NCBI GenBank assembly: GCA_963781585.1
Contig: CAWAGQ010000007.1
Span: 288,001 to 352,000 of the forward strand
Length of the DNA stretch: 64,000 nt
Source of the DNA: an uncultured Gemmatimonadaceae bacterium
GTDB lineage: Bacteria; Gemmatimonadota; Gemmatimonadetes; Gemmatimonadales; Gemmatimonadaceae
Direction: 5' to 3'
Both the position numbers and the translations under genes were made by a program. The notes beneath the pieces were generated by a model. That model had not been told where the DNA came from, ran no database searches, and was given only the letters and a program-made list of their open reading frames with translations. Below, piece by piece: positions 1-64,000 of the stretch (within the stretch, counting starts at the first letter, position 1; every line of letters begins with the position of its first letter).

Positions 1-1395
1 CAGTCGCCCGACACCGCCGATGCGTACCTCGCCGACGGCGTGACCGAGGAGATCATGCAGCGGCTGGGCGACGTCCCCCGCCTGTCGGTGAAGTCGCGTT
101 ATGCGGTGCGCCGCTATCGTGGCACGGGGATGGATCCGGCTACGATCGGGCGGACGCTGGGGGTCGCCAACCTGGTGACCGGCAGTCTGCAGCACATCGG
201 GAACGAGTTGCGCGTGCGCGCCGAGCTGGTGCGGGCGACGACCGGTGTGCGGGTGTGGGGTGACACCTACGACCGCGCCGACATGGACCTGCTCAACCTG
301 GAGACCGACGTCGCCACCGCCATCGCCACCGCGATTGCCGGACGACTGCGACCCACGGAACAGGCGACCCTGGCGAAGCGGCCGACCGCGAGTCCCCAGG
401 CCTACGATCACTCGCTGCGGGGCGATTACTTCCTCGCCCAGCGCACCCCGGCGGCGACCGCCCTCGCGATCGCCCAGTACGAGGCGGCGTTAGGCATGGA
501 CTCCACGTTCTCGCGGGCGTGGGCGCGTGACGCGGTCTGTTACGCGCTGTATCTGGCGTGGGAGTGGCCCTATCAGCTGTCGCCCGACAGCATACTGGCG
601 CTCGGCGTGCGCGCCGCCGACCACGCACTGGCCGGCGACTCCACGTCGTCCGACGCCTGGATGGCGTACGGCATGTTCCAGTGGTTCCTGCACCCGTCCA
701 CGTGGGACGGCGGCCTGGAGGCGCATCGGCGTGCCGTGGCGCTGGACTCGACGAACGCCGAGGCGCACAACATGCTCGGTATCACGCTGTTCTACCGGGG
801 CCAGGACGCGGCCGCCGCGGAAGAGTTTCGCCACGCGCTGGCGATCGACCCGCTGCGCCCCATTTCGCTGGCCCGGCTTGGCGAGGTGGAGTGGTTCGCG
901 GGTCGCAGCGACGAGGCAGCACGATACATAGACAGCGCACTCGCGGTGGCGCCGGCGTTCGTCCTGGCCTACTTCGATCGTGCGAAAGTCCGGCTGGGCC
1001 GGCACGATCCGGCGGGGGCAAAGGCGGACATCGAGACGGTCTTCCGGATTGAGCCCGGGGAGAAGTCAGACCCCGATCCGGTGGCGTTCGGCATCCTGGC
1101 GGCGGCGGATGCCCAGGTTGGCGACACCGCGGCGGCGCGCGACGTTGTGCAGACGCTGCGCAAGGGGCTGGGCACGTTCGACGGCCTTTCCGTGCACCGG
1201 GCTGCGTACGCGGCGCTCGCGCTGCTGTCGATCGGCGACCGCAATGGCGCACTGCGGGTGCTCGAGCGCGCAAAGCCCCGGAATCGCACCATGTGGTGGG
1301 ACCTGCGGTGGCAGGAATTCGACCCATTGCGAGGCGAGCCGCGGTTCCAGCAGGTGCTCGCCGGATTCGCGTTGAGCGGCGCGCCTTCGCGTTAG
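1..1395 (+). CDS. TolB_N-like/TPR-repeat protein (C-terminal part, typical of adenylate-cyclase- or Ser/Thr-kinase-linked TPR proteins); 5' end outside window
   Basis: Frame 1 is open from base 1 (QSPDTADAYLADGVTEEIMQRL...LVTGSLQHIGNELRVRAELV), followed by TPR-like helices and the terminal FDPLRGEPRFQ motif. Confidence 0.8.
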   Translation, partial: QSPDTADAYLADGVTEEIMQRLGDVPRLSVKSRYAVRRYRGTGMDPATIGRTLGVANLVTGSLQHIGNELRVRAELVRATTGVRVWGDTYDRADMDLLNLETDVATAIATAIAGRLRPTEQATLAKRPTASPQAYDHSLRGDYFLAQRTPAATALAIAQYEAALGMDSTFSRAWARDAVCYALYLAWEWPYQLSPDSILALGVRAADHALAGDSTSSDAWMAYGMFQWFLHPSTWDGGLEAHRRAVALDSTNAEAHNMLGITLFYRGQDAAAAEEFRHALAIDPLRPISLARLGEVEWFAGRSDEAARYIDSALAVAPAFVLAYFDRAKVRLGRHDPAGAKADIETVFRIEPGEKSDPDPVAFGILAAADAQVGDTAAARDVVQTLRKGLGTFDGLSVHRAAYAALALLSIGDRNGALRVLERAKPRNRTMWWDLRWQEFDPLRGEPRFQQVLAGFALSGAPSR

Positions 1396-1419
1396 GCAGT
1401 CAGCCGGCCGGCAGCGGCC

Positions 1420-2604
1420 TCACCCGTCGACCGGCGCCGCCGCCCCGGACTTCTCGGCGGCATGCTCCAGCCGCAGCACCCCCAGCGCACCTAACGAGAT
1501 GAGCGCTCCGGCGGCGAAGGGCCACTTGAGGCTGCCGGCCCGGACCACCGCGCTGGCCAGGAACGGCCCCACCACCCGCCCGCTGGCGCTCGCGCTCTGA
1601 AACACGCCGAGCACCGCACCGCGCTCGGTGGGGCCCGCGGTCGCGGCCACCAGCGTGCTGATGCTGGGGACGAAGATCGCCCCGCCCACCGCGAACACCC
1701 CGAGCGGCAGGTAGGTCCCGGGGAGGGTGGAAGCAAAGAGGAGAAGAAACATCGACAGGGCACACAGCACGGCCCCGCCGCGGGTGAGGCCCCCCGCACC
1801 GAAGCGCCTGGTGAGCGGACCGATCCCGCCCCCCTGAATCGACACCGACACGATGCCGGTGACACCAAGGATCACGCCCAGCACCCTCGGTGTGACCCCG
1901 AGCGCCTCGGCGCTCCACACGACGAACGTGCTCTGGAACATCGCCACCCCGGCCACCACCAGCAGCGTTGCCGCCAGCAGCTCGCGCAGGACCGGCCGGT
2001 TCATGATCTGCCAGCGGCTCGGCCGCTTCTGCAGCCGGGCCTGGGCGCGGTGCTCGGCGCCGTGGCTCTCGCGCAGAAGAAACAGCGTGGCCGTGAACGC
2101 CAGGGCCGACATGATGGCGGCGGCGTGGGCCGTCCGGGCCAGGCTCCCACCGCTCTCGCCGGCGCCGGCCAGGATCCCACCTAACGCCGGACCGATGATG
2201 AAGCCGAGCCCGAATGCGGCGCCGAGCAGCCCGAGGGCGCGGGGCCGGGTGGCGTCGGTGGTGATGTCGGTGACGTAGGCGTAGGCGGTGGAGATGTTGC
2301 CGGCGGCGAGCCCGGCCGCCAGCCGCGCCGCCCCCAGCTCCCACCCGTTGACGGCCAGGGCCAGCGCCAGATTGGCCAGCGCGTTGCCGGCGAGCGTGAC
2401 CAGCAGCACCGGCCGCCGGCCGATCCGGTCGCTCAGCATCCCCCAGAGCGGAGAGCCGAACAGCTGGCCTAACGAGTAGAGGCCGAACAGGAAGACCACC
2501 AGCGACTCGGGGACGCCGAGCCGGGTGGCGAAGAACGGCAGCACCGGGATGATCATCCCGAAGCCGACCAGGTCGAGGAAGACGATGAAGAAGATGGTGG
2601 TCAT
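1420..2604 (-). CDS. MFS transporter, TetA/DHA1-like
   Basis: 394 aa with about 12 hydrophobic segments; motif A GMLSDRIGRRPVLL; motif C GFIIGPALGG. Confidence 0.9.
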   Translation of the reverse strand: MTTIFFIVFLDLVGFGMIIPVLPFFATRLGVPESLVVFLFGLYSLGQLFGSPLWGMLSDRIGRRPVLLVTLAGNALANLALALAVNGWELGAARLAAGLAAGNISTAYAYVTDITTDATRPRALGLLGAAFGLGFIIGPALGGILAGAGESGGSLARTAHAAAIMSALAFTATLFLLRESHGAEHRAQARLQKRPSRWQIMNRPVLRELLAATLLVVAGVAMFQSTFVVWSAEALGVTPRVLGVILGVTGIVSVSIQGGGIGPLTRRFGAGGLTRGGAVLCALSMFLLLFASTLPGTYLPLGVFAVGGAIFVPSISTLVAATAGPTERGAVLGVFQSASASGRVVGPFLASAVVRAGSLKWPFAAGALISLGALGVLRLEHAAEKSGAAAPVDG

Positions 2605-2705
2605 CGGGACCCAATCTGGCGCGCGGGGCGGCGCGTGTCAGGACGCACCGTCGACCGACACCCGGGCGCCCCGGCCCCGCACCTGCGGCGGCGGAACCGG
2701 AGCCG

Positions 2706-6027
<3,322 letters not shown>

Positions 6028-6119
6028 TCAGCGCGGAGAGTGACGAGTGGGACTCACGTACATGCGCCTCAACAGATTGACGGTGGAAACTAACGACAAC
6101 TAAACGACCGGAGTTTGTC

Positions 6120-6608
6120 GTGGTAAGGCACTCGCGAACCAGAGGCTCGGCCGAAGCAGTCCTGCGACGAGAGTTTCACGACGGTCTGGCCACAGAACTT
6201 GCGCTGGCTGCGGCGCTCGATCGAGAGGCTCAGCATCTGGCCGGAATGGTGGGTGCGCACGACGAAAGGAACCGCACGCCAGGACCTTCCCTTCGGGAGA
6301 ACGGCAAGGACGTCATGTATACCCTGTTGTGTTGCGGCAAACATCTGAATCCTGTCCTTCAGAAACGATTCGATGTGGACGAGGCGCCAACTTCCTTCCT
6401 GGTCGGGACTCATCCAGGCGTAGCATCGCACGCGCTGTTCGCGAGTCGCCTAGCCCTTTGGCTCGCAGCACGTGGGGGCTTCGTGGTACTGCTGTCCCTG
6501 AGCACCGCCGACGTAGTCGACAACGACCGAGTTAGTCGATGGTCGGCGCTCCAGCGGAGGTTCGTTCGGATAAACGAGTCCATGGAAAGGCGGCTCGCGT
6601 TTGTATGA
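6120..6608 (+). CDS. hypothetical protein
   Basis: 162-aa ORF in a lower-GC stretch; no recognisable motif. Confidence 0.3.
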   Translation: MVRHSRTRGSAEAVLRREFHDGLATELALAAALDREAQHLAGMVGAHDERNRTPGPSLRENGKDVMYTLLCCGKHLNPVLQKRFDVDEAPTSFLVGTHPGVASHALFASRLALWLAARGGFVVLLSLSTADVVDNDRVSRWSALQRRFVRINESMERRLAFV

Positions 6609-6760
6609 TCGAATGCCTGGCCCGGATCCATCTCGATCCGGGTCGGGTCGCTCCGGCGGGAGCTCCGTTCCGGGTGACGCCGACGGCGCCCCTTGGGTGT
6701 TGCGCCTTCCGCGATAAAGCACAGAGGCGCACACGGTATTCTGTTTTACGATCGGGCCCT

Positions 6761-6793
6761 ATCCTAAAATAACGCGTACCGCTATTTTAGGAT
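6761..6793. promoter_or_regulatory. inverted repeat, putative operator upstream of the Fic gene
   Basis: ATCCTAAAATA-N11-TATTTTAGGAT, perfect 11-bp arms, ending 10 bp before the Fic ATG. Confidence 0.65.
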
Positions 6794-6802
6794 CCGCCAT
6801 CG

Positions 6803-7982
6803 ATGAAACGAAAGCCCCAGGGCCGATACATCCAAATCGCGACCGCCGGCGAAGTGGTGCGGGCGTTCGCGCCGGCGCCGCTGCCGCCCAAGCCGCCCAT
6901 CCAATGGACCCCGCGGCTCCGCGCTCGCTTCGACGCCGCGCTCCTCGCCCTCGGCCGCCTCGACGCCGTCACCGACCTCCTCCCTAACGCCGCGCTCGTC
7001 CTTTACAGCTTCGTCCGCAAGGAAGCGGTGCTGTCGTCGATGATCGAGGGCACGCAGTCCTCGCTCGCGGACCTGATGCTGCTCGAGGTCGACGAGGAGC
7101 CCGGCACCCCGATCGAAGACGCGCGCGAGGTGAGCCGCTACGTGGCGGCCCTCGAGCACGGCCTCAAACGCCTCCGTGGAGGTTCCCCCTCACGCTGCGA
7201 CTCCTGCGGGAGGTCCATCGAGTACTGCTCGGCACCAGCCGAGGCGGGACGGCGACGCCCGGCGAATTCCGGCGCAGCCAGGCGTGGATCGGCGGGACGC
7301 GCCCGGGCAATGCGTGTTCGTGCCGCCGCCGCCGAACGAGATTGCGGACTGTCTGACTCCACTCGAGCGCTTTCTCCACGACGAGCCCCATGTCACCCCG
7401 CCTCTCGTAAAGGCCGCGCTGGCGCACGTGCAGTTCGAGACCATCCATCCGTTCCTCGATGGCAACGGACGCGTGGGACGACTGCTCATCGCGTTGCAGT
7501 TCGCCCATGACGGTCTGCTCCGTCAACCGCTCCTGTACATCAGCCTGCACTTCAAGGAACACCGCAAGACCTATTATGACCTTCTTAATCGCGTACGAGA
7601 GGTCGGCGACTGGGAGGCCTGGCTCGAGTTCTTCGCCGAGGCCGTCGAGTTCAGCGCCCGGCAGGCCGGGGACTCCGCCAGACGACTGCTCGCCCTCGCC
7701 GCCGCTGACGCGCAACGCATCGAGAAGCTGGGCCGCCCCTCCACATCAGCCCTCGTGATCCATCGCGCGCTCCAGCGCCAACCGATCGTCAACGCGGCGG
7801 CGCTGGTGGCGGCGACCGGACTCACGCCGGCCACGGTCAACAAGTCGCTGGCCCATCTGGAGCGTATCCGTGTGGTCAGGGAACTCACCAGCAAGCAGCG
7901 AGGCCGCGTCTTCAGCTACGCGCGCTACACCGCCATTCTCAACGAAGGCATGGCGCTGCCCAAAGAGAGCGAACAGCGGTGA
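6803..7982 (+). CDS. Fic family protein (Fic_N + Fic domain + C-terminal wHTH), frameshifted
   Basis: RKEAVLSSMIEGT N-terminal motif; canonical HPFLDGNGRVGR Fic motif; C-terminal ATGLTPATVNKSLAHL...RGRVFSY; frameshifts near 7185 and 7315. Confidence 0.9.
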
Positions 7983-8265
7983 GCCAACTCGGATTCCTCC
8001 AGCACGAATGGACGTCGGTCCATGACTCGGCCGAGCGCGCCGAGCGTGCCAGCTGCAGCAGCTGAAGACGGTGCTGTCGAGGACGGAATCCATTCTTACC
8101 AGCATGTCCGGGAAGGCAGCCATGAAGGCTGACCGGCATTGCACCTCACTTCTCATCCTTGCGAACGGAACTTCGTTTCCTGCGCTCGACCTCTCAAGGC
8201 GACGAGCCGCGGATTTGGGCGCAGACTCGGCGTGGGGCGGGAGTTCCCCATCGGCCATTCCATCC

Positions 8266-8303
8266 ACTCAATGCATTGAGTAAAATTACTCAACGCGATG
8301 AGT
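8266..8303. promoter_or_regulatory. two tandem 16-bp palindromes, putative operator overlapping the ATPase start codon
   Basis: ACTCAATGCATTGAGT (8266-8281, perfect) and ACTCAACGCGATGAGT (8288-8303, imperfect), 22-bp period. Confidence 0.65.
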
Positions 8304-9506
8304 GAATATCCCAAGTTGTTCACCCGTGAATACGCCCGGCGGCTCGAAGCGCGACTCACGAGCCCGCCGCTTCCTCCAGGTCGTGTCCGGCGCCCGCCAG
8401 GTCGGCAAGACCACCCTCGTCGAGCAGGTCCTCGCGGCTGGGACACGAGCCACCGTGTACGCCTCTGCCGACGAACCGACGCTCCGTGACCCGCCGTGGC
8501 TGGCCGCACAATGGGACCGCGGCCGATTGGCGGCTGGGGAATCGGGCAGAACTGGCGCCGTGCTCGCGCTGGACGAAGTGCAGAAGGTCAGCGGATGGTC
8601 GGAAACCGTAAAGCGCCTGTGGGACGAGGACACGCGCGCACGGCGCCGACTCCGGGTGGTGCTCCTCGGCTCGTCACCCCTCCTGATGCAGCAGGGACTC
8701 ACCGAGAGTCTCGCCGGACGCTTCGAGGTCCTGCACCTGCCGCATTGGTCCTATGGGGAGATGCGCGCGGCCTTTGGCTTCACGCTCGATCAGTACCTGT
8801 ACTTTGGCGGGTATCCGGGCGCCGCTCCCTCATCGGCAATGCGGAGCGGTGGCGACGCTACCTGCTGGACTCGTTGATCGAAACAACCATCGCACGCGAC
8901 GTGCTGTTGATGACGCGCGTCGACAAACCGGCACTCCTCCGGCGACTCTTCGAGCTGGGGTGCCGCTACTCGGGGCAGGTGCTCTCGTACACGAAGATGC
9001 TCGGGCAGCTCCACGACGCCGGCAATACCACCACGCTCGCGCACTACCTGGATCTGCTGAGCGCTGCGGGCATGCTGACCGGGCTCCCCAAATACGCCGG
9101 CAAGGCGCTGCGTCAGCGCGGCTCGAGTCCGAAGCTCCAGGTATTGAACACGGCGCTCATGACGTCGCAGTCCGGACTGACGCCCGGGGAAGTGCGGGCC
9201 GATCCTGAGTTCCGCGGGCGACTCGTCGAGTCGGCGGTCGGCGCCCATCTCGCCAACGCGGCTGCCAGCGGGGTCTCCGAGTTGTTCTACTGGCGAGAGC
9301 GTAACCGTGAGGTGGATTTCGTTCTCAAAAAGGGCAAGACTCTCGTCGCGATTGAGGTCAAGAGCGGTCGCGCGCCCGATATCTTCCCTGGCATCGAGGC
9401 GTTCGCCGCGGAGTTCAATCCCAAGCGGACTGTGCTGGTGGGTGACGATGGCACTCCCCTGGAAGAATTCCTTATCCGGCCCGTGGAAGACTGGCTGCGG
9501 TCATGA
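8298..9506 (+). CDS. AAA_14 ATPase with DUF4143 (PD-(D/E)XK-like) C-terminus, frameshifted
   Basis: Walker A GARQVGKTT, Walker B LALDEVQK, ESLAGRF, YFGGYP, C-terminal WRERNREVDFV...AIEVKSG; frameshifts near 8360 and 8825. Confidence 0.9.
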
Positions 9507-9577
9507 GAACAGGCGATGCCTTCCGACCGCTCCCTTCGCGTGCCTCTGCATTCGGCATGTCCTCCCGGCGCACGTGA

Positions 9578-11228
9578 ATGGGCGAAACCCGCGTTGACCT
9601 CCTCCACCTCCTCGAGGACCTCGCCGACGCCTATCCGGGCGACCTCGAAGAGACGATCCTCACCGAGATCGTCGCCAATTCGCTCGATTCCGGTGCTGCC
9701 ACCATCGCCATCGCCGCCGACCCGGCGCAGGCCGCGCTCACGGTCCTCGACGATGGCCGCGGCATGCGGCGCGCGGAGCTGCGCCGCTTCCACGATATCG
9801 CGTCGAGCGCCAAGGAGCGCGGCGAGGGCATCGGCTTCGCCGGGGTCGGCATCAAGCTCGGTCTCCTGGTGAGCGATGAAGTGATCACCGAGACGCGGCG
9901 CGGCAAGGATCACGTCTGCACCACCTGGGCGCTCACCGGCCGCAAGCGCGCCCCCTGGCACTGGGTCGAGCCGCCCGGCCTGGTGAGCGAACGCGGAACC
10001 GCGGTACGGCTCCGCCTCCAGAATGCGCTTTCCCCGCTCCTCGATGCCGCGCTGATCGAGGGTGCGCTGCGGCGTCACTTTGAGCCGCTGTTCGACCCGT
10101 CCTTCGACGCCATCCTCCGCGCGCACTATCCGGACGGGGTCCGGTTTGTCGTCAACGACCGGAGCATGGAGCGCGCCCCCACCGCGTCCGGCGACGAGGC
10201 GCCGGTGGCGGTGCGACTGGGCCGCAAGCGCAAGCCCGCGGCGTCGGGCTTCCTCGTGCATCAGGCGGCGCCCCTCGGTGAAGAGCGCCGCGGCATCGCC
10301 ATCAGCACGTTCGGCAAGGTCATCAAACGGGGGTGGGACTGGCTCGGCGTGACGCCTAACGCGCCGGACATGGTGAGCGGCCTGATCGAGGCGCCCGGCC
10401 TCGCCGCCAGCCTGACGCTCAACAAGGCCGACTTCCTGCGGAGCGGCCCGCGCGGCGCCGTCTGGCTGTCGTACCGCAAGGCGCTGCAGGAGGCGGTAAC
10501 ACAGCAGCTCGCGGCGTGGGGCGATGCGCGCGACGGGCGAGGAGCACACCCGGCGTCGGGCGGCGCGTCCGGTGGAGCGCGACGTGGAGACGGTGCTGCT
10601 GGACCTCGCCGAGAGCTTTCCGATGCTGGCAATGCTCGTGGAGCGGCGGAGCGGCGGGCAGCGAAAGCTGGCCATGGGGCGCGCCGACGGCGCTGGTGGC
10701 GCACAGCCGCTGCTGCTGCCACCCGAGACTGGCCAGGGCGAGCCCGTCGTGATGCCGCCCGAGGCTCCTGATGCGGCGCCGCCGGCCGAGGTGCCTGACG
10801 AGACTCCGTCGCCCGCTGGTGACGAGGGAGCTGCACCGCGGCGCGTCGCCGAGGCGCCACCTGACGAGGAACAACCCGAGCAGGGGGCGTCGCACCCGGC
10901 GCCGATCGAGCTGCCGGCGCACCGGGGCCGGCGTCGGCCTACACGGCTTGGCCTGAGGATCCAGTTCGAATCGCGTCCCGGCGATCCGGAGCTGGGGCGG
11001 CTGGTGGAGACGACGGTCTGGGTGAACGACGCGCATCCGGCGTACCTGCGGGCGGCGGCGGCACGGTCCGAGTCGTATCACCTCGCGCTCGCGGTGGCGA
11101 TGGCGCTGGCGAGAGTGGCCGTGGAGCCGTCGCAGGAGCACGGCTTCGTCTCCGCGTTTCTCGGACGATGGGGCGAGGCCGCGGGGCATGGGAAGGGAAG
11201 TGGGAGACCACGGCGGCGGGGGAAGTAG
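9578..11228 (+). CDS. GHKL (HATPase_c_3, MORC/MutL/Hsp90-like) ATPase, frameshifted
   Basis: EIVANSLD, DDGRGM and GIGFAGVGIK Bergerat motifs; S5-like LTLNKADF; C-terminal VWVNDAHPAY; frameshift near 10535. Confidence 0.8.
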
Positions 11229-11524
11229 AGGCGCGACTGGAGCCTGTTTGCACGGTCCGGACCGATTCCTCCAGCCAGACACCTGTCGAATTTCGGCTCG
11301 TTCTTCGACTCGTGCTCCGGACTTGTCGATCCGGTGACAGGTCGCCCCGACCCGCCGCTTTGGCCCCTGAACGTATGACCTCCCCACGCACCGCCTTCAT
11401 CCCGTCGGGCATTTCCCTCTCGACTCACCCGCCCGATGATGCTATTGATGGCGCCACCGCATCGACGTGCCCGGGCCGAAGCGACGATGCCTCAGGCGGC
11501 GCGCCCGGTCTCAGAGGGGAACTG

Positions 11525-12157
11525 GTGAAGAGAACCCTGCCCGCATGTGCGCTTCTGACGCTCTCGGCGTCTCTTGCTCTCGCGCAGGGCCACGAGACCA
11601 CATGGTCCGCCGGCGTCGCGTTTCCCGCCCGCGATCTCATCGTCACGCCGCTTGGTCAGGGACGACTGCAACCCCTCGTGAGGATAGCCCTCGGCTGGGA
11701 GCACGTGTTCTCAGGAGACAGACGGCTCGGATTGAGCCTCGAAGGTCTGGTTGGGGACGGGCTGCGGATTCGCTATCTGGATGAGCGGCACGTCGAGCGC
11801 ACGACCTTTGCCGAAGGTCCGGATCTCCTGCGGGTCATCCTGTCCTCGGCACCCATAGGAGCCTCTGGCATCATTACGCCCCGCGTGGGCGCGGGTCTGG
11901 CCGTCTACAGGTTCGGTCCAGCGAAAGCATCTGGCAACCAGTACGGATCGATAAAGGACGGCGTGCTGGATGACATTGAGCTTCGATACTATGGGAACCA
12001 TCCCTCTGCGGTCTTCACGTGGGGCGCGCGGATCCGCGCCTCGCAGCGATCGCGCCTGGCCGTCGACCTGACGCAGGCCTGGGCGCGAGGCCCCGAGGGC
12101 GCGCAGGCCGATTGGCAGGTATCGCTGGTGCTCCTGCCGAGGCGATCAGCCCCGTGA
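11525..12157 (+). CDS. secreted hypothetical protein, possible small outer-membrane beta-barrel
   Basis: GTG start after GGGGAA; signal peptide MKRTLPACALLTLSASLALA; amphipathic strands such as ITPRVGAGLAVYRF. Confidence 0.55.
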   Translation: MKRTLPACALLTLSASLALAQGHETTWSAGVAFPARDLIVTPLGQGRLQPLVRIALGWEHVFSGDRRLGLSLEGLVGDGLRIRYLDERHVERTTFAEGPDLLRVILSSAPIGASGIITPRVGAGLAVYRFGPAKASGNQYGSIKDGVLDDIELRYYGNHPSAVFTWGARIRASQRSRLAVDLTQAWARGPEGAQADWQVSLVLLPRRSAP

Positions 12158-12232
12158 CCCCGCCCCAGTCGGCCGCTGACAAGCAGCGACCTCGCGCCGA
12201 ACGTCGTCTATTCACCGCACCTAACGCTCCAG

Positions 12233-12289
12233 TAGCCCCTGCTTGGCGTTTCGCAAAGACTGATCGCGTGTTCCACCAGGCAGGGGGTA
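12233..12289. terminator. stem-loop between convergent genes
   Basis: TAGCCCCTGCTTGG pairs with CCAGGCAGGGGGTA at 12 of 14 positions. Confidence 0.35.
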
Positions 12290-12311
12290 AGCCGTTGCGC
12301 GACGCCGAGCG

Positions 12312-13811
12312 CTACTGCCAGGGCGCCGGCTGCTGACCGGTGTACTTCAGCACCGCCGCCTGCGCGAGGCGCTCATAATCCTCGCTCAGCACGAGACACT
12401 CGCGCTTCACCTCCACCCACGCCGCCCACGAGCCGATGCCGTCGGCGTGGTAGTCGATCCACATGAAGCCGTTTTCGCCCCACCGCGTCCCCCATGAATT
12501 CTGATCCGCCACGCCCCGCGCTGATCGCTCCAGCCCGTGATCACGACTGCGTGATTGAGCGAGCCCGCCAAAGGCTCCTTGAACACGTCCGCACCACCGG
12601 TGTAGGCTGCAAAGGCCGGCGTGGCGCGCACCGCAGTCGCCAGCGGCCCGTGGTTCTGGAGCGCCAGCTTGATCTCACGAATTGTGGGCGAACCTGGGGT
12701 GGCGCCGACGTACCCCCAGTTGAGAATGCGCAGGGGCGTCGGTGACGGATTGGGGCAGGTCGAGTTCGCACCGAGATACGGCATCACGCCCTCACCAACC
12801 GTACCCGCGTTGAGGTATTGCTGGAATGACAGGTGAAAGAAGCCACCGCCACAGTTGCCCGCCGGCACGTTGCAGGTGCTCACCTGATGCTGCTCGGACA
12901 GATCCACGGATCGATTGTTCACGATCAGGTCGTTCGCCTCGACGCCGCGGCGGCAGCGAACGCCCAGCAGCTCCGGCACGAGCGTTGTTGCGCACCGGCG
13001 GCACCTTGCCGTAGCGGGCCCAGTCGAAACTCGCGAGTCCGGCAATGCCATTCGGCACCGGCAGCGCCGGACAGTTCGAGCTCACGACGAATCGCTTCTT
13101 GCGATCGGCCAGATCGGCCGAGAGTGAGCACCACGTTGGACGGAAACAGGGGGTAGCCGTCGATCGGCTCGGCGAGGTCACCCTGCACCGGGAGGAAGTC
13201 CTGCACGCCGACGTCGATCGGGCCGGCAGGAGACATCAGGAGCCAGCCGATCTGAATGCGCCCGGCGATGATCAGCGTGGCGAGGTTGCCCGCCTGACGA
13301 CGGGCCGCGTCGCCCCGTAGCGCACACGGTGCCAGCGTTCTGGTGACTCCCGGGGCGAGCGTGGCATCGAACCAGACCGGCGCCGCCGCCGATCCCGGCG
13401 TGATCGAATCACGGCCGACGTGCAGCACCATCCCGGCCGGCGCGGCCGCGTCCGGAACGACGTGCACCGACTCGTCAGGCAGTCCGTGTACTACGGTCGC
13501 GAACAGGATCACCCGAACGGACCCAGCGGCGCGATTCGTCAGGCTGCCGGGCGGCCGGAGGAGCGCGATGAGCGTGTCGTTCATCGCGCTCCCACCGGCC
13601 AGGCCGCGCAGCGCCTGGTCGAAGGAACACGCGCCAGCACGGCGTAGGGCACCGACTGTCGCACCAGGACCGAGGCGTTCGCCTTGAGATCGATAGGCAC
13701 CTGCGCTCGAAGCGACTCACCCGCCAGCACAGCACCGGCGAGCCAGGCGATGCGGGCAACACCCCACCCGCGCGACCGGTAGTCGGCGCGCGCACGCTGG
13801 GGAACCGTCAC
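12312..13811 (-). CDS. papain-like C1A cysteine peptidase with N-terminal extension, multiply frameshifted
   Basis: Across frames: SFDW...VPPVR, QQRSCRSCWAFA, DLSEQH, NCGGG, LNHAVVITGW, NSWGTRWGENGF; N-terminal signal-like AWLAGAVLAGESLRAQ. Confidence 0.8.
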
Positions 13812-13980
13812 GACAGCCTCCGGAAGCGGAGAGGCAGGAGAGATAGCATCCTGAACGCGTGTCCGCCCGGTTGTCCGCCAACACCCCGGGGCATGATGCC
13901 CCGCCTCGGGCTGAGTCGTCTCGATCCGCCCCCCTACGAGCCGCTGCCAACCGGCTTGCCGCAGCGACCCCTCAGCCCAA

Positions 13981-16349
13981 ATGGCCGGAATGACCAGATC
14001 CTACTCGCGGTTCCTGCTGATCGCGTTCGTGGGAAGTTGTCTCATTCCCACCGTGACCGAGGCCGCATCGGGGCTGTACACCACGCTGGGGGCGTTCCTC
14101 GACCGGATCGGCCTCGTGCTGGCGGTGAGCCTGGCGGCGATGCTCGTCTTCCCGCGGCTGCTCCGGCGGCTGGCCCCGATCATCGACGCGAACGCCTGCG
14201 AGCAGGCGTCATTCCTCGACGCGATGCCGCTGCGCCACGTGGACCTCGCCATCGCCGCCGCCGCCGGAGTGAGCCTGCTGCTCGAGCTGGCGGTGATCCG
14301 GTGGCAAAGCTCGGTCTTTCCGTTCTTCGCCTTCTACACGAACTTCGGCCTCCTTGCCTGCTTCGCCGGCCTCGGGCTCGGCTACGCGCTGGCCTCGCGC
14401 GACCGGATTCCGCTGGCGCTCGTCATCCCGCTCCTCGGCTGGCAGTTCGCGCTGCTGATCGGCCTCCGATCCAGCCTCCTCCCCGGGCAGTCGCTGCTCC
14501 TCCGCTCGATTCCGGTCGTGGAGCAGCGCAACATGGGCACCCACATCGTACACAGCGTGGAGCAGGGATTCGCCCACTACTTCTTCCTCGGCATCGTGTT
14601 TCTGTCCACGGCGCTCACGTTCATTCCAATGGGGCCAGGTGTGCGGCCGCCTGATGTCGCGGCGTGCACACCTGCGAGCCTACGGACTGAACTTGTTAGG
14701 CAGCCTGGCCGGGGTGGTCGCGATGTTCCTGGCCAGCACGTTCTGGACGCCGCCGCCCGTGTGGTACGCCGCCGGCTTCACGGTCATTCTGCTGCTCTCG
14801 GTGTGGCGGCCGCCCACGCTGGTCATGGGACGGTGGCGGCCATGGTGGCGATGACGATCCTCGTCTGGCCGGTGCGCGACTCCTGGCAACGCATCTATCG
14901 CCGTACCAAATGCTGGAGGTGGGCTACAGCCCGAAAGGCACGATGCTGATCCGCGCCGCGGGGCAATACTACCAGCGGGTGCACGACTTCTCGGTGCCGC
15001 GCTCGGTCGATGATCCGGAGCTGCGCAAGGTCCGCGATTACTACGACCTGCCGTATCGCCTCGTCGGCACCACACCAGCCGATGTCGCGGTGGTCGGCGC
15101 GGGCGCCGGCAACGACGTGGCGGCGGCCCTGCGCGCCGGCGCAGCGCGCGTCGACGCGGTCGAGATCGATCCCGCGATTCTCCAGATCGGCGGCGCCAAC
15201 CATCCCGAGCATCCCTACGCCGATCGGCGGGTGCACGCAGTGCTCGCCGATGCGCGCTCGTTCCTGCGGACGACCGACCATCGCTACGATCTCATCGTCT
15301 ACGGACTGCTCGACTCGCACACGCTGCTGAGTCAGGCGTCGAGCGTGCGGCTCGATTCCTTCGTCTACACGGTGCAGGGGTTCCGCGAAGCCCGCGCGCG
15401 ACTGAAACCGGGCGGCCGCATCGTCCTGTCGTTCTCGATCCTGAACGACGAGCTCGGACGGAAGATGCAGGAGATGCTGCGCCAGGCGTTCGACGGTGCC
15501 GAACCGGTCGCGATCTCGGCCGGCTACGATGGAGCGGTCACGTTCATGCAGGCGAAGGAAGGGAACCTGACCCTCACCCCGCCGGCGATCGCGGGAACGG
15601 GGTTCGAGGTCACCACGCGCTTTACCGAAAGCGCCGGCGTCGATCCGTCCACCGACGACTGGCCGTTCTTCTACATGCCCCACCGCGTGTATCCCGTCTC
15701 ATACCTCGTCATGCTCGGCATGGTGTTGCTCGTCACGCTGGCGCTCAGCGCGGGCTTCATCGGCGAGCGGCCCCGCGTCAGCGAGGCGAGCTTCGCGCTC
15801 CTCGGCGCCGGATTCATGCTGGTCGAAACGAAGGCGATTACCGAACTGGGGCTGATGTTCGGCAACACGTGGCGCGTCATCGGTATCGTGATCGCCGGCA
15901 TTCTGGTGATGGCATTCCTCGCCAACGCGGCGGTGCAGTGGCTCCGCGTGCGCCGGCCGCAGGCGGCGTTCGTGATGCTGCTGGTCACGCTCGCGGCGGG
16001 CTGGTTCGTGATGGGAACCGGCGGTCTGCCGTCGACCACGGCCGGCCGGGTGGCCACGGTGGCGATGCTGACGTGCCCGATGCTCTTCTCGGGCATCGTC
16101 TTCTCGACGCTCCTGGCGGCGCGCCCGCGTGATGCGATTGCGCGTGTGATGGCGGCCAACCTCGTGGGCGCGATGTGCGGAGGGCTGCTGGAGTACAACT
16201 CCATGTACTTCGGGTTCCGATTCCTGTACCTGCTCGCGATGGCGTTCTACGCCGCCGGCTTTGTGCTCTGGCTGGCGTCCGAGCGGACGGTGCCTGTGGA
16301 CGCCGGGGTGCACCGAGAAGCGAGCGAGGTGACGGCAAGAGTGGCCTGA
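13981..16349 (+). CDS. multi-TM membrane protein with spermidine-synthase-like SAM-dependent methyltransferase domain, frameshifted
   Basis: SLLLELAVIRW, AYGLNLLGSLAG, VVGAGAGNDVAAAL...VDAVEIDP, DARSFL, STDDWPFFY, LGAGFMLVETK. Confidence 0.8.
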
Positions 16350-16422
16350 GACCGGGGCGCGACGGGTCGATCGTGCGGCGACGGCTCCGCCCGACCCAGG
16401 GCGCCCTCCCCTAAATTCCGGC

Positions 16423-17133
16423 ATGCCTCCTGGCGCTCCCCCCGCGCTGCTCGTCGGCCTTTCGGAATCCCACCTCTGTTCTCCCGGTGACGCCGCGCGC
16501 CTCGGCGCACCGGTCCACCGCGACGTGGTCGTCCCGTTCCGTGCCCTCCAGGATGACGCCCGGAACGCGGGGTTCGACCTCGCCATTCTGAGCGGCTTCC
16601 GCAGCTTCGAACAGCAGCTCTCGATCTGGAATCGCAAGGCCGCGGGCCAGCGTGCGGTGCTCGATTCTGACGCCCGCCCGCTCGACATCGCGACCCTGCG
16701 CGAGCGCGACGTCGTCTTCGCGATCCTCCGCTGGTCGGCCCTCCCCGGCGGGTCGCGACACCACTGGGGGACCGACATCGACGTCTACGATCGCGCCGCC
16801 ACGCCCGCCGGCTACGAGGTGGAGCTGGTCCCGCGCGAGGTGGATGCCGGGGGCATGTACGGTCCCTTGCACGAGTGGCTGGACCAGCGCATCGACGACG
16901 GCGGGTCGTACGGCTTCTTCCGCCCCTACGACCGCGATCGCCAGGGGGTCGCGCCCGAGCGCTGGCACCTGAGTTACGGCCCGATCGCCTCGGGGTGCGT
17001 GCGCCGGTTGACGACCGAGGTGTTACGCAAGACCATCCAGCCGCGATCGATGTTGCTGAAGGAGGAGGTCCTCCACGACCTCGACGAGATCTTCGAGCGA
17101 TTCGTCATCAACACGAACCCGTGGGTCGTGTGA
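16423..17133 (+). CDS. M15B family (VanY/LdcB-like) zinc carboxypeptidase
   Basis: SGFRSFEQQ, SALPGGSRHHWGTDID (SxHxxGxxxD) and ERWH motifs; no signal peptide. Confidence 0.9.
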   Translation: MPPGAPPALLVGLSESHLCSPGDAARLGAPVHRDVVVPFRALQDDARNAGFDLAILSGFRSFEQQLSIWNRKAAGQRAVLDSDARPLDIATLRERDVVFAILRWSALPGGSRHHWGTDIDVYDRAATPAGYEVELVPREVDAGGMYGPLHEWLDQRIDDGGSYGFFRPYDRDRQGVAPERWHLSYGPIASGCVRRLTTEVLRKTIQPRSMLLKEEVLHDLDEIFERFVINTNPWVV

Positions 17134-17827
17134 ACCTTCGCGCGCGATCACAGTGGGGAACGATTCCCTGGGAGCCCGATCCGTATGGGCGCTCAGTGCG
17201 GGGCGTCCCGCTCGAGGTCTGGCGTCCGCGAGCGCGGTGCCGGCTGCTCCTCTTCGCCGGCATTCATGGCGAAGAGCCGGAGACGACCTATGCGCTGTCC
17301 CGGGCGCTCCGCCAGCGCGCCGAGCCGCCGCAACACTGCGCCATCGTGCTGGCGGCCAATCCCGACGGACTCCTGCGCGGCACGCGCGGCAACGCCCGCG
17401 GCGTCGATCTCAACCGCAATTTCCCGGCACGCAGCTGGCGCCCCGATCCGGTGACCCACCGCTCGACGCTTCCGGATCCGAGCGACATCGTCCTGAGTCC
17501 CGGCGCACACGCCGGCTCCGAGCCGGAGACCCGGGCCCTGCTCGGGTTGATCGCCGAGTTGAAGCCGGATACGGTTGTCGCGCTGCACGCGCCGCTGGCG
17601 TGCATCGACGACGCCAACGTCAGTCCATTCGGGCCTGGCTGTCGCAGCGGACCGGAATGCCCCTGGTGCGCGACGTGGGATATCCCACGCCCGGATCGCT
17701 TGGCTCGTGGGGCACCGACAACGGAGTCGCCGTGATCACGTATGAGTTTCCGTTGGCCGCCACCGAGGTCCTGATGCGCGACCACGTGCCGGTCCTCGCG
17801 GATCTGATCGCCCGCACCGACGCCTGA
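17130..17827 (+). CDS. mpaA: murein tripeptide amidase (M14), frameshifted
   Basis: YGRSVRGVPL, AGIHGEEPE, ANPDG, RGNARGVDLNRNFP, SEPETRAL, VALHAPL, GYPTPGSLGSW, ITYEFP; GTGA overlap with the M15 stop; frameshift near 17630. Confidence 0.85.
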
Positions 17828-17837
17828 CGAGGACTCC

Positions 17838-19069
17838 ATGGCCCTCAACTACATCTTCGTCTCGTTCTTTCTGATCGGACTGGTGGTGGGGCTGGTGCGC
17901 CTCGTCTTCTTCGGCGACACCGGGATCTTCACCAGCATGGTCAACAGCACGTTCGACACGGCGAAGAGCGGGTTCGAGATCGCGCTGGGGCTTACCGGCG
18001 CGCTGACACTGTGGCTGGGCGTGATGAAGGTGGGCGAGCGGGGCGGGGCGATCGGCGCGCTGGCGAGGGTGGCGCGCCCTTCTTCCGCCGGCTCTTCCCG
18101 GAGGTGCCGGCGGACCACGCGGCGCACGGCTCCATCATCATGAACTTCGCCGCCAACATGCTGGGCCTCGACAACGCGGCCACGCCACTCGGACTGAAGG
18201 CGATGCAGGAGCTGCAGGACCTGAATCCCGAGAAGGAGACGGCCTCCAACGCGCAGATCATGTTCCTGGTGCTCAACACCTCCGGACTCACGATCATTCC
18301 GGTGAGCATCATGGTGTATCGCGCGCAGGCGGGCGCCGCCAACCCCGCGGACGTCTTCCTCCCCATTCTGCTCGCGACGTTCTTCTCCACGATGGCCGGG
18401 CTCATCGCCGTCTCGGTCGTGCAGCGCATCAACCTGCTGGATCGCGTCGTCCTGACGTATCTCCTCGGCCTCACGGCGCTGGTCATCGCGACGATCTGGT
18501 ACTTCTCGAACCTGCCGCAGGCGCAGGTGCAGTCGATCTCGAACCTGATCGCCAACCTGACGCTCTACGGCATCATCTCGGGGTTCATCGCGCTGGCGTT
18601 GATCCGGCGGGTGAACGTCTACGAGGCCTTCATCGAGGGCGCCAAGGAGGGGTTCGGCGTTGCGATCCGGATCATCCCGTACCTGGTGGCCATTCTGGTG
18701 GGCATCGGCGTCTTTCGCGCTTCCGGCGCCCTCGACTATCTGGTCACGGGAATCGGCCACATGGTCGCCGCGATGGGTCTCGACACCAGCTTCATTCCCG
18801 CGCTGCCGACCGCCCTTATGAAGCCGTTGAGCGGGAGCGGGGCGCGTGGGCTGATGGTGGACGCGATGCACACCTACGGCGCGGATTCGTTCGTCGGCAG
18901 GCTCGCGAGCACTCTCCAGGGGGCCACCGACACCACCTTCTATATAGTTGCGCTGTACTTCGGGTCAGTGGGAGTGAAGCGGACGCGCTACGCCGTGACC
19001 TGCGGGCTGATCGCGGATGTCGCCGGGATTATCGCGGCGATTCTGGTGTCGTACATCTTCTTCAGATAG
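17838..19069 (+). CDS. fused SpmA/SpmB nucleoside-recognition (Gate) domain membrane protein, frameshifted
   Basis: LWLGVMKVGERGG, NMLGLDNAATPLGLKAM, VYEAFIEGAKEG, PLSGSGARG, TDTTFYIVALYFGSVGVKRTR; frameshift near 18078. Confidence 0.88.
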
Positions 19070-19228
19070 TCATCATCAGGTATCGGCCGTCGACCGCGAC
19101 CTGCTCGCGGCGTCCGTGACAGGCATCCAGATCGCCATTGGTGAGCACCGATCCGCTCGCGGCCTCCATGCCGAGGATCGGGAATCCGTCCAGCGCCCAT
19201 CCGACGGAGCTCGGAGGAAATCGCACGG

Positions 19229-19294
19229 CTCCGTGTTCTCTGCGCTCTTTGCGGTAAGAACCTTCAAACCACAGAGGACACGAAGGACGCAGAG
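19229..19294. repeat. inverted short repeat of the ACCACAGAGxxCxCAGAG type
   Basis: CTCCGTGTTCTCTGCGCTCTTTGCGGT faces ACCACAGAGGACACGAAGGACGCAGAG in an intergenic region. Confidence 0.45.
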
Positions 19295-19465
19295 ATGCAA
19301 CGGCCGAACGCAGACGGACCCGCGAACTTCCGGCCACACACACCCGTCGGTGCTCTCCGCGTGGTCTCGCAACCCCTGAAGGCCAACCCTGGCTCCGAAC
19401 GGGCTGTCATAACAGGTGCACGCGGTGCAGATCTCAGGCCGGAAGCCGCCACCAACCGCTCCGCC

Positions 19466-21891
19466 ATGACCCTCCTCCGCCAGAACATCACGTTCGCGCT
19501 CCGCGGTCTGCGCCGCCGGCCCGGTTTCGCCGGCATCGCGATCACCACCATCGCACTGGGCATCGGGGCCGCCACCGCCATCTACAGCGTCGTCGATGGC
19601 GTCGTGTTCCGGCCGCTCGCGTTCAACGATCCCGGGCGACTCGTCGCGGTGTGGCAAACCTACCCGCAGTGGCGGCAGGAGCCGATTCTCGCCAGCATGT
19701 GGGACCGCATCCCCCTCTCCATCCCGGAGTATCGCGACTGGCGTGCGACGCAGACGGTGTTCAGTGGTGTCGCCATCTGGGCCGAGCGTCGCCGCATGAC
19801 GCTGGGCGGGGTTGATCGGCCGGAGATGGTCGCGGTGACGCGGGCCAGCGCATCGCTCCTGTCAGTGCTCGACGTGTCGCCGGCGATGGGCCGGTACTTC
19901 ACCGCGCAGGAGGATGTGCTCGGCGGTCCGCCGGTCGCGATGGTCACCTACGAGGGCTGGCTCAACCGCTATCAGCGCGACCCCAGCATCCTGGGACGCA
20001 GCGTCCGGCTCAACGACCACCCGTACACGATCGTGGGCGTCCTGCCCGAAGGGCTGACGCTCTCGCGCACGGTCTCCGCCAGCGGTGTGGCCGACTTCTG
20101 GACGCCGGTCGGGCAGGAAGCGGACGACGCCAATCAGCGGGGGAACCACAGCTACCTCGGCCTCGCGCGCCTGAAGCCCGGAGTCACGCTGCAACACGCC
20201 GCGCAGGAGACGGACCGGATCCTCCGTGGTGACGCATCACCGGACAAACGCGGCGTCCGACTCGAGGAATGGCAGAGCGATCAGACGCGCACCGTGCGCA
20301 AGCCGCTGTTCGTGCTGCTGGCCGCGGTGGGTCTGCTGCTCGTCATCGCCTGCATCAACGTCGCCGTCCTCCTCCTCGGCGAGGCCTCGGCGCGTGAGCA
20401 GGAGATTGCCGCACGGATCGCCCTCGGCGCCGGGCGAACGCGCATCATCGCTCAGCTGCTCACCGAGAGCGTGGCGCTTGCAGTGGTAGGCGCCGTGGCC
20501 GGCACGGCTCTCGCCTGGGCCGGCACCCGCGCGCTGGTGGCACTGGCCCCGCCGCGCATACCTGGGCTTGCCGACGTGGGGATGGACGTGCGCGTGCTGG
20601 GCTTCACGCTCGCTGCCGCGTTGGGAACGGGGATCCTCTTCGGGCTGGCTCCGGCGCTCGTGCTGGCCCACGCGTCGCCAAGTCAGGTGTTCCGCGGCCT
20701 GACCGGGCAGAGCGCGGGGGACGCGGCCGCCTCCAGCGCGTCCTGGTGGCAGCGGAGCTGGCGCTCTCGCTGACGCTCCTGGTCGGAGCCGCGCTGCTGT
20801 CGCGCAGCCTGAATCGGCTCACGGCGGTCGATCCGGGCTTTCGCACGGATCACCTGCTGGCCGTCCGGGTCACGCTCCCGACCACGCGGTTCGCGGATTC
20901 CACCGCGGTACGCGCGTTCTACCATCGCGCATCCGAACGCCTGAGCAGCCTCCCGGGCGTCGAAGCGGTGACGGCCATCTCGAACGTTCCCTTCAGCGGC
21001 GGGAGCAGCAGCTCTTCGATTGAGATCGAGGGACGACCGATCAGCGCTGACGAGAAACACCCGGAGGCGCAGCAGCGGACCATTCAGCCCAACTATTTCC
21101 AGGTGCTGGGCATTCCGCTGCTGGCAGGACGGTCCTTCGACGAAATGGATCGCGCGGGTGCTCCGCTGGTTGTCATCGTCAGCCGGTCGCTGGCACGGCG
21201 TGATTTTCCCAACGAGGCGCCACTCGGCAAGCGCGTGAAGTTCCAGGGCAGCTGGCGGCAGATCGTGGGCGTGGTAGCGGATACCAAGTACAGCAGCCTG
21301 TCGCAGGACGACCAGGCGACCCTCTACGCTCCGGTGGAGCAGCGTGCGTGGTCGTTCATGTCCTTTCTGGTACGCACGACGGTAGAGCCAACCACGCTCA
21401 CATCGGCCATCCGCGCCGCGCTCCATGAGGTGGAACCGGGCGCTCCGTTCGACGGAGCGGATCAAATGACCGACCTGCTCGCAAGATCCTTGGCCGAGGA
21501 GCGGTTCCGCGCCATGCTCATCGCGCTGTTCGGCGTGGTGGCCGGCGTGCTGGCGGCCGTCGGGATGTACGGCGTGACGTCGCGCGCGGTGAGCCGCCGA
21601 AGGCACGAGATGGGCATTCGGGTCGCCCTGGGCGCCACCGCCGGCAACGTGACCGGCCTGATGGTGCGCTACACCCTCAACGGCGTGGCCATCGGCATTG
21701 CCCTCGGCCTGGCAGGGGCTGTGCTCGCTTCACGCGCGCTGGCGCCGTTCCTGTTCGGGATCACCGCCACCGATGGCGCCTCGTACCTGACGAGTATCGT
21801 CGTGCTGGGAGCGGTGAGCGTGGTCGCGACCTGGCTCCCCGCACGCCAGGCGGCGCACGTCGAGCCGGCGGCGATTCTCCGCGGCGAGTAA
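19466..21891 (+). CDS. duplicated MacB_PCD/FtsX ABC permease (ADOP type), frameshifted
   Basis: FALRGLRRRPGF, LLVIACINVA, REIAARIALGA, AAELALSLTLLVGAALLSRS, GIRVALGA, PARQAAHVEPAAILRGE; frameshift near 20720. Confidence 0.9.
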
Positions 21892-22171
21892 GGCTCGCGG
21901 TCGCACGGGGCCCTGAGTTCAGGAGGGCCCTGGTTCTCCCCAGGCGGCGCGACCTGTCCGCCACTCCCATGCCGTCATCCCATCTCCGCGCCCTGGCTGG
22001 TGCACCGTCGAGCCCGCCTCCGCGTCGATGGTGACGATGTGAATCCGTGATCATTGCGGATCTTCCACCCTAACGTGTGCGCTCCGCCCTTGCGCGGCCG
22101 TGCATAACGGGTCCAAGGTGCGGCCCCGCACGACTCGGTCACCACGGGACGGCCAGGGCACCGAGAGCACC

Positions 22172-22823
22172 ATGAGCAAATTGCGGTTCCAGATCACGAT
22201 GTCCCTGGACGGCTACGTCGCGGGGCCCAATCAGGGCGTGGCAAACCCGCTTGGTGAAGGGGGCCTCCGGCTGCACGACTGGGTCTTCGCGCTGGAGAGC
22301 TGGCGCCGAGATGCACCGGGACAGTGACCGCGGCGAGACCGGGCCGAGCGACCAGGTGTTGCGCGAGTCGTTCGAGAACATCGGCGCCACGATCATGGGC
22401 CGGAACATGTTCGGCGGTGGCCCGGGCCCCTGGGCGAAGGATGCCCCGTGGCGCGGCTGGTGGGGAGAGAATCCCCCGTACCATACGCCGGTCTTCGTGC
22501 TCACCCGCTACACCCGCGAACCACTCGTTATGCAGGGTGGCACGACCTTCTTCTTCGTGACCGACGGCATCCGGTCGGCGCTCGATCAGGCGACCAGGGC
22601 GGCCGGCGGCAGGGACGTGGCGCTGGCCGGCGGAGCCAACGTGGCGCAACAGTATCTCGCCGCCGGGCTGATCGACGAGATGGAAATTCATCTCGTCCCG
22701 CTGCTCCTCGGCGCCGGCGAACGGCTCTTCGACAATCTCGCCGCCGCCGACGTGAAGCTCGAGCCGGTGCGGGCGGTGCACGCACCCGGTGTCACGCACC
22801 TCAGGTATCGGGTAGTCAGATGA
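22172..22823 (+). CDS. dihydrofolate reductase-like (RibD C-terminal) protein, frameshifted
   Basis: MSLDGYVAGP, IMGRNMF, PVFVLT, LAGGANVAQQYL, IDEMEIHLVPLLLGAGERLF; frameshift near 22305. Confidence 0.88.
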
Positions 22824-23019
22824 GGGAATGCCCATGACCGGTGCCGTACGCAGACGCAGCCCCGCTCCCCTCGCTCCGATATCCAGTGTGCCGGGCGCGG
22901 AGCCTGGCACAGAGGGAGGTGTCGCTTCGCTGACGGTGCGTGTCACCGAGCCGCTGGTTGCGGCCGCAGCGTCTGCGCTTGCGGACGCCGGTTTCGAGCA
23001 CAGTGTCGCGGCCGCGATC

Positions 23020-23536
23020 TCAGCCCTTCACCAGCAGCTCCCTGACCTGCTGCTTCGTGGCGTCATCGATCACCGGCGAGTGCAGCAGCGCCCGCACGCG
23101 CGCCACCTTCGCCGCCACCTGCATCGGCTCATTGTAGCGTTGATAGATGATGCCAGCCTGGAACCAAGCGCGCAGCTCGGTGTGCGGATCCCCGAACTCG
23201 GCCGCGGCTTGTGCCAGCTCGTCGAGCGTGGACGCCGCGCGCAATTCCTCGTCGTGATAGTAGTAGCTGTTGGCGAGGTGCCAGAGCGCTTCTCTGGGAT
23301 ACTGTCCCGCCGCGCGTTGTTCGCCGATGATCTTCCGGAATTGCCACCGCGCGGCGCGAATGTGGCCGGCCGCCTCGAGGAAATCCCTCTCGCCAGTACG
23401 GCGCGGACGTGGTCCGCGTCCGGCTCGTCAGGCCGGCGCGGCGCGATCACGCCGGTTGCAAGCGCGCTGGCGGCTGGCGCGGACCCGCCGGACGCCATGG
23501 TGAATGAAGCGAGAACAGCCGGCAGGTGCTCGGCAT
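23020..23536 (-). CDS. small helical (TPR-like) hypothetical protein, frameshifted
   Basis: Strong RBS GAAGGAGG before ATG 23536; stitched sequence ...EALWHLANSYYYHDEELRAASTLDELAQAAAEFGDPHTELRAWFQAG... Confidence 0.5.
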
Positions 23537-23827
23537 GGGAACCTCCTTCGAGTCGTTACCGAATATCGTTTCGGGTTTCCACCCTGACCATTCGGACATC
23601 CGCGGCATAGCGATCGACGCCCGCGCGGGACCGGGTGGCGGCAGGTGATGGCGGAGTGTGCCGAACGCGCGTCACGGCGCGATCGACGCGACGAAGCGCT
23701 CCGGTAACGGGACAAGCGGTACCGAACCGACGCGGTCACATCCGCTGCGCTGGCGTCTGGATTCCCCGGTCCGTGTGACCGAACGCGCGTGAGACCGGCG
23801 TTGCCGCCGGACCGGACGGAGCGGGGC

Positions 23828-25759
23828 TCAGTTCCCCCGACTGGCGACCCGGGGCATATGCTTCCCGGCGTCCGGGGCGATGCGGGCCATCAGCGACCGG
23901 AAATGCGCCAGCCGGTCGGCGTGCGCCGCCGACAGGTCCGTCTGCTCCAGCGGGTCGCTCGCAAAGTCGAACAACTCTTCCTGCCCGCGATCGGACACGA
24001 TGTACTGACTGGTTCCGTCCACGATGGAGCGATATTCCCGCGCCCGAGCGGCCCTGTCGCGCTGATCCACGCGCAGGAAGGAATACACCGGCGCCGCCGC
24101 CGAATCGTCCCCGGTCCAGGTTCCCGCGAAGGACGGGCCGGGGAAGGGCGCTCCCGCTGACAGGCCAAGCAGGTCCACCGTGGTGGCGGCGAGATTCCCG
24201 GTCGACACCGGCGTGCCGACCTGGTCACCGGCGTGGCTCTCGTCAGGCAGCCGGACGATCAGCGGAACACGGATCGACGGAAGGTAGAGGCTGTGACCGT
24301 GCCAGTGGAATCCGTGCCCGCCGAACTCCTCGCCGTGGTCGCCGGCGATGACGACCATCGTGTTGCGGAGGAATCCCTCGCGCTCCAACGCATCGAGCAG
24401 GTGACCCACCTGTTCGTCCAGATACAGAATCGCCGCGTCGTAGCGATCCTTCGCGTCGGCTGTGGCGGCGCGCTGTGCCGGTTCCACGTCGACCGTGCTG
24501 TCTCCGTCCCATCGCTTCACCGGCGCCGGGCGTGGTCGCGGCATCGCTTCGATCCGCCGGATGTCCTCGTCGGGCGGCGCATACGGGTCGTGCGCGTCGT
24601 AGAAGTTCACGAATGCGAAGAACGGATGGCGGCGGTCCCGGCGCAGCCACCCCATCAGGTCGCGAATCACATCCGGCGCTACACGCCGGCCGTTCAGGAC
24701 ATGCGTCCAGAACCGCGTGTCCAGTGACGAGTGCTTTGCCGCCAGTGCCACCGCCAGACCGGGCGACGTGCTCGCGAGCGCATGGCCGAGGCTCAGTTCG
24801 TAGTCCTGGTAGTGCACGAAACCCCGCGCCAGCCCCCACTCGGAATTGCAGTAATAGAAGTTCCCGGCGATCCCTCCGGTGCGGTATCCGTGCGCGCTCA
24901 GGTATTCCGCCAGCGTGGGGAACCGCGCATCGAGCGGCTTCTCCCAGTCCGCGCTGAGCTCGTCGGGCGAGCGTCCGGTGAACATCGCGGCGTGTGACGG
25001 CAGCGTCCACGACGTGGCCGTGATCGCGTGGTCGAAGGTGATGCCGGTGCGCGCGAAGCGCTCCAGGTTCGGGGTCGTGGTTCGTGGATAGTCACCGAGA
25101 CTGGTGCTGTGCCACCGCATGGTGTCGAGGATGATCCACAACACGTTAGGCGCGCCAGAGGGAGCGGCCGGGAGGGCCGCCACTGCCCGCGCCTCGCGAA
25201 TCCGCCCGCCGATGTTGACCACCACGGTGCTGGCGATCACGGCTCCCACCAGCCACGGCGTGGTGCGACGCATGAGGCTGAACACCAGCGACGGCCGGCG
25301 CTGCGCGAGCGCCGCCATCTGTACCGCGATGCCCAGCGACAGCACGATCACCGACAGGTCGTGCAGCGCCTTCCCCCAGGTGAGCAACCCGCACGCGCTG
25401 CCGGCAACGGCCAGCACGAACACGATCATCCGGAGGGTCACCCGACGCGGAAAGCGCCGCGCCAGCACGGCCAGCAGCGCGCCCGCCGGAGGCCAAGCAG
25501 CACATACGTCACCGGCGACATCCAGACCACCTGTGGCGTGACGAGCGTCACCTGCCGAAGCGCGAACTTCTTGATGGCGTCGAGCCCGACGGCGCCGGTT
25601 CCGGTGACCAGACCGAACCAGGCGGCCATCCAGATGATGCGCCGCGCCGACAGCGGCGGGCTGGCGCGGACGCCGGCTCCTTTTCCGCTGAGTGCCTGGG
25701 CGATCGCAGCGACGCGAATCGTGGCCTCCTTTGACCTCGTATCGTCCTGCCGGAATCAC
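23828..25759 (-). CDS. membrane-anchored sulfatase-like (alkaline phosphatase superfamily) hydrolase/transferase
   Basis: N-terminal TM helices; PNVLWIILDTMR, SWTLPSHAAMFTG, FYDAHDPY, AGDHGEEFG, HGHSLY; N-terminus frameshifted, start approximate. Confidence 0.85.
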   Translation of the reverse strand: MIPAGRYEVKGGHDSRRCDRPGTQRKRSRRPRQPAAVGAAHHLDGRLVRSGHRNRRRRARRHQEVRASAGDARHATGGLDVAGDVCAAWPPAGALLAVLARRFPRRVTLRMIVFVLAVAGSACGLLTWGKALHDLSVIVLSLGIAVQMAALAQRRPSLVFSLMRRTTPWLVGAVIASTVVVNIGGRIREARAVAALPAAPSGAPNVLWIILDTMRWHSTSLGDYPRTTTPNLERFARTGITFDHAITATSWTLPSHAAMFTGRSPDELSADWEKPLDARFPTLAEYLSAHGYRTGGIAGNFYYCNSEWGLARGFVHYQDYELSLGHALASTSPGLAVALAAKHSSLDTRFWTHVLNGRRVAPDVIRDLMGWLRRDRRHPFFAFVNFYDAHDPYAPPDEDIRRIEAMPRPRPAPVKRWDGDSTVDVEPAQRAATADAKDRYDAAILYLDEQVGHLLDALEREGFLRNTMVVIAGDHGEEFGGHGFHWHGHSLYLPSIRVPLIVRLPDESHAGDQVGTPVSTGNLAATTVDLLGLSAGAPFPGPSFAGTWTGDDSAAAPVYSFLRVDQRDRAARAREYRSIVDGTSQYIVSDRGQEELFDFASDPLEQTDLSAAHADRLAHFRSLMARIAPDAGKHMPRVASRGN

Positions 25760-25892
25760 GTCCGCGGAGCCGATGGCGCAACGCCGGTCCTCGGGGTGGG
25801 TTCCCCTCCGGCGACGTCCCTCCGTGGCCTGAGTAGGCGTAGCCGCGGCGGGTGGGCAAGCGGCCCTACGGACGGCCGCACCCCGGATGTCG

Positions 25893-27034
25893 TCAGACCT
25901 TGAGCAGTGCGTCGGCGATCGTCGCTATCTCGTCCGCCTCGCGCCACGCCTCCTCGAGGTCCTCCAGCTCGCCCTCCAGCGCACGACGCTCGCTCTCCTC
26001 GTGGGCGGCCATCTCCAGCGCCAGACGATCGACCAGCGGAACGTCGAGCAGGGCCGTCGCCGGCTCGCTCCCGATCCCACCGTTGCCCCAGAAGGTGCGG
26101 CCCGTCAGGCGGAAGGCCAGCCGCTCGACGTCGGTCGAGGCCACCTCGAGCGCGGTGACCGAGCTCGGCTCCGGGAGCGGCACGACGGCGAACCGGCTCC
26201 CCTTGTCGGCGCGCCCCCACGACGACCGCAAGGCGATCGCGAGCACCCGATTGAAGTAGCTGTCCGCGAAGGCGCTCTCATCCACCTTGTTCACCGCGGA
26301 CTCCAGCACGTCGTGCGAGAAGCCGCCGCCGCGCTCGGTGCCGTTGATGACCGCGAGCGCGCGTGCCGCGGCGCGCACGCCGTCGTCGCCTTCGATGGTG
26401 AGCACGCCGTCGTCGTGGGGGATGTGGAGCAACCACGGGCGCCCGGGCTCCGGGCGGACCAGCGCGGCCGAAGCGAGGTGACGGAAGCGCACCACCGCCA
26501 CCGGAGAATCGGGAGTGACCCCGGCCGTATCCGGCATGTGCATGAGGTCGAGCACGCGGTTGCCGTAGACCCTGAGGAGCAACTGCGCCATGGTCACCCC
26601 GGGCATCGCGATGCGCCGACCGCCGTGTCTGCTGGCGCAGCGAGCGAAGCGCGGCCACGAAGGTGGCCGCGGCGCGTTCCACCGCGCGCGCGCCGATCGG
26701 CGGCGCCGCGTGAGCACGCGGCCGTAGCGCCAGGCGGCCACCTCCGGTCGCAGCGCCGGCCCCACGCGGACCAGTTCCAGATCGCCGCGCAGCCAGGCGA
26801 GCCCGATGTTCCCCGAAGTGTACCGGAGCGAGGTGGCGCGGAACCGGCGCTCGCATTCCTCGACCGCTTCCAGCGTTCCTCGAGCGGTGCGAGGTTCCAC
26901 CGCGTGCAGTGCGGGCAGATGGCCCACAGGCAGCCCTTCTTCGGATCGAACGCCACCCGACGCGCGACGCTGAACGTCTCGAGGACGTCGTTCCGGCCTA
27001 GCGCGGAGTAGCAGAAGGTGCAGGTGGCGTACAT
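25893..27034 (-). CDS. hypothetical protein with N-terminal CxxC...CxxC zinc ribbon, frameshifted
   Basis: MYATCTFC...WAICPHCTRWNLAPLEERW; C-terminal RLALEMAAHEESERRALEGELEDLEEAWREADEIATIADAL. Confidence 0.7.
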
Positions 27035-27036
27035 AA

Positions 27037-27054
27037 ATGGGGTCAGACTCGATT
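27037..27054. repeat. isolated GGGTCAGACTCG REP-like unit
   Basis: ATGGGGTCAGACTCGATT matches the unit repeated at 54666-54771. Confidence 0.45.
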
Positions 27055-27247
27055 TTCCTGTGACCCACGGAAGGGCGCACAATGAGAATTCTACAGTGTG
27101 GCGTTGTGGTCCGCCTCTCGCCAGACGCCCTGGACCTCCGCGACGGTGGGCAGGGACTCGGCTCGTGGGCCCCCGCCCGAGCCGCGGTCAATGCACGGTT
27201 CAGCGATGAGGCGGACCCTCGGGAGTCGCCATGCTAGTTTTCCTCTC

Positions 27248-27810
27248 GTGAACGTATCCGACGCCGTCCGTGCACGACGCTCGATCAAGCGATTCGAAGA
27301 TTGTCCCGTATCGCGCGAGGAGATCGAAACCCTCCTGGCCGCGGCTGCGCTCGCGCCGAACCACCGCCTCACCCAGCCCTGGCGGTTCTACGTCCTCGGC
27401 CCCGAAGCCCGATACGCCTGGGGGGGCTCGCGCTCGGTGCGCGCAAGGCCAAGAAGCTCGAGGACCTGGAACGCGCCCGCACGCTCCGTGACACCGTGGC
27501 GCAGGAGCATCGCGCCCTCCCGGCCGCGATCGCGGTCGCCATCGTGCATAACGACGATCCGGAGATTCGCGACGAAGACTACGCCGCCGCCATGATGGGC
27601 GTGCAGAACATGGCGCTCACCGCCGTGGAACTGGGACTTGGCACGCACATCAAGACCGGCGCGGTGATGAACGACCCGGCAGCGCGTGCCGCGGTGGGCG
27701 TGGGCGACGACGAGCGGATCGTGGCGCTGGTGCACCTTGGCCTTGCGGCCAAGTCGCCGCCGCCGAAGAATCGGGAGGCGGCTTCGACCCTGACGACGTG
27801 GATTCCCTGA
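27248..27810 (+). CDS. nitroreductase family protein, frameshifted
   Basis: AVRARRSIKRF, ALAPNHRLTQPWRF, EDYAAAMMGVQNMALTAVELGLGT; frameshift in the G run near 27425. Confidence 0.88.
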
Positions 27811-27812
27811 AC

Positions 27813-28466
27813 ATGTTCATCGGTCACTACGCGCTGGCTTTGGGAGCGAAACGAGTCGCTCCCCGCACTTCGCTCGGCACGCTCTTCGCGGCCACGTCGC
27901 TGGCGGACCTGCTCTGGCCGCTGCTCCTGCTCACCGGGTGGGAACGTGTCACTGTTGTCGGCGGGAACGATCCCTTCCTGGGACTCTCCTTCGACTGTAT
28001 CCCATCTCGCACAGCCTGCTCGCGCTGATCGGGTGGGGTCTGCTCCTTGGCCTGCTCTACCGAAGCCGCACCGGATACGCGCGCGGCGCCCTGGTGGTGG
28101 GTCTTGTCGTGGTGTGCAACTGGCTGCTCGATCTCATCGTCCACGTACCTGACCTGCCGCTTTATCCGGGTGGCGCGAAAGTGGGCTTTGGATTGTGGCG
28201 TTCGCCGGCGGCAACCGTCGCGGTCGAAGGCCTGATGTTCATCGTCGGCACCTGGATGTACCTGCGCGGCAGTCGAGCGCGCGACCGGGTCGGACGATAC
28301 GGATCATGGTCGCTGCTGGTGGTGCTGATTCTCTCGTATGTCGCATCGCTGTTCTCCCGGCCCACCGCCATCCGTGACCGCGCTCGCGATTGGCGGGACC
28401 GTCTTTGGCTGGTTGTTCGTGGCGTGGGCGGCGTGGGCGGACCGTCATCGGGAGGCGATCGCCTGA
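27813..28466 (+). CDS. membrane-bound metal-dependent hydrolase-like protein, frameshifted
   Basis: MFIGHYALAL, LADLLWP, YPISHSL, WLLDLIVHVPDLPLYPGG, AWADRHR. Confidence 0.75.
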
Positions 28467-28635
28467 GTTGTGCGGGTCGCCACCTCGTCCCCACGCTTTC
28501 GAATCAGATGCGGCACGGTGCGGATGGCGTCGCGGCACCAACAAGTGGGCGCGCCGAATCGCGGCAGCGGTGACGAGACGATATCTTTGCCACCTGACTC
28601 ATCCGGAGCGCCATCGTGGATTCCCCGTCTGCGGT

Positions 28636-31600
28636 ATGCCGTCGGTCGTGCCTCGCGGCATTGTGGGAATTCTTCTGTGGGGGACACCGGCTGTCGCGCA
28701 GTCGCCGTTCTCGTTCCTCCAGTGGCGTTCGATCGGTCCCGTGAACACCAGCGGGCGCGTGGACGATATCGCCGTGGCTCGTGTACGCGGCCAGGCGGAC
28801 GCGATCTACGTCGCCACCGCGTCGGGAGGGCTGTTCAAGAGCGCGAACAACGGCATTTCGTGGAAGCCGGTCTTCGACAGCGTGGACGCGATGATGTCCA
28901 TCGGCGCGGTGGCGGTGGCCCCGTCGTCGCCGCAGACGGTGTGGGTGGGAACCGGCGAAGCGAACACGCGTCAGAGCTCGAGCTGGGGCGACGGCGTCTA
29001 CCGCAGCACCGACGGGGGCGCCACCTGGACCACTGCCGGTCTCCGGGACACGCGACAGATCGGACGGATCGTCATCGATCCCACCGACCCGAACATCGTC
29101 TACGTCGCCGCCCAGGGGCACCTCTGGGGGCCTAACGAGGAACGCGGCGTCTTCCGGACAACGGACGCCGGGCGCACCTGGAAGAAGGTGCTGTACGTGG
29201 ACGAGAACACCGGGGCCAACGATCTGGTCATCGATCCGACCGATCCCGAGACCCTCTACGCCAGTACCTACCAGCGGCAGCGTCGCACCTGGGGCTTCAA
29301 CGGAGGCGGTCCCGGAAGTGCGATCTACAAGACCACCGACCGCGGCGCCACCTGGAACAAGCTCACCACCGGGCTGCCCTCCGGCGACAAGGGGCGGATC
29401 GGACTCGCCATCTATATGAGTGACCCGCGCGTCGTGTACGCCACGATCGAGGCCGCTCCGGCTGCTTCGGGTTCCACGGACGGACCCGGGATCTATCGCA
29501 CCCTCGATGGCGGAACGTCGTGGGAGAAGATCTCGAACCTGAACGTGCGGCCCAACTACTACTCCGAGATCCGCATCGACCCGCGGGACCGGGACCACGT
29601 CTACACCCTCGGCTCCAATCGCGGCTTCTACTTCTCGGATGACGGCGGGAAGACGTTCACGGAACTCTTCAGCAACGTCCACTCCGAGGACCACGCGTTG
29701 TGGGTCGATCCCGACGCACCCAATCACATGATCGTGGGCGGCGACGGCGGGATCTCCATCTCCTGGGATCGCGGGCGCACCTGGGATTTCCGGCGCAACA
29801 TGCCGATCGGCCAGTTCTACGAGGTCGACGTGGACAACAAGGTGCCGTTCACGATCTGCGGCGGGTTGCAGGACAACGGCGTGTGGTGCGTGCCGAGCGG
29901 CGTCCGGAACCGGAACGGCATCGCCGATCGCGACGCCTGGAACATCGGCGGCGGCGACGGCTTTCATGCGCACTTCGACCCCACCAATCCGTCGCTGGTC
30001 ATTCAGGAGTCGCAGAACGGCAACGTGGCCTGGGTGAACATCGGGACGCTGGAGCGACAGGGGGTCCGGCCCGGGAGTGGCGAGCCGCCTCCACCTCCGG
30101 CGCCCGGCGGCGGCCGCGGCGGAAGGGGAGCGGCGTCAGGCGGTCGCGGTGGAGGGGGAGGGGGAGGGGGCCGCGGCAGCGGATACCGCTGGAACTGGGA
30201 CACGCCCATCGTCAACTCACCGCATGATCCGGCAACCTGGTACATGGGAGCGCAGGTGCTCTTCCGGAGCAGGGATCGTGGCTCGAGCTGGACGAAAATC
30301 AGCCCCGACCTCACGCTCGACATCGATCGCGACACGCTGAAAATGATGGGCGCGGTGGTCGGTCCCACTGCGCTCTCCCGCAACGACGGGCAGTCCAACT
30401 ACGGGTCGATCACGTCGATTGGTGAATCGCCGGTGGACGCGCAGGTGATCTGGACCGGCAGCGACGATGGCCAGGTGCAGGTCACCAGAGACGGCGGCAG
30501 CACCTGGACCAACGTGACGTCACGCATCCCCGGAGTGCCGCCGCAGACCTACGTGAGCACGGTCCTGCCGTCGCGGTTCAAGGGGGGACGGATCTACGTC
30601 ACGTTCGACGGGCACTACATGGACGACTACAAACCCTATGTCTTCGTGAGCGACGACTTCGGCGCCACCTGGCGGTCGCTGGCGGCCGGACTTCCCGAGA
30701 CGTCCATCAATCGGATCCGCGAGCATCCGCGCAACCCCCGCGTACTGGTGCTCGCCCACGAGCGCGGCGCGCACTTCTCCAACGACGGCGGCGCGACCTG
30801 GATTCCGCTCACCACCAACCTGCCGACGGTTCCGGTGGACGACGCGGTATTCCAGGAGCGCGAGAACGCTCTCGTGCTCGGCACCCACGGCCGTGGCATC
30901 TGGGTGCTGGACGACGCCGGCCCGCTCGAGTCGCTGACGGCGGACGCGATGCGACGCGACGCCGTGTTGTTGCCGATTCCGCGCGCGTATCTGATGAGCA
31001 CGTTTTCGCCGCAGGCGTGGTACGGCTACGGGGAGTACTTCTCGCCCAATCCCGAGTGGGACGCGGTGATTTCGTACTACGCGGGCCACGGCGCGAGCGG
31101 CGTGGCGACGATCGTGGTGAAGGACGCGTCAGGAGCGACGATCCGGACGCTGGAGGGTCCGGTCGCGAAGGGCGTGAACCGCGTCGTCTGGGACCTTCGC
31201 CATGCACCGCCGGTCGACTCGGCCAACGTGCCGGCCGCCGGGGGACGGGGCGGGGGCGGAGGCGGGCGCGGCGCGCCATCGGGCGTGACCGTGGTTGGAT
31301 TCTCGGGCGGTGGAGGAGGCGGTCGCGGTAACGCGCCGCTCGGCCCACTCGTTCTTCCCGGGCGCTATGCCGTCAGCGTCCGGGTTCCGGGAGTCACGGC
31401 GCCGCTCACCGGGAGCGTAAGCGTCGAAGCCGATCCGTTGACGCACATGTCGAACGCGGACCGACTGGCGCGGCAGGCCGTCCTCATGCGCATTTACTCG
31501 TGGACGAAAGCGTTAGGCGAGGCGCGTGTCGCGGCGAGAGCGCTGATGGGTCAGCGCGACTCGATCCGGGCGGACTTCCTGGGAGGCGGCACCGCCGATG

Positions 31601-31896
31601 CCGGCGCCCAAGCCGATTCGCTGAACGCGCGTATTACGCGGCTGGCGGCGGACGTGGACCGCGCACTCAACGCCGTCAACGGACACCGCGCGCCGATCGA
31701 GGGGTGGAGCGGGATGCCGACGGCCGATCAGCAGAAGGCGTTGGGGTACGCGGTCGCGGATGCGCGGAAGGCTCTGACCGAGTTGCAATCGCTGACCGGA
31801 AGCGATCTCCCGAATGCCTATCGACAGGTGACCGGAAGAGCCTGGGCTCGCGCGGTGAAAGCGCCCCCGCCGCCGCCCGGGGGAGGAGGCGATTGA
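28636..31896 (+). CDS. VPS10/sortilin-like BNR-repeat beta-propeller protein
   Basis: Signal-like N-terminus, WRSIGPVNTSGRVDDIAV, repeated SxDGGxTW boxes, GGLQDNG, GGGDG, YRWNWDTP, GTHGRG; Gly/Arg-rich inserts. Confidence 0.9.
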   Translation: MPSVVPRGIVGILLWGTPAVAQSPFSFLQWRSIGPVNTSGRVDDIAVARVRGQADAIYVATASGGLFKSANNGISWKPVFDSVDAMMSIGAVAVAPSSPQTVWVGTGEANTRQSSSWGDGVYRSTDGGATWTTAGLRDTRQIGRIVIDPTDPNIVYVAAQGHLWGPNEERGVFRTTDAGRTWKKVLYVDENTGANDLVIDPTDPETLYASTYQRQRRTWGFNGGGPGSAIYKTTDRGATWNKLTTGLPSGDKGRIGLAIYMSDPRVVYATIEAAPAASGSTDGPGIYRTLDGGTSWEKISNLNVRPNYYSEIRIDPRDRDHVYTLGSNRGFYFSDDGGKTFTELFSNVHSEDHALWVDPDAPNHMIVGGDGGISISWDRGRTWDFRRNMPIGQFYEVDVDNKVPFTICGGLQDNGVWCVPSGVRNRNGIADRDAWNIGGGDGFHAHFDPTNPSLVIQESQNGNVAWVNIGTLERQGVRPGSGEPPPPPAPGGGRGGRGAASGGRGGGGGGGGRGSGYRWNWDTPIVNSPHDPATWYMGAQVLFRSRDRGSSWTKISPDLTLDIDRDTLKMMGAVVGPTALSRNDGQSNYGSITSIGESPVDAQVIWTGSDDGQVQVTRDGGSTWTNVTSRIPGVPPQTYVSTVLPSRFKGGRIYVTFDGHYMDDYKPYVFVSDDFGATWRSLAAGLPETSINRIREHPRNPRVLVLAHERGAHFSNDGGATWIPLTTNLPTVPVDDAVFQERENALVLGTHGRGIWVLDDAGPLESLTADAMRRDAVLLPIPRAYLMSTFSPQAWYGYGEYFSPNPEWDAVISYYAGHGASGVATIVVKDASGATIRTLEGPVAKGVNRVVWDLRHAPPVDSANVPAAGGRGGGGGGRGAPSGVTVVGFSGGGGGGRGNAPLGPLVLPGRYAVSVRVPGVTAPLTGSVSVEADPLTHMSNADRLARQAVLMRIYSWTKALGEARVAARALMGQRDSIRADFLGGGTADAGAQADSLNARITRLAADVDRALNAVNGHRAPIEGWSGMPTADQQKALGYAVADARKALTELQSLTGSDLPNAYRQVTGRAWARAVKAPPPPPGGGGD

Positions 31897-32079
31897 CACG
31901 CGGGACGCGCTTCGGCGAACTCATCGGCTCGGCTGCCGCCCCGTCCACGGACCGCCGCTCCTGCGACGTCGCAGCCCCCGCAACTCAGTGGGAAGATGAC
32001 TTGTCGCGCGCGACGCGGCGTGCCAAGATCCCCGGGTGCGGCGATGCGCATCGGCCCCCATTCTGACAGGACGGACCTT

Positions 32080-32619
32080 ATGAAGACCACCCCCGCAGGT
32101 ATTCTGTGCCTCCTCTTCGTATTCGCGACGAGAAGTGCCGGCGCGCAAAGAGATGTCAAAGTCTGCTCCCTGCTCACCGCGAGCGAAATCGAAACGGGCG
32201 TGGGGAGCACGCCAGGCGCGCCACATCCCTCGAGCCACGTGATCGACGATGGACCCGCGAAGGGAGAGACGATGGACAACTGCACCTGGCCCGCGGGAGC
32301 TCCCCTCTCGATGTTCGCGATCAACGTGATCCCGGTGCCGGCGGGAGTGTCTCGCGAGCAGGGCATCGCGCTGATCAAGAAGTCATACACGGATCTGCTG
32401 GGCGAGGGGTGGACGGAGGAGAAAAAGGACTTCGGCGATGCCTATTGCACGCTTGTCTCGCCGCCAGCCGCCCAGGTCGGTCACGACCCCATCGTGAGCG
32501 CGTGCATCGGCGAATCGAAGGGACTCGGGCTCAGCGTCATGTACATGAGCCCCACGAAAAAGCTCACCCTGGACAATGTGAAGGGGTTGTACGATCACGC
32601 CGTCGGCCGCCTCAAGTAG
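32080..32619 (+). CDS. secreted hypothetical protein (DUF3558-like)
   Basis: Signal peptide followed by KVCSLLTASEI and paired cysteines. Confidence 0.55.
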   Translation: MKTTPAGILCLLFVFATRSAGAQRDVKVCSLLTASEIETGVGSTPGAPHPSSHVIDDGPAKGETMDNCTWPAGAPLSMFAINVIPVPAGVSREQGIALIKKSYTDLLGEGWTEEKKDFGDAYCTLVSPPAAQVGHDPIVSACIGESKGLGLSVMYMSPTKKLTLDNVKGLYDHAVGRLK

Positions 32620-32756
32620 CGTCGTTCGTGATTGTGCATCGCGCCGGCCGCGCCTCAACCGGCCGGCGCCGACGTCCGTCACAGTGCCATTCCTGCGCCG
32701 AGTTCAGGCCGATCTGAACTGACGCAGCGGGGGCGGGAGTCGCCGTCTCGGCGGAC

Positions 32757-32866
32757 TCACTCCTCGCGCAGCACGCGCGCCGGCTGCACCCGGCGCGCGG
32801 CCAGCGCCGGCACCAGCGATGCCGCCGCCGACACCGCCAGCAACGCCACGGCCGTCAGAACGGGGC
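32757..32866 (-). pseudogene. orphan 3' fragment of an ADOP-type ABC permease
   Basis: Reads PVLTAVALLAVSAAASLVPALAARRVQPARVLREE*, matching the C-termini of the other permeases in this window; no 5' part present. Confidence 0.7.
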
Positions 32867-32869
32867 GCG

Positions 32870-34189
32870 CTATTCCGCGGGACCCTTGCGCATCGGCATC
32901 GCGCTCTCCACCCAGTCGCGCAACCGCTCGAACGATTGCGCGCCAAGGCGCCGGTCGATCAACACGCCGTCACGGAAGAGCAGCGTGGTCGGCATCTGAT
33001 TGCGCCCTTCGGTCAGCAGCAGCCCCTGTCGGGAGAGCGGTACGCGGGGCACCGTGACGTGAAACTCAGCGAGCTGACTCGCGATGTCCCGTTCCAGACT
33101 CCCAGGATCCGCCGCCTCCACGATCGACAGCTCCGGCAGACGTGTCGCAAAGTACTCGCGCGCCTTTTCGAGATCGTCGAACGCGTCCCGGCTGTGGACG
33201 CTCCACGGCGCCCAGATCAACACCAGCCGGGCGCCGCGGGCCGGCGCCGGCGTTCCCGGGAAGATGTCCCCCCAGGTCCGCTGGTCCGGCAACTTGTCAG
33301 GTACGGCGGGAAGCGGCTCGGCCGGGATGTCCAGCACGCCGCTCGCCAGCATGAAGCCACGGTAATCGGGTCCGTCATAGCGGAAGCACAGCCTGCCGTC
33401 CTGGGTCCAACTGGGGAACAGCGCCGATCCCCCGAGACCGGGCAATGTGCGAACGGTGTGCTGCTGCACGTCGACGATGCGAATCTCGTACCCGGCGCCG
33501 TCCTCCTTGAGCGCGTGAAACGCGATGTAGCGTCCGTCCCACGAGAAATCGGCCTTCGCGCCCTGAATGCCTGTGTCGAAGACGTCGTCGCAGTTGTCGA
33601 GGCCGCGCACCACGACGTTACCCCGCACGAACGTCGTGATACGCGTGCCGTCCTTGGAAATCAGCGGCCGGTCGCCGGTGCCGATCTTGTCGCAGGATTT
33701 CACTTTCGAGGATGGCAGGACCGCCTTGTTGCCGTCGAGATAGTAGTAGTTGCTCTCGATTGTGAGGATCAGGTCCCTACCGCCGCGGACCGCCCAGCTG
33801 TAGTAGTCGCCCAGCCCGTTTGCGCTGGAGCTCACCACCGCATCACCGCTCTCCATGTTCCGGACCGTGACCCCCTCGTCACCGGAGTAGATCAATTGCG
33901 TGCCGTCGACCGACCAGTACGCGTCGATGCCGGGTGTACTGAACAGCACGCGCTTCATCGCGAGGTCAACCACCGTTTCGGTCCACTGCTGCGAGCCGCT
34001 GGCGACCCGGGCCGACATCTGCGACGCGTACACGAGGCGCCGGCCGTCGGGAGAGATCCGCGCGTAGGCGAACACGCCTTCCCGGGGATTGAGAGGATAC
34101 GCCGGAGCGTAGTGGGGTCCCTGCGGCCGGCCGTGTGTACCGCCAAACGCGAGTATGGGGAGTGCGACAAGAACCGGTGTGATGCGCAT
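32870..34189 (-). CDS. secreted PD40/TolB-like propeller with C-terminal thioredoxin-like domain
   Basis: ISPDGRRLVY, FSWDGRYIAF, PSWTQDGRL; C-terminal VLIWAPWSVHS...MPTTLLFRDGVLIDRRLG. Confidence 0.7.
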   Translation of the reverse strand: MRITPVLVALPILAFGGTHGRPQGPHYAPAYPLNPREGVFAYARISPDGRRLVYASQMSARVASGSQQWTETVVDLAMKRVLFSTPGIDAYWSVDGTQLIYSGDEGVTVRNMESGDAVVSSSANGLGDYYSWAVRGGRDLILTIESNYYYLDGNKAVLPSSKVKSCDKIGTGDRPLISKDGTRITTFVRGNVVVRGLDNCDDVFDTGIQGAKADFSWDGRYIAFHALKEDGAGYEIRIVDVQQHTVRTLPGLGGSALFPSWTQDGRLCFRYDGPDYRGFMLASGVLDIPAEPLPAVPDKLPDQRTWGDIFPGTPAPARGARLVLIWAPWSVHSRDAFDDLEKAREYFATRLPELSIVEAADPGSLERDIASQLAEFHVTVPRVPLSRQGLLLTEGRNQMPTTLLFRDGVLIDRRLGAQSFERLRDWVESAMPMRKGPAE

Positions 34190-34230
34190 GGATTACCAGC
34201 GGGATGAGAGGGATCGACTTCGTGGACGTG

Positions 34231-36180
34231 CTATCGGTTGTCGGGATTTCGTTTCGGCGCGAGATCCAGGGTGAAGACCGATGGCTGCAGCGACTCCCAG
34301 CCGAGCGACAGCACTGTTCGGTCGACGGGCGATACCGCGAGCTCGGGAGGCGGACCGTTCCGCACCTGATACGAGAACAGCTTCCGCACCGATTGCGTCG
34401 CGGCCGTCACCAGGAACACGCCGGGATCGCCATCCGGGCGGCGGTTCTCGGCGACGACCAGCTCCCGTCCTCCGCCCACGATCTGCATAAAGGGCCCCGG
34501 CGCGGCGAAGAACGGCAGGTGAATCGTCGTGCGGCTCGAGCCGTCGGTGTGCAGCAGGTCGATGACATCCATCTGTGCATTGGTTGCCGCGCGTGGATTG
34601 CGCCGCACGGCGAACCACGATCCGTCGGATGAGAGCACGGGGCCGGATGCAAACCCCGCCTGCTCGGGCAGAATCGTCGTTTCGGTGCTGTCGCCGGTCA
34701 ACGTCAGCAGCCGATACTCGTGCGGCCGGCTACGGACGAGGAGCGCACGATGCTCGTCGATCGCCACACCGACGCTCGGCAACTCGCCGAGCGCGACTTC
34801 GCGGAGTACGCTTGCCTTGCCATCCAATGTGAGCAGCCGGAAGATCACGCGTCGATCCGCGTCGGGTCCGCGGTACATCTCCGATACCACCACGCCGCGG
34901 GAGTCCATCAGCCACCGTATGACGGCCGTTTCCTCCTCCGCGAGGGTGTGCAACTGCACCACCTTGCCGGTCGCGAGTTCGACCGCCGAGATGTGCGGTG
35001 GGGCGTCGGCGAGAAAGCCCGTGTAGGCAATCCAGCGTCGATCAGGCGACCAGGCTATTCCGTCCGCGGCGGGCTCGGGCAGCGGAACCGACTGTTGCGG
35101 GGAGCCGTCTGCGCTGAGTATGCGGAGCTCGCCCTTTCCTGCGACACGCGCGACGAGCGCTATCGCCTTGCCGTCAGGCGACCACAACGGCCCGAACATG
35201 GGGTCGGTCGTCTCAAGCAGCACGCGCGATTGCTGGCCGGAGAGCGTCATCGAGCGCAAGCGGCGCACCCGACCGCCTGACGCGACCAGGACCGTCGAGC
35301 CGCGAAGCCATCCCAGGGCCGCTTGATTTGGCGGGAGCGTGAACGCGTCGCGGCGCCGGCCGTCGGCGTCCGCGACCACCCATCGCCGCACCCGGCCAGT
35401 ATCGATGTACGCGAGCGTCCTGCCGTCGGGGGACAATCCCGGCCAGAGTCCTTTCGCCGTCGCGACCACTGCAACCGGTCCACCGGAAACTGCAACGCGC
35501 CGAATCGTCCCCGCAGGCTGGCGATAGGGCGCCGCCAGCGGGAGACAACTCCACTGGGGGACGCACTCGACCGGCGGATTGACCCCGAAGTACAGCGTCG
35601 ATCCGTCCGGGGTCCATCGGATGTTCGCCACGCTCGACGGCAACGCCGCGACGACCACGCGCTCCATACCGCCGGTGATCGGGATGACGACGATACTCTG
35701 TCCAACACCGGTCGAGTCGTCGCGGGCGAATGCGACCGACCGGCCGTCCGGTGAAATCGACGGAACGTCGGCTCCGTTCGAACTGAGGCGCCGTTCGGGT
35801 CCCGCGGCGAGTCCGGTCTGCGGATTGAGCGGGAGCACCCAGACCTCGTGGTCCTTCGGCCGCTCTCCCGCTTTCGTGTACGCCAGCGCGTCCCGGGTTG
35901 GAGACAGATTCAGGTCCCAGGTACTTGCGGCGGCCAGGCGCGTCGGCGTCTTGCGCGCGCGATCGTACATCCAGATTTCGCCGGTCGCGTTCCGGAAGTA
36001 GGTGCGCGCGCTGTCCTCGGTCATCGCGACCAGTTCCATCGTTGCGTCGGGCGGAAACGCGTCGCGAAGTTCGCGGACCGGAGCCGGCGATTGCGCCGGG
36101 AGTCGCGTCGCGCCGTAAAGGAGGACCAGACCGGCTGCTGCCCAGCGATGCATGGGGCTCCGTCGCGGAAGGATGCGCAT
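34231..36180 (-). CDS. secreted TolB/PD40-repeat beta-propeller protein
   Basis: Signal peptide; repeats ISPDGRSVAF, WTPDGSTLYF, LSPDGRTLAY, WSPDGKAIA, WSPDRRWIAY. Confidence 0.8.
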   Translation of the reverse strand: MRILPRRSPMHRWAAAGLVLLYGATRLPAQSPAPVRELRDAFPPDATMELVAMTEDSARTYFRNATGEIWMYDRARKTPTRLAAASTWDLNLSPTRDALAYTKAGERPKDHEVWVLPLNPQTGLAAGPERRLSSNGADVPSISPDGRSVAFARDDSTGVGQSIVVIPITGGMERVVVAALPSSVANIRWTPDGSTLYFGVNPPVECVPQWSCLPLAAPYRQPAGTIRRVAVSGGPVAVVATAKGLWPGLSPDGRTLAYIDTGRVRRWVVADADGRRRDAFTLPPNQAALGWLRGSTVLVASGGRVRRLRSMTLSGQQSRVLLETTDPMFGPLWSPDGKAIALVARVAGKGELRILSADGSPQQSVPLPEPAADGIAWSPDRRWIAYTGFLADAPPHISAVELATGKVVQLHTLAEEETAVIRWLMDSRGVVVSEMYRGPDADRRVIFRLLTLDGKASVLREVALGELPSVGVAIDEHRALLVRSRPHEYRLLTLTGDSTETTILPEQAGFASGPVLSSDGSWFAVRRNPRAATNAQMDVIDLLHTDGSSRTTIHLPFFAAPGPFMQIVGGGRELVVAENRRPDGDPGVFLVTAATQSVRKLFSYQVRNGPPPELAVSPVDRTVLSLGWESLQPSVFTLDLAPKRNPDNR

Positions 36181-36479
36181 GAGAATGGCACCGCGGGGCG
36201 TGGGTGGGCAATGGTGTTGATCGTACGCCGAACCCGCTGCCGGCACTCATCGCACCCCGTGTCGCCCTGCGGCTACGAGTGCAGCGTAGATGCCGCACCC
36301 AAGTCGGCTCAGGCAAGAATGGCGCGCCTCGCGCGAATCCGAGCTCAATATGCTCAGCACGGCTCCGCGAATTGCTGACGTGAACCGTCTGCGGGACGAA
36401 CGGCACAACCTCCCGAACGGTGCCGCCGCGCGATGCGGTCACTCCGGCGGCCTTCGTTTCTGCACTCTTCGATTGCGCA

Positions 36480-37549
36480 GATGACGTTGCGACCGTGCTG
36501 CGCTCCTGCTTTGCGGGCACCGACATGTCGGCAGCAATCAGCTTCAATGCAGCTACGAGCGCATTGGCAAGTTCCTCTGACGGGTCTTCGCGCTCGAGCG
36601 CAGTCTGCGGATGCGAGACATTTCGCGATCTCCGCAGCAAGATCGCAAGCTGGCCGTGCTCCTCAGTTATCCATCCCCGACTGCTTGCGAACTTCCCCAA
36701 GTCGTAAGCGCGCTGCCGCCGCCAATTGTCGCCCCATTTCGCTTGGCACTCTGCTTCGTGACGCTGACACACATCAAGCACGACGGTCTCCAGACATGAG
36801 CCCGCAAGTATCACTGTAGACTTGAACGCACCATGGCTGTGTACCAGGGACAACTCCGCCAACTCGCTTTGCAGCAGCGCATCGAGTCGTGGATCAGCCA
36901 ATCGATATTGGCCCAGGGCCAGTGACTCGTTACCACCGCTTGGATTTCCTGGCGCATAGTTGGGCTGCACCGGCAAGAACGGCAAGGTGGCTCTCTCGTC
37001 GCGCTCGATTTGTCGAGTCACCTGCCGGAATCGTTTGAACGAATCGATGCCACGGTAGAAGAAGGCCTTCTCCGACGGCTTGAGAGAGAACGTGCTGTTG
37101 TCAGAGGGCCAGGAGCCGCCGGTCCAGATTCGACTCGCTTGCTGCAGAAGGGCGCCGACGCGAGCGCGCTCGACACCGGATATTCCGAGGGCGTGACCGA
37201 TTTCGGCTGCGTCCACTATCGCGCCCGGCTGCTTCTCGTAGTGCGCTGCGACGAACGCCGCGGCCTGCGCAAGTCGTGCAAGATCATCAGCGGCCGCTGG
37301 CATCGCCGCCAGTGCCTCGAGGCGGATCTCGCACCGGCCGTCGTCGCCCTCTTGGCACAGGATCTTGGCGGTCCCCAGCTTGGCTGCCACGACGCGTACG
37401 TTCATTCGCGGCCCGTAAGCGATTTGGAGGTCGCGCACTCGTGGCCAGTAGCCGTGCTCACGAAAGTATTCGTAGCAATCTCCGAGAAGACGCGAGGATT
37501 TCACGACGTTATGGATGGAGCGGCGCAGTCCGGAGGTCGTTGCTGACAC
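36480..37549 (-). CDS. hypothetical protein with putative C-terminal HEPN-like (DUF4145-type) domain
   Basis: GAFKSTVILAGSCLETVVLD...LRRSRNVSHP; 3' end uncertain because the raw ORF reads through to 35213. Confidence 0.55.
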
Positions 37550-37600
37550 ACCAAGCTAGCTTCCATGCCAGCGGGCAGGAGAGGGCCAACACTCTAAAGA

Positions 37601-38979
37601 GGGTCTTCTCCCGATCGACTGGGAATAATTGTGAGGTTTTTGGTTGAGACGGGGTGAGGCAGACTGAGCACGAGCCTTGCGTGACACGGCAGTGAGCGCA
37701 GGATGGGCGCATGCCAAGACGCCATCGAAAGCGCCGCCTCTGGGACGTGTACCGCTTCCCCGGGTTTTCGCCCAGCGCCACGATCACGGGGATCTTCGGT
37801 GATCCGCAGGCGCGGGTCATCACCCTCACGCGGCGCGCAAAAAACACGCTGCGGCACCTGTGGCCTGGTGCATCACACGTGGTACGATCGGCAGACGCGC
37901 CGCGTCCGCGATCTCTCGTGTGGCGATCGGCGAATCTATCTCGACCTCGAGCTCCGGCGCGTGGCGTGCCGGCGCTGCGGCACGGTGAAGCAGGAGCGGT
38001 TGGACTTCCTCGCCGACTCGCCGTTTTACACCAAACGTTTCGCCTTCTTCGTCGGTCGCCGATGTCGCGCGGCGACGATTCAGGATGTCGCCCGGGAGAC
38101 GCACCTGAATTGGAAGACTATCAAGGCGCTCGAAATGCAGTAGATGCGCGAGCAACTCCGCCGTACGGGCACGCCGGGGCCGCGGATCATCGGCCTCGAC
38201 GAGGTCTCGATCCGCAAAGGGCAGAGCTATCGCATCGTCGTGAGCGACTTGGTGCGCCGGCGGCCGATCTGGTTCGGCGGCACCGATCGCTCGGAAGCCA
38301 GCTTGGATCGGTTCTTCACTTGGCGCGGGCCGCGCAAGAGCGCGCGCATTCAGTTGGCGGTGATGGACATGTGGAAGGCGTTTACCAAATCGACGCGCAC
38401 GAACGCGCCGCACGCCAAGATTCTCTTCGACAAGTTTCATGTGCTCCGGCACCTCAGCGACGCGTTGGACACGGTCCGCAAGCACGAGTACGCGCGACTG
38501 AAGGGCAAAGATCGTCGCTTCATCAAGGGCCAGAAATACACGCTGCTCTCGCACCGCGAGAACCTCACGCTCGAAGGACGGCAGGCTCTCCAGACGCTGC
38601 TCCGCGCGAACAAGCGTCTCCACACGGCGTATCTCCTCAAGGAGTCCTTCGGGCAGCTGTGGGACTACCAGCGCGAGGGGTGGGCGCGCCGCTTCTTCGA
38701 GCACTGGCGGGCGGCGTTGAAGTGGCAGCGCCTGAAACCCTATGAAGCATTCGCCATGATGATCGAGCGGCACTGGGACGGCATCGCCGCTTACTGCGAA
38801 CCGGAGAACAAAGTGTCGCTCGGCTTCGTGGAAGGGTTGAACAACAAGATTCGCGTGCTGCAGCGACGGGCCTACGGCCTCCCTGATCCCGAGTTATCTC
38901 CGCCTCAAAGTCCTGACGTGCATGCTTCCGGAAATCTGAAAAACATCACAAAATCATCCACTCGTTTGGGAGAAGACTC
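37601..38979 (+). mobile_element. ISL3-family insertion sequence (1379 bp)
   Basis: Imperfect terminal IRs GGGTCTTCTCCCGATCGACTGG and (reverse complement) GAGTCTTCTCCCAAACGAGTGG; 8-bp direct repeat TCTAAAGA at 37593-37600 and 38980-38987. Confidence 0.92.
37711..38939 (+). pseudogene. ISL3 transposase, interrupted
   Basis: Zinc finger CGTC...CRRC, IGLDE, MDMWKAF, FDKFH, VEGLNNKIRVLQRRAYG; frameshift at AAAAAAC (~37840), in-frame TAG at 38141, frameshift near 38894. Confidence 0.88.
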
Positions 38980-39185
38980 TCTAAAGAGAGGTCCGGTCAG
39001 GAACCCTCAACTGACTCCGGAGCAGGCGCTTCGCCGCGAGCGAGGCCCAAACGCCGATGGATGAACCGACGGCAATCAACCGCGCCGCTACAGCCCCGCG
39101 CCTTCCGCGTGCCGGGTAGAGGACTGGCGGCGGACCTCGGGGCCACGCGCCACGGTCAATTCCAAGTGGGCGAGCCCACGAGACG

Positions 39186-39743
39186 TCAATCGATGCGTCG
39201 ACGGGCACTCAGGGTGGTTCTGGGTTTGCTGAACTGGAACGCGCTCGATGTTCGATCGTCCAGGGCGAGCGAACTGCTGGATTGGTCGATGAGGAACAGT
39301 CGAAGGTGGTATGTGCCACCGGTCCCGCTATACGGCCACTCACCTGGGGAATGAGAGGAGTTCACCTCCCCAATGCGCAGAGTATCCTCGACGAGCGTGC
39401 CCTGCGGAATGGACGTGAACCGATTCGGCAGGTCCAGACAGCCCGCGATCCACTGCCGCTCCAAGGTGCCGTCGGTCTCCCGCAGCAATTCCGCACCACA
39501 ACGGTCGCGGTAGATCACGCCCGGGCCAAGGTTGTCGATGCTGAAGCGTATGTGAATATCCGCAGCGTCTCCCAGTACTGTCGCGTGTGCCGACACGATC
39601 TGGATTCGCGCGAGACCGGGGCGCAGTCCGGACGGGGAGCGACAGTCCACCAGAAGGAGGATCGCCGCCAGAAACGTGACACGGCCTAAGAACAAGCCGG
39701 CGCGCCCACCGCCATCACATTCAGCGTCTGTGTCGTGAAGCAT
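39186..39743 (-). CDS. putative lipoprotein, Ig-like hypothetical
   Basis: FLAAILLLVDC lipobox-like segment; beta-rich body ending GTYHLRLFL...RTSSAF; start uncertain. Confidence 0.5.
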   Translation of the reverse strand: MLHDTDAECDGGGRAGLFLGRVTFLAAILLLVDCRSPSGLRPGLARIQIVSAHATVLGDAADIHIRFSIDNLGPGVIYRDRCGAELLRETDGTLERQWIAGCLDLPNRFTSIPQGTLVEDTLRIGEVNSSHSPGEWPYSGTGGTYHLRLFLIDQSSSSLALDDRTSSAFQFSKPRTTLSARRRID

Positions 39744-41250
39744 TGGCCGAGCGCGGCGCAGTCGTGATGAGCTTCGTAGCAATTGGATCAGGCGATGCCG
39801 CTGGTACCGCAGACTGGCACGGGAAGAACCAACAATCGCAGCCTCCCGGCAACGGACAGAGCGCCAGGTTCAAATGCGCGGTGATGTTGCCCCATCGGCT
39901 GTACCAGTACAAGCAGCCGGAAGTGCATGTCTGGCCGTTGACAATGGTCCCGGCATAGTATACGCCAAGAATGAAGTAGGGCGCATTCTGACTGTTCGAG
40001 GCCGGCGATGTGAAGACCGGAGCTCCGCTGTCTCCGCCCCCAGTGCGACTGCCTGTTACTCGGTCCGAACATAAGATCACTGAGCCGTCGATGACCTCGT
40101 TGACGCAGGTCCCGTTCACGGTACCTCGTGTCCATCCAGTGGTTCGGCCCACCTTGTCCACGCTGGAGTTCATCACGGCATCGGTCGCGCCCATCGGATT
40201 AACAAACCAGAAATCAGCTTCGAGGGACGGAGTGCCGTAGTTCGTGGCAACATACGTGGTCTTTACGACGCGCTTGACGCCGGTGTCCCCGGGAGTATTG
40301 GCGTACTTCACGAACATTGCATCCGCAAGGGCGCACAGACTAACGCCCATACAGTCCGCATCGGCCCGCGTCCATGCCGGGTTGGTGTGGACATAGCCCA
40401 AACGATTCTGCGTGTACGGGAAGCTTCCTCTGGTGGGCTGGTGAATGTAATCGTTGACTCCGCCTGAGCCGACCGTTGCCGCGTCGCAATGCGATGCAGT
40501 CAGAAAGCCTTCACCCACGCCCGTGCCGTGGACGTTCCAAGCCAGGGTGCAGACCTCGTAGCTGTCATTCTGGATCGAGTAGCCGGCTGATGTTGGCCGG
40601 ATGCGTGCGGAAAGCGAATGCTGCAAGCTCCCGGGTACGCCCGGCTCGATACTCAGCGCATCCTGCGGAATCTGAAACTCCTCAGCAAGGGTACGCACGT
40701 CAGCTTGTGCGGATGCGGTGGCGATGCGGACTACGACGCGATTACGCTCCTCGTCAGCGTCAATTCCCAGGAATGAGGGAACTGATGCTATCCTTGGCAT
40801 GAGAAGCTTTTCCCAAGCCAAGAGGGATGAAAAGGAGTAGTCCGCCTTGTAAATGGAGATGCCTGGTCCCGATATCACCTCACTCGCAAGACCAACCCCA
40901 CCTCTGCTCTCGCGGCCATGCCGCGTAGTTCCACGGTGGCCTCGTCTCCGCGGGCTAGGTCTGTGACCGAGACGACCACCCCGCCCCCATACCTGTCCAG
41001 GAAGATCCCTCCTACCTGCGGAACGTGGCTTTCGAGGCGGAGAATATCATCTTCGACGCCTCGGTACTTTCGACCGGCTGCTGCAGCGGCCAGTTCCTGG
41101 CGCGCGATGTTCGATCCAGCCGTGTAAGCCGTGCGAACGGGATTTGGCCGGAGAGGTTCATCCGCACACGCAGCTGCACCGACCACCAAGCACCCTGCAG
41201 CGAGGCCAAAGGTAAGAAACCTCGACTCCTGCCGATTTGAACTCTCGCAT
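39721..41250 (-). CDS. secreted S1 (alpha-lytic/streptogrisin-like) serine protease with pro-region, frameshifted
   Basis: Triad motifs FLTASHC, ADAMFV, GGDSGAP; VDKVGRTTGWTRG; pro-region IDADEERNRVVV; lipobox-like VGAAAC; frameshift near 40878. Confidence 0.82.
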
Positions 41251-41515
41251 GGTGACCAATCCTTCTGGCTCAGGTCAAGAGCCGTCGTACAACTCTACGA
41301 CTATTCGGTGCTGGAGGCAAGCAAGTGTCGCACGAGGTGATCCATCGGGGGTGAAGCGACGACGCGGATAGGGTGGTGAAACTCTGCCATCCAAGGTCGG
41401 CAGCCCATTCCATGACCCCGTAGTGCCTCATCGCTGCTGCATCGCTGTACCGAAATGGACCGGTCACAGTGGAGAGTCATGCGGCCATGATTGCGCCCCG
41501 ACTCACGGTTGGCTG

Positions 41516-44176
41516 CTACTCGCCCCTGAGCGCCTCCGCCGGATCCGCTTTCGTGGCGCGACGTGCGGGGACCATGGTCGCCGCGAGCGCGACCGCCGCC
41601 AGCACCGCCACCGCGAGGCCCAGCGACAGCGGATCGGTGGCCGCCACGTCCACCAGCTGACTCCGGAGGACTCGCGTCGCAGCGAGCGAGGCCAGCACGC
41701 CGACCGATGCCCCGACGACAACCACCCGCGCCGCCCCTCCGAGCACGAACAGCAGGAGTCCCCAGGCGCCGGCTCCGAGTGCCGCGCGCACCGCCAGTTC
41801 ACGATGCCGCTGCGCCACCGCATACGCGAGCATGCCATAGACGCCAAACGCCGAGAGAAGCACGGCCAGGCCGCCGAACAGCGAGAGCAGATCGAGCGTC
41901 ATCCGGCGCGGAGCCAGCTCGTTACTGAACGAACGGGCGAGCGTGCTCGTCTCCACGGGCACGGTGCGATCGACGGCGCGCGCGACGCGCTGAACCGCCT
42001 GGACGGACTGTTCAGCACGACCGGTCGTACGGACCACGGCGGTCATTCCGAACACCCAGTAGGGAACCTGTCGCCAGGAGACGTACATCTCGGCTTTCAT
42101 GTCCGACTCGACACCGTAGTGCCTGACGTTGCTCACCTCACCGATGATCCGGATCCACGCCGCGGGCGCGCCGGTGAACCCTCCTGCTTCCATGCTCGTC
42201 GCGCGCACGAAGTGTCCGAGCGGGCTCTGCCCCGGCCAGTACTTCTCGGTCATCGCCCGATTCACCAGCGCCACGCGCTCACCCCGGGCCACGTCGGTGG
42301 GGGCGATCCATCGTCCCGCCAGGAGGCGCACACCGAGCGCGGCGAGATAGTCCTCGCTGACCACGCGGTAGCCGGCGCCGGCGTTCGGCGTCTCCTTCAT
42401 GTCGAGGTCGATGAAGCCCGTGCCGCCGCCATTGAGCGGTACCGCGTTGGCCACTCCCACCCGCGTCACACCGGGGATCGCGCGCAATCGCGCGAGGAGT
42501 TGTTCCCAGTAGGCGTACGCCAGCGTCGTATCGCGCCGGAATCGGGGCGCCGACGGCGTGGCCGTGACCGTCACCACATTGGTGGTGAATCCGAGGTCGC
42601 GGCCCAGCAGCGCGCGAAAGCTGCGTACGAGCAGCGTGGTGGAGGACAGCAGGAGCACGGCGACGGCGATCTGCCCCGCCACCAACGGGGCCGCCGGCAC
42701 GCCGTGCCCGCCGCGCGCCGCGCCGCGATCGCCTGACGCCAGAACGCCGCGCAGCGCGCCGCGGGCGCCCAGCACCGCCGGCGCCAGGCCGGTGAGGATG
42801 CCGGCAACCAACGACACCGCGAGCGCGAACGCGAGGACCGGGAGATCCGCCGTCACCTGGTCCGCGCGCGGGATCCGAGATCCCCAGAGCAGAAGGACCA
42901 CCCGCAGCGAGCCAAAGGCGATCAGCGTTCCCAGCGCACCGGCCACCAGTGCGAGGGCCACGTGCTCCACCAGGAGCTGCCTGACGAGTCGGGCCCGATC
43001 GGCACCGAGGGCGGCGCGCACCGCCAGCTCGCGCAACCGCGTGACCCCGCGACCGAGATTGGCCGCCGACACGTTGGCGCAGGCAATGAGCAGCAGGAGC
43101 ACCACCGCGCCCATGAGCAGCGTGAAGTAGCTCCGGCTTTCCGCAACCATCGTCTCGCGCAATCCTCCCACATGCACGCCGTACGAGTAGAGGGCGCTCG
43201 GATCCCCGGCGCGCGCATTCGATGCGATCCGGGACAGTTCGCGTTGCGCAGCCGCGATCGAAATGCCCGGCGCGAGCCGGCCGATTGCCTCGTAGTTGAC
43301 GTTGTTGCGCGACGGATTTGAACGGCGGTCGAACGGGACGGGAATCCAGAGATCCGTTCCTGGAGGGTACTCGTCTCCCGAGGCGATCACCCCGACCACC
43401 GCGAGCTCGCGATTGGCCCCGTGCACGCGAGTGGCAAGCGTAGAATCGCCTCCCAGCATGTTCTGCCAGAACGCCTCGCTCACCACCGCCACGGCCGCGC
43501 CCGACTCGGCCTCGTCGGCGGCAAACGGGCGCCCGAGGGTGAATCGCGGGCGCAGGACGCGGAGAAAATCCGACGACACGACGGCGCCGGGGACATACAT
43601 CGCTCCGTCGCTGCCGACAATGTTGAACTGCAGCTGTTGGAGGATCGCCGACGCGTCGAGCACCGCCGCATCGTGCCAGTCGAGCCAACCGGCCGAGGAA
43701 ACCCGGGGGAAATGTCCACCGGTCGAGTCCGTCGATTCCAGCTCCACCAGCCGCCCGGACTGGGGAAACGACAGCGGCTGCAGCAGCACGTGGTCGACCA
43801 GCGTGAACGTGGTCGTCGCGAGACCGATGGCCACCCCGAGCGTCACGATGCCGAGGGCGGTCAGGGCCGGCGCCCGCCGACTTTGCCGGAATGCGAAGCG
43901 CAGGTCGTCGCGGAGAGCGCCGACCAGATCGCGTCGCGTCAGGGCCGCATCACGCTTGCGCGCCCCACTCCGCAGTCCGGAGCGCGCGCGTGGAAAATCG
44001 CCGAACCGAGCCATCGCCTCGGCGCGCGCCTGGTCGGGAGAGCGGCCGCGCCGCACCAGGTCGTCGATGCACAGCTGGAGGTGCGTCTCGAGCTCCTCGT
44101 CCAGCTCGGCCGCGAGCCGGGCGCGGCGTCCGAGTCCGGGGCGGAGCAGGCGGCGATAGCGACGCGGTTCGGCCAT
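41516..44176 (-). CDS. ADOP-type duplicated ABC permease
   Basis: ELDEELETHL...ARFGD prefix, LLLIACANVS, RELAVRAALGA twice, PARRATKADPAEALRGE. Confidence 0.92.
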   Translation of the reverse strand: MAEPRRYRRLLRPGLGRRARLAAELDEELETHLQLCIDDLVRRGRSPDQARAEAMARFGDFPRARSGLRSGARKRDAALTRRDLVGALRDDLRFAFRQSRRAPALTALGIVTLGVAIGLATTTFTLVDHVLLQPLSFPQSGRLVELESTDSTGGHFPRVSSAGWLDWHDAAVLDASAILQQLQFNIVGSDGAMYVPGAVVSSDFLRVLRPRFTLGRPFAADEAESGAAVAVVSEAFWQNMLGGDSTLATRVHGANRELAVVGVIASGDEYPPGTDLWIPVPFDRRSNPSRNNVNYEAIGRLAPGISIAAAQRELSRIASNARAGDPSALYSYGVHVGGLRETMVAESRSYFTLLMGAVVLLLLIACANVSAANLGRGVTRLRELAVRAALGADRARLVRQLLVEHVALALVAGALGTLIAFGSLRVVLLLWGSRIPRADQVTADLPVLAFALAVSLVAGILTGLAPAVLGARGALRGVLASGDRGAARGGHGVPAAPLVAGQIAVAVLLLSSTTLLVRSFRALLGRDLGFTTNVVTVTATPSAPRFRRDTTLAYAYWEQLLARLRAIPGVTRVGVANAVPLNGGGTGFIDLDMKETPNAGAGYRVVSEDYLAALGVRLLAGRWIAPTDVARGERVALVNRAMTEKYWPGQSPLGHFVRATSMEAGGFTGAPAAWIRIIGEVSNVRHYGVESDMKAEMYVSWRQVPYWVFGMTAVVRTTGRAEQSVQAVQRVARAVDRTVPVETSTLARSFSNELAPRRMTLDLLSLFGGLAVLLSAFGVYGMLAYAVAQRHRELAVRAALGAGAWGLLLFVLGGAARVVVVGASVGVLASLAATRVLRSQLVDVAATDPLSLGLAVAVLAAVALAATMVPARRATKADPAEALRGE

Positions 44177-44178
44177 GG

Positions 44179-44532
44179 TCAGGCGCTTCGCGACGTGAGG
44201 GCGAGGATGCCCGACACCGATGCCGCGTACCGGCGCCAGGTCTCGGCGTCGGCGCGGAGGCGGGTGCGCCCGGCCGTGGTCAGGCGGTAGTAGCGCGCGC
44301 GGCGGTTGTTCTCGCTCACGCCCCATTCGGCGGTCACCAGGTCGCGCGCCTCGAGGCGCTGGAGAGCCTGGTACAGCGCGCTGTCGTCCACGCCTAACGC
44401 GCCGTCGGAGCGCTGCTCGAGGAACGAGGCGATGCCGTAGCCGTGCATCGCGCCCCACGAGAGGGTCTTCAGGATCAGGAGGTCGAGCGTCCCCTTGAGC
44501 AGCGGCAGGTTCGCAGCGTCGTCCTTCGGCAC
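44179..44532 (-). CDS. PadR family transcriptional regulator
   Basis: LLKGTLDLLILKTL, MHGYGI, SALYQALQRLE, WGVSENNRRARYYRLT. Confidence 0.93.
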   Translation of the reverse strand: MPKDDAANLPLLKGTLDLLILKTLSWGAMHGYGIASFLEQRSDGALGVDDSALYQALQRLEARDLVTAEWGVSENNRRARYYRLTTAGRTRLRADAETWRRYAASVSGILALTSRSA

Positions 44533-44539
44533 AGCACTC

Positions 44540-44591
44540 TCCCCGTATGTGCTAAGGGGGAATGGTAGCACCGCCGTGTCGCGACCCGCAA
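44540..44591 (-). promoter_or_regulatory. sigma70-type promoter and palindromic operator of padR
   Basis: Minus strand TTGCGG-N18-TACCAT followed by CCCCTTA-N5-TACGGGG overlapping the RBS. Confidence 0.6.
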
Positions 44592-44602
44592 GCGAGGAAC
44601 CG

Positions 44603-45019
44603 TCAGCGGCCGACTGCGCCCGGTGCCGTCAGCGAGGGCCCAACGGTGACGACTGCGTTCCGACACGCGGCGCCACACGCGCGGCCATTGGGGAACCGGT
44701 CTTCGTACACCGGCTGAAGCTCCTGTGTCGTCGTGTCACCACGCGTGATGACGCGGATTCTAACCCAGGCGGGGGTGAAGTCCGGGAACAGGGCGGACGC
44801 ATCTCCGCAGCCCGCAGAAAGTGGGCAGGTCCAACGGTACACGGGACCCGAATCGTCCTCCTCTGCCTCGATGGCGACGACGTTGGCAACGCCGGACGCT
44901 TGAACGATCAGCCCGTTCGGGCATCCAATCAGCGTGCAAACGAGGGGGTCCGTGGCGCACGCCACGACGCCGTAGGCGAGTACCAGCACCCATGTTGTTC
45001 GGGGAGCGGTGGGACGCAC
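44603..45019 (-). CDS. Cys-rich putative lipoprotein
   Basis: Lipobox VVAC; CTLIGC, CPLSAGC and PNGRACGAAC. Confidence 0.6.
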   Translation of the reverse strand: MRPTAPRTTWVLVLAYGVVACATDPLVCTLIGCPNGLIVQASGVANVVAIEAEEDDSGPVYRWTCPLSAGCGDASALFPDFTPAWVRIRVITRGDTTTQELQPVYEDRFPNGRACGAACRNAVVTVGPSLTAPGAVGR

Positions 45020-45224
45020 GGCTATTCACTGGAAGGGGACGAGATCGACAGCAAGCGCCGGGCAAGTCGGGAGGAATCACCGCGCCAGCGCCGAATTCAG
45101 ATTACGCTACCCGAGCGTCGATTGCAAGCGCCGCGCCTCTTGCCCCCCTCATGCGTCCGCTCGGCCGAGCTCTCAGCGTTTCGCGTTGCCAGTTCGCGAC
45201 GATCGGATCACCGAGACCCTGAAG

Positions 45225-45971
45225 TCAGCGTCCCGCACGCTCGAGGTAGCTCGGTATGGATTCGCTGGGGTTCGCTCGACGGCCGTGCGCTCGTTCCGCA
45301 ATTCCCTTGGCCATCTGTATCGCCGCCGACGCGACATGCACGAAGGGGCTTTGCGTACGGCGTCCAACCGCTCGCGCCAACCGCAACGACTGTCGGAATT
45401 CGTCGGCGGTGTGGAACTCCGGCAGTTCCGTCCAGGCCGCGCCGATCTCGCGGGGGAAATGGCTGTCGCTGCCCGCAGCAGCCGGGAGCTGCCGCGACTC
45501 CGCGGCACGCAACGCACGGCCATTCCAGAGCCCGAGGAACGCGCGGGAGTTGAACACTTCCACCAAGTCCGCCACCCCGATCGCCTCCTCGGCATGCCGC
45601 GCCGGCTCGGTGAGGTAGGCATACGGATGCGGGGCATACACCACGCCGCCCTGGGCCCGGATGCGCTCCGCGGTCTCACGTACCGGGAGTCCTGGTGGAA
45701 TCCGCTCGTGAAGGAAGAGCCCGATGAGATGCGTTCGCTCCCGGGTATCGATCTCCTCACCGATGATGATCAGCGACGGATCGATCGCGCTCGCGGCGCG
45801 GGCTCCATCTATGGTGTTATGGTCCGTCACGGCGATGCGGTGCAGTCCGACCGCGCGCGCGCGGGCAACCAGCTGTGCCGGTGCCATCACCGAATCGCGC
45901 GAGTACCGCGTGTGCGAATGTAGATCGACCTTCACGACTGCTGTCTCTCCCGTGGCCGTGGCGAGTTGCAT
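45225..45971 (-). CDS. PHP-domain phosphoesterase
   Basis: DLHSHT, AVTDHN, GEEI, APHP, EVFNSR, GSDSH. Confidence 0.9.
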   Translation of the reverse strand: MQLATATGETAVVKVDLHSHTRYSRDSVMAPAQLVARARAVGLHRIAVTDHNTIDGARAASAIDPSLIIIGEEIDTRERTHLIGLFLHERIPPGLPVRETAERIRAQGGVVYAPHPYAYLTEPARHAEEAIGVADLVEVFNSRAFLGLWNGRALRAAESRQLPAAAGSDSHFPREIGAAWTELPEFHTADEFRQSLRLARAVGRRTQSPFVHVASAAIQMAKGIAERAHGRRANPSESIPSYLERAGR

Positions 45972-46103
45972 ACCGCCGGGACCAGGAGATGTGCCACCCG
46001 TCAGGCCCCGTCCCGGTCTCCGCCTACGGAGACGACCAGCATTCGGACTGCGAAACGGGCCTGTGGCCTTCCGTTCACACCCTGCACCATCACCAACGTC
46101 GCG

Positions 46104-46883
46104 CTACGTCGCCATCATGAAGTCGACCGCGGTCGCCGCGATATCGGGCGGCACCATGTGATCGCCATCGAACTCATGGTAATCCACCACGAATCCTTCA
46201 TTCTCCAGCGTCGGAACGATGAGGCGGCTCGCCTGGTCAATCGGCAGAATCGTGTCCTGGCGGCCGTGGGAGATGAAGATCCGGGGTTTGGTCGGCTGGA
46301 TCTGCGTGGTGGTGACGAACCCGGGCGAGAACGCGACCAGGCGTGTGAACAGCGCCGAGTTCAGGATGCCCACGCCCAGGGCATAGGATGCGCCATCGGA
46401 GAACCCTTCCAGGCAAATGCGCGTGGGATCGACCGCGCAGCGGTCGAACGTCAGTTGGAGTCCGGCGTCGATGGTCACGATGTCCGGGCCGTAGTCGCCC
46501 CGGATGGCGTCCCAGGTGAACGAGAGCGAGTCGGGTACCAGGAGGAGAAAGCCGGCGGATTGGGCGTAGGGTCCGAGGAACGCGAGTGGTCCGTCAGCCG
46601 TGATGCCGGCGCCGTGCAATGACACCATCAAGGGCAGCGGCGTGGTCGAGACGTAGCCGTCGGGCACGATCAGCGTGCAGCTCGGCGAATCGTTCCAGAG
46701 ACGGTACTGCCCGCGCGTGGTGGTCTGCGACGGCGTCCCCGGGCGTGACGAGAGCCGTGCCCGCGTCGGGTCGAAGGCAGGGACGTCGGTGTTGCCGAGC
46801 CGGCAGGCGAGACCGGCGGCGGTCGCACCCACAGCGGCGCAGAACTGGCGTCGGCTGAGGGGTCGAGATGAGAGCGCGGGCAC
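46104..46883 (-). CDS. Tat-exported alpha/beta hydrolase (phospholipase/carboxylesterase)
   Basis: SRRQFC twin-arginine signal; LHGAG, GFSDG, HGRQD, FDGDH. Confidence 0.88.
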   Translation of the reverse strand: MPALSSRPLSRRQFCAAVGATAAGLACRLGNTDVPAFDPTRARLSSRPGTPSQTTTRGQYRLWNDSPSCTLIVPDGYVSTTPLPLMVSLHGAGITADGPLAFLGPYAQSAGFLLLVPDSLSFTWDAIRGDYGPDIVTIDAGLQLTFDRCAVDPTRICLEGFSDGASYALGVGILNSALFTRLVAFSPGFVTTTQIQPTKPRIFISHGRQDTILPIDQASRLIVPTLENEGFVVDYHEFDGDHMVPPDIAATAVDFMMAT

Positions 46884-46907
46884 GGAAGAGAGATTGTGAT
46901 GCGGGTT

Positions 46908-46966
46908 GTGGCCTATGGCCTATGCCCACTGGCCCATGGCGTATGGCCCATGGCCTATGGCCTATG
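46908..46966. repeat. degenerate 7-bp tandem repeat (TGGCCTA), about 8 units
   Basis: TGGCCTA TGGCCTA TGCCCAC TGGCCCA TGGCGTA TGGCCCA TGGCCTA TGGCCTA. Confidence 0.8.
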
Positions 46967-47223
46967 ACCTTTGGTCTCTTCCCCTAATTCCGCCCGTTCT
47001 CGGGCCTTCGGCAGACTGTGTGTGACCAGGTGTACTCCCCGCGTGACGACCGGCGCGCCATGGCGGATGAAGATGGCCGGCACCTCCTGGAGCGAACCCG
47101 GCGGCTCTCGAAGGGCCCACTCGAGAGCCGGTGAAACCACGCTGACGACGGGGGGTCGCCCGGCCGTGGGGAAACGGTTGGAGGAAGGACGCGCGATCGG
47201 CGCCCGTCTTCGCGGCCGGCCGG

Positions 47224-48534
47224 TCATGCCTGGGAATTCTGCCCGGCCTGCGCGCGCGACGGTTTCGCCGCACACTCGGCGGCCCTGACGAGCAACAGAT
47301 CGCGCTCGCGGCCGTTCCTGGTCAGCGTCGCGGCGTGCTCGAATTCCGCGCGCGCCTCGTCGAATCGATCGAGCCTGAACAGCAAGTCGCCGCGCACGCT
47401 CGGCAGCAGGTGATAGCTCCGGAGTGCGGGATCAGATGCCAGCTCGTCCACCAGTTCCAGCGCCGCGGCCGGTCCGAATGCCATCATCACCGCCACCGCG
47501 CGATTGAGCTCCACGATCGGCGACGGCATCACCCGGGCGAGCGCGTCGTACAGCGTCACGATGCGAGCCCACTCTGTCTCCGATCCGGTGCGTGCCCGCG
47601 CGTGACACGCCGCGATCGCCGCCTGCAGTCCATACGGACCTAACGAATCGCCGAGTTGCGCGGCGCGCGCGAGCGCGGCCAGGCCGCGCCGGATCAGCAG
47701 CTGGTCCCAACGTCCGCGATCCTGATCCAGCAGCAGCACGGGCTCTCCCGAGGGGCCGATTCGCGCCCGTGCACGCGACGCCTGGAACTCCATCAGCGCC
47801 ACCAGCGCATGCACCTCGGAATCCTGCGGCATGAGCCCCGCGAGAATGCGACCGAGCCGCAGCGCATCCTCGCACAGCGCCGGGCGCATCCAGTCGTCGC
47901 CCGCGGTGGCCGTGTAGCCCTCATTGAAGATGAGGTAGATCACCTCGAGCACGGACGAGAGCCGCGCGGCCCGTTCCTCGCCACGCGGGACCTGGTACGG
48001 AACCCGGCGCTCGGCGAGCGTGCGCTTGGCCCGGACGATGCGCTGGGCGATGGTCGGTTCGGGAACCAGGAACGCGCGGGCGATCTCGTCGGTCGTGAGG
48101 CCGCCCAGCAGGCGGAGCGTCAGCGCGACCCGCGCCTCGGTGGAGAGCACCGGATGGCAGGCGGTGAAGATGAGGCGCAGCAGGTCGTCGCCCACGTCGT
48201 CGTCGATGGCGGCGGCGAGCTCGGGTTCCGGATTGACCTGCCGACCCTCGAGATCGCGGCCGAGCTCCTCGTGCTTGCGCTCGAGCATCTGTCCCCGTCG
48301 CATGAGATCGATCGCGCGGTGCTTGGCAGTCCCCATGAGCCAGGCGCCGGGGTTGTCCGGAACGCCGGATGTGGGCCACTGCTCGAGTGCGGCGACCAGC
48401 GCATCCTGCGCGAGGTCTTCGGCCACGCCGACGTCGCGCACCATGCGCGCGAGCCCGGCGATGAGTCTCGGCGCCTCGATCCGCCAGACCGCGTCGATAG
48501 CGCTATGGGGGTCGGAAGTTGTCACGGCTGGCAA
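47224..48534 (-). CDS. ECF sigma factor with DUF6596/TPR C-terminal extension
   Basis: AEDLAQDAL, DDLLRLIFTACHP, LLGGLTTDEIARAFLV, YLIFNEGY, LLDQDRGRW, LQAAIAACHA. Confidence 0.92.
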   Translation of the reverse strand: MPAVTTSDPHSAIDAVWRIEAPRLIAGLARMVRDVGVAEDLAQDALVAALEQWPTSGVPDNPGAWLMGTAKHRAIDLMRRGQMLERKHEELGRDLEGRQVNPEPELAAAIDDDVGDDLLRLIFTACHPVLSTEARVALTLRLLGGLTTDEIARAFLVPEPTIAQRIVRAKRTLAERRVPYQVPRGEERAARLSSVLEVIYLIFNEGYTATAGDDWMRPALCEDALRLGRILAGLMPQDSEVHALVALMEFQASRARARIGPSGEPVLLLDQDRGRWDQLLIRRGLAALARAAQLGDSLGPYGLQAAIAACHARARTGSETEWARIVTLYDALARVMPSPIVELNRAVAVMMAFGPAAALELVDELASDPALRSYHLLPSVRGDLLFRLDRFDEARAEFEHAATLTRNGRERDLLLVRAAECAAKPSRAQAGQNSQA

Positions 48535-48699
48535 TCACGCCAGAGTCGTGCAAAGGGGCAAGAGTACATAAAGAGCCGTTCGTCGCAGGGCAGGGCCGCG
48601 TCGAGAGCCGGCGCTCAGGCGTCCGGGATGGCAGAGCGCCAGCACTGACGCCGGGCGGCCATGGCGGTACACTTAGGGAGCGATCAGGAGGCGCATCCG

Positions 48700-49251
48700 A
48701 TGACGGCCGGCATGCTCGAGAAGCAGGAGACCGGGCTGGCGCGAGCGGCGGAGGATCACGCGGCCGCGGTGCAGGAGTTCGTCGAACTGGCGCGGGCCCT
48801 TCCCGCAGAGCGGTGGGAACGCCCACGGGCGCCCGGCAAGTGGACCCCTGCCCAGGAAACGAAGCACCTGTCCCTCGGTTATGCCGCGTTCCTCCGCGAT
48901 CTCAACGGCGAAGCCGTCATGCGCCTGCGCGGCCGGTGGTGGCAGCGACTGATCTGGCGATGGCGCATTCTGCCTCGCATTCTCTCGGAACAGCGACTTC
49001 CGGTGGCGGTCCGGGCATCCCGTGTATCGCGGCCGGATGATCATCCTGGCGACCGTCCCACGCTCTTGGGCGAACTGGAGGAGGCGGCCGCGACGTTTCA
49101 GACGCGCGTGCTGGAAACGCATCAGCGAACGCCGAGGCGACGCGTGACGCATCCATTCTTCAATAGACTTTCACTCGAGCAGCTGCTTCGACTTTCCGCT
49201 GTGCACACCAGACATCACGGAGCGTTTCTCCGCGCGTCGCTTCCCGAATAA
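48700..49251 (+). CDS. DinB family protein
   Basis: PGKWTPAQETKHL, THPFF, VHTRHH. Confidence 0.8.
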   Translation: MTAGMLEKQETGLARAAEDHAAAVQEFVELARALPAERWERPRAPGKWTPAQETKHLSLGYAAFLRDLNGEAVMRLRGRWWQRLIWRWRILPRILSEQRLPVAVRASRVSRPDDHPGDRPTLLGELEEAAATFQTRVLETHQRTPRRRVTHPFFNRLSLEQLLRLSAVHTRHHGAFLRASLPE

Positions 49252-49284
49252 CACGTCCTGCACCCGTTTCCAGGGTTCGTAGCC

Positions 49285-51817
49285 ATGCATTCCTCCCGAC
49301 GCGACTTCCTGCAGCGCTCGGCGGCCGCCGCGGCCGCGGTGACGCTTGGTCCGCTGACGCCGCGAGCCGGTGACCCCGGCGCGGCACTAATCGCCAGCGC
49401 CCTCACCACGACCGAGGATCCGAAGGTCCGCGCGTTCGAGGAGAAGATGCTCCGCTCGCGGCCGGTCCCTCTGGCCAATGTGCGCCTCCTGGGTGGTCCA
49501 CTGCAACGCGCGCAGGAACTCACGGCAAAGTACCTGCTCGAGCCTCGAGCCCGATCGCATGATGGCGTACTACCGCGTTCGCGCCGGCCTTCCGCAGAAG
49601 GCCGAACCATATAGTGGATGGGACGGTGGGGGACGGAACCTCACCGGGCACATCGCGGGGCACCACCTGTCGGCGGTGAGCTACATGTACCTCGCCACCG
49701 GCGACGCCCGCTTCAAGGCGCGTGCCGATTATCTGGTGAAGGAGATGAAGGAGGTACAGGACAAGAACGGCGATGGATTCCTGAGCGCGCTCGAAGGACT
49801 GCGCGAAGCGTTCGCCGCCGTGTCCAGGGGCGAGATCCGATCCGGAGGATTCGACCTGAATGGGTTGTGGTCGCCGTGGTACACACTGCACAAGACGTTC
49901 GCCGGATTGCGCGACGCATATCGTCACACCGGCAATCGGACCGCGCTGGACGTGGAGATCCGGTTCGCGACGTGGGCCGAGCACGTGCTCGCGCCGCTCA
50001 GCGAAGCGCAGGTGCAGCACATGCTGAATACCGAGCACGGAGGAATGAATGAAGTGCTCGCCGACCTCTACGCCGACACCGGCGACAAGCGGTGGCTCGA
50101 TCTCTCGTATCGCTTCGAGCACCACGCGTTCACCGATCCGCTGAAGCGCGGCCAGGACAACCTGTCCGGCAAGCACGGCAACTGTCAGATTCCGAAGCTG
50201 ATCGGCTCGGCGGCGCGGTACGGATACACGGCCGACACCGGCGACATTCTGGCCGCGTCATTCTTCTGGGAGCGGGTGGCTCAGCACCACAGCTACGCGA
50301 CTGGCGGCCACGGCCTGGCCGAGTACTTCGGACCGCCGGACCAGCTGAGCCCGCGTGTGGACGGGCGCACGTGCGAGAGCTGCAACGTGTACAACATGCT
50401 CAAGCTCACGCGGCGCCTGTTCTCCCTCCGTCCAGATCCGCTGTACGCCGATTTCCACGAGCGCGCCCTGTTCAATCACGTGCTCGCGTCGGTCGACTTC
50501 GAGACGTATCACACGTCGTACATGGTGCCGGTGGGGCGCGGCGTGCAGCAGGAGTACCAGAACATGCTCCAGAGCTTCACGTGTTGCGTGGGCACGGGCA
50601 TGGAGAACCATGGGCTGCACGGCTACGGCATCTATTACGAGTCGGCCGACGCGTCGAAGCCCACCCTGTGGGTGAATCTGTTCGCCCCGTCCACCGCGCG
50701 CTTTCCCCTGGCGGGAGTCGACCTGAGAATGGACACCGGTTTTCCCGATGGCGATGACGCGACCATGACCCTCACGGTTCCGCAGCCGAAGGAGTTCACC
50801 CTGGCAGTGAGGCGTCCGGTATGGGCTGGCGACGGATTCGCGGTGCGTGTGAATGGCGAGCTGATGGAGCGGCCTCCGCTGGAAAGTTTGCACGACGCTG
50901 CCGCGGGCGGGCGGGGCGGGGCGCCGGGGAACGAGGCGGCGACACCGTCCAGCACCTATGTGGAGCTTACCCGGACCTGGAAGACCGGTGACCGGGTGGA
51001 GCTCGCGCTGCCCAAGTCCGTGCACCTGGAGCCGACCCCCGACAACACGTCGGTTGCGGCGATCATGTGGGGTCCGCTGGTACTGGCGGGCGATCTGGGT
51101 GCGCGGCGGGAAGGGCGGGGGGCAGTCGAGCCGCCGATTCCGGTGCTGGTTGCCGCCGGCCGGCCGGTGACCGAATGGGTTCTGCCTGACGGGGCGAAGG
51201 CCGGCGACTTCCGCGTGCAGCAAGTGGCCCGGGTGATCGCCGAGCCCGGTGTACCGGGAGACGTGACGTTGGCGCCGTTCCACCGCACCGACGAGCGCAC
51301 CTACAGCGTCTACTTCGATGTCGTCACGCCGCAGGAATTCGACGCGCGGGTGGGGGCGCTGGCCGCCTCCCGCGAGCATGCGCGCCGGCTGGAGGCCGCC
51401 ACGGTGGGATTCGTGCAGCCCGGTTCGCCGGCCTCGGAGCAGACGGCGAACTACCGGAGCGACCCCGAGAATCGCCCGCCGCAGCGCGCCGCCGGCCGCA
51501 CCGGCCGCGGAGGACCGGGGTGGTTCTCCTATGATCTGGCCGTCGACGTCACCACCGGGATGGCGCTGGTGGTCACGTATCTGAACGAGCGCGGGTTGCC
51601 GCCGGCGACCGGAACATTCGAGATCCTGGTGGACGGCACGTCGATCGCACCGTTCATGCCTAACGAGACGGCCACCGGATTCTACGACGCGCAGTACACG
51701 GTGCCGGCGAACCTCGTCGAGGGGAAGTCGAAAGTGACAGTGCGCTTCCAGGCCGCTCCCAACGCGCGGATCGCGCCGGTGTTCGGCGTGCGGATGGTTC
51801 GCGCGAAGGACCTGTGA
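49285..51817 (+). CDS. Tat-exported GH127/GH146-like beta-L-arabinofuranosidase, frameshifted
   Basis: SRRDFL signal; GHIAGHHLSA, WYTLHK, EHGGMNE, HGNCQIPK, ESCNVYNMLKL, FTCCVGTGMENH; frameshift near 49542. Confidence 0.9.
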
Positions 51818-51830
51818 GCCCGCGCACCGG

Positions 51831-52631
51831 GTGAACACCGACGAGTACAGACCGATCGCCGAGCTGTACGATCATGTGCCGCTCTATCGTGATCGAAGCG
51901 ATGTCGCGTTCTACGTCCACATGGCCACGGCAGCAGGTGGGCCGGTGCTGGAGCTCGGATGCGGTACCGGTCGCGTGCTCATCCCCACCGCGCGCGCCGG
52001 AGTCGAGGTCGTCGGGCTGGATGCGTCGCCGCACATGCTCGCGGCGTGTCGCGCGCACCTCGCCCGTGAGCCGGACGAGCTGCGAGCCCGGGTTGCGCTG
52101 GTGGCCGGCGACATGCGCGACTTCGATCTCGGACGCACCTTTGCGCTGGTGACGATTCCGTTCCGGCCGTTTCAGCATCTGACCGGGGTCGCCGATCAAC
52201 TGGCATGCCTGGCGACCGTGCGCCGCCACCTGGTGGACGGCGGCACGCTCGTGTTCGACGTATTCAATCCGTCGCTCGATGCTCTCGCGGCGGAGAAGCC
52301 GGGGGTGGAAGTGGGGGACGAAGCCCCGTTCACGACGCCGGACGGCCGTCGCGTGGTCCGTCGCTTCCGCATCGTTTCGTACGATCGGTTCAATCAGGTC
52401 AATCAGACGGAACTGATCTACTACGTCACCCATCCCGACGGTCGTGAAGAGCGGCTCGTGCATGCCTTCGCGATGCGATACCTCTTCCGCTACGAGGTCG
52501 AGCACTTGCTGGCGCGCGCCGGGTTCCAGCTGCAGCAGGTGTTTTCCGGATGCGATCGGGCGCCCTACGGATCAACCTATCCGGGCGACCTGGTGCTGGT
52601 CGCGCGCAAGGAAGGCGCGCCCGGGAGATGA
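51831..52631 (+). CDS. class I SAM-dependent methyltransferase
   Basis: VLELGCGTGR, GLDAS, GDMRDF. Confidence 0.9.
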   Translation: MNTDEYRPIAELYDHVPLYRDRSDVAFYVHMATAAGGPVLELGCGTGRVLIPTARAGVEVVGLDASPHMLAACRAHLAREPDELRARVALVAGDMRDFDLGRTFALVTIPFRPFQHLTGVADQLACLATVRRHLVDGGTLVFDVFNPSLDALAAEKPGVEVGDEAPFTTPDGRRVVRRFRIVSYDRFNQVNQTELIYYVTHPDGREERLVHAFAMRYLFRYEVEHLLARAGFQLQQVFSGCDRAPYGSTYPGDLVLVARKEGAPGR

Positions 52632-52752
52632 AGTGCTGGCCGATGTCGGCGTAGCGAGTAGCCGAGGGCGGGCGTACCGTCATCTCGACTGGACGGAGAA
52701 TGCCGCCGATTCCCGGGTCGACTCAACCCGCGCGACCGTCAGGCCCTTCAGC

Positions 52753-54627
52753 TCATCGGCAAGCCGGATACGAGGGATCCGCTCCCGAGATGGCCGGTCG
52801 GTCCCTGCGGTTGGCGACGGCCAGCATGACGTCGTGAATGAAGCGCCCCAGGCGAGCCGCGTGGTCGTATTCGATGTACTGCGGTTCGTCGGTCGGCTGG
52901 TGATAGTCCTCGGCGTAGCCGGTGGAGAAATAGGTTACAGGTACGTCGTGGTGCACATAGTTCACCTGGTCGCTGCGGCAGAAGCGATTCATGGGATTGG
53001 CCGGTACGTCCCACGACCGGTCGATGGCCATGACCTCCGTGCGGTTCGCGTTCACGGAGTCGATGATGTCGCCGAACTCCCGCGAGAGGCGTCGCGAGCC
53101 GAGGGTCTGGACCGAGCTGGGGCCGCCGAATTTGACCTGATCCACCCGGCCCTTGCCGACCATGTCCATGTTGTGGGCGGCGGCAATCGACGCGAGCGGG
53201 ATGGTTGGATGGTCGGTGAACCACCGTGAGCCAAGCAGGCCTGCCTCCTCGCCTTCGTGGGAGACGAAGATGATGGACCGCGCCGGCTTCTCGCTGGCGA
53301 ACTGCTCCGCGATTTCGAGCAGCACCACCGTGCCGGAGCCGTCGTCGTCGGCGCCGTTCATGATCGAATCGCGTCGCGGCGGGCGAATGCCGCGAGCGCG
53401 TGCGATCAGCGAGTCGATCTCGTGCTGTTGAGATGCCGTGGGGCGGCACACCGGATCGTTCGCGCCCTGGCGCCTGGTCACCAGGTTCACGGCGCGCAGC
53501 GAATCGTGATCGACCGCCGTCGTCGCCGTCCCCACGTGATCGTTGTGCGCCCCGACCAGCACGTATTCGCCGGCCCGCGCCGGGTCTGATCCGGGGAGGA
53601 TGGCGATCACATTACGGGCCGGATACTTCGACATGTGCCAGGCGTAGGTCCAGCTCGCGGTCACCGGCTTCCCCGCCGCACCGATCGCGAGCTGGCCGAC
53701 CGGCGTGCCGAAGAGGCTCGACGCTGCCGCGGCAGTTATCGTCGCACCCGGCAGGCCGGTTGAATCGTCAGGCGCGGCCGGCTGCATTCCCATGCGTCCG
53801 CCGAACGCCGCCGCCACCGCGGCCGGGGCGATCTGATCAGGGTCCACGAACAGCGCCGCCACCGCACCGGCCCGCTCGGCCCGCGTGTCGCGCGCACCGG
53901 CACCGCCGCGGCCCCCGCGTCCGCCCCGACCACCACGTCCGCCCGACGCCGCATCGGCCTGCGCTGCGGCGAAGGCGCCGAAGCGATCCGGCAGCGAGTC
54001 GCACGGGGCCACGCGAGCCGGCCCGCGTCCCCCGCCGCCCGCGCCCGGTCCTCCCGTGAAGACCGCTACTTTGCCCCGGAACACGGCCGGATCGAGCGCG
54101 ACTGTATCACCCCACCGTCCGGCGAAGACGACCGGAACGTTCGTGAGGTCCGCATGTCCACCCAGCCCGTTCGCGGCCGCCGGCGCGACGGGAACCCAAT
54201 CCGATCCCGCGGCGAGCGGCTTGCCGGCCGCGATCAGGCGCGATGCACCGCTGTCGAATCCCAGAGGCCCATACGGCATCACCTGGAAGTAGGTCCCGTT
54301 GTCGCCGCCCGGCTTGAGGCCGAGTCGCTTGAATTCGCGTGCGATGTACTCGGTCCCCTTGTAGTTGCCCAGTTCGCCGATGCGGCGCCCCATCATGGAG
54401 TCGTCGGCGAACTGGTAGAGGCGTGTGCGCAGATCGTTGGCCGTGATCGCCGTGGTTGTGGGACGCGGCGCCCAGGTCCGTGGCCCTTCGTCGGGCCAGA
54501 CGGTCTTCGACGGTGCGGGCTTTACAGCGACGCCCCCGGGTCTGTTCTGTGCGCCGACGGGTGCGGCGAGAGACACGGCGAGCGCGGAGAGCGCGGCAGT
54601 GCGGGCGAGGAAGTGAGGTCTGGACAC
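52753..54627 (-). CDS. secreted M28 peptidase with PA domain
   Basis: Signal peptide; GAHNDH, NGADDDGSG, GEEAGLLGS, NMDMVG, RSDQ, DYHQPTD. Confidence 0.92.
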   Translation of the reverse strand: MSRPHFLARTAALSALAVSLAAPVGAQNRPGGVAVKPAPSKTVWPDEGPRTWAPRPTTTAITANDLRTRLYQFADDSMMGRRIGELGNYKGTEYIAREFKRLGLKPGGDNGTYFQVMPYGPLGFDSGASRLIAAGKPLAAGSDWVPVAPAAANGLGGHADLTNVPVVFAGRWGDTVALDPAVFRGKVAVFTGGPGAGGGGRGPARVAPCDSLPDRFGAFAAAQADAASGGRGGRGGRGGRGGAGARDTRAERAGAVAALFVDPDQIAPAAVAAAFGGRMGMQPAAPDDSTGLPGATITAAAASSLFGTPVGQLAIGAAGKPVTASWTYAWHMSKYPARNVIAILPGSDPARAGEYVLVGAHNDHVGTATTAVDHDSLRAVNLVTRRQGANDPVCRPTASQQHEIDSLIARARGIRPPRRDSIMNGADDDGSGTVVLLEIAEQFASEKPARSIIFVSHEGEEAGLLGSRWFTDHPTIPLASIAAAHNMDMVGKGRVDQVKFGGPSSVQTLGSRRLSREFGDIIDSVNANRTEVMAIDRSWDVPANPMNRFCRSDQVNYVHHDVPVTYFSTGYAEDYHQPTDEPQYIEYDHAARLGRFIHDVMLAVANRRDRPAISGADPSYPACR

Positions 54628-54665
54628 GGTGACTCTGTGACGGTGGATGGGAAGAACCGGGCTGG

Positions 54666-54771
54666 GAAATCAGGGTCAGACTCGAACTGGAGGAAATCCG
54701 GGTCAGACGCGAATCAGCGATGCGAGTCTGACCCTGATTTCTGTTCCGATTCGAGTCTGACCCTTATTCCC
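54666..54771. repeat. nested inverted cluster of four REP-like units (GGGTCAGACTCG)
   Basis: Two forward units (54666-54686, 54693-54715) then two reverse units (54719-54741, 54748-54771), able to form one long hairpin. Confidence 0.8.
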
Positions 54772-54878
54772 ATGCGAGCGGGCGATGTCTCGAAGCTACG
54801 CCTGCTCCCGGTGTGTGGCGAGTAGTGGCGATCCAGCGCGCGCGTTCCTCCGAATCGGTGTCGGGGAACGGCCGACAC

Positions 54879-54928
54879 TTGACGTGGTGGCCGGCCATCC
54901 CTATGCTCCACTCACAACGTGAGTGGAG
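54879..54928 (+). promoter_or_regulatory. sigma70-type promoter and perfect palindromic operator of padR
   Basis: TTGACG (54879)-N17-TATGCT (54902); CTCCACTCAC-AAC-GTGAGTGGAG at 54906-54928 covers the likely TSS and RBS. Confidence 0.75.
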
Positions 54929-54933
54929 AGACC

Positions 54934-55278
54934 ATGGATCGCGCGCCGGCCGACATGCTGCGGGGCACCGTCGATCTGCTCGTCCTCAAGACGCTGAGCT
55001 GGGGTGAGATGCACGGCTACGCGATCTCCGAATGGCTGCGCGAGCGGAGCGACGGCGCGCTGCGGGTCGAGGATGCCGCGCTCTACCAGGCCCTCCACCG
55101 TCTGGAGCGTCAGGGTGTGATCGCCTCGGAGTGGGGCGCGTCGGAGAACAACCGGCGGGCGCGCTACTATCGTCTCACGGCACGCGGCCGGGCGCGGCTC
55201 CGCGCCGACGGGACCGCGTTCCGCGATTTCGCGCGGGCGGTGCTGGTGGTGCTCGACGCGCGTGTCCAGGGAGCGTGA
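54934..55278 (+). CDS. PadR family transcriptional regulator
   Basis: LRGTVDLLVLKTL, MHGYAI, ALYQALHRLE, WGASENNRRARYYRLT. Confidence 0.93.
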   Translation: MDRAPADMLRGTVDLLVLKTLSWGEMHGYAISEWLRERSDGALRVEDAALYQALHRLERQGVIASEWGASENNRRARYYRLTARGRARLRADGTAFRDFARAVLVVLDARVQGA

Positions 55279-55283
55279 GACCG

Positions 55284-57820
55284 ATGTCGCCTGACGAGGC
55301 GGGGCGCCGGGCACGTTTCCATCTCCCCGGCCGGACTGATTCGCAGATCCGCCGCGAGATCGGCGAAGAGCTGGAGTTCCACATCGCGGCGCGCGCGGCG
55401 GCACTCGTCAGGCAGGGAATCGATCCCCAGCAGGCCCGGGCCGGCGCCGAGCGCGAATTCGGCGACATCGAGCGCACGCGGGCGTACTGCGCCGCGCAGG
55501 ACAGCGCGGTCGAGCGGGCGCGTCGGCGCGCGGCCTGGCACCGGGATCTGTCAAGCGACCTGCGCGTAGCGGTCCGCTCGGCCGGCCGCCGTCCGCTGCA
55601 CGCGGCGGTGGCGATCGCTACGCTCGCACTGGGCCTGGCATCGGTGCTCGCCATGAGCACGGTAGTGCGGCGGCTGGTGCTGTCGCCGAACCCGTATCCC
55701 GGGGGTGACCGGCTGGTCACGATCTGGCAGCAGCCGCCCGGGGGCGGCGACGTGCTGCTGCTTCCCTTCAGCGACGCTGCCGACGCGTGGCGCGTGCGCG
55801 CCACCACGCTCGAAGGGGTGGAGGACAACCGGCCGCGGGGCCCGGATGCTGCTCGACGACGGCGGGGACGCGGCTCTGGTGAGCGTGGCCGCGTGCGACG
55901 AGCGGCTGTTGTCGTTCCTGGGAATGACCGTGGCGCGCGGCCGCGGATTCACGGCCGACGACCGGCGTGCGGGAGCGCCGGCGGTGGCGCTCATCAGCCA
56001 CGCGCTCTGGCGGCGCCGCTTTGCCAGCGCGCCGGACATCGTGGGCCGGCACATCCGACTCGACGACGCTCAGGTCGAGATCGCGGGCGTGGCGCCGCCG
56101 GACTTGCGCGGCGTGCCGGGCCTGGGAATCCAAATCGATGTCTGGCTTCCGGCGGCGACGAGCGTGGCGCAACGGACGCCATGGTTCGTCGTCGCCCGAC
56201 TGCGTCCTGGCGTGTCGGCCGCCACCGCGGGAAAGGAAGCGACCGATATCCTGCAATCCCTGGTCGGCGGCCCGCCGCTCGCCCGCGGCACCGCCACGGT
56301 GCAGACGGCGCGTGATCTGCTTGGCGCTCGGCGCGTCGCGGTGGCGCATCGCGCGATTGAGTCTCGCCGAAGCGCTGGTGATGGGAGCGGCAGCCTTTGT
56401 GCTCCACCTGCCGCTTTCGGTCGCACTGATGCGCGCAGCGGCGCTGTCGCGACCGGAAGCCCTCTGGATGCTCGATCGCGTTTCGCCTGATGGTCGCGTG
56501 CTGCTCGCCGGTGCGTTAGGCACGATGCTGCTGACGGCTGGCTGCGCGCTGGCGGCGATGTGGAGCGGCGTCCCTCGCGATTTCACGCCGCTGCGCAGCG
56601 GCGAGGCGTCGGCCACGCCGGGCACGCATCGCCTGCGCCGAGTGCTCATCACCGCCGAAGTCGCGCTGGCCTGCGTGCTGGTGGTGGGGGCGGTGCTCCT
56701 CGGGCGTTCGTTCGTCGCGCTGGTGCGGCGCGACCCGGGGTTCCGTCCCGACGGCGCGCTGATCCTCACCCTCAGACCGCCGCCAGCCTCCGGAGCAAGG
56801 CCCGCCATCCGGGGAGACGATCCACGCTGGGAAACACTGGTGCGGGCGATCGAGGCGCAGCCGGGCATTGTTGGCGCCACGCGCGGTGTCTCGATGCCGC
56901 CGGAGAGCGGCATCGAGTTCGGGCAGCTCGAGATCGAGGGACGCGAGACGACCGGCGACCAGGGGGCCGCGACCGCCTCGGCGAGTTACGTGTCGGCAGG
57001 ATTCTTCCGGCTGGCTGGCATCCGGCTGATCGAGGGTGCCGACTTCCCCACGGGACTGACGACATCGGAGCAGCCGGTGATCATCAACCGATCGATGGCG
57101 CGGCGATTCTGGCCGACCGGCGGTGCGGTGGGAGCCCGGATCCGGTTCACGGTTCGCGGAAGCCGACAACAGGCGCCGCCGTGGCACCGCGTGGTTGGCG
57201 TGGCTGACGACGTTCTGGCGCAGGGACTCCACTCCGACGAACGCGCCATTCACGTCTACCACACTATGACCGAGTTCGGCGGCACGCCCGAGTACTTCGT
57301 GCGCTTCCGCGGCGCGCGCGACGCCGCGGCGCGACAGGTGCGTGCCATCGTTCACGAGGTGACGCCAGACGTTGCGGTCGAGAAGGTGTCGTTCGCGGAC
57401 GACCTGCTCCTGGAGAGTGCGCGCGCCGATCGCTTCTATCTGATCGTCCTCGGAGTCATCGCGGTGCTGGCCGGGTCGCTGGCAATCGTCGGTGTGTTCG
57501 GCGTGGTGGCCAGCATCACCCTGCAGCGCACCCGCGAGATTGCCGTCCGCATCGCGCTCGGCTCCACGCCGGCGCGCATCTACACGACGGTGATCGGCGA
57601 CGGGATGCGGGCGGTGTTGCTTGGTCTGGCGATTGGTATCGCCGGTGCGGGGGCGCTCGGACACGCGTTGCGAGCGCTGCTGTACGGCGTGAACGCGGAC
57701 GATCCCATCGCGTTCGCAATCGCGGTGGTGCTGATCGCTGCTGCCGCAACGGGTGCCTGCGTTTTTCCCGCGCGACGCGCGGCGCGGTTGGAACCGGCGG
57801 CCGTATTGCGGTCGGAGTAG
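55284..57820 (+). CDS. ADOP-type duplicated ABC permease, frameshifted, with apparent internal deletion
   Basis: EIGEELEFH...REFGD prefix, AEVALACVLVVGAVLL, REIAVRIALG, PARRAARLEPAAVLRSE; breaks near 55830 and 56325. Confidence 0.85.
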
Positions 57821-57831
57821 GTTGGCCGACG

Positions 57832-58254
57832 CTAGGTTTCGCGAGGACGGCGCAGCAAACGATCCAGCGACAGCTCGCCCGCGCCAAGAGCGGCGATGGT
57901 CAGGCAGGCTCCAAGCAGCGTGAGCTCGAACTCGTAGCCATATGGCGTGAAAAACCCGCCCTTGAACCGCGCCACCGGAATCGCGACCGACATCTCGATC
58001 GCCAGCAGCAAACCCACCCACCGGGCCTGGAACCCCAACAGGATCGCCAGCCCGCCGAACGGCTCGAGCACGAGGAGAATCAGCGCAAAAAACGTCGGGA
58101 TGGGGAACCCGAGTTTGGCGAGCATGTCTGTCACTCCGGAGAGGCCGAAGTAGAAGAGCTTTTGCCCACCGTGCATGAGAAAGACCAGTGCCACCACAAG
58201 CCGAAGTGGCACCAGTCCCCACCGCTCGAGACTACCGCCAGCCGTCTTCGTCAT
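57832..58254 (-). CDS. DoxX family inner-membrane protein
   Basis: LRLVVALVFLMHGGQKL, EPFGGLAILLGFQAR, GYEFELTL, GAGELSLD. Confidence 0.9.
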   Translation of the reverse strand: MTKTAGGSLERWGLVPLRLVVALVFLMHGGQKLFYFGLSGVTDMLAKLGFPIPTFFALILLVLEPFGGLAILLGFQARWVGLLLAIEMSVAIPVARFKGGFFTPYGYEFELTLLGACLTIAALGAGELSLDRLLRRPRET

Positions 58255-58292
58255 GCTGACCTTCCGTGCCGCAATCGAGTGAGCATGCAGGC

Positions 58293-59699
58293 CTAGAATG
58301 CGAACCAGATGTACAGGTACAGCGCGTCATTATCGCGCGCGTTCCGGCCGGCGGCGGACACATCGTAGGAAGTCGCCGACCCGTTGAACCGCTGGTACAG
58401 TACGTACTGTAGTCCCAGACGCGTGTTGAGCCACGGATTCACGGCGAACTCGACGATCTCACCGCTCGTCCGTGGACTCCCCGACCGGCTTCCGCTCACC
58501 GGTGCGGCGGTGTACTGCAAAACATCTCGCGATCCAGTCGTGGCGAAATACGCCAACGAGGTGGAATAGGTGGTCCCGAAGCCGTAGAGCGCGCTCAGGC
58601 GCAGGGAATTCAGCGAGTTGGATCCATTCGCGGATGCCGGCGGCGAGAGCGCGCGGGATCCGGCCGGCGATTGCCGTTCGTGCGTGAAGCTTGCTCGACC
58701 AACTATCAGACGATTGTTCCTCTCGTGTTCGATTTGCGCGTCCACCCCGACATCGGTGTAGCCGTTCGCCGGCGTCGATGACCCTGCAGGGTAGACGTGC
58801 GCCCAGAGACCGAACGTCCCGACCATCAGGTAGAAGGGTCCGGTGCGATTCTGCAATGCCACACGCCAGTACGGCGCGATGCCTCGCGTCGTATTGGCTT
58901 CTGTGGAATCGACCAGCGTACGTGGTCCCTGCGGGGCCGAGGCGTACCCAGTCACCTCGGCGTACAGCATGTTGCCGATCAAGGCGTAGCCACCCAGGCC
59001 GAGAACCGATTGCGCGAGCGCACCGTCCACGACGGGGGCGGCGCTCGGGTGCGGTGCGAGCCCCGGCGACGTGAATGGATAGCTCCACGCCGGCGCAGTG
59101 TTCCACACGTCCTGCACGGTCGGATTGTTGTGCAGGGTCAGGCCGTACAGCACATCCTGTTGCCCCACCCTCGTGTGCGACGCGAAGCGCAGGTCCGAAT
59201 TGTCGATCCCGATCTTTCCACTGATGTCCTCGTAGGTCACCTGGATCAACGTCCCCAGCTTTGGGCTGATCTCTCCGCCCAGAAACAGGCTCAATTCCTG
59301 CGGATACTCGCTGCGCGCAGCCGGTGTCCCCGGCAGAGCCTTCCGCACTCGCGTCGCCGAGACGACCGCCATGAGCGACAGGCCAGGTATTGGCGAGAGC
59401 TCGAGTGACCTCCGCGACGCGCTGTCCAGCTGTTCGACGATCTGCGGAAGGCCGGACAGCGTATACCCGTTGAGTTTGAAGAGCCGCCCGAAACGCGTGA
59501 GTTGCGGGAATCCTCCCAGGTGGCAAACGGCGCAACTGAGCTTCATCTGCCGCGCGAAGGAGGGAGTGCGTGCGGCCACGCGGCGAGCGAGCGCCGCGAC
59601 GGGCACTGGATGGCTGCCCTCGCGAGCGGCTTCGTGGTGCGCTCGCGGTATGCTTGCGACGACCGAAAGCGCTGCGGACAGGGTCAGCACGCCCTTCAT
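58293..59699 (-). CDS. cyc2: Cyc2-like monoheme cytochrome c-porin fusion (copy B, 468 aa)
   Basis: Signal peptide; TPSFARQMKLSCAVCHLGGFPQLTRFGRLFKLNGY; beta-strand-rich body; terminal LYLYIWFAF. Confidence 0.75.
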   Translation of the reverse strand: MKGVLTLSAALSVVASIPRAHHEAAREGSHPVPVAALARRVAARTPSFARQMKLSCAVCHLGGFPQLTRFGRLFKLNGYTLSGLPQIVEQLDSASRRSLELSPIPGLSLMAVVSATRVRKALPGTPAARSEYPQELSLFLGGEISPKLGTLIQVTYEDISGKIGIDNSDLRFASHTRVGQQDVLYGLTLHNNPTVQDVWNTAPAWSYPFTSPGLAPHPSAAPVVDGALAQSVLGLGGYALIGNMLYAEVTGYASAPQGPRTLVDSTEANTTRGIAPYWRVALQNRTGPFYLMVGTFGLWAHVYPAGSSTPANGYTDVGVDAQIEHERNNRLIVGRASFTHERQSPAGSRALSPPASANGSNSLNSLRLSALYGFGTTYSTSLAYFATTGSRDVLQYTAAPVSGSRSGSPRTSGEIVEFAVNPWLNTRLGLQYVLYQRFNGSATSYDVSAAGRNARDNDALYLYIWFAF

Positions 59700-60082
59700 G
59701 GCTTCACCTTGCCCTGGCCGACCGACCACACGTAGGACGCCACACTGAGGGCGTCGGAGCGCGAGATGCCGCCGGGAAAGGCGACCATGAGCGTCGAAGG
59801 GACGCCATGGGTAACCACGAAGAAGATGTTCTTGAATTCACCGTTCTTGGCGTCTCGCCACTTGTGCGCCTTGAGTGTCGGCGCGACCTGCGTGCCCTCG
59901 AGGTGCGGGCCGTGACAGGCGAAACACGTCCCCTTGCCGTGAAAGATCGCGCGGCCCGCGTCGACCATCACCGGAGTGATGGCACTGGTGTCAGGTTCGG
60001 CCGGCACGGCTTGCTGCCCCCCTTGCCAGAGAATAGCCAGCAGCGCGCACGCGGACGCCAGTCGACCCTGAGGCCGCCACAT
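59696..60082 (-). CDS. periplasmic monoheme cytochrome c
   Basis: Signal peptide; GRAIFHGKGTCFACHG; candidate distal Met in GVPSTLMVAF; ATGA overlap with the downstream gene. Confidence 0.92.
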   Translation of the reverse strand: MWRPQGRLASACALLAILWQGGQQAVPAEPDTSAITPVMVDAGRAIFHGKGTCFACHGPHLEGTQVAPTLKAHKWRDAKNGEFKNIFFVVTHGVPSTLMVAFPGGISRSDALSVASYVWSVGQGKVKP

Positions 60083-60104
60083 CGTGAGGTCGATCGCTGG
60101 AGGG

Positions 60105-61505
60105 CTAGTACGCGAACCAGAGGTAGAGATACAGCGTGTTGTTGTCGTGCGCGCTGCGACCGTTCGGCGTCACGTCATACGCCGAAGACGATCCGTTGAA
60201 CTTCTGATAAATGACGTACTGGGCGCCAAGTCGCACATTCAGCCAGGGGTTCACCGTAAGCTCGACAGTTTCTCCGGAACTCGCCGGACTTCCAGTGCGG
60301 CTTCCGGTCACCGGCGCCGTGTCGTAGAGCACATGATCGGTCGAACCGGACACACCGAAGTACCCAACTGTGAGCGTCTTCTGCTGGTCAGGGAGGAACG
60401 ACAGGTTGAACTTGTAGGAGTTCAACTTGTTCGAGTTGTGTTCGGCCTCGTCCGCCGGGAATGACGCTGACAGCGTCTGGCTCTCGTGGATGTAGCTTGC
60501 GCGACCGATGAGCATGCCGTTCCCGACCTTGTGCTCGAGCTGGCCATCGACGCCGACGTCCGTGAAGTGATTGGTGGGCCCGATGATGCCGGTGGGGTAG
60601 ATCTGCGCGGAGAGTCCGAACGCCCCGAGCATGAGGTACGACGATCCGAAGTCGTGCTGCACAGCAAGGCGCCAGTAGGGAGAGACGGTCCGGGTCGTAT
60701 TCTCGGCGCTGTCGTCCAGCGGCAGCGTCGTCCCCTGTGGCGCGGCCACATATCCCGTGAGTTCGGCGTAAACCGTGTTGTCGATGAGCGAGTACGCTCC
60801 CAACCCGAGCACCGACTGCGCCAGCGCATCTTCGATGACGGTCGCCGCCGCGGGTGTCGGAGCCACGCTCGCCGAGGTGAAGGGGTAACTCCACGCCGGC
60901 GTCGAGTTCCACACGTCCTGCACCGTGGGGTTGTTGTGCAGCGTCACACCGTAGAGGAGATCGCGGTCGTGTATCATGGTGTGACTGGCGAAGCGAATGT
61001 CGATATTGTCGATCCCGATCGTCCCCGCCTGATCCTCGTAGGTGAATTGGCTGAAGATGCCCATCTTGGGCGCGATGGCCGATGCGGCGAACAGACTGAT
61101 CTCCTGGGGAAACTGCGCCGTCAGGGTCTGGCTGTTTGGAGTCGCCGTGGCGATGTGCGTCTCGTCGATGATCGCCATCAGGGAAATCGGCGCGATTGGC
61201 AAGAGCTGGAGCTGCGTCGCCGACGCGCTGTCCTTCTGGGCGACAATAGACTCCAGTCCGTTCAGCGTGTATCCGTTGAGCTTGAAGAGGCGGCCAAATG
61301 GCGTGAGTTGCGGAAACCCGTTGTGGCACGCGGTGCAGGCAAGCTTCGTCTGCCGCGAAAAGCTCGGAACCCGCAAGCGGGCGACCACCGCAGCAAACGC
61401 CGCGTGGCTCCCGATCTCCGGTGCAGTCGAACTGGGCCGGACCGCGCCCGTACGAGGGGCCGTTCCCAGGTGCAGCGTGGTGACAATGGCGGCGAACATC
61501 AGCAT
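60105..61505 (-). CDS. cyc2: Cyc2-like monoheme cytochrome c-porin fusion (copy A, 466 aa)
   Basis: VPSFSRQTKLACTACHNGFPQLTPFGRLFKLNGY; beta-barrel-like body; terminal LYLYLWFAY; GGAG RBS before ATG 61505. Confidence 0.75.
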   Translation of the reverse strand: MLMFAAIVTTLHLGTAPRTGAVRPSSTAPEIGSHAAFAAVVARLRVPSFSRQTKLACTACHNGFPQLTPFGRLFKLNGYTLNGLESIVAQKDSASATQLQLLPIAPISLMAIIDETHIATATPNSQTLTAQFPQEISLFAASAIAPKMGIFSQFTYEDQAGTIGIDNIDIRFASHTMIHDRDLLYGVTLHNNPTVQDVWNSTPAWSYPFTSASVAPTPAAATVIEDALAQSVLGLGAYSLIDNTVYAELTGYVAAPQGTTLPLDDSAENTTRTVSPYWRLAVQHDFGSSYLMLGAFGLSAQIYPTGIIGPTNHFTDVGVDGQLEHKVGNGMLIGRASYIHESQTLSASFPADEAEHNSNKLNSYKFNLSFLPDQQKTLTVGYFGVSGSTDHVLYDTAPVTGSRTGSPASSGETVELTVNPWLNVRLGAQYVIYQKFNGSSSAYDVTPNGRSAHDNNTLYLYLWFAY

Positions 61506-62003
61506 GGGGAGCTCCGTGGCTGAAACTTCAGCAGGATGAAGCCAGCATCGACGCCTGCGAGAATCTCCGAGGCCGCGTCGGCGCGTCAAGTCCCGCGGGT
61601 GCGAATCACAATTCGGGACAGTTGCCCGCATCGGGGTCTTCCGTTGCCCAGCGCGATGGGGACCTACGTCACCTGGGCGAAGGTGACCGACAACAGACTG
61701 AAGGATAGTGGGAAATGCCAGACACCGTGTCGGGGATCTCCCGACAAGGCGAGACACGCTGGATTGACGCATCGCGCCGCCGCCCCGCTGCAGAGTTCCG
61801 CCAGGCGCCGGGCGCCTCGCTTCGTGCGAAGAAAGGCAGCAGGCTCGTGCCTAACGAATTGGAATCATGCGTCTCGCGGACATTTCACGGCGCTATGCCG
61901 CAGTACTTGATCGCTGGCGTTCTTATTGCGCGCCACACCCTGCACGGGCGCTGACCGCACAGGACGCTGCGTCACGAGCGCAATTCGTCAGGTACGCACG
62001 AGC

Positions 62004-62032
62004 TTGACACAATTCGAAAGCACCGGTACCGT
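62004..62032 (+). promoter_or_regulatory. sigma70-type promoter of the right-edge operon
   Basis: TTGACA-N17-TACCGT, ending 47 bp before ATG 62080. Confidence 0.55.
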
Positions 62033-62079
62033 GTGCGCTCCCTGCACCGCACGTTGGCGCTGAACCGCGGTAGGCTGCG

Positions 62080-62619
62080 ATGGCTGACCTGGATATCACG
62101 TCCAGCTCCACGAACACGGTCGATGTCGTCGGTCTGAATGACATCAAGGCGGATCTCAAGCTCGAGTTGCCGCAGCCGCTGAAGACCGAGTCGTCGTACG
62201 ACTACGACATCAAGGCCGAGGTCGGTACGAAGTCGGATCTTGCGATCGAGCCGCTCAAGGCCGATCTCGGGACCACATCGCGGCTGGCAATCGATCCCCT
62301 CAAGACCGACAGCAGCGTCACCCTCGACCTGAAGCCGGCGGTGGTGGACCTCTGCCTCACGCTGAACATCGGCAAGGTGCCGAGCGTGTGCATCCGCCAG
62401 CCCTACTACCATCACTTCGGATTCACGCTCTTCGGCACCGAGGTCTGGGGGTTCACCGTATCGGGCGAGCAGGAGACGGTGGTGCAGGAGCTGGACCGCC
62501 ATCCGCACGTTGCGGTCGGCAGCGCGACTCCGCGCTGGCCGTCGCCGCATGCGTCGTCCCCAGCGGGCCAGCCGCCGACTCGTCACGCCGGCGGACTCCG
62601 GATCCGCATCGGGCCCTAA
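62080..62619 (+). CDS. hypothetical protein with 15-aa internal repeats
   Basis: IKAEVGTKSDLAIEP / LKADLGTTSRLAIDP; strong GC3 codon bias; no signal peptide. Confidence 0.8.
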   Translation: MADLDITSSSTNTVDVVGLNDIKADLKLELPQPLKTESSYDYDIKAEVGTKSDLAIEPLKADLGTTSRLAIDPLKTDSSVTLDLKPAVVDLCLTLNIGKVPSVCIRQPYYHHFGFTLFGTEVWGFTVSGEQETVVQELDRHPHVAVGSATPRWPSPHASSPAGQPPTRHAGGLRIRIGP

Positions 62620-62630
62620 CGAGACAGCAT

Positions 62631-63515
62631 GTGCCCGAGTCGCCTCCCGCTCCCCTCCGCATCGTCGGAGTCTCCGAGGCCGAGCCCATTCTGCTCAGTG
62701 GGCCGCCAGGCAGGCTGAGCGGTCGCGTCCAGCTTCAGAATCCACGCGGCGTCAGTCTCGTTTTCCGCGACGCGACGCTGAGGGATCCGTCCGGCGTCCT
62801 CACCGGCCGCCCATCGCGTCACGCTTCCGGACCGATCGTGTTGCGCCCGGCGCAGGAGCGGACAGTCCCGCTCAACGTGGCCGTCGATCCAACTACTCCT
62901 CCCGGGGACTACCGGGCCGAGGTCGACTTGATGGGCCAGTCGCGTCCGGCGCTGCTGCGCGTGGCGGAGGTGTTCGATCTGACCGTGCAGCCTGACACGC
63001 TCGTCATCGACAACCGCGCCGACAGGCCACAGCAGAAACGTGTCATCGTCACCAACGACGGGAATGTCCCATTCACGGTCGGTGACATCGGCGATGTGGG
63101 ACTCCGCGATGACGTCATCTGGGAAAGGGACCTGCGGCTCATCGTCCAGCCGTGGATCAGGAGAGACCCGGATGCCGACGAGCTCTGCAGCGCATTGCTC
63201 GCGCTGGCGCGCGAGCGAACCCCTCCCGTGAGCGTCGTTTCGGTGCGCAGTGCCGATGGAGCGGTGCACGTGCGCCCGGGAGAGACCGCCACCCTCGATC
63301 TCGCGATCACGCTCCGGGACGCTCTGCCGGCCGCCGGACGATTTCGCGGTCGTGCCGCTCTGTTGACCAGGGATCTCGACATTGTCGTCGTTTCGTCAGG
63401 CGGCCACGGGCACCACGAGGGTCCGCACCCACCGGCCCGACGCGCCGCCTTTACGCCGCCGTCCGCCAGAACTGAATCGACCAAGCCCACCAGGAAGCGA
63501 GGAGGTGGAACGTGA
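62631..63515 (+). CDS. hypothetical protein, probably two Ig-like beta-sandwich domains
   Basis: VQLQNP...VLRPAQERTVPLNVAVDPTTPPGDYRAEV and IVTNDGNVPF...VRPGETATLDLAITL...GRFRG. Confidence 0.75.
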   Translation: MPESPPAPLRIVGVSEAEPILLSGPPGRLSGRVQLQNPRGVSLVFRDATLRDPSGVLTGRPSRHASGPIVLRPAQERTVPLNVAVDPTTPPGDYRAEVDLMGQSRPALLRVAEVFDLTVQPDTLVIDNRADRPQQKRVIVTNDGNVPFTVGDIGDVGLRDDVIWERDLRLIVQPWIRRDPDADELCSALLALARERTPPVSVVSVRSADGAVHVRPGETATLDLAITLRDALPAAGRFRGRAALLTRDLDIVVVSSGGHGHHEGPHPPARRAAFTPPSARTESTKPTRKRGGGT

Positions 63516-64000
63516 ACGCCACCATGACAGGCACGACGCCCGACTGGATGAACCTGACATTTTCCGACTGGATGGAGCGGACGCTGCCCGGGTGGCAGGA
63601 CCGAAGCTACGGCGATCTCCTGCGGGCCACGCCCGCTGACTGGTGGGCCATGATGTATCCGTCCACGGCGACGACCGCCACACCGCCGTCGCCGTCGAAG
63701 CCCGGCTGGCGTCGACACCCGCACCATCACCACGCCGGCTGCGGCTGCCACGAACATGGCGAGCATCGTGAATGGCGGCGTGAAGAACAGCACCATCACG
63801 ATCGTCCCTGCGGCCGCTGCGCGCCTGATTCGTGCGAGTGCTTCTGCTGCATTGGAGACGTCGACCTGGCGGTCTACGCACGGCTCGGTGAGCAGCGGGT
63901 CATTCCGATCGTGGTGGAAAACGAGCGGCGTCGTGAGAAGGAGATCAGCCTCGAGCTCAGCGGCTGGACCACCCGCGGCGGAAAGCCGGCGCCAATCGAC
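63512..64000 (+). CDS. His/Cys-rich hypothetical protein, 3' truncated by the window edge
   Basis: Not in the ORF track; GTGA overlap with the previous stop and GGAGG RBS; HPHHHHAGCGCHEHGEH...HHHDRPCGRCAPDSCECFCCIGDVDL. Confidence 0.8.
   Translation, partial: MNATMTGTTPDWMNLTFSDWMERTLPGWQDRSYGDLLRATPADWWAMMYPSTATTATPPSPSKPGWRRHPHHHHAGCGCHEHGEHREWRREEQHHHDRPCGRCAPDSCECFCCIGDVDLAVYARLGEQRVIPIVVENERRREKEISLELSGWTTRGGKPAPID

Follow-up and report, generated by a model that had tools for sequence, protein, structure and literature searches.

The cyc2 gene is used as a marker for iron oxidation, and most of its homologues occur in heterotrophs. A cluster combining two cyc2-like genes with cytochrome c and doxX genes in an uncultured Gemmatimonadaceae bacterium raises the question of when, and in which direction, electrons would cross the outer membrane of its host. 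The cluster lies in a window of 64,000 nucleotides, the whole stretch of DNA that was analyzed. The minus strand carries four intact ORFs: cyc2A (61505–60105), encoding a monoheme cytochrome of the Cyc2 family fused to a predicted 16-strand porin (466 aa); the gene for a class I monoheme cytochrome c (60082–59696; 128 aa), likely a periplasmic carrier; the cyc2A paralogue cyc2B (59699–58293; 468 aa); and doxX (58254–57832), encoding a DoxX-family four-helix membrane protein (140 aa). They are spaced by 22 bp, a 4 bp ATGA overlap, and 38 bp, in keeping with the sequence-only reading of four tightly spaced, co-oriented genes free of frameshifts, and are presumably co-transcribed. A sigma-70 promoter scan returned 0 promoters, and the one terminator-like site, a count below the shuffle mean, is located inside doxX.

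The same reading had described the large proteins as tandem Cyc2-like cytochrome-porins with a β-rich body ending in an aromatic residue, and motif, length, barrel fold, and tree placement all bear out this family. Both contain PSF(S/A)RQxxxxCxxCH..PQLTxFGRLFKLNGY with a single CxxCH, at position 57 (57–61) in Cyc2A and 56 in Cyc2B, whose two cysteines are the only ones in each protein; the last residue is Tyr or Phe. The N-termini, read by eye rather than with a signal-peptide predictor, are short and hydrophobic. Cyc2 proteins are defined by a single N-terminal CxxCH, preceded by AxPxFAR[Q/K][T/Y] and followed by PxL, a length of >365 aa, and a 16-strand porin (PMC8406198). Cyc2A (VPSFSRQT) and Cyc2B (TPSFARQM), each followed by PQL, agree with this consensus except at one or two positions, and both exceed the length limit. 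The AlphaFold2 model of Cyc2A (pLDDT 91.8) revealed the anticipated barrel with 16 long strands. Its best fold match is OprP (Z 21.9, rmsd 4.1 over 326 residues), the best Foldseek matches are general porins, and no solved Cyc2 structure is among the fold matches listed. Cyc2B shares 55% identity with Cyc2A over 423 residues in a near-gapless alignment, suggesting that it forms the same barrel. Since homology at E ≤ 0.001 extends to 5161 of the 8000 candidates scored and Cyc2A yields a 16-strand model, the family signal is not attributable to chance. Neither protein could be assigned to a Pfam or NCBIfam family at E ≤ 0.1, and a PDB sequence search returned 0 matches for the Cyc2 protein query and one chance match for the profile query.

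Four Cyc2 proteins of Acidithiobacillus rus operons align end to end with the cluster porins at 29–33% identity (E 1e-49 to 1e-55). An IQ-TREE phylogeny of 35 sequences, in which clusters 1 and 3 are represented by stand-ins and A. ferrooxidans is not among the references, unites Cyc2A and Cyc2B with them in one clade (UFBoot 100); in a FastTree of a larger sequence set, the support for this grouping is 0.69. The stand-ins, with short RQT and RKY motifs, branch off in clades of their own, and their alignments, at E 1e-13 or weaker, mostly cover just the N-terminal part. The placement in the Cyc2 cluster tree that had been proposed as a check, a sequence-based assignment, is that both proteins belong to cluster 2; cluster 3 was rejected by the Acidithiobacillus alignments and the trees. 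The rus operon (cyc2-cyc1-cup-coxBA...) shares the N-terminal heme motif and its spacing, and in both systems a periplasmic cytochrome c follows. In contrast, the present cluster contains two tandem paralogues, a monoheme instead of a diheme partner cytochrome, no oxidase genes, and DoxX or DUF6789 as an optional extra, under predicted NarL-type low-oxygen control in a host without RuBisCO. Cyc2 of Mariprofundus PV-1 (cluster 1) and Cyt572 (cluster 3) are, like Cyc2A, fused monoheme cytochrome-porins with an OprP-like 16-strand barrel (PMC8406198). Cyc2B falls in a separate B clade and has changes near the heme motif, namely ARQM and a one-residue insertion after CxxCH. The search for a distal heme ligand singled out no residue: Lys75 is kept in 135 of 136 aligned Cyc2 rows, and Met110, absent from Acidithiobacillus, in 106 of 136. 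The host genome contains ccm genes.

Homologues of cyc2 occur in 76 of the 401 genomes surveyed across the phylum Gemmatimonadota, with a common but patchy distribution in the order. The description of this lineage as not known for iron oxidation is fair, although three publications already describe cyc2 in MAGs of Gemmatimonadota (PMC11316326, PMC9769843, PMC13055281). Neighbors were counted over 60 genome cyc2 loci, among which related loci are not independent. A cytochrome c or cupredoxin gene lies within 1.5 kb of cyc2 in about 50 of them, as the idea of a periplasmic one-electron carrier beside cyc2 had anticipated; cupredoxin replaces cytochrome c in nine loci, and the two coexist in only one. 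The cytochrome c of the window exceeds the Pfam cut-offs of PF13442 and PF00034 and is of the His/Met monoheme type, with CxxCH (53–57) and Met99 invariant. Relatives outside the phylum reach 30–40% identity, and the nearest include Ralstonia, Caballeronia, and Methylocystis, heterotrophs not known as iron oxidizers, which weighs against Fe(II) uptake. Pairs of cyc2 and a c-type cytochrome are found in heterotrophic Pseudomonadota (Caballeronia, Paraburkholderia, Ideonella, Methylocystis, Acidiphilium, and Polymorphobacter plasmids). They belong to the same cluster at 30–40% identity, with a cytochrome c gene adjoining in the six annotated records examined, but differ in their single-copy cyc2, other cytochrome partners, and lack of DoxX among the annotated neighbors.

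A 21 bp palindromic box, overlooked by the first reading, is located at 61727–61747, 242 bp upstream of the cyc2A start, and is a predicted operator with no strand assigned. The genes on either side of it diverge, and the one at 62080 may also be under its control. The box was found de novo with a log-likelihood of 218, against 45–52 in two shuffles, and the window copy, which scores 19.4 bits when left out of the training of the matrix, is the top site of the window. Genes not used in training were then scanned in relatives: the box occurs within 500 bp before the cbb3 oxidase gene ccoN in 19 of 23, within 1.5 kb before nosZ in 18 of 28 (vs 1/28), and before a NarL-type two-component operon in 16 of 29 (vs 1/29), but before the aa3 oxidase gene coxB in only four of 29, with 0 in coding controls. 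A shared operator thus appears to precede microoxic, anaerobic, and regulator genes. Since the box is common to cbb3, nosZ, and the two-component operon and seldom precedes aa3, the four-gene cluster is likely part of a low-oxygen regulon, and cyc2 would be induced at low oxygen. Such an operator upstream of a cyc2 cluster, shared with genes of low-oxygen respiration, is new here, and no description of this regulon was found among the literature matches listed. It also predicts nosZ control in Gemmatimonadaceae and names a condition for studying cyc2 in heterotrophs.

Seven of the 15 best box sites in the host genome precede cyc2A and six further loci: a kinase/regulator pair beside an Acg-like nitroreductase, 2-oxoacid:ferredoxin oxidoreductase, NiFe hydrogenase, a multiheme cluster, a NirK-like gene, and cytc-nosZ. 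The remaining eight lie before genes without a clear low-oxygen role or are unassignable, and the chance expectation for sites of that score is 5.7. The host ccoNO box scores 13.5 bits, while the aa3, bd, and ACIII-like operons have nothing above 9 bits. In genome G441, the strict box pattern gave eight sites versus five in the control, which is weak alone; two of the eight adjoin the kinase/regulator and an 8-heme gene. Outside the family, the box precedes cyc2 in only two of 20 loci, and the seven Pseudomonadota loci show FNR-like boxes in two and the Gemmatimonadaceae box in none. The predicted binder of the box at 61727–61747 is the NarL/LuxR-type regulator. The DosR/DevR, NreC, and FixJ low-oxygen regulons likewise combine such a regulator with a HisKA_3 kinase, whereas Pfam detected neither a PAS, a GAF, nor a heme domain in the kinase here, and cbb3 oxidase, nosZ, and cyc2 are among the predicted targets. 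An Acg-like nitroreductase, a universal stress protein, and a pyridoxamine-oxidase-like gene adjoin the regulator, and a box precedes its own operon.

Whatever the substrate and direction, the cluster likely mediates electron transfer across the outer membrane under oxygen limitation. Our best reading, held tentatively, is microoxic uptake of electrons from Fe(II) to feed cytochrome-c-dependent sinks. Low oxygen would induce the port through the box common to cbb3 oxidase and nosZ, dissolved Fe(II) would donate single electrons to Cyc2 at the outer membrane, and, by analogy with Acidithiobacillus cyc2-cyc1, Cyc2 would pass them to cytochrome c. The latter may deliver them to the box-bearing cbb3 oxidase, clade II NosZ, and NirK-like protein, or to the aa3 oxidase. 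Since no RuBisCO was found in the host genome, Fe(II) use would supplement a heterotrophic metabolism. Fe(II) as the substrate and the inward direction are the least certain parts. Fe(II) oxidation has been reported for members of all three Cyc2 clusters, with the caution that members of clusters 2 and 3 distant from the tested proteins lack a verified function (PMC8406198), and for a further expressed Cyc2 (PMC13647500). An inward flow would make common Gemmatimonadota contributors to Fe(II) oxidation under microoxic conditions.

The proposed sinks ccoN and nosZ do not track cyc2. Within the family, as judged from incomplete genomes and single queries, nosZ was detected in eight of 28 cyc2-positive versus 65 of 121 cyc2-negative genomes and ccoN in five of 15 versus 20 of 65, and neither was seen in nine of 15 cyc2-positive genomes. 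A family-wide coupling of Fe(II) to N2O was rejected, nosZ being less frequent in cyc2-positive genomes. The missing link to a fixed sink, the patchy presence of cyc2 (75/401 family genomes), its variable neighbors, including universal stress proteins and phosphoketolase, and plasmid-borne homologues in heterotrophs from soil and plants would also suit a port without a role in energy conservation. Such a port would slowly oxidize Fe(II) or another reduced species, such as Cu(I), Mn(II), or reduced humics, and would serve in detoxification, metal handling, or redox sensing as Fe(II) rises under anoxia. We consider this doubtful: 50 of 60 loci retain a dedicated one-electron carrier, the box is common to respiratory operons, and no siderophore or TonB partner stood out among the neighbor families present in at least three of 40 loci.

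At the inner end, the sequence-only reading had envisaged a complete inward conduit, from the outer membrane through cytochrome c to quinone via DoxX, which was said to be related to DoxD of thiosulfate:quinone oxidoreductase. That relationship is distant: DoxX passes PF07681 (65 bits; cut-off 23.6) and resembles DoxD PF04173 (E 0.0016) below its cut-off (18.9 vs 22.7 bits). With no DoxA-like gene in the cluster, a role as a DoxD subunit was rejected. The exact cyc2A-cytc-cyc2B-doxX order does recur, as the proposed synteny survey showed (genomes G307, G441, and G623; metagenome loci L081, L082, L085, and L086), although in only four of 75 cyc2-positive family genomes, and the same DoxX subfamily (55–76% identity) stands beside cyc2 in four gene orders. 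Thus, doxX is conserved beside cyc2 but optional, adjoining it in 12 of the 60 loci and missing from 48. Moreover, the hemes of two characterized Cyc2 proteins have potentials of 208 and 560 mV, compared with −110 to +110 mV for quinones (PMC8406198), so that flow from similar hemes to quinone is likely uphill; the ACIII-like and cytochrome b/multiheme complexes of this genome could perform reverse transfer. A complete conduit ending in DoxX is therefore very improbable, and we read DoxX as an optional partner of cytochrome c rather than a required link.

DUF6789 replaces doxX in 13 of the 60 loci, the two never co-occur (0/60), and neither is near cyc2 in 35. Cytochrome c is present in 24 of the 25 loci with either, and none has cupredoxin alone. 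The cassette thus appears modular within one order, with cytochrome c or cupredoxin and DoxX or DUF6789, and gives the latter two domain families a candidate redox role. The Fe(II) uptake reading leaves the pairing with cytochrome c unexplained, whereas it would fit the main rival, an unlikely one, in which at low oxygen DoxX or DUF6789 oxidizes quinol and electrons leave through cytochrome c and Cyc2 to soluble, high-potential acceptors such as chelated Fe(III), Mn(III), or oxidized humics. By the potentials above, export would be downhill for any quinone-to-cytochrome c link. DoxX has four hydrophobic segments, modeled as four helices, and the invariant residues Arg18, His28, Lys32, Glu64, and Met88; His28 and Met88, like two His in the DUF6789 consensus, are candidate heme ligands. 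The box before the electron-supplying hydrogenase and 2-oxoacid:ferredoxin oxidoreductase and the nine genomes with neither ccoN nor nosZ agree with export, but the 35 loci without either membrane gene argue against it. None of the literature covered reports a Cyc2 acting as a reductase, the separate box-bearing multiheme cluster could itself export electrons, and bufD (doxX) is dispensable in its own system (PMC11626156). The literature gave no link of cyc2 with DoxX, the sole co-mention being an unrelated use, and the DUF6789 literature match listed concerns a nematode. It is quite doubtful that, more specifically, Gemmatimonadaceae run cluster-2 Cyc2 in reverse as a minimal export line at low oxygen, with DoxX and DUF6789 as interchangeable, hitherto unrecognized quinol:cytochrome c oxidoreductases and the conserved paralogues Cyc2A and Cyc2B either differing in heme potential or assembling into a mixed porin oligomer. 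If the flow is outward, cluster-2 cyc2 would mislead as a marker of iron oxidation. A fold search with DoxX gave no match at E ≤ 0.001, and hence no solved redox relative, which also speaks against export; its best weak fold row is NACHO/TMEM35A, an assembly factor (E 0.27).

The cluster comprises four intact genes on the minus strand, cyc2A (61505–60105), a cytochrome c gene (60082–59696), cyc2B (59699–58293) and doxX (58254–57832), with spacings of 22, −4 and 38 bp. This arrangement agrees with the sequence-only reading, which described four co-oriented, closely spaced genes without frameshifts, and the motifs quoted there were confirmed in both large products, A and B, which share 55% identity. 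The cluster sits within a contig of 487 kb and is found again in relatives; therefore, it is not an assembly artefact. The source genome (completeness 93.5%, contamination 7.2%) has genes for three oxidases (aa3, cbb3 and bd), for NosZ, a NirK-like protein and Ccm, and also an ACIII-like operon; no RuBisCO was found in it. The named homologues and Atlas clusters derive from Gemmatimonadota.

Keffer et al. (PMC8406198) describe Cyc2 as proteins of more than 365 aa with a single CxxCH, the sequences AxPxFAR[Q/K][T/Y] and PxL, and an OprP-like barrel of 16 strands. A and B share these sequence features, each differing from the consensus at one or two positions. For A, AlphaFold2 (alignment of 136 rows, pLDDT 91.8) predicts 16 long strands, in line with the expected beta-barrel, and the model's best match by VIA is OprP (Z 21.9, rmsd 4.1, 326 aligned), with which other porins tie. 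A pattern scan yielded 23 loci, including the rus-operon cyc2 of A. ferrivorans, A. ferriphilus, A. ferrianus and A. ferruginosus; the Cyc2 proteins of these four Acidithiobacillus species can be aligned with A and B over their full length, at 29–33% identity. Matches of the A/B-family profile in 401 Pseudomonadota genomes fall into two groups: a full-length group (E ≤ 1e-114) that includes Acidithiobacillus, plus one split match, and a weak, mostly N-terminal group (E ≥ 4e-31). With 14 of the weak matches as the outgroup, an IQ-TREE phylogeny of 35 sequences united Acidithiobacillus with the heterotrophic Pseudomonadota and the Gemmatimonadota in a single clade (UFBoot 100), within which support was 96 for Gemmatimonadota and 100 each for A and B; FastTree on a larger set supported the joint clade at only 0.69. 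The proposed Cyc2 membership is thus upheld, and by sequence the clade corresponds to cluster 2 as McAllister et al. use the term (PMC7029218). A and B are predicted to be ordinary cluster-2 Cyc2 proteins. The B proteins, 9 of the 121 that were aligned, make up a conserved clade that is told apart by two changes at the heme motif, namely T53M and a Gly inserted after CxxCH.

The presence of cyc2 in Gemmatimonadota MAGs is already published (PMC11316326, PMC9769843 and PMC13055281). Of 401 genomes of the phylum, 76 gave a cyc2 match, almost all of them from three families of Gemmatimonadales, as did 75 of 401 Gemmatimonadaceae genomes; both tallies take in the unpublished genomes G157 and G612, which underlie none of the other results. 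The cyc2–cytc–cyc2–doxX order recurs in full in 4 of 79 metagenome loci and in part in four more. Two copies at one place occur in four of the 75 genomes (the source genome, G307, G441 and G623, whose contig end falls within A). A separate cyc2–cytc–cyc2–cytc tandem at L048 (G185:C36) has both copies outside the A and B clades. Neighbours were surveyed within 1.5 kb on each side of 60 genome loci, chosen non-randomly from the stronger cyc2 matches, nine of which had a shorter flank on one side. Cytochrome c stands alone in 16 loci, with DoxX in 12, with DUF6789 in 12 and with a cupredoxin in one; nine loci have only a cupredoxin, one only DUF6789 and nine none of these. Therefore, a carrier (cytochrome c or cupredoxin) lies beside cyc2 in 50 of 60 loci. 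DoxX and DUF6789 never co-occur (0/60), and cytochrome c accompanies them in 24 of 25 cases. DoxX is a real yet optional member of cyc2 loci: it is present in 12 of the 60, always with cytochrome c, and absent from the other 48. Two metagenome loci (L115 and L117) carry a cupredoxin besides DoxX and cytochrome c. At L057, L060, L064–L068, L168, L170, L171, L173, L176 and L037, the position of DoxX beside cyc2 is filled by DUF6789, a membrane protein in which two His are conserved. In the open-access literature, we found no paper on the tandem cyc2 pair, on the DoxX/DUF6789 or cytochrome/cupredoxin swaps beside cyc2, or on the palindromic operator described below.

Of 127 regions upstream of cyc2, 62 non-redundant ones of 400 bp were analysed by expectation maximisation, which revealed a palindromic box with the consensus GTCaGGG-WWW-CCCtGAC; its log-likelihood was 218, against 45 and 52 for two shuffles. 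The site at 61727–61747 is the best in the window (19.4 bits, with a matrix trained without the window). Across the genome, 12 sites reach at least 18 bits (2.9 expected), and 42 of 5696 called genes (0.7%) have a site of at least 13 bits within 400 bp. Ten of the 15 best sites were given a downstream gene. Seven lie ahead of cyc2A, the genes for a HisKA_3 kinase and a NarL-type regulator next to an Acg-like nitroreductase, those for a 2-oxoacid:ferredoxin oxidoreductase and for a NiFe hydrogenase, a multiheme cluster, a NirK-like gene that falls short of the TIGR02376 cut-off, and cytochrome c–nosZ (clade II); three precede genes for a GGDEF–EAL protein, a penicillin-binding protein and a V-type ATPase. 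The cbb3 oxidase, NosZ, and hydrogenases and ferredoxin oxidoreductases of these kinds function in growth at low oxygen. Among genes outside the training set, with the genome itself and one locus short of upstream DNA dropped where needed, the box lies within 500 bp before ccoN in 19 of 23 cases and before aa3 coxB in 4 of 29 (best 30 of 78 genomes), with 0 in the coding controls. It precedes nosZ within 1.5 kb in 18 of 28 cases, against 1 of 28 for the control, and within 500 bp in 10 of 28 (best 30 of 74). The regulator operon has it upstream in 16 of 29 cases and downstream in 1 of 29 (best 30 of 127). For cyc2 itself, the box is present at 26 of the 36 loci from the family, some of which served in training, vs 2 of 20 loci of other families. 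We infer that the NarL-type regulator senses O2 and binds the box; no known sensing domain was found in the adjacent HisKA_3 kinase. This operon, preceded by a box, lies at C10:139846–141706 of the source genome (L177:5846–7706), and the regulator is present in 127 of 151 family genomes, often within ~10 kb of nosZ or cyc2. On plasmids of Caballeronia and Acidiphilium (L071 and L072), cyc2 homologues have FNR-like boxes upstream, and the Acidiphilium homologue is adjoined by U32-peptidase ubiquinone genes.

The predicted low-oxygen control and modular partners deserve follow-up, since they make substrate and direction directly testable. By analogy with cyc2–cyc1, electrons could pass between the Cyc2 heme and a His/Met cytochrome c, and those from dissolved Fe(II) would flow inward to the cbb3 oxidase, NosZ or NirK without requiring DoxX. 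We tentatively favour this inward flow, with which all tested Cyc2 proteins agree (PMC8406198 and PMC13647500). Gene co-occurrence counts against it: nosZ is present in 8 of 28 cyc2-positive vs 65 of 121 cyc2-negative genomes; for ccoN the counts are 5 of 15 and 20 of 65, and neither gene is present in 9 of the 15 cyc2-positive genomes (G157 and G480 left out, G419 scored as a non-match). A low-flux role in detoxification or sensing appears unlikely. DoxX has a predicted four-helix fold, with His28 and Met88 invariant among 87 sequences. If DoxX joins quinone and cytochrome c, electrons would run downhill in the outward direction, because the measured Cyc2 potentials are 208 and 560 mV and those of quinones −110 to +110 mV (PMC8406198). 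Export of electrons through Cyc2 gains from these values and is somewhat improbable overall. The same potentials oppose the sequence-only proposal of a conduit entering the quinone pool through DoxX, which we consider very improbable. In the bufferin system, the doxX gene bufD is reportedly dispensable (PMC11626156).

Returning to the source genome, C10:123291–128131 (L185:8291–13131) encodes an 8-heme cytochrome, a 596-aa ORF and a 16-heme cytochrome; these genes directly follow the ccm genes and are preceded by a box of 18.4 bits. The nearest Atlas clusters of the ORF with an assigned family are outer-membrane barrels, and the cluster is likely a second porin–cytochrome conduit. Further multiheme clusters lie at C7:42074–48961 and C7:446455–453996. 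In the window, the intergenic region with the box is shared with divergent genes at 62080–64000 (179 aa, 299 aa and a third running past the window end); a Pfam scan gave no family over the cut-off for the first two. A second palindrome (54858–54878, 14.7 bits) lies upstream of a PadR gene; in the adjoining stretch (54919–57820), the MacB/FtsX permease that comes after PadR apparently extends across three reading frames (55032, 55705 and 55967) and may be frameshifted.
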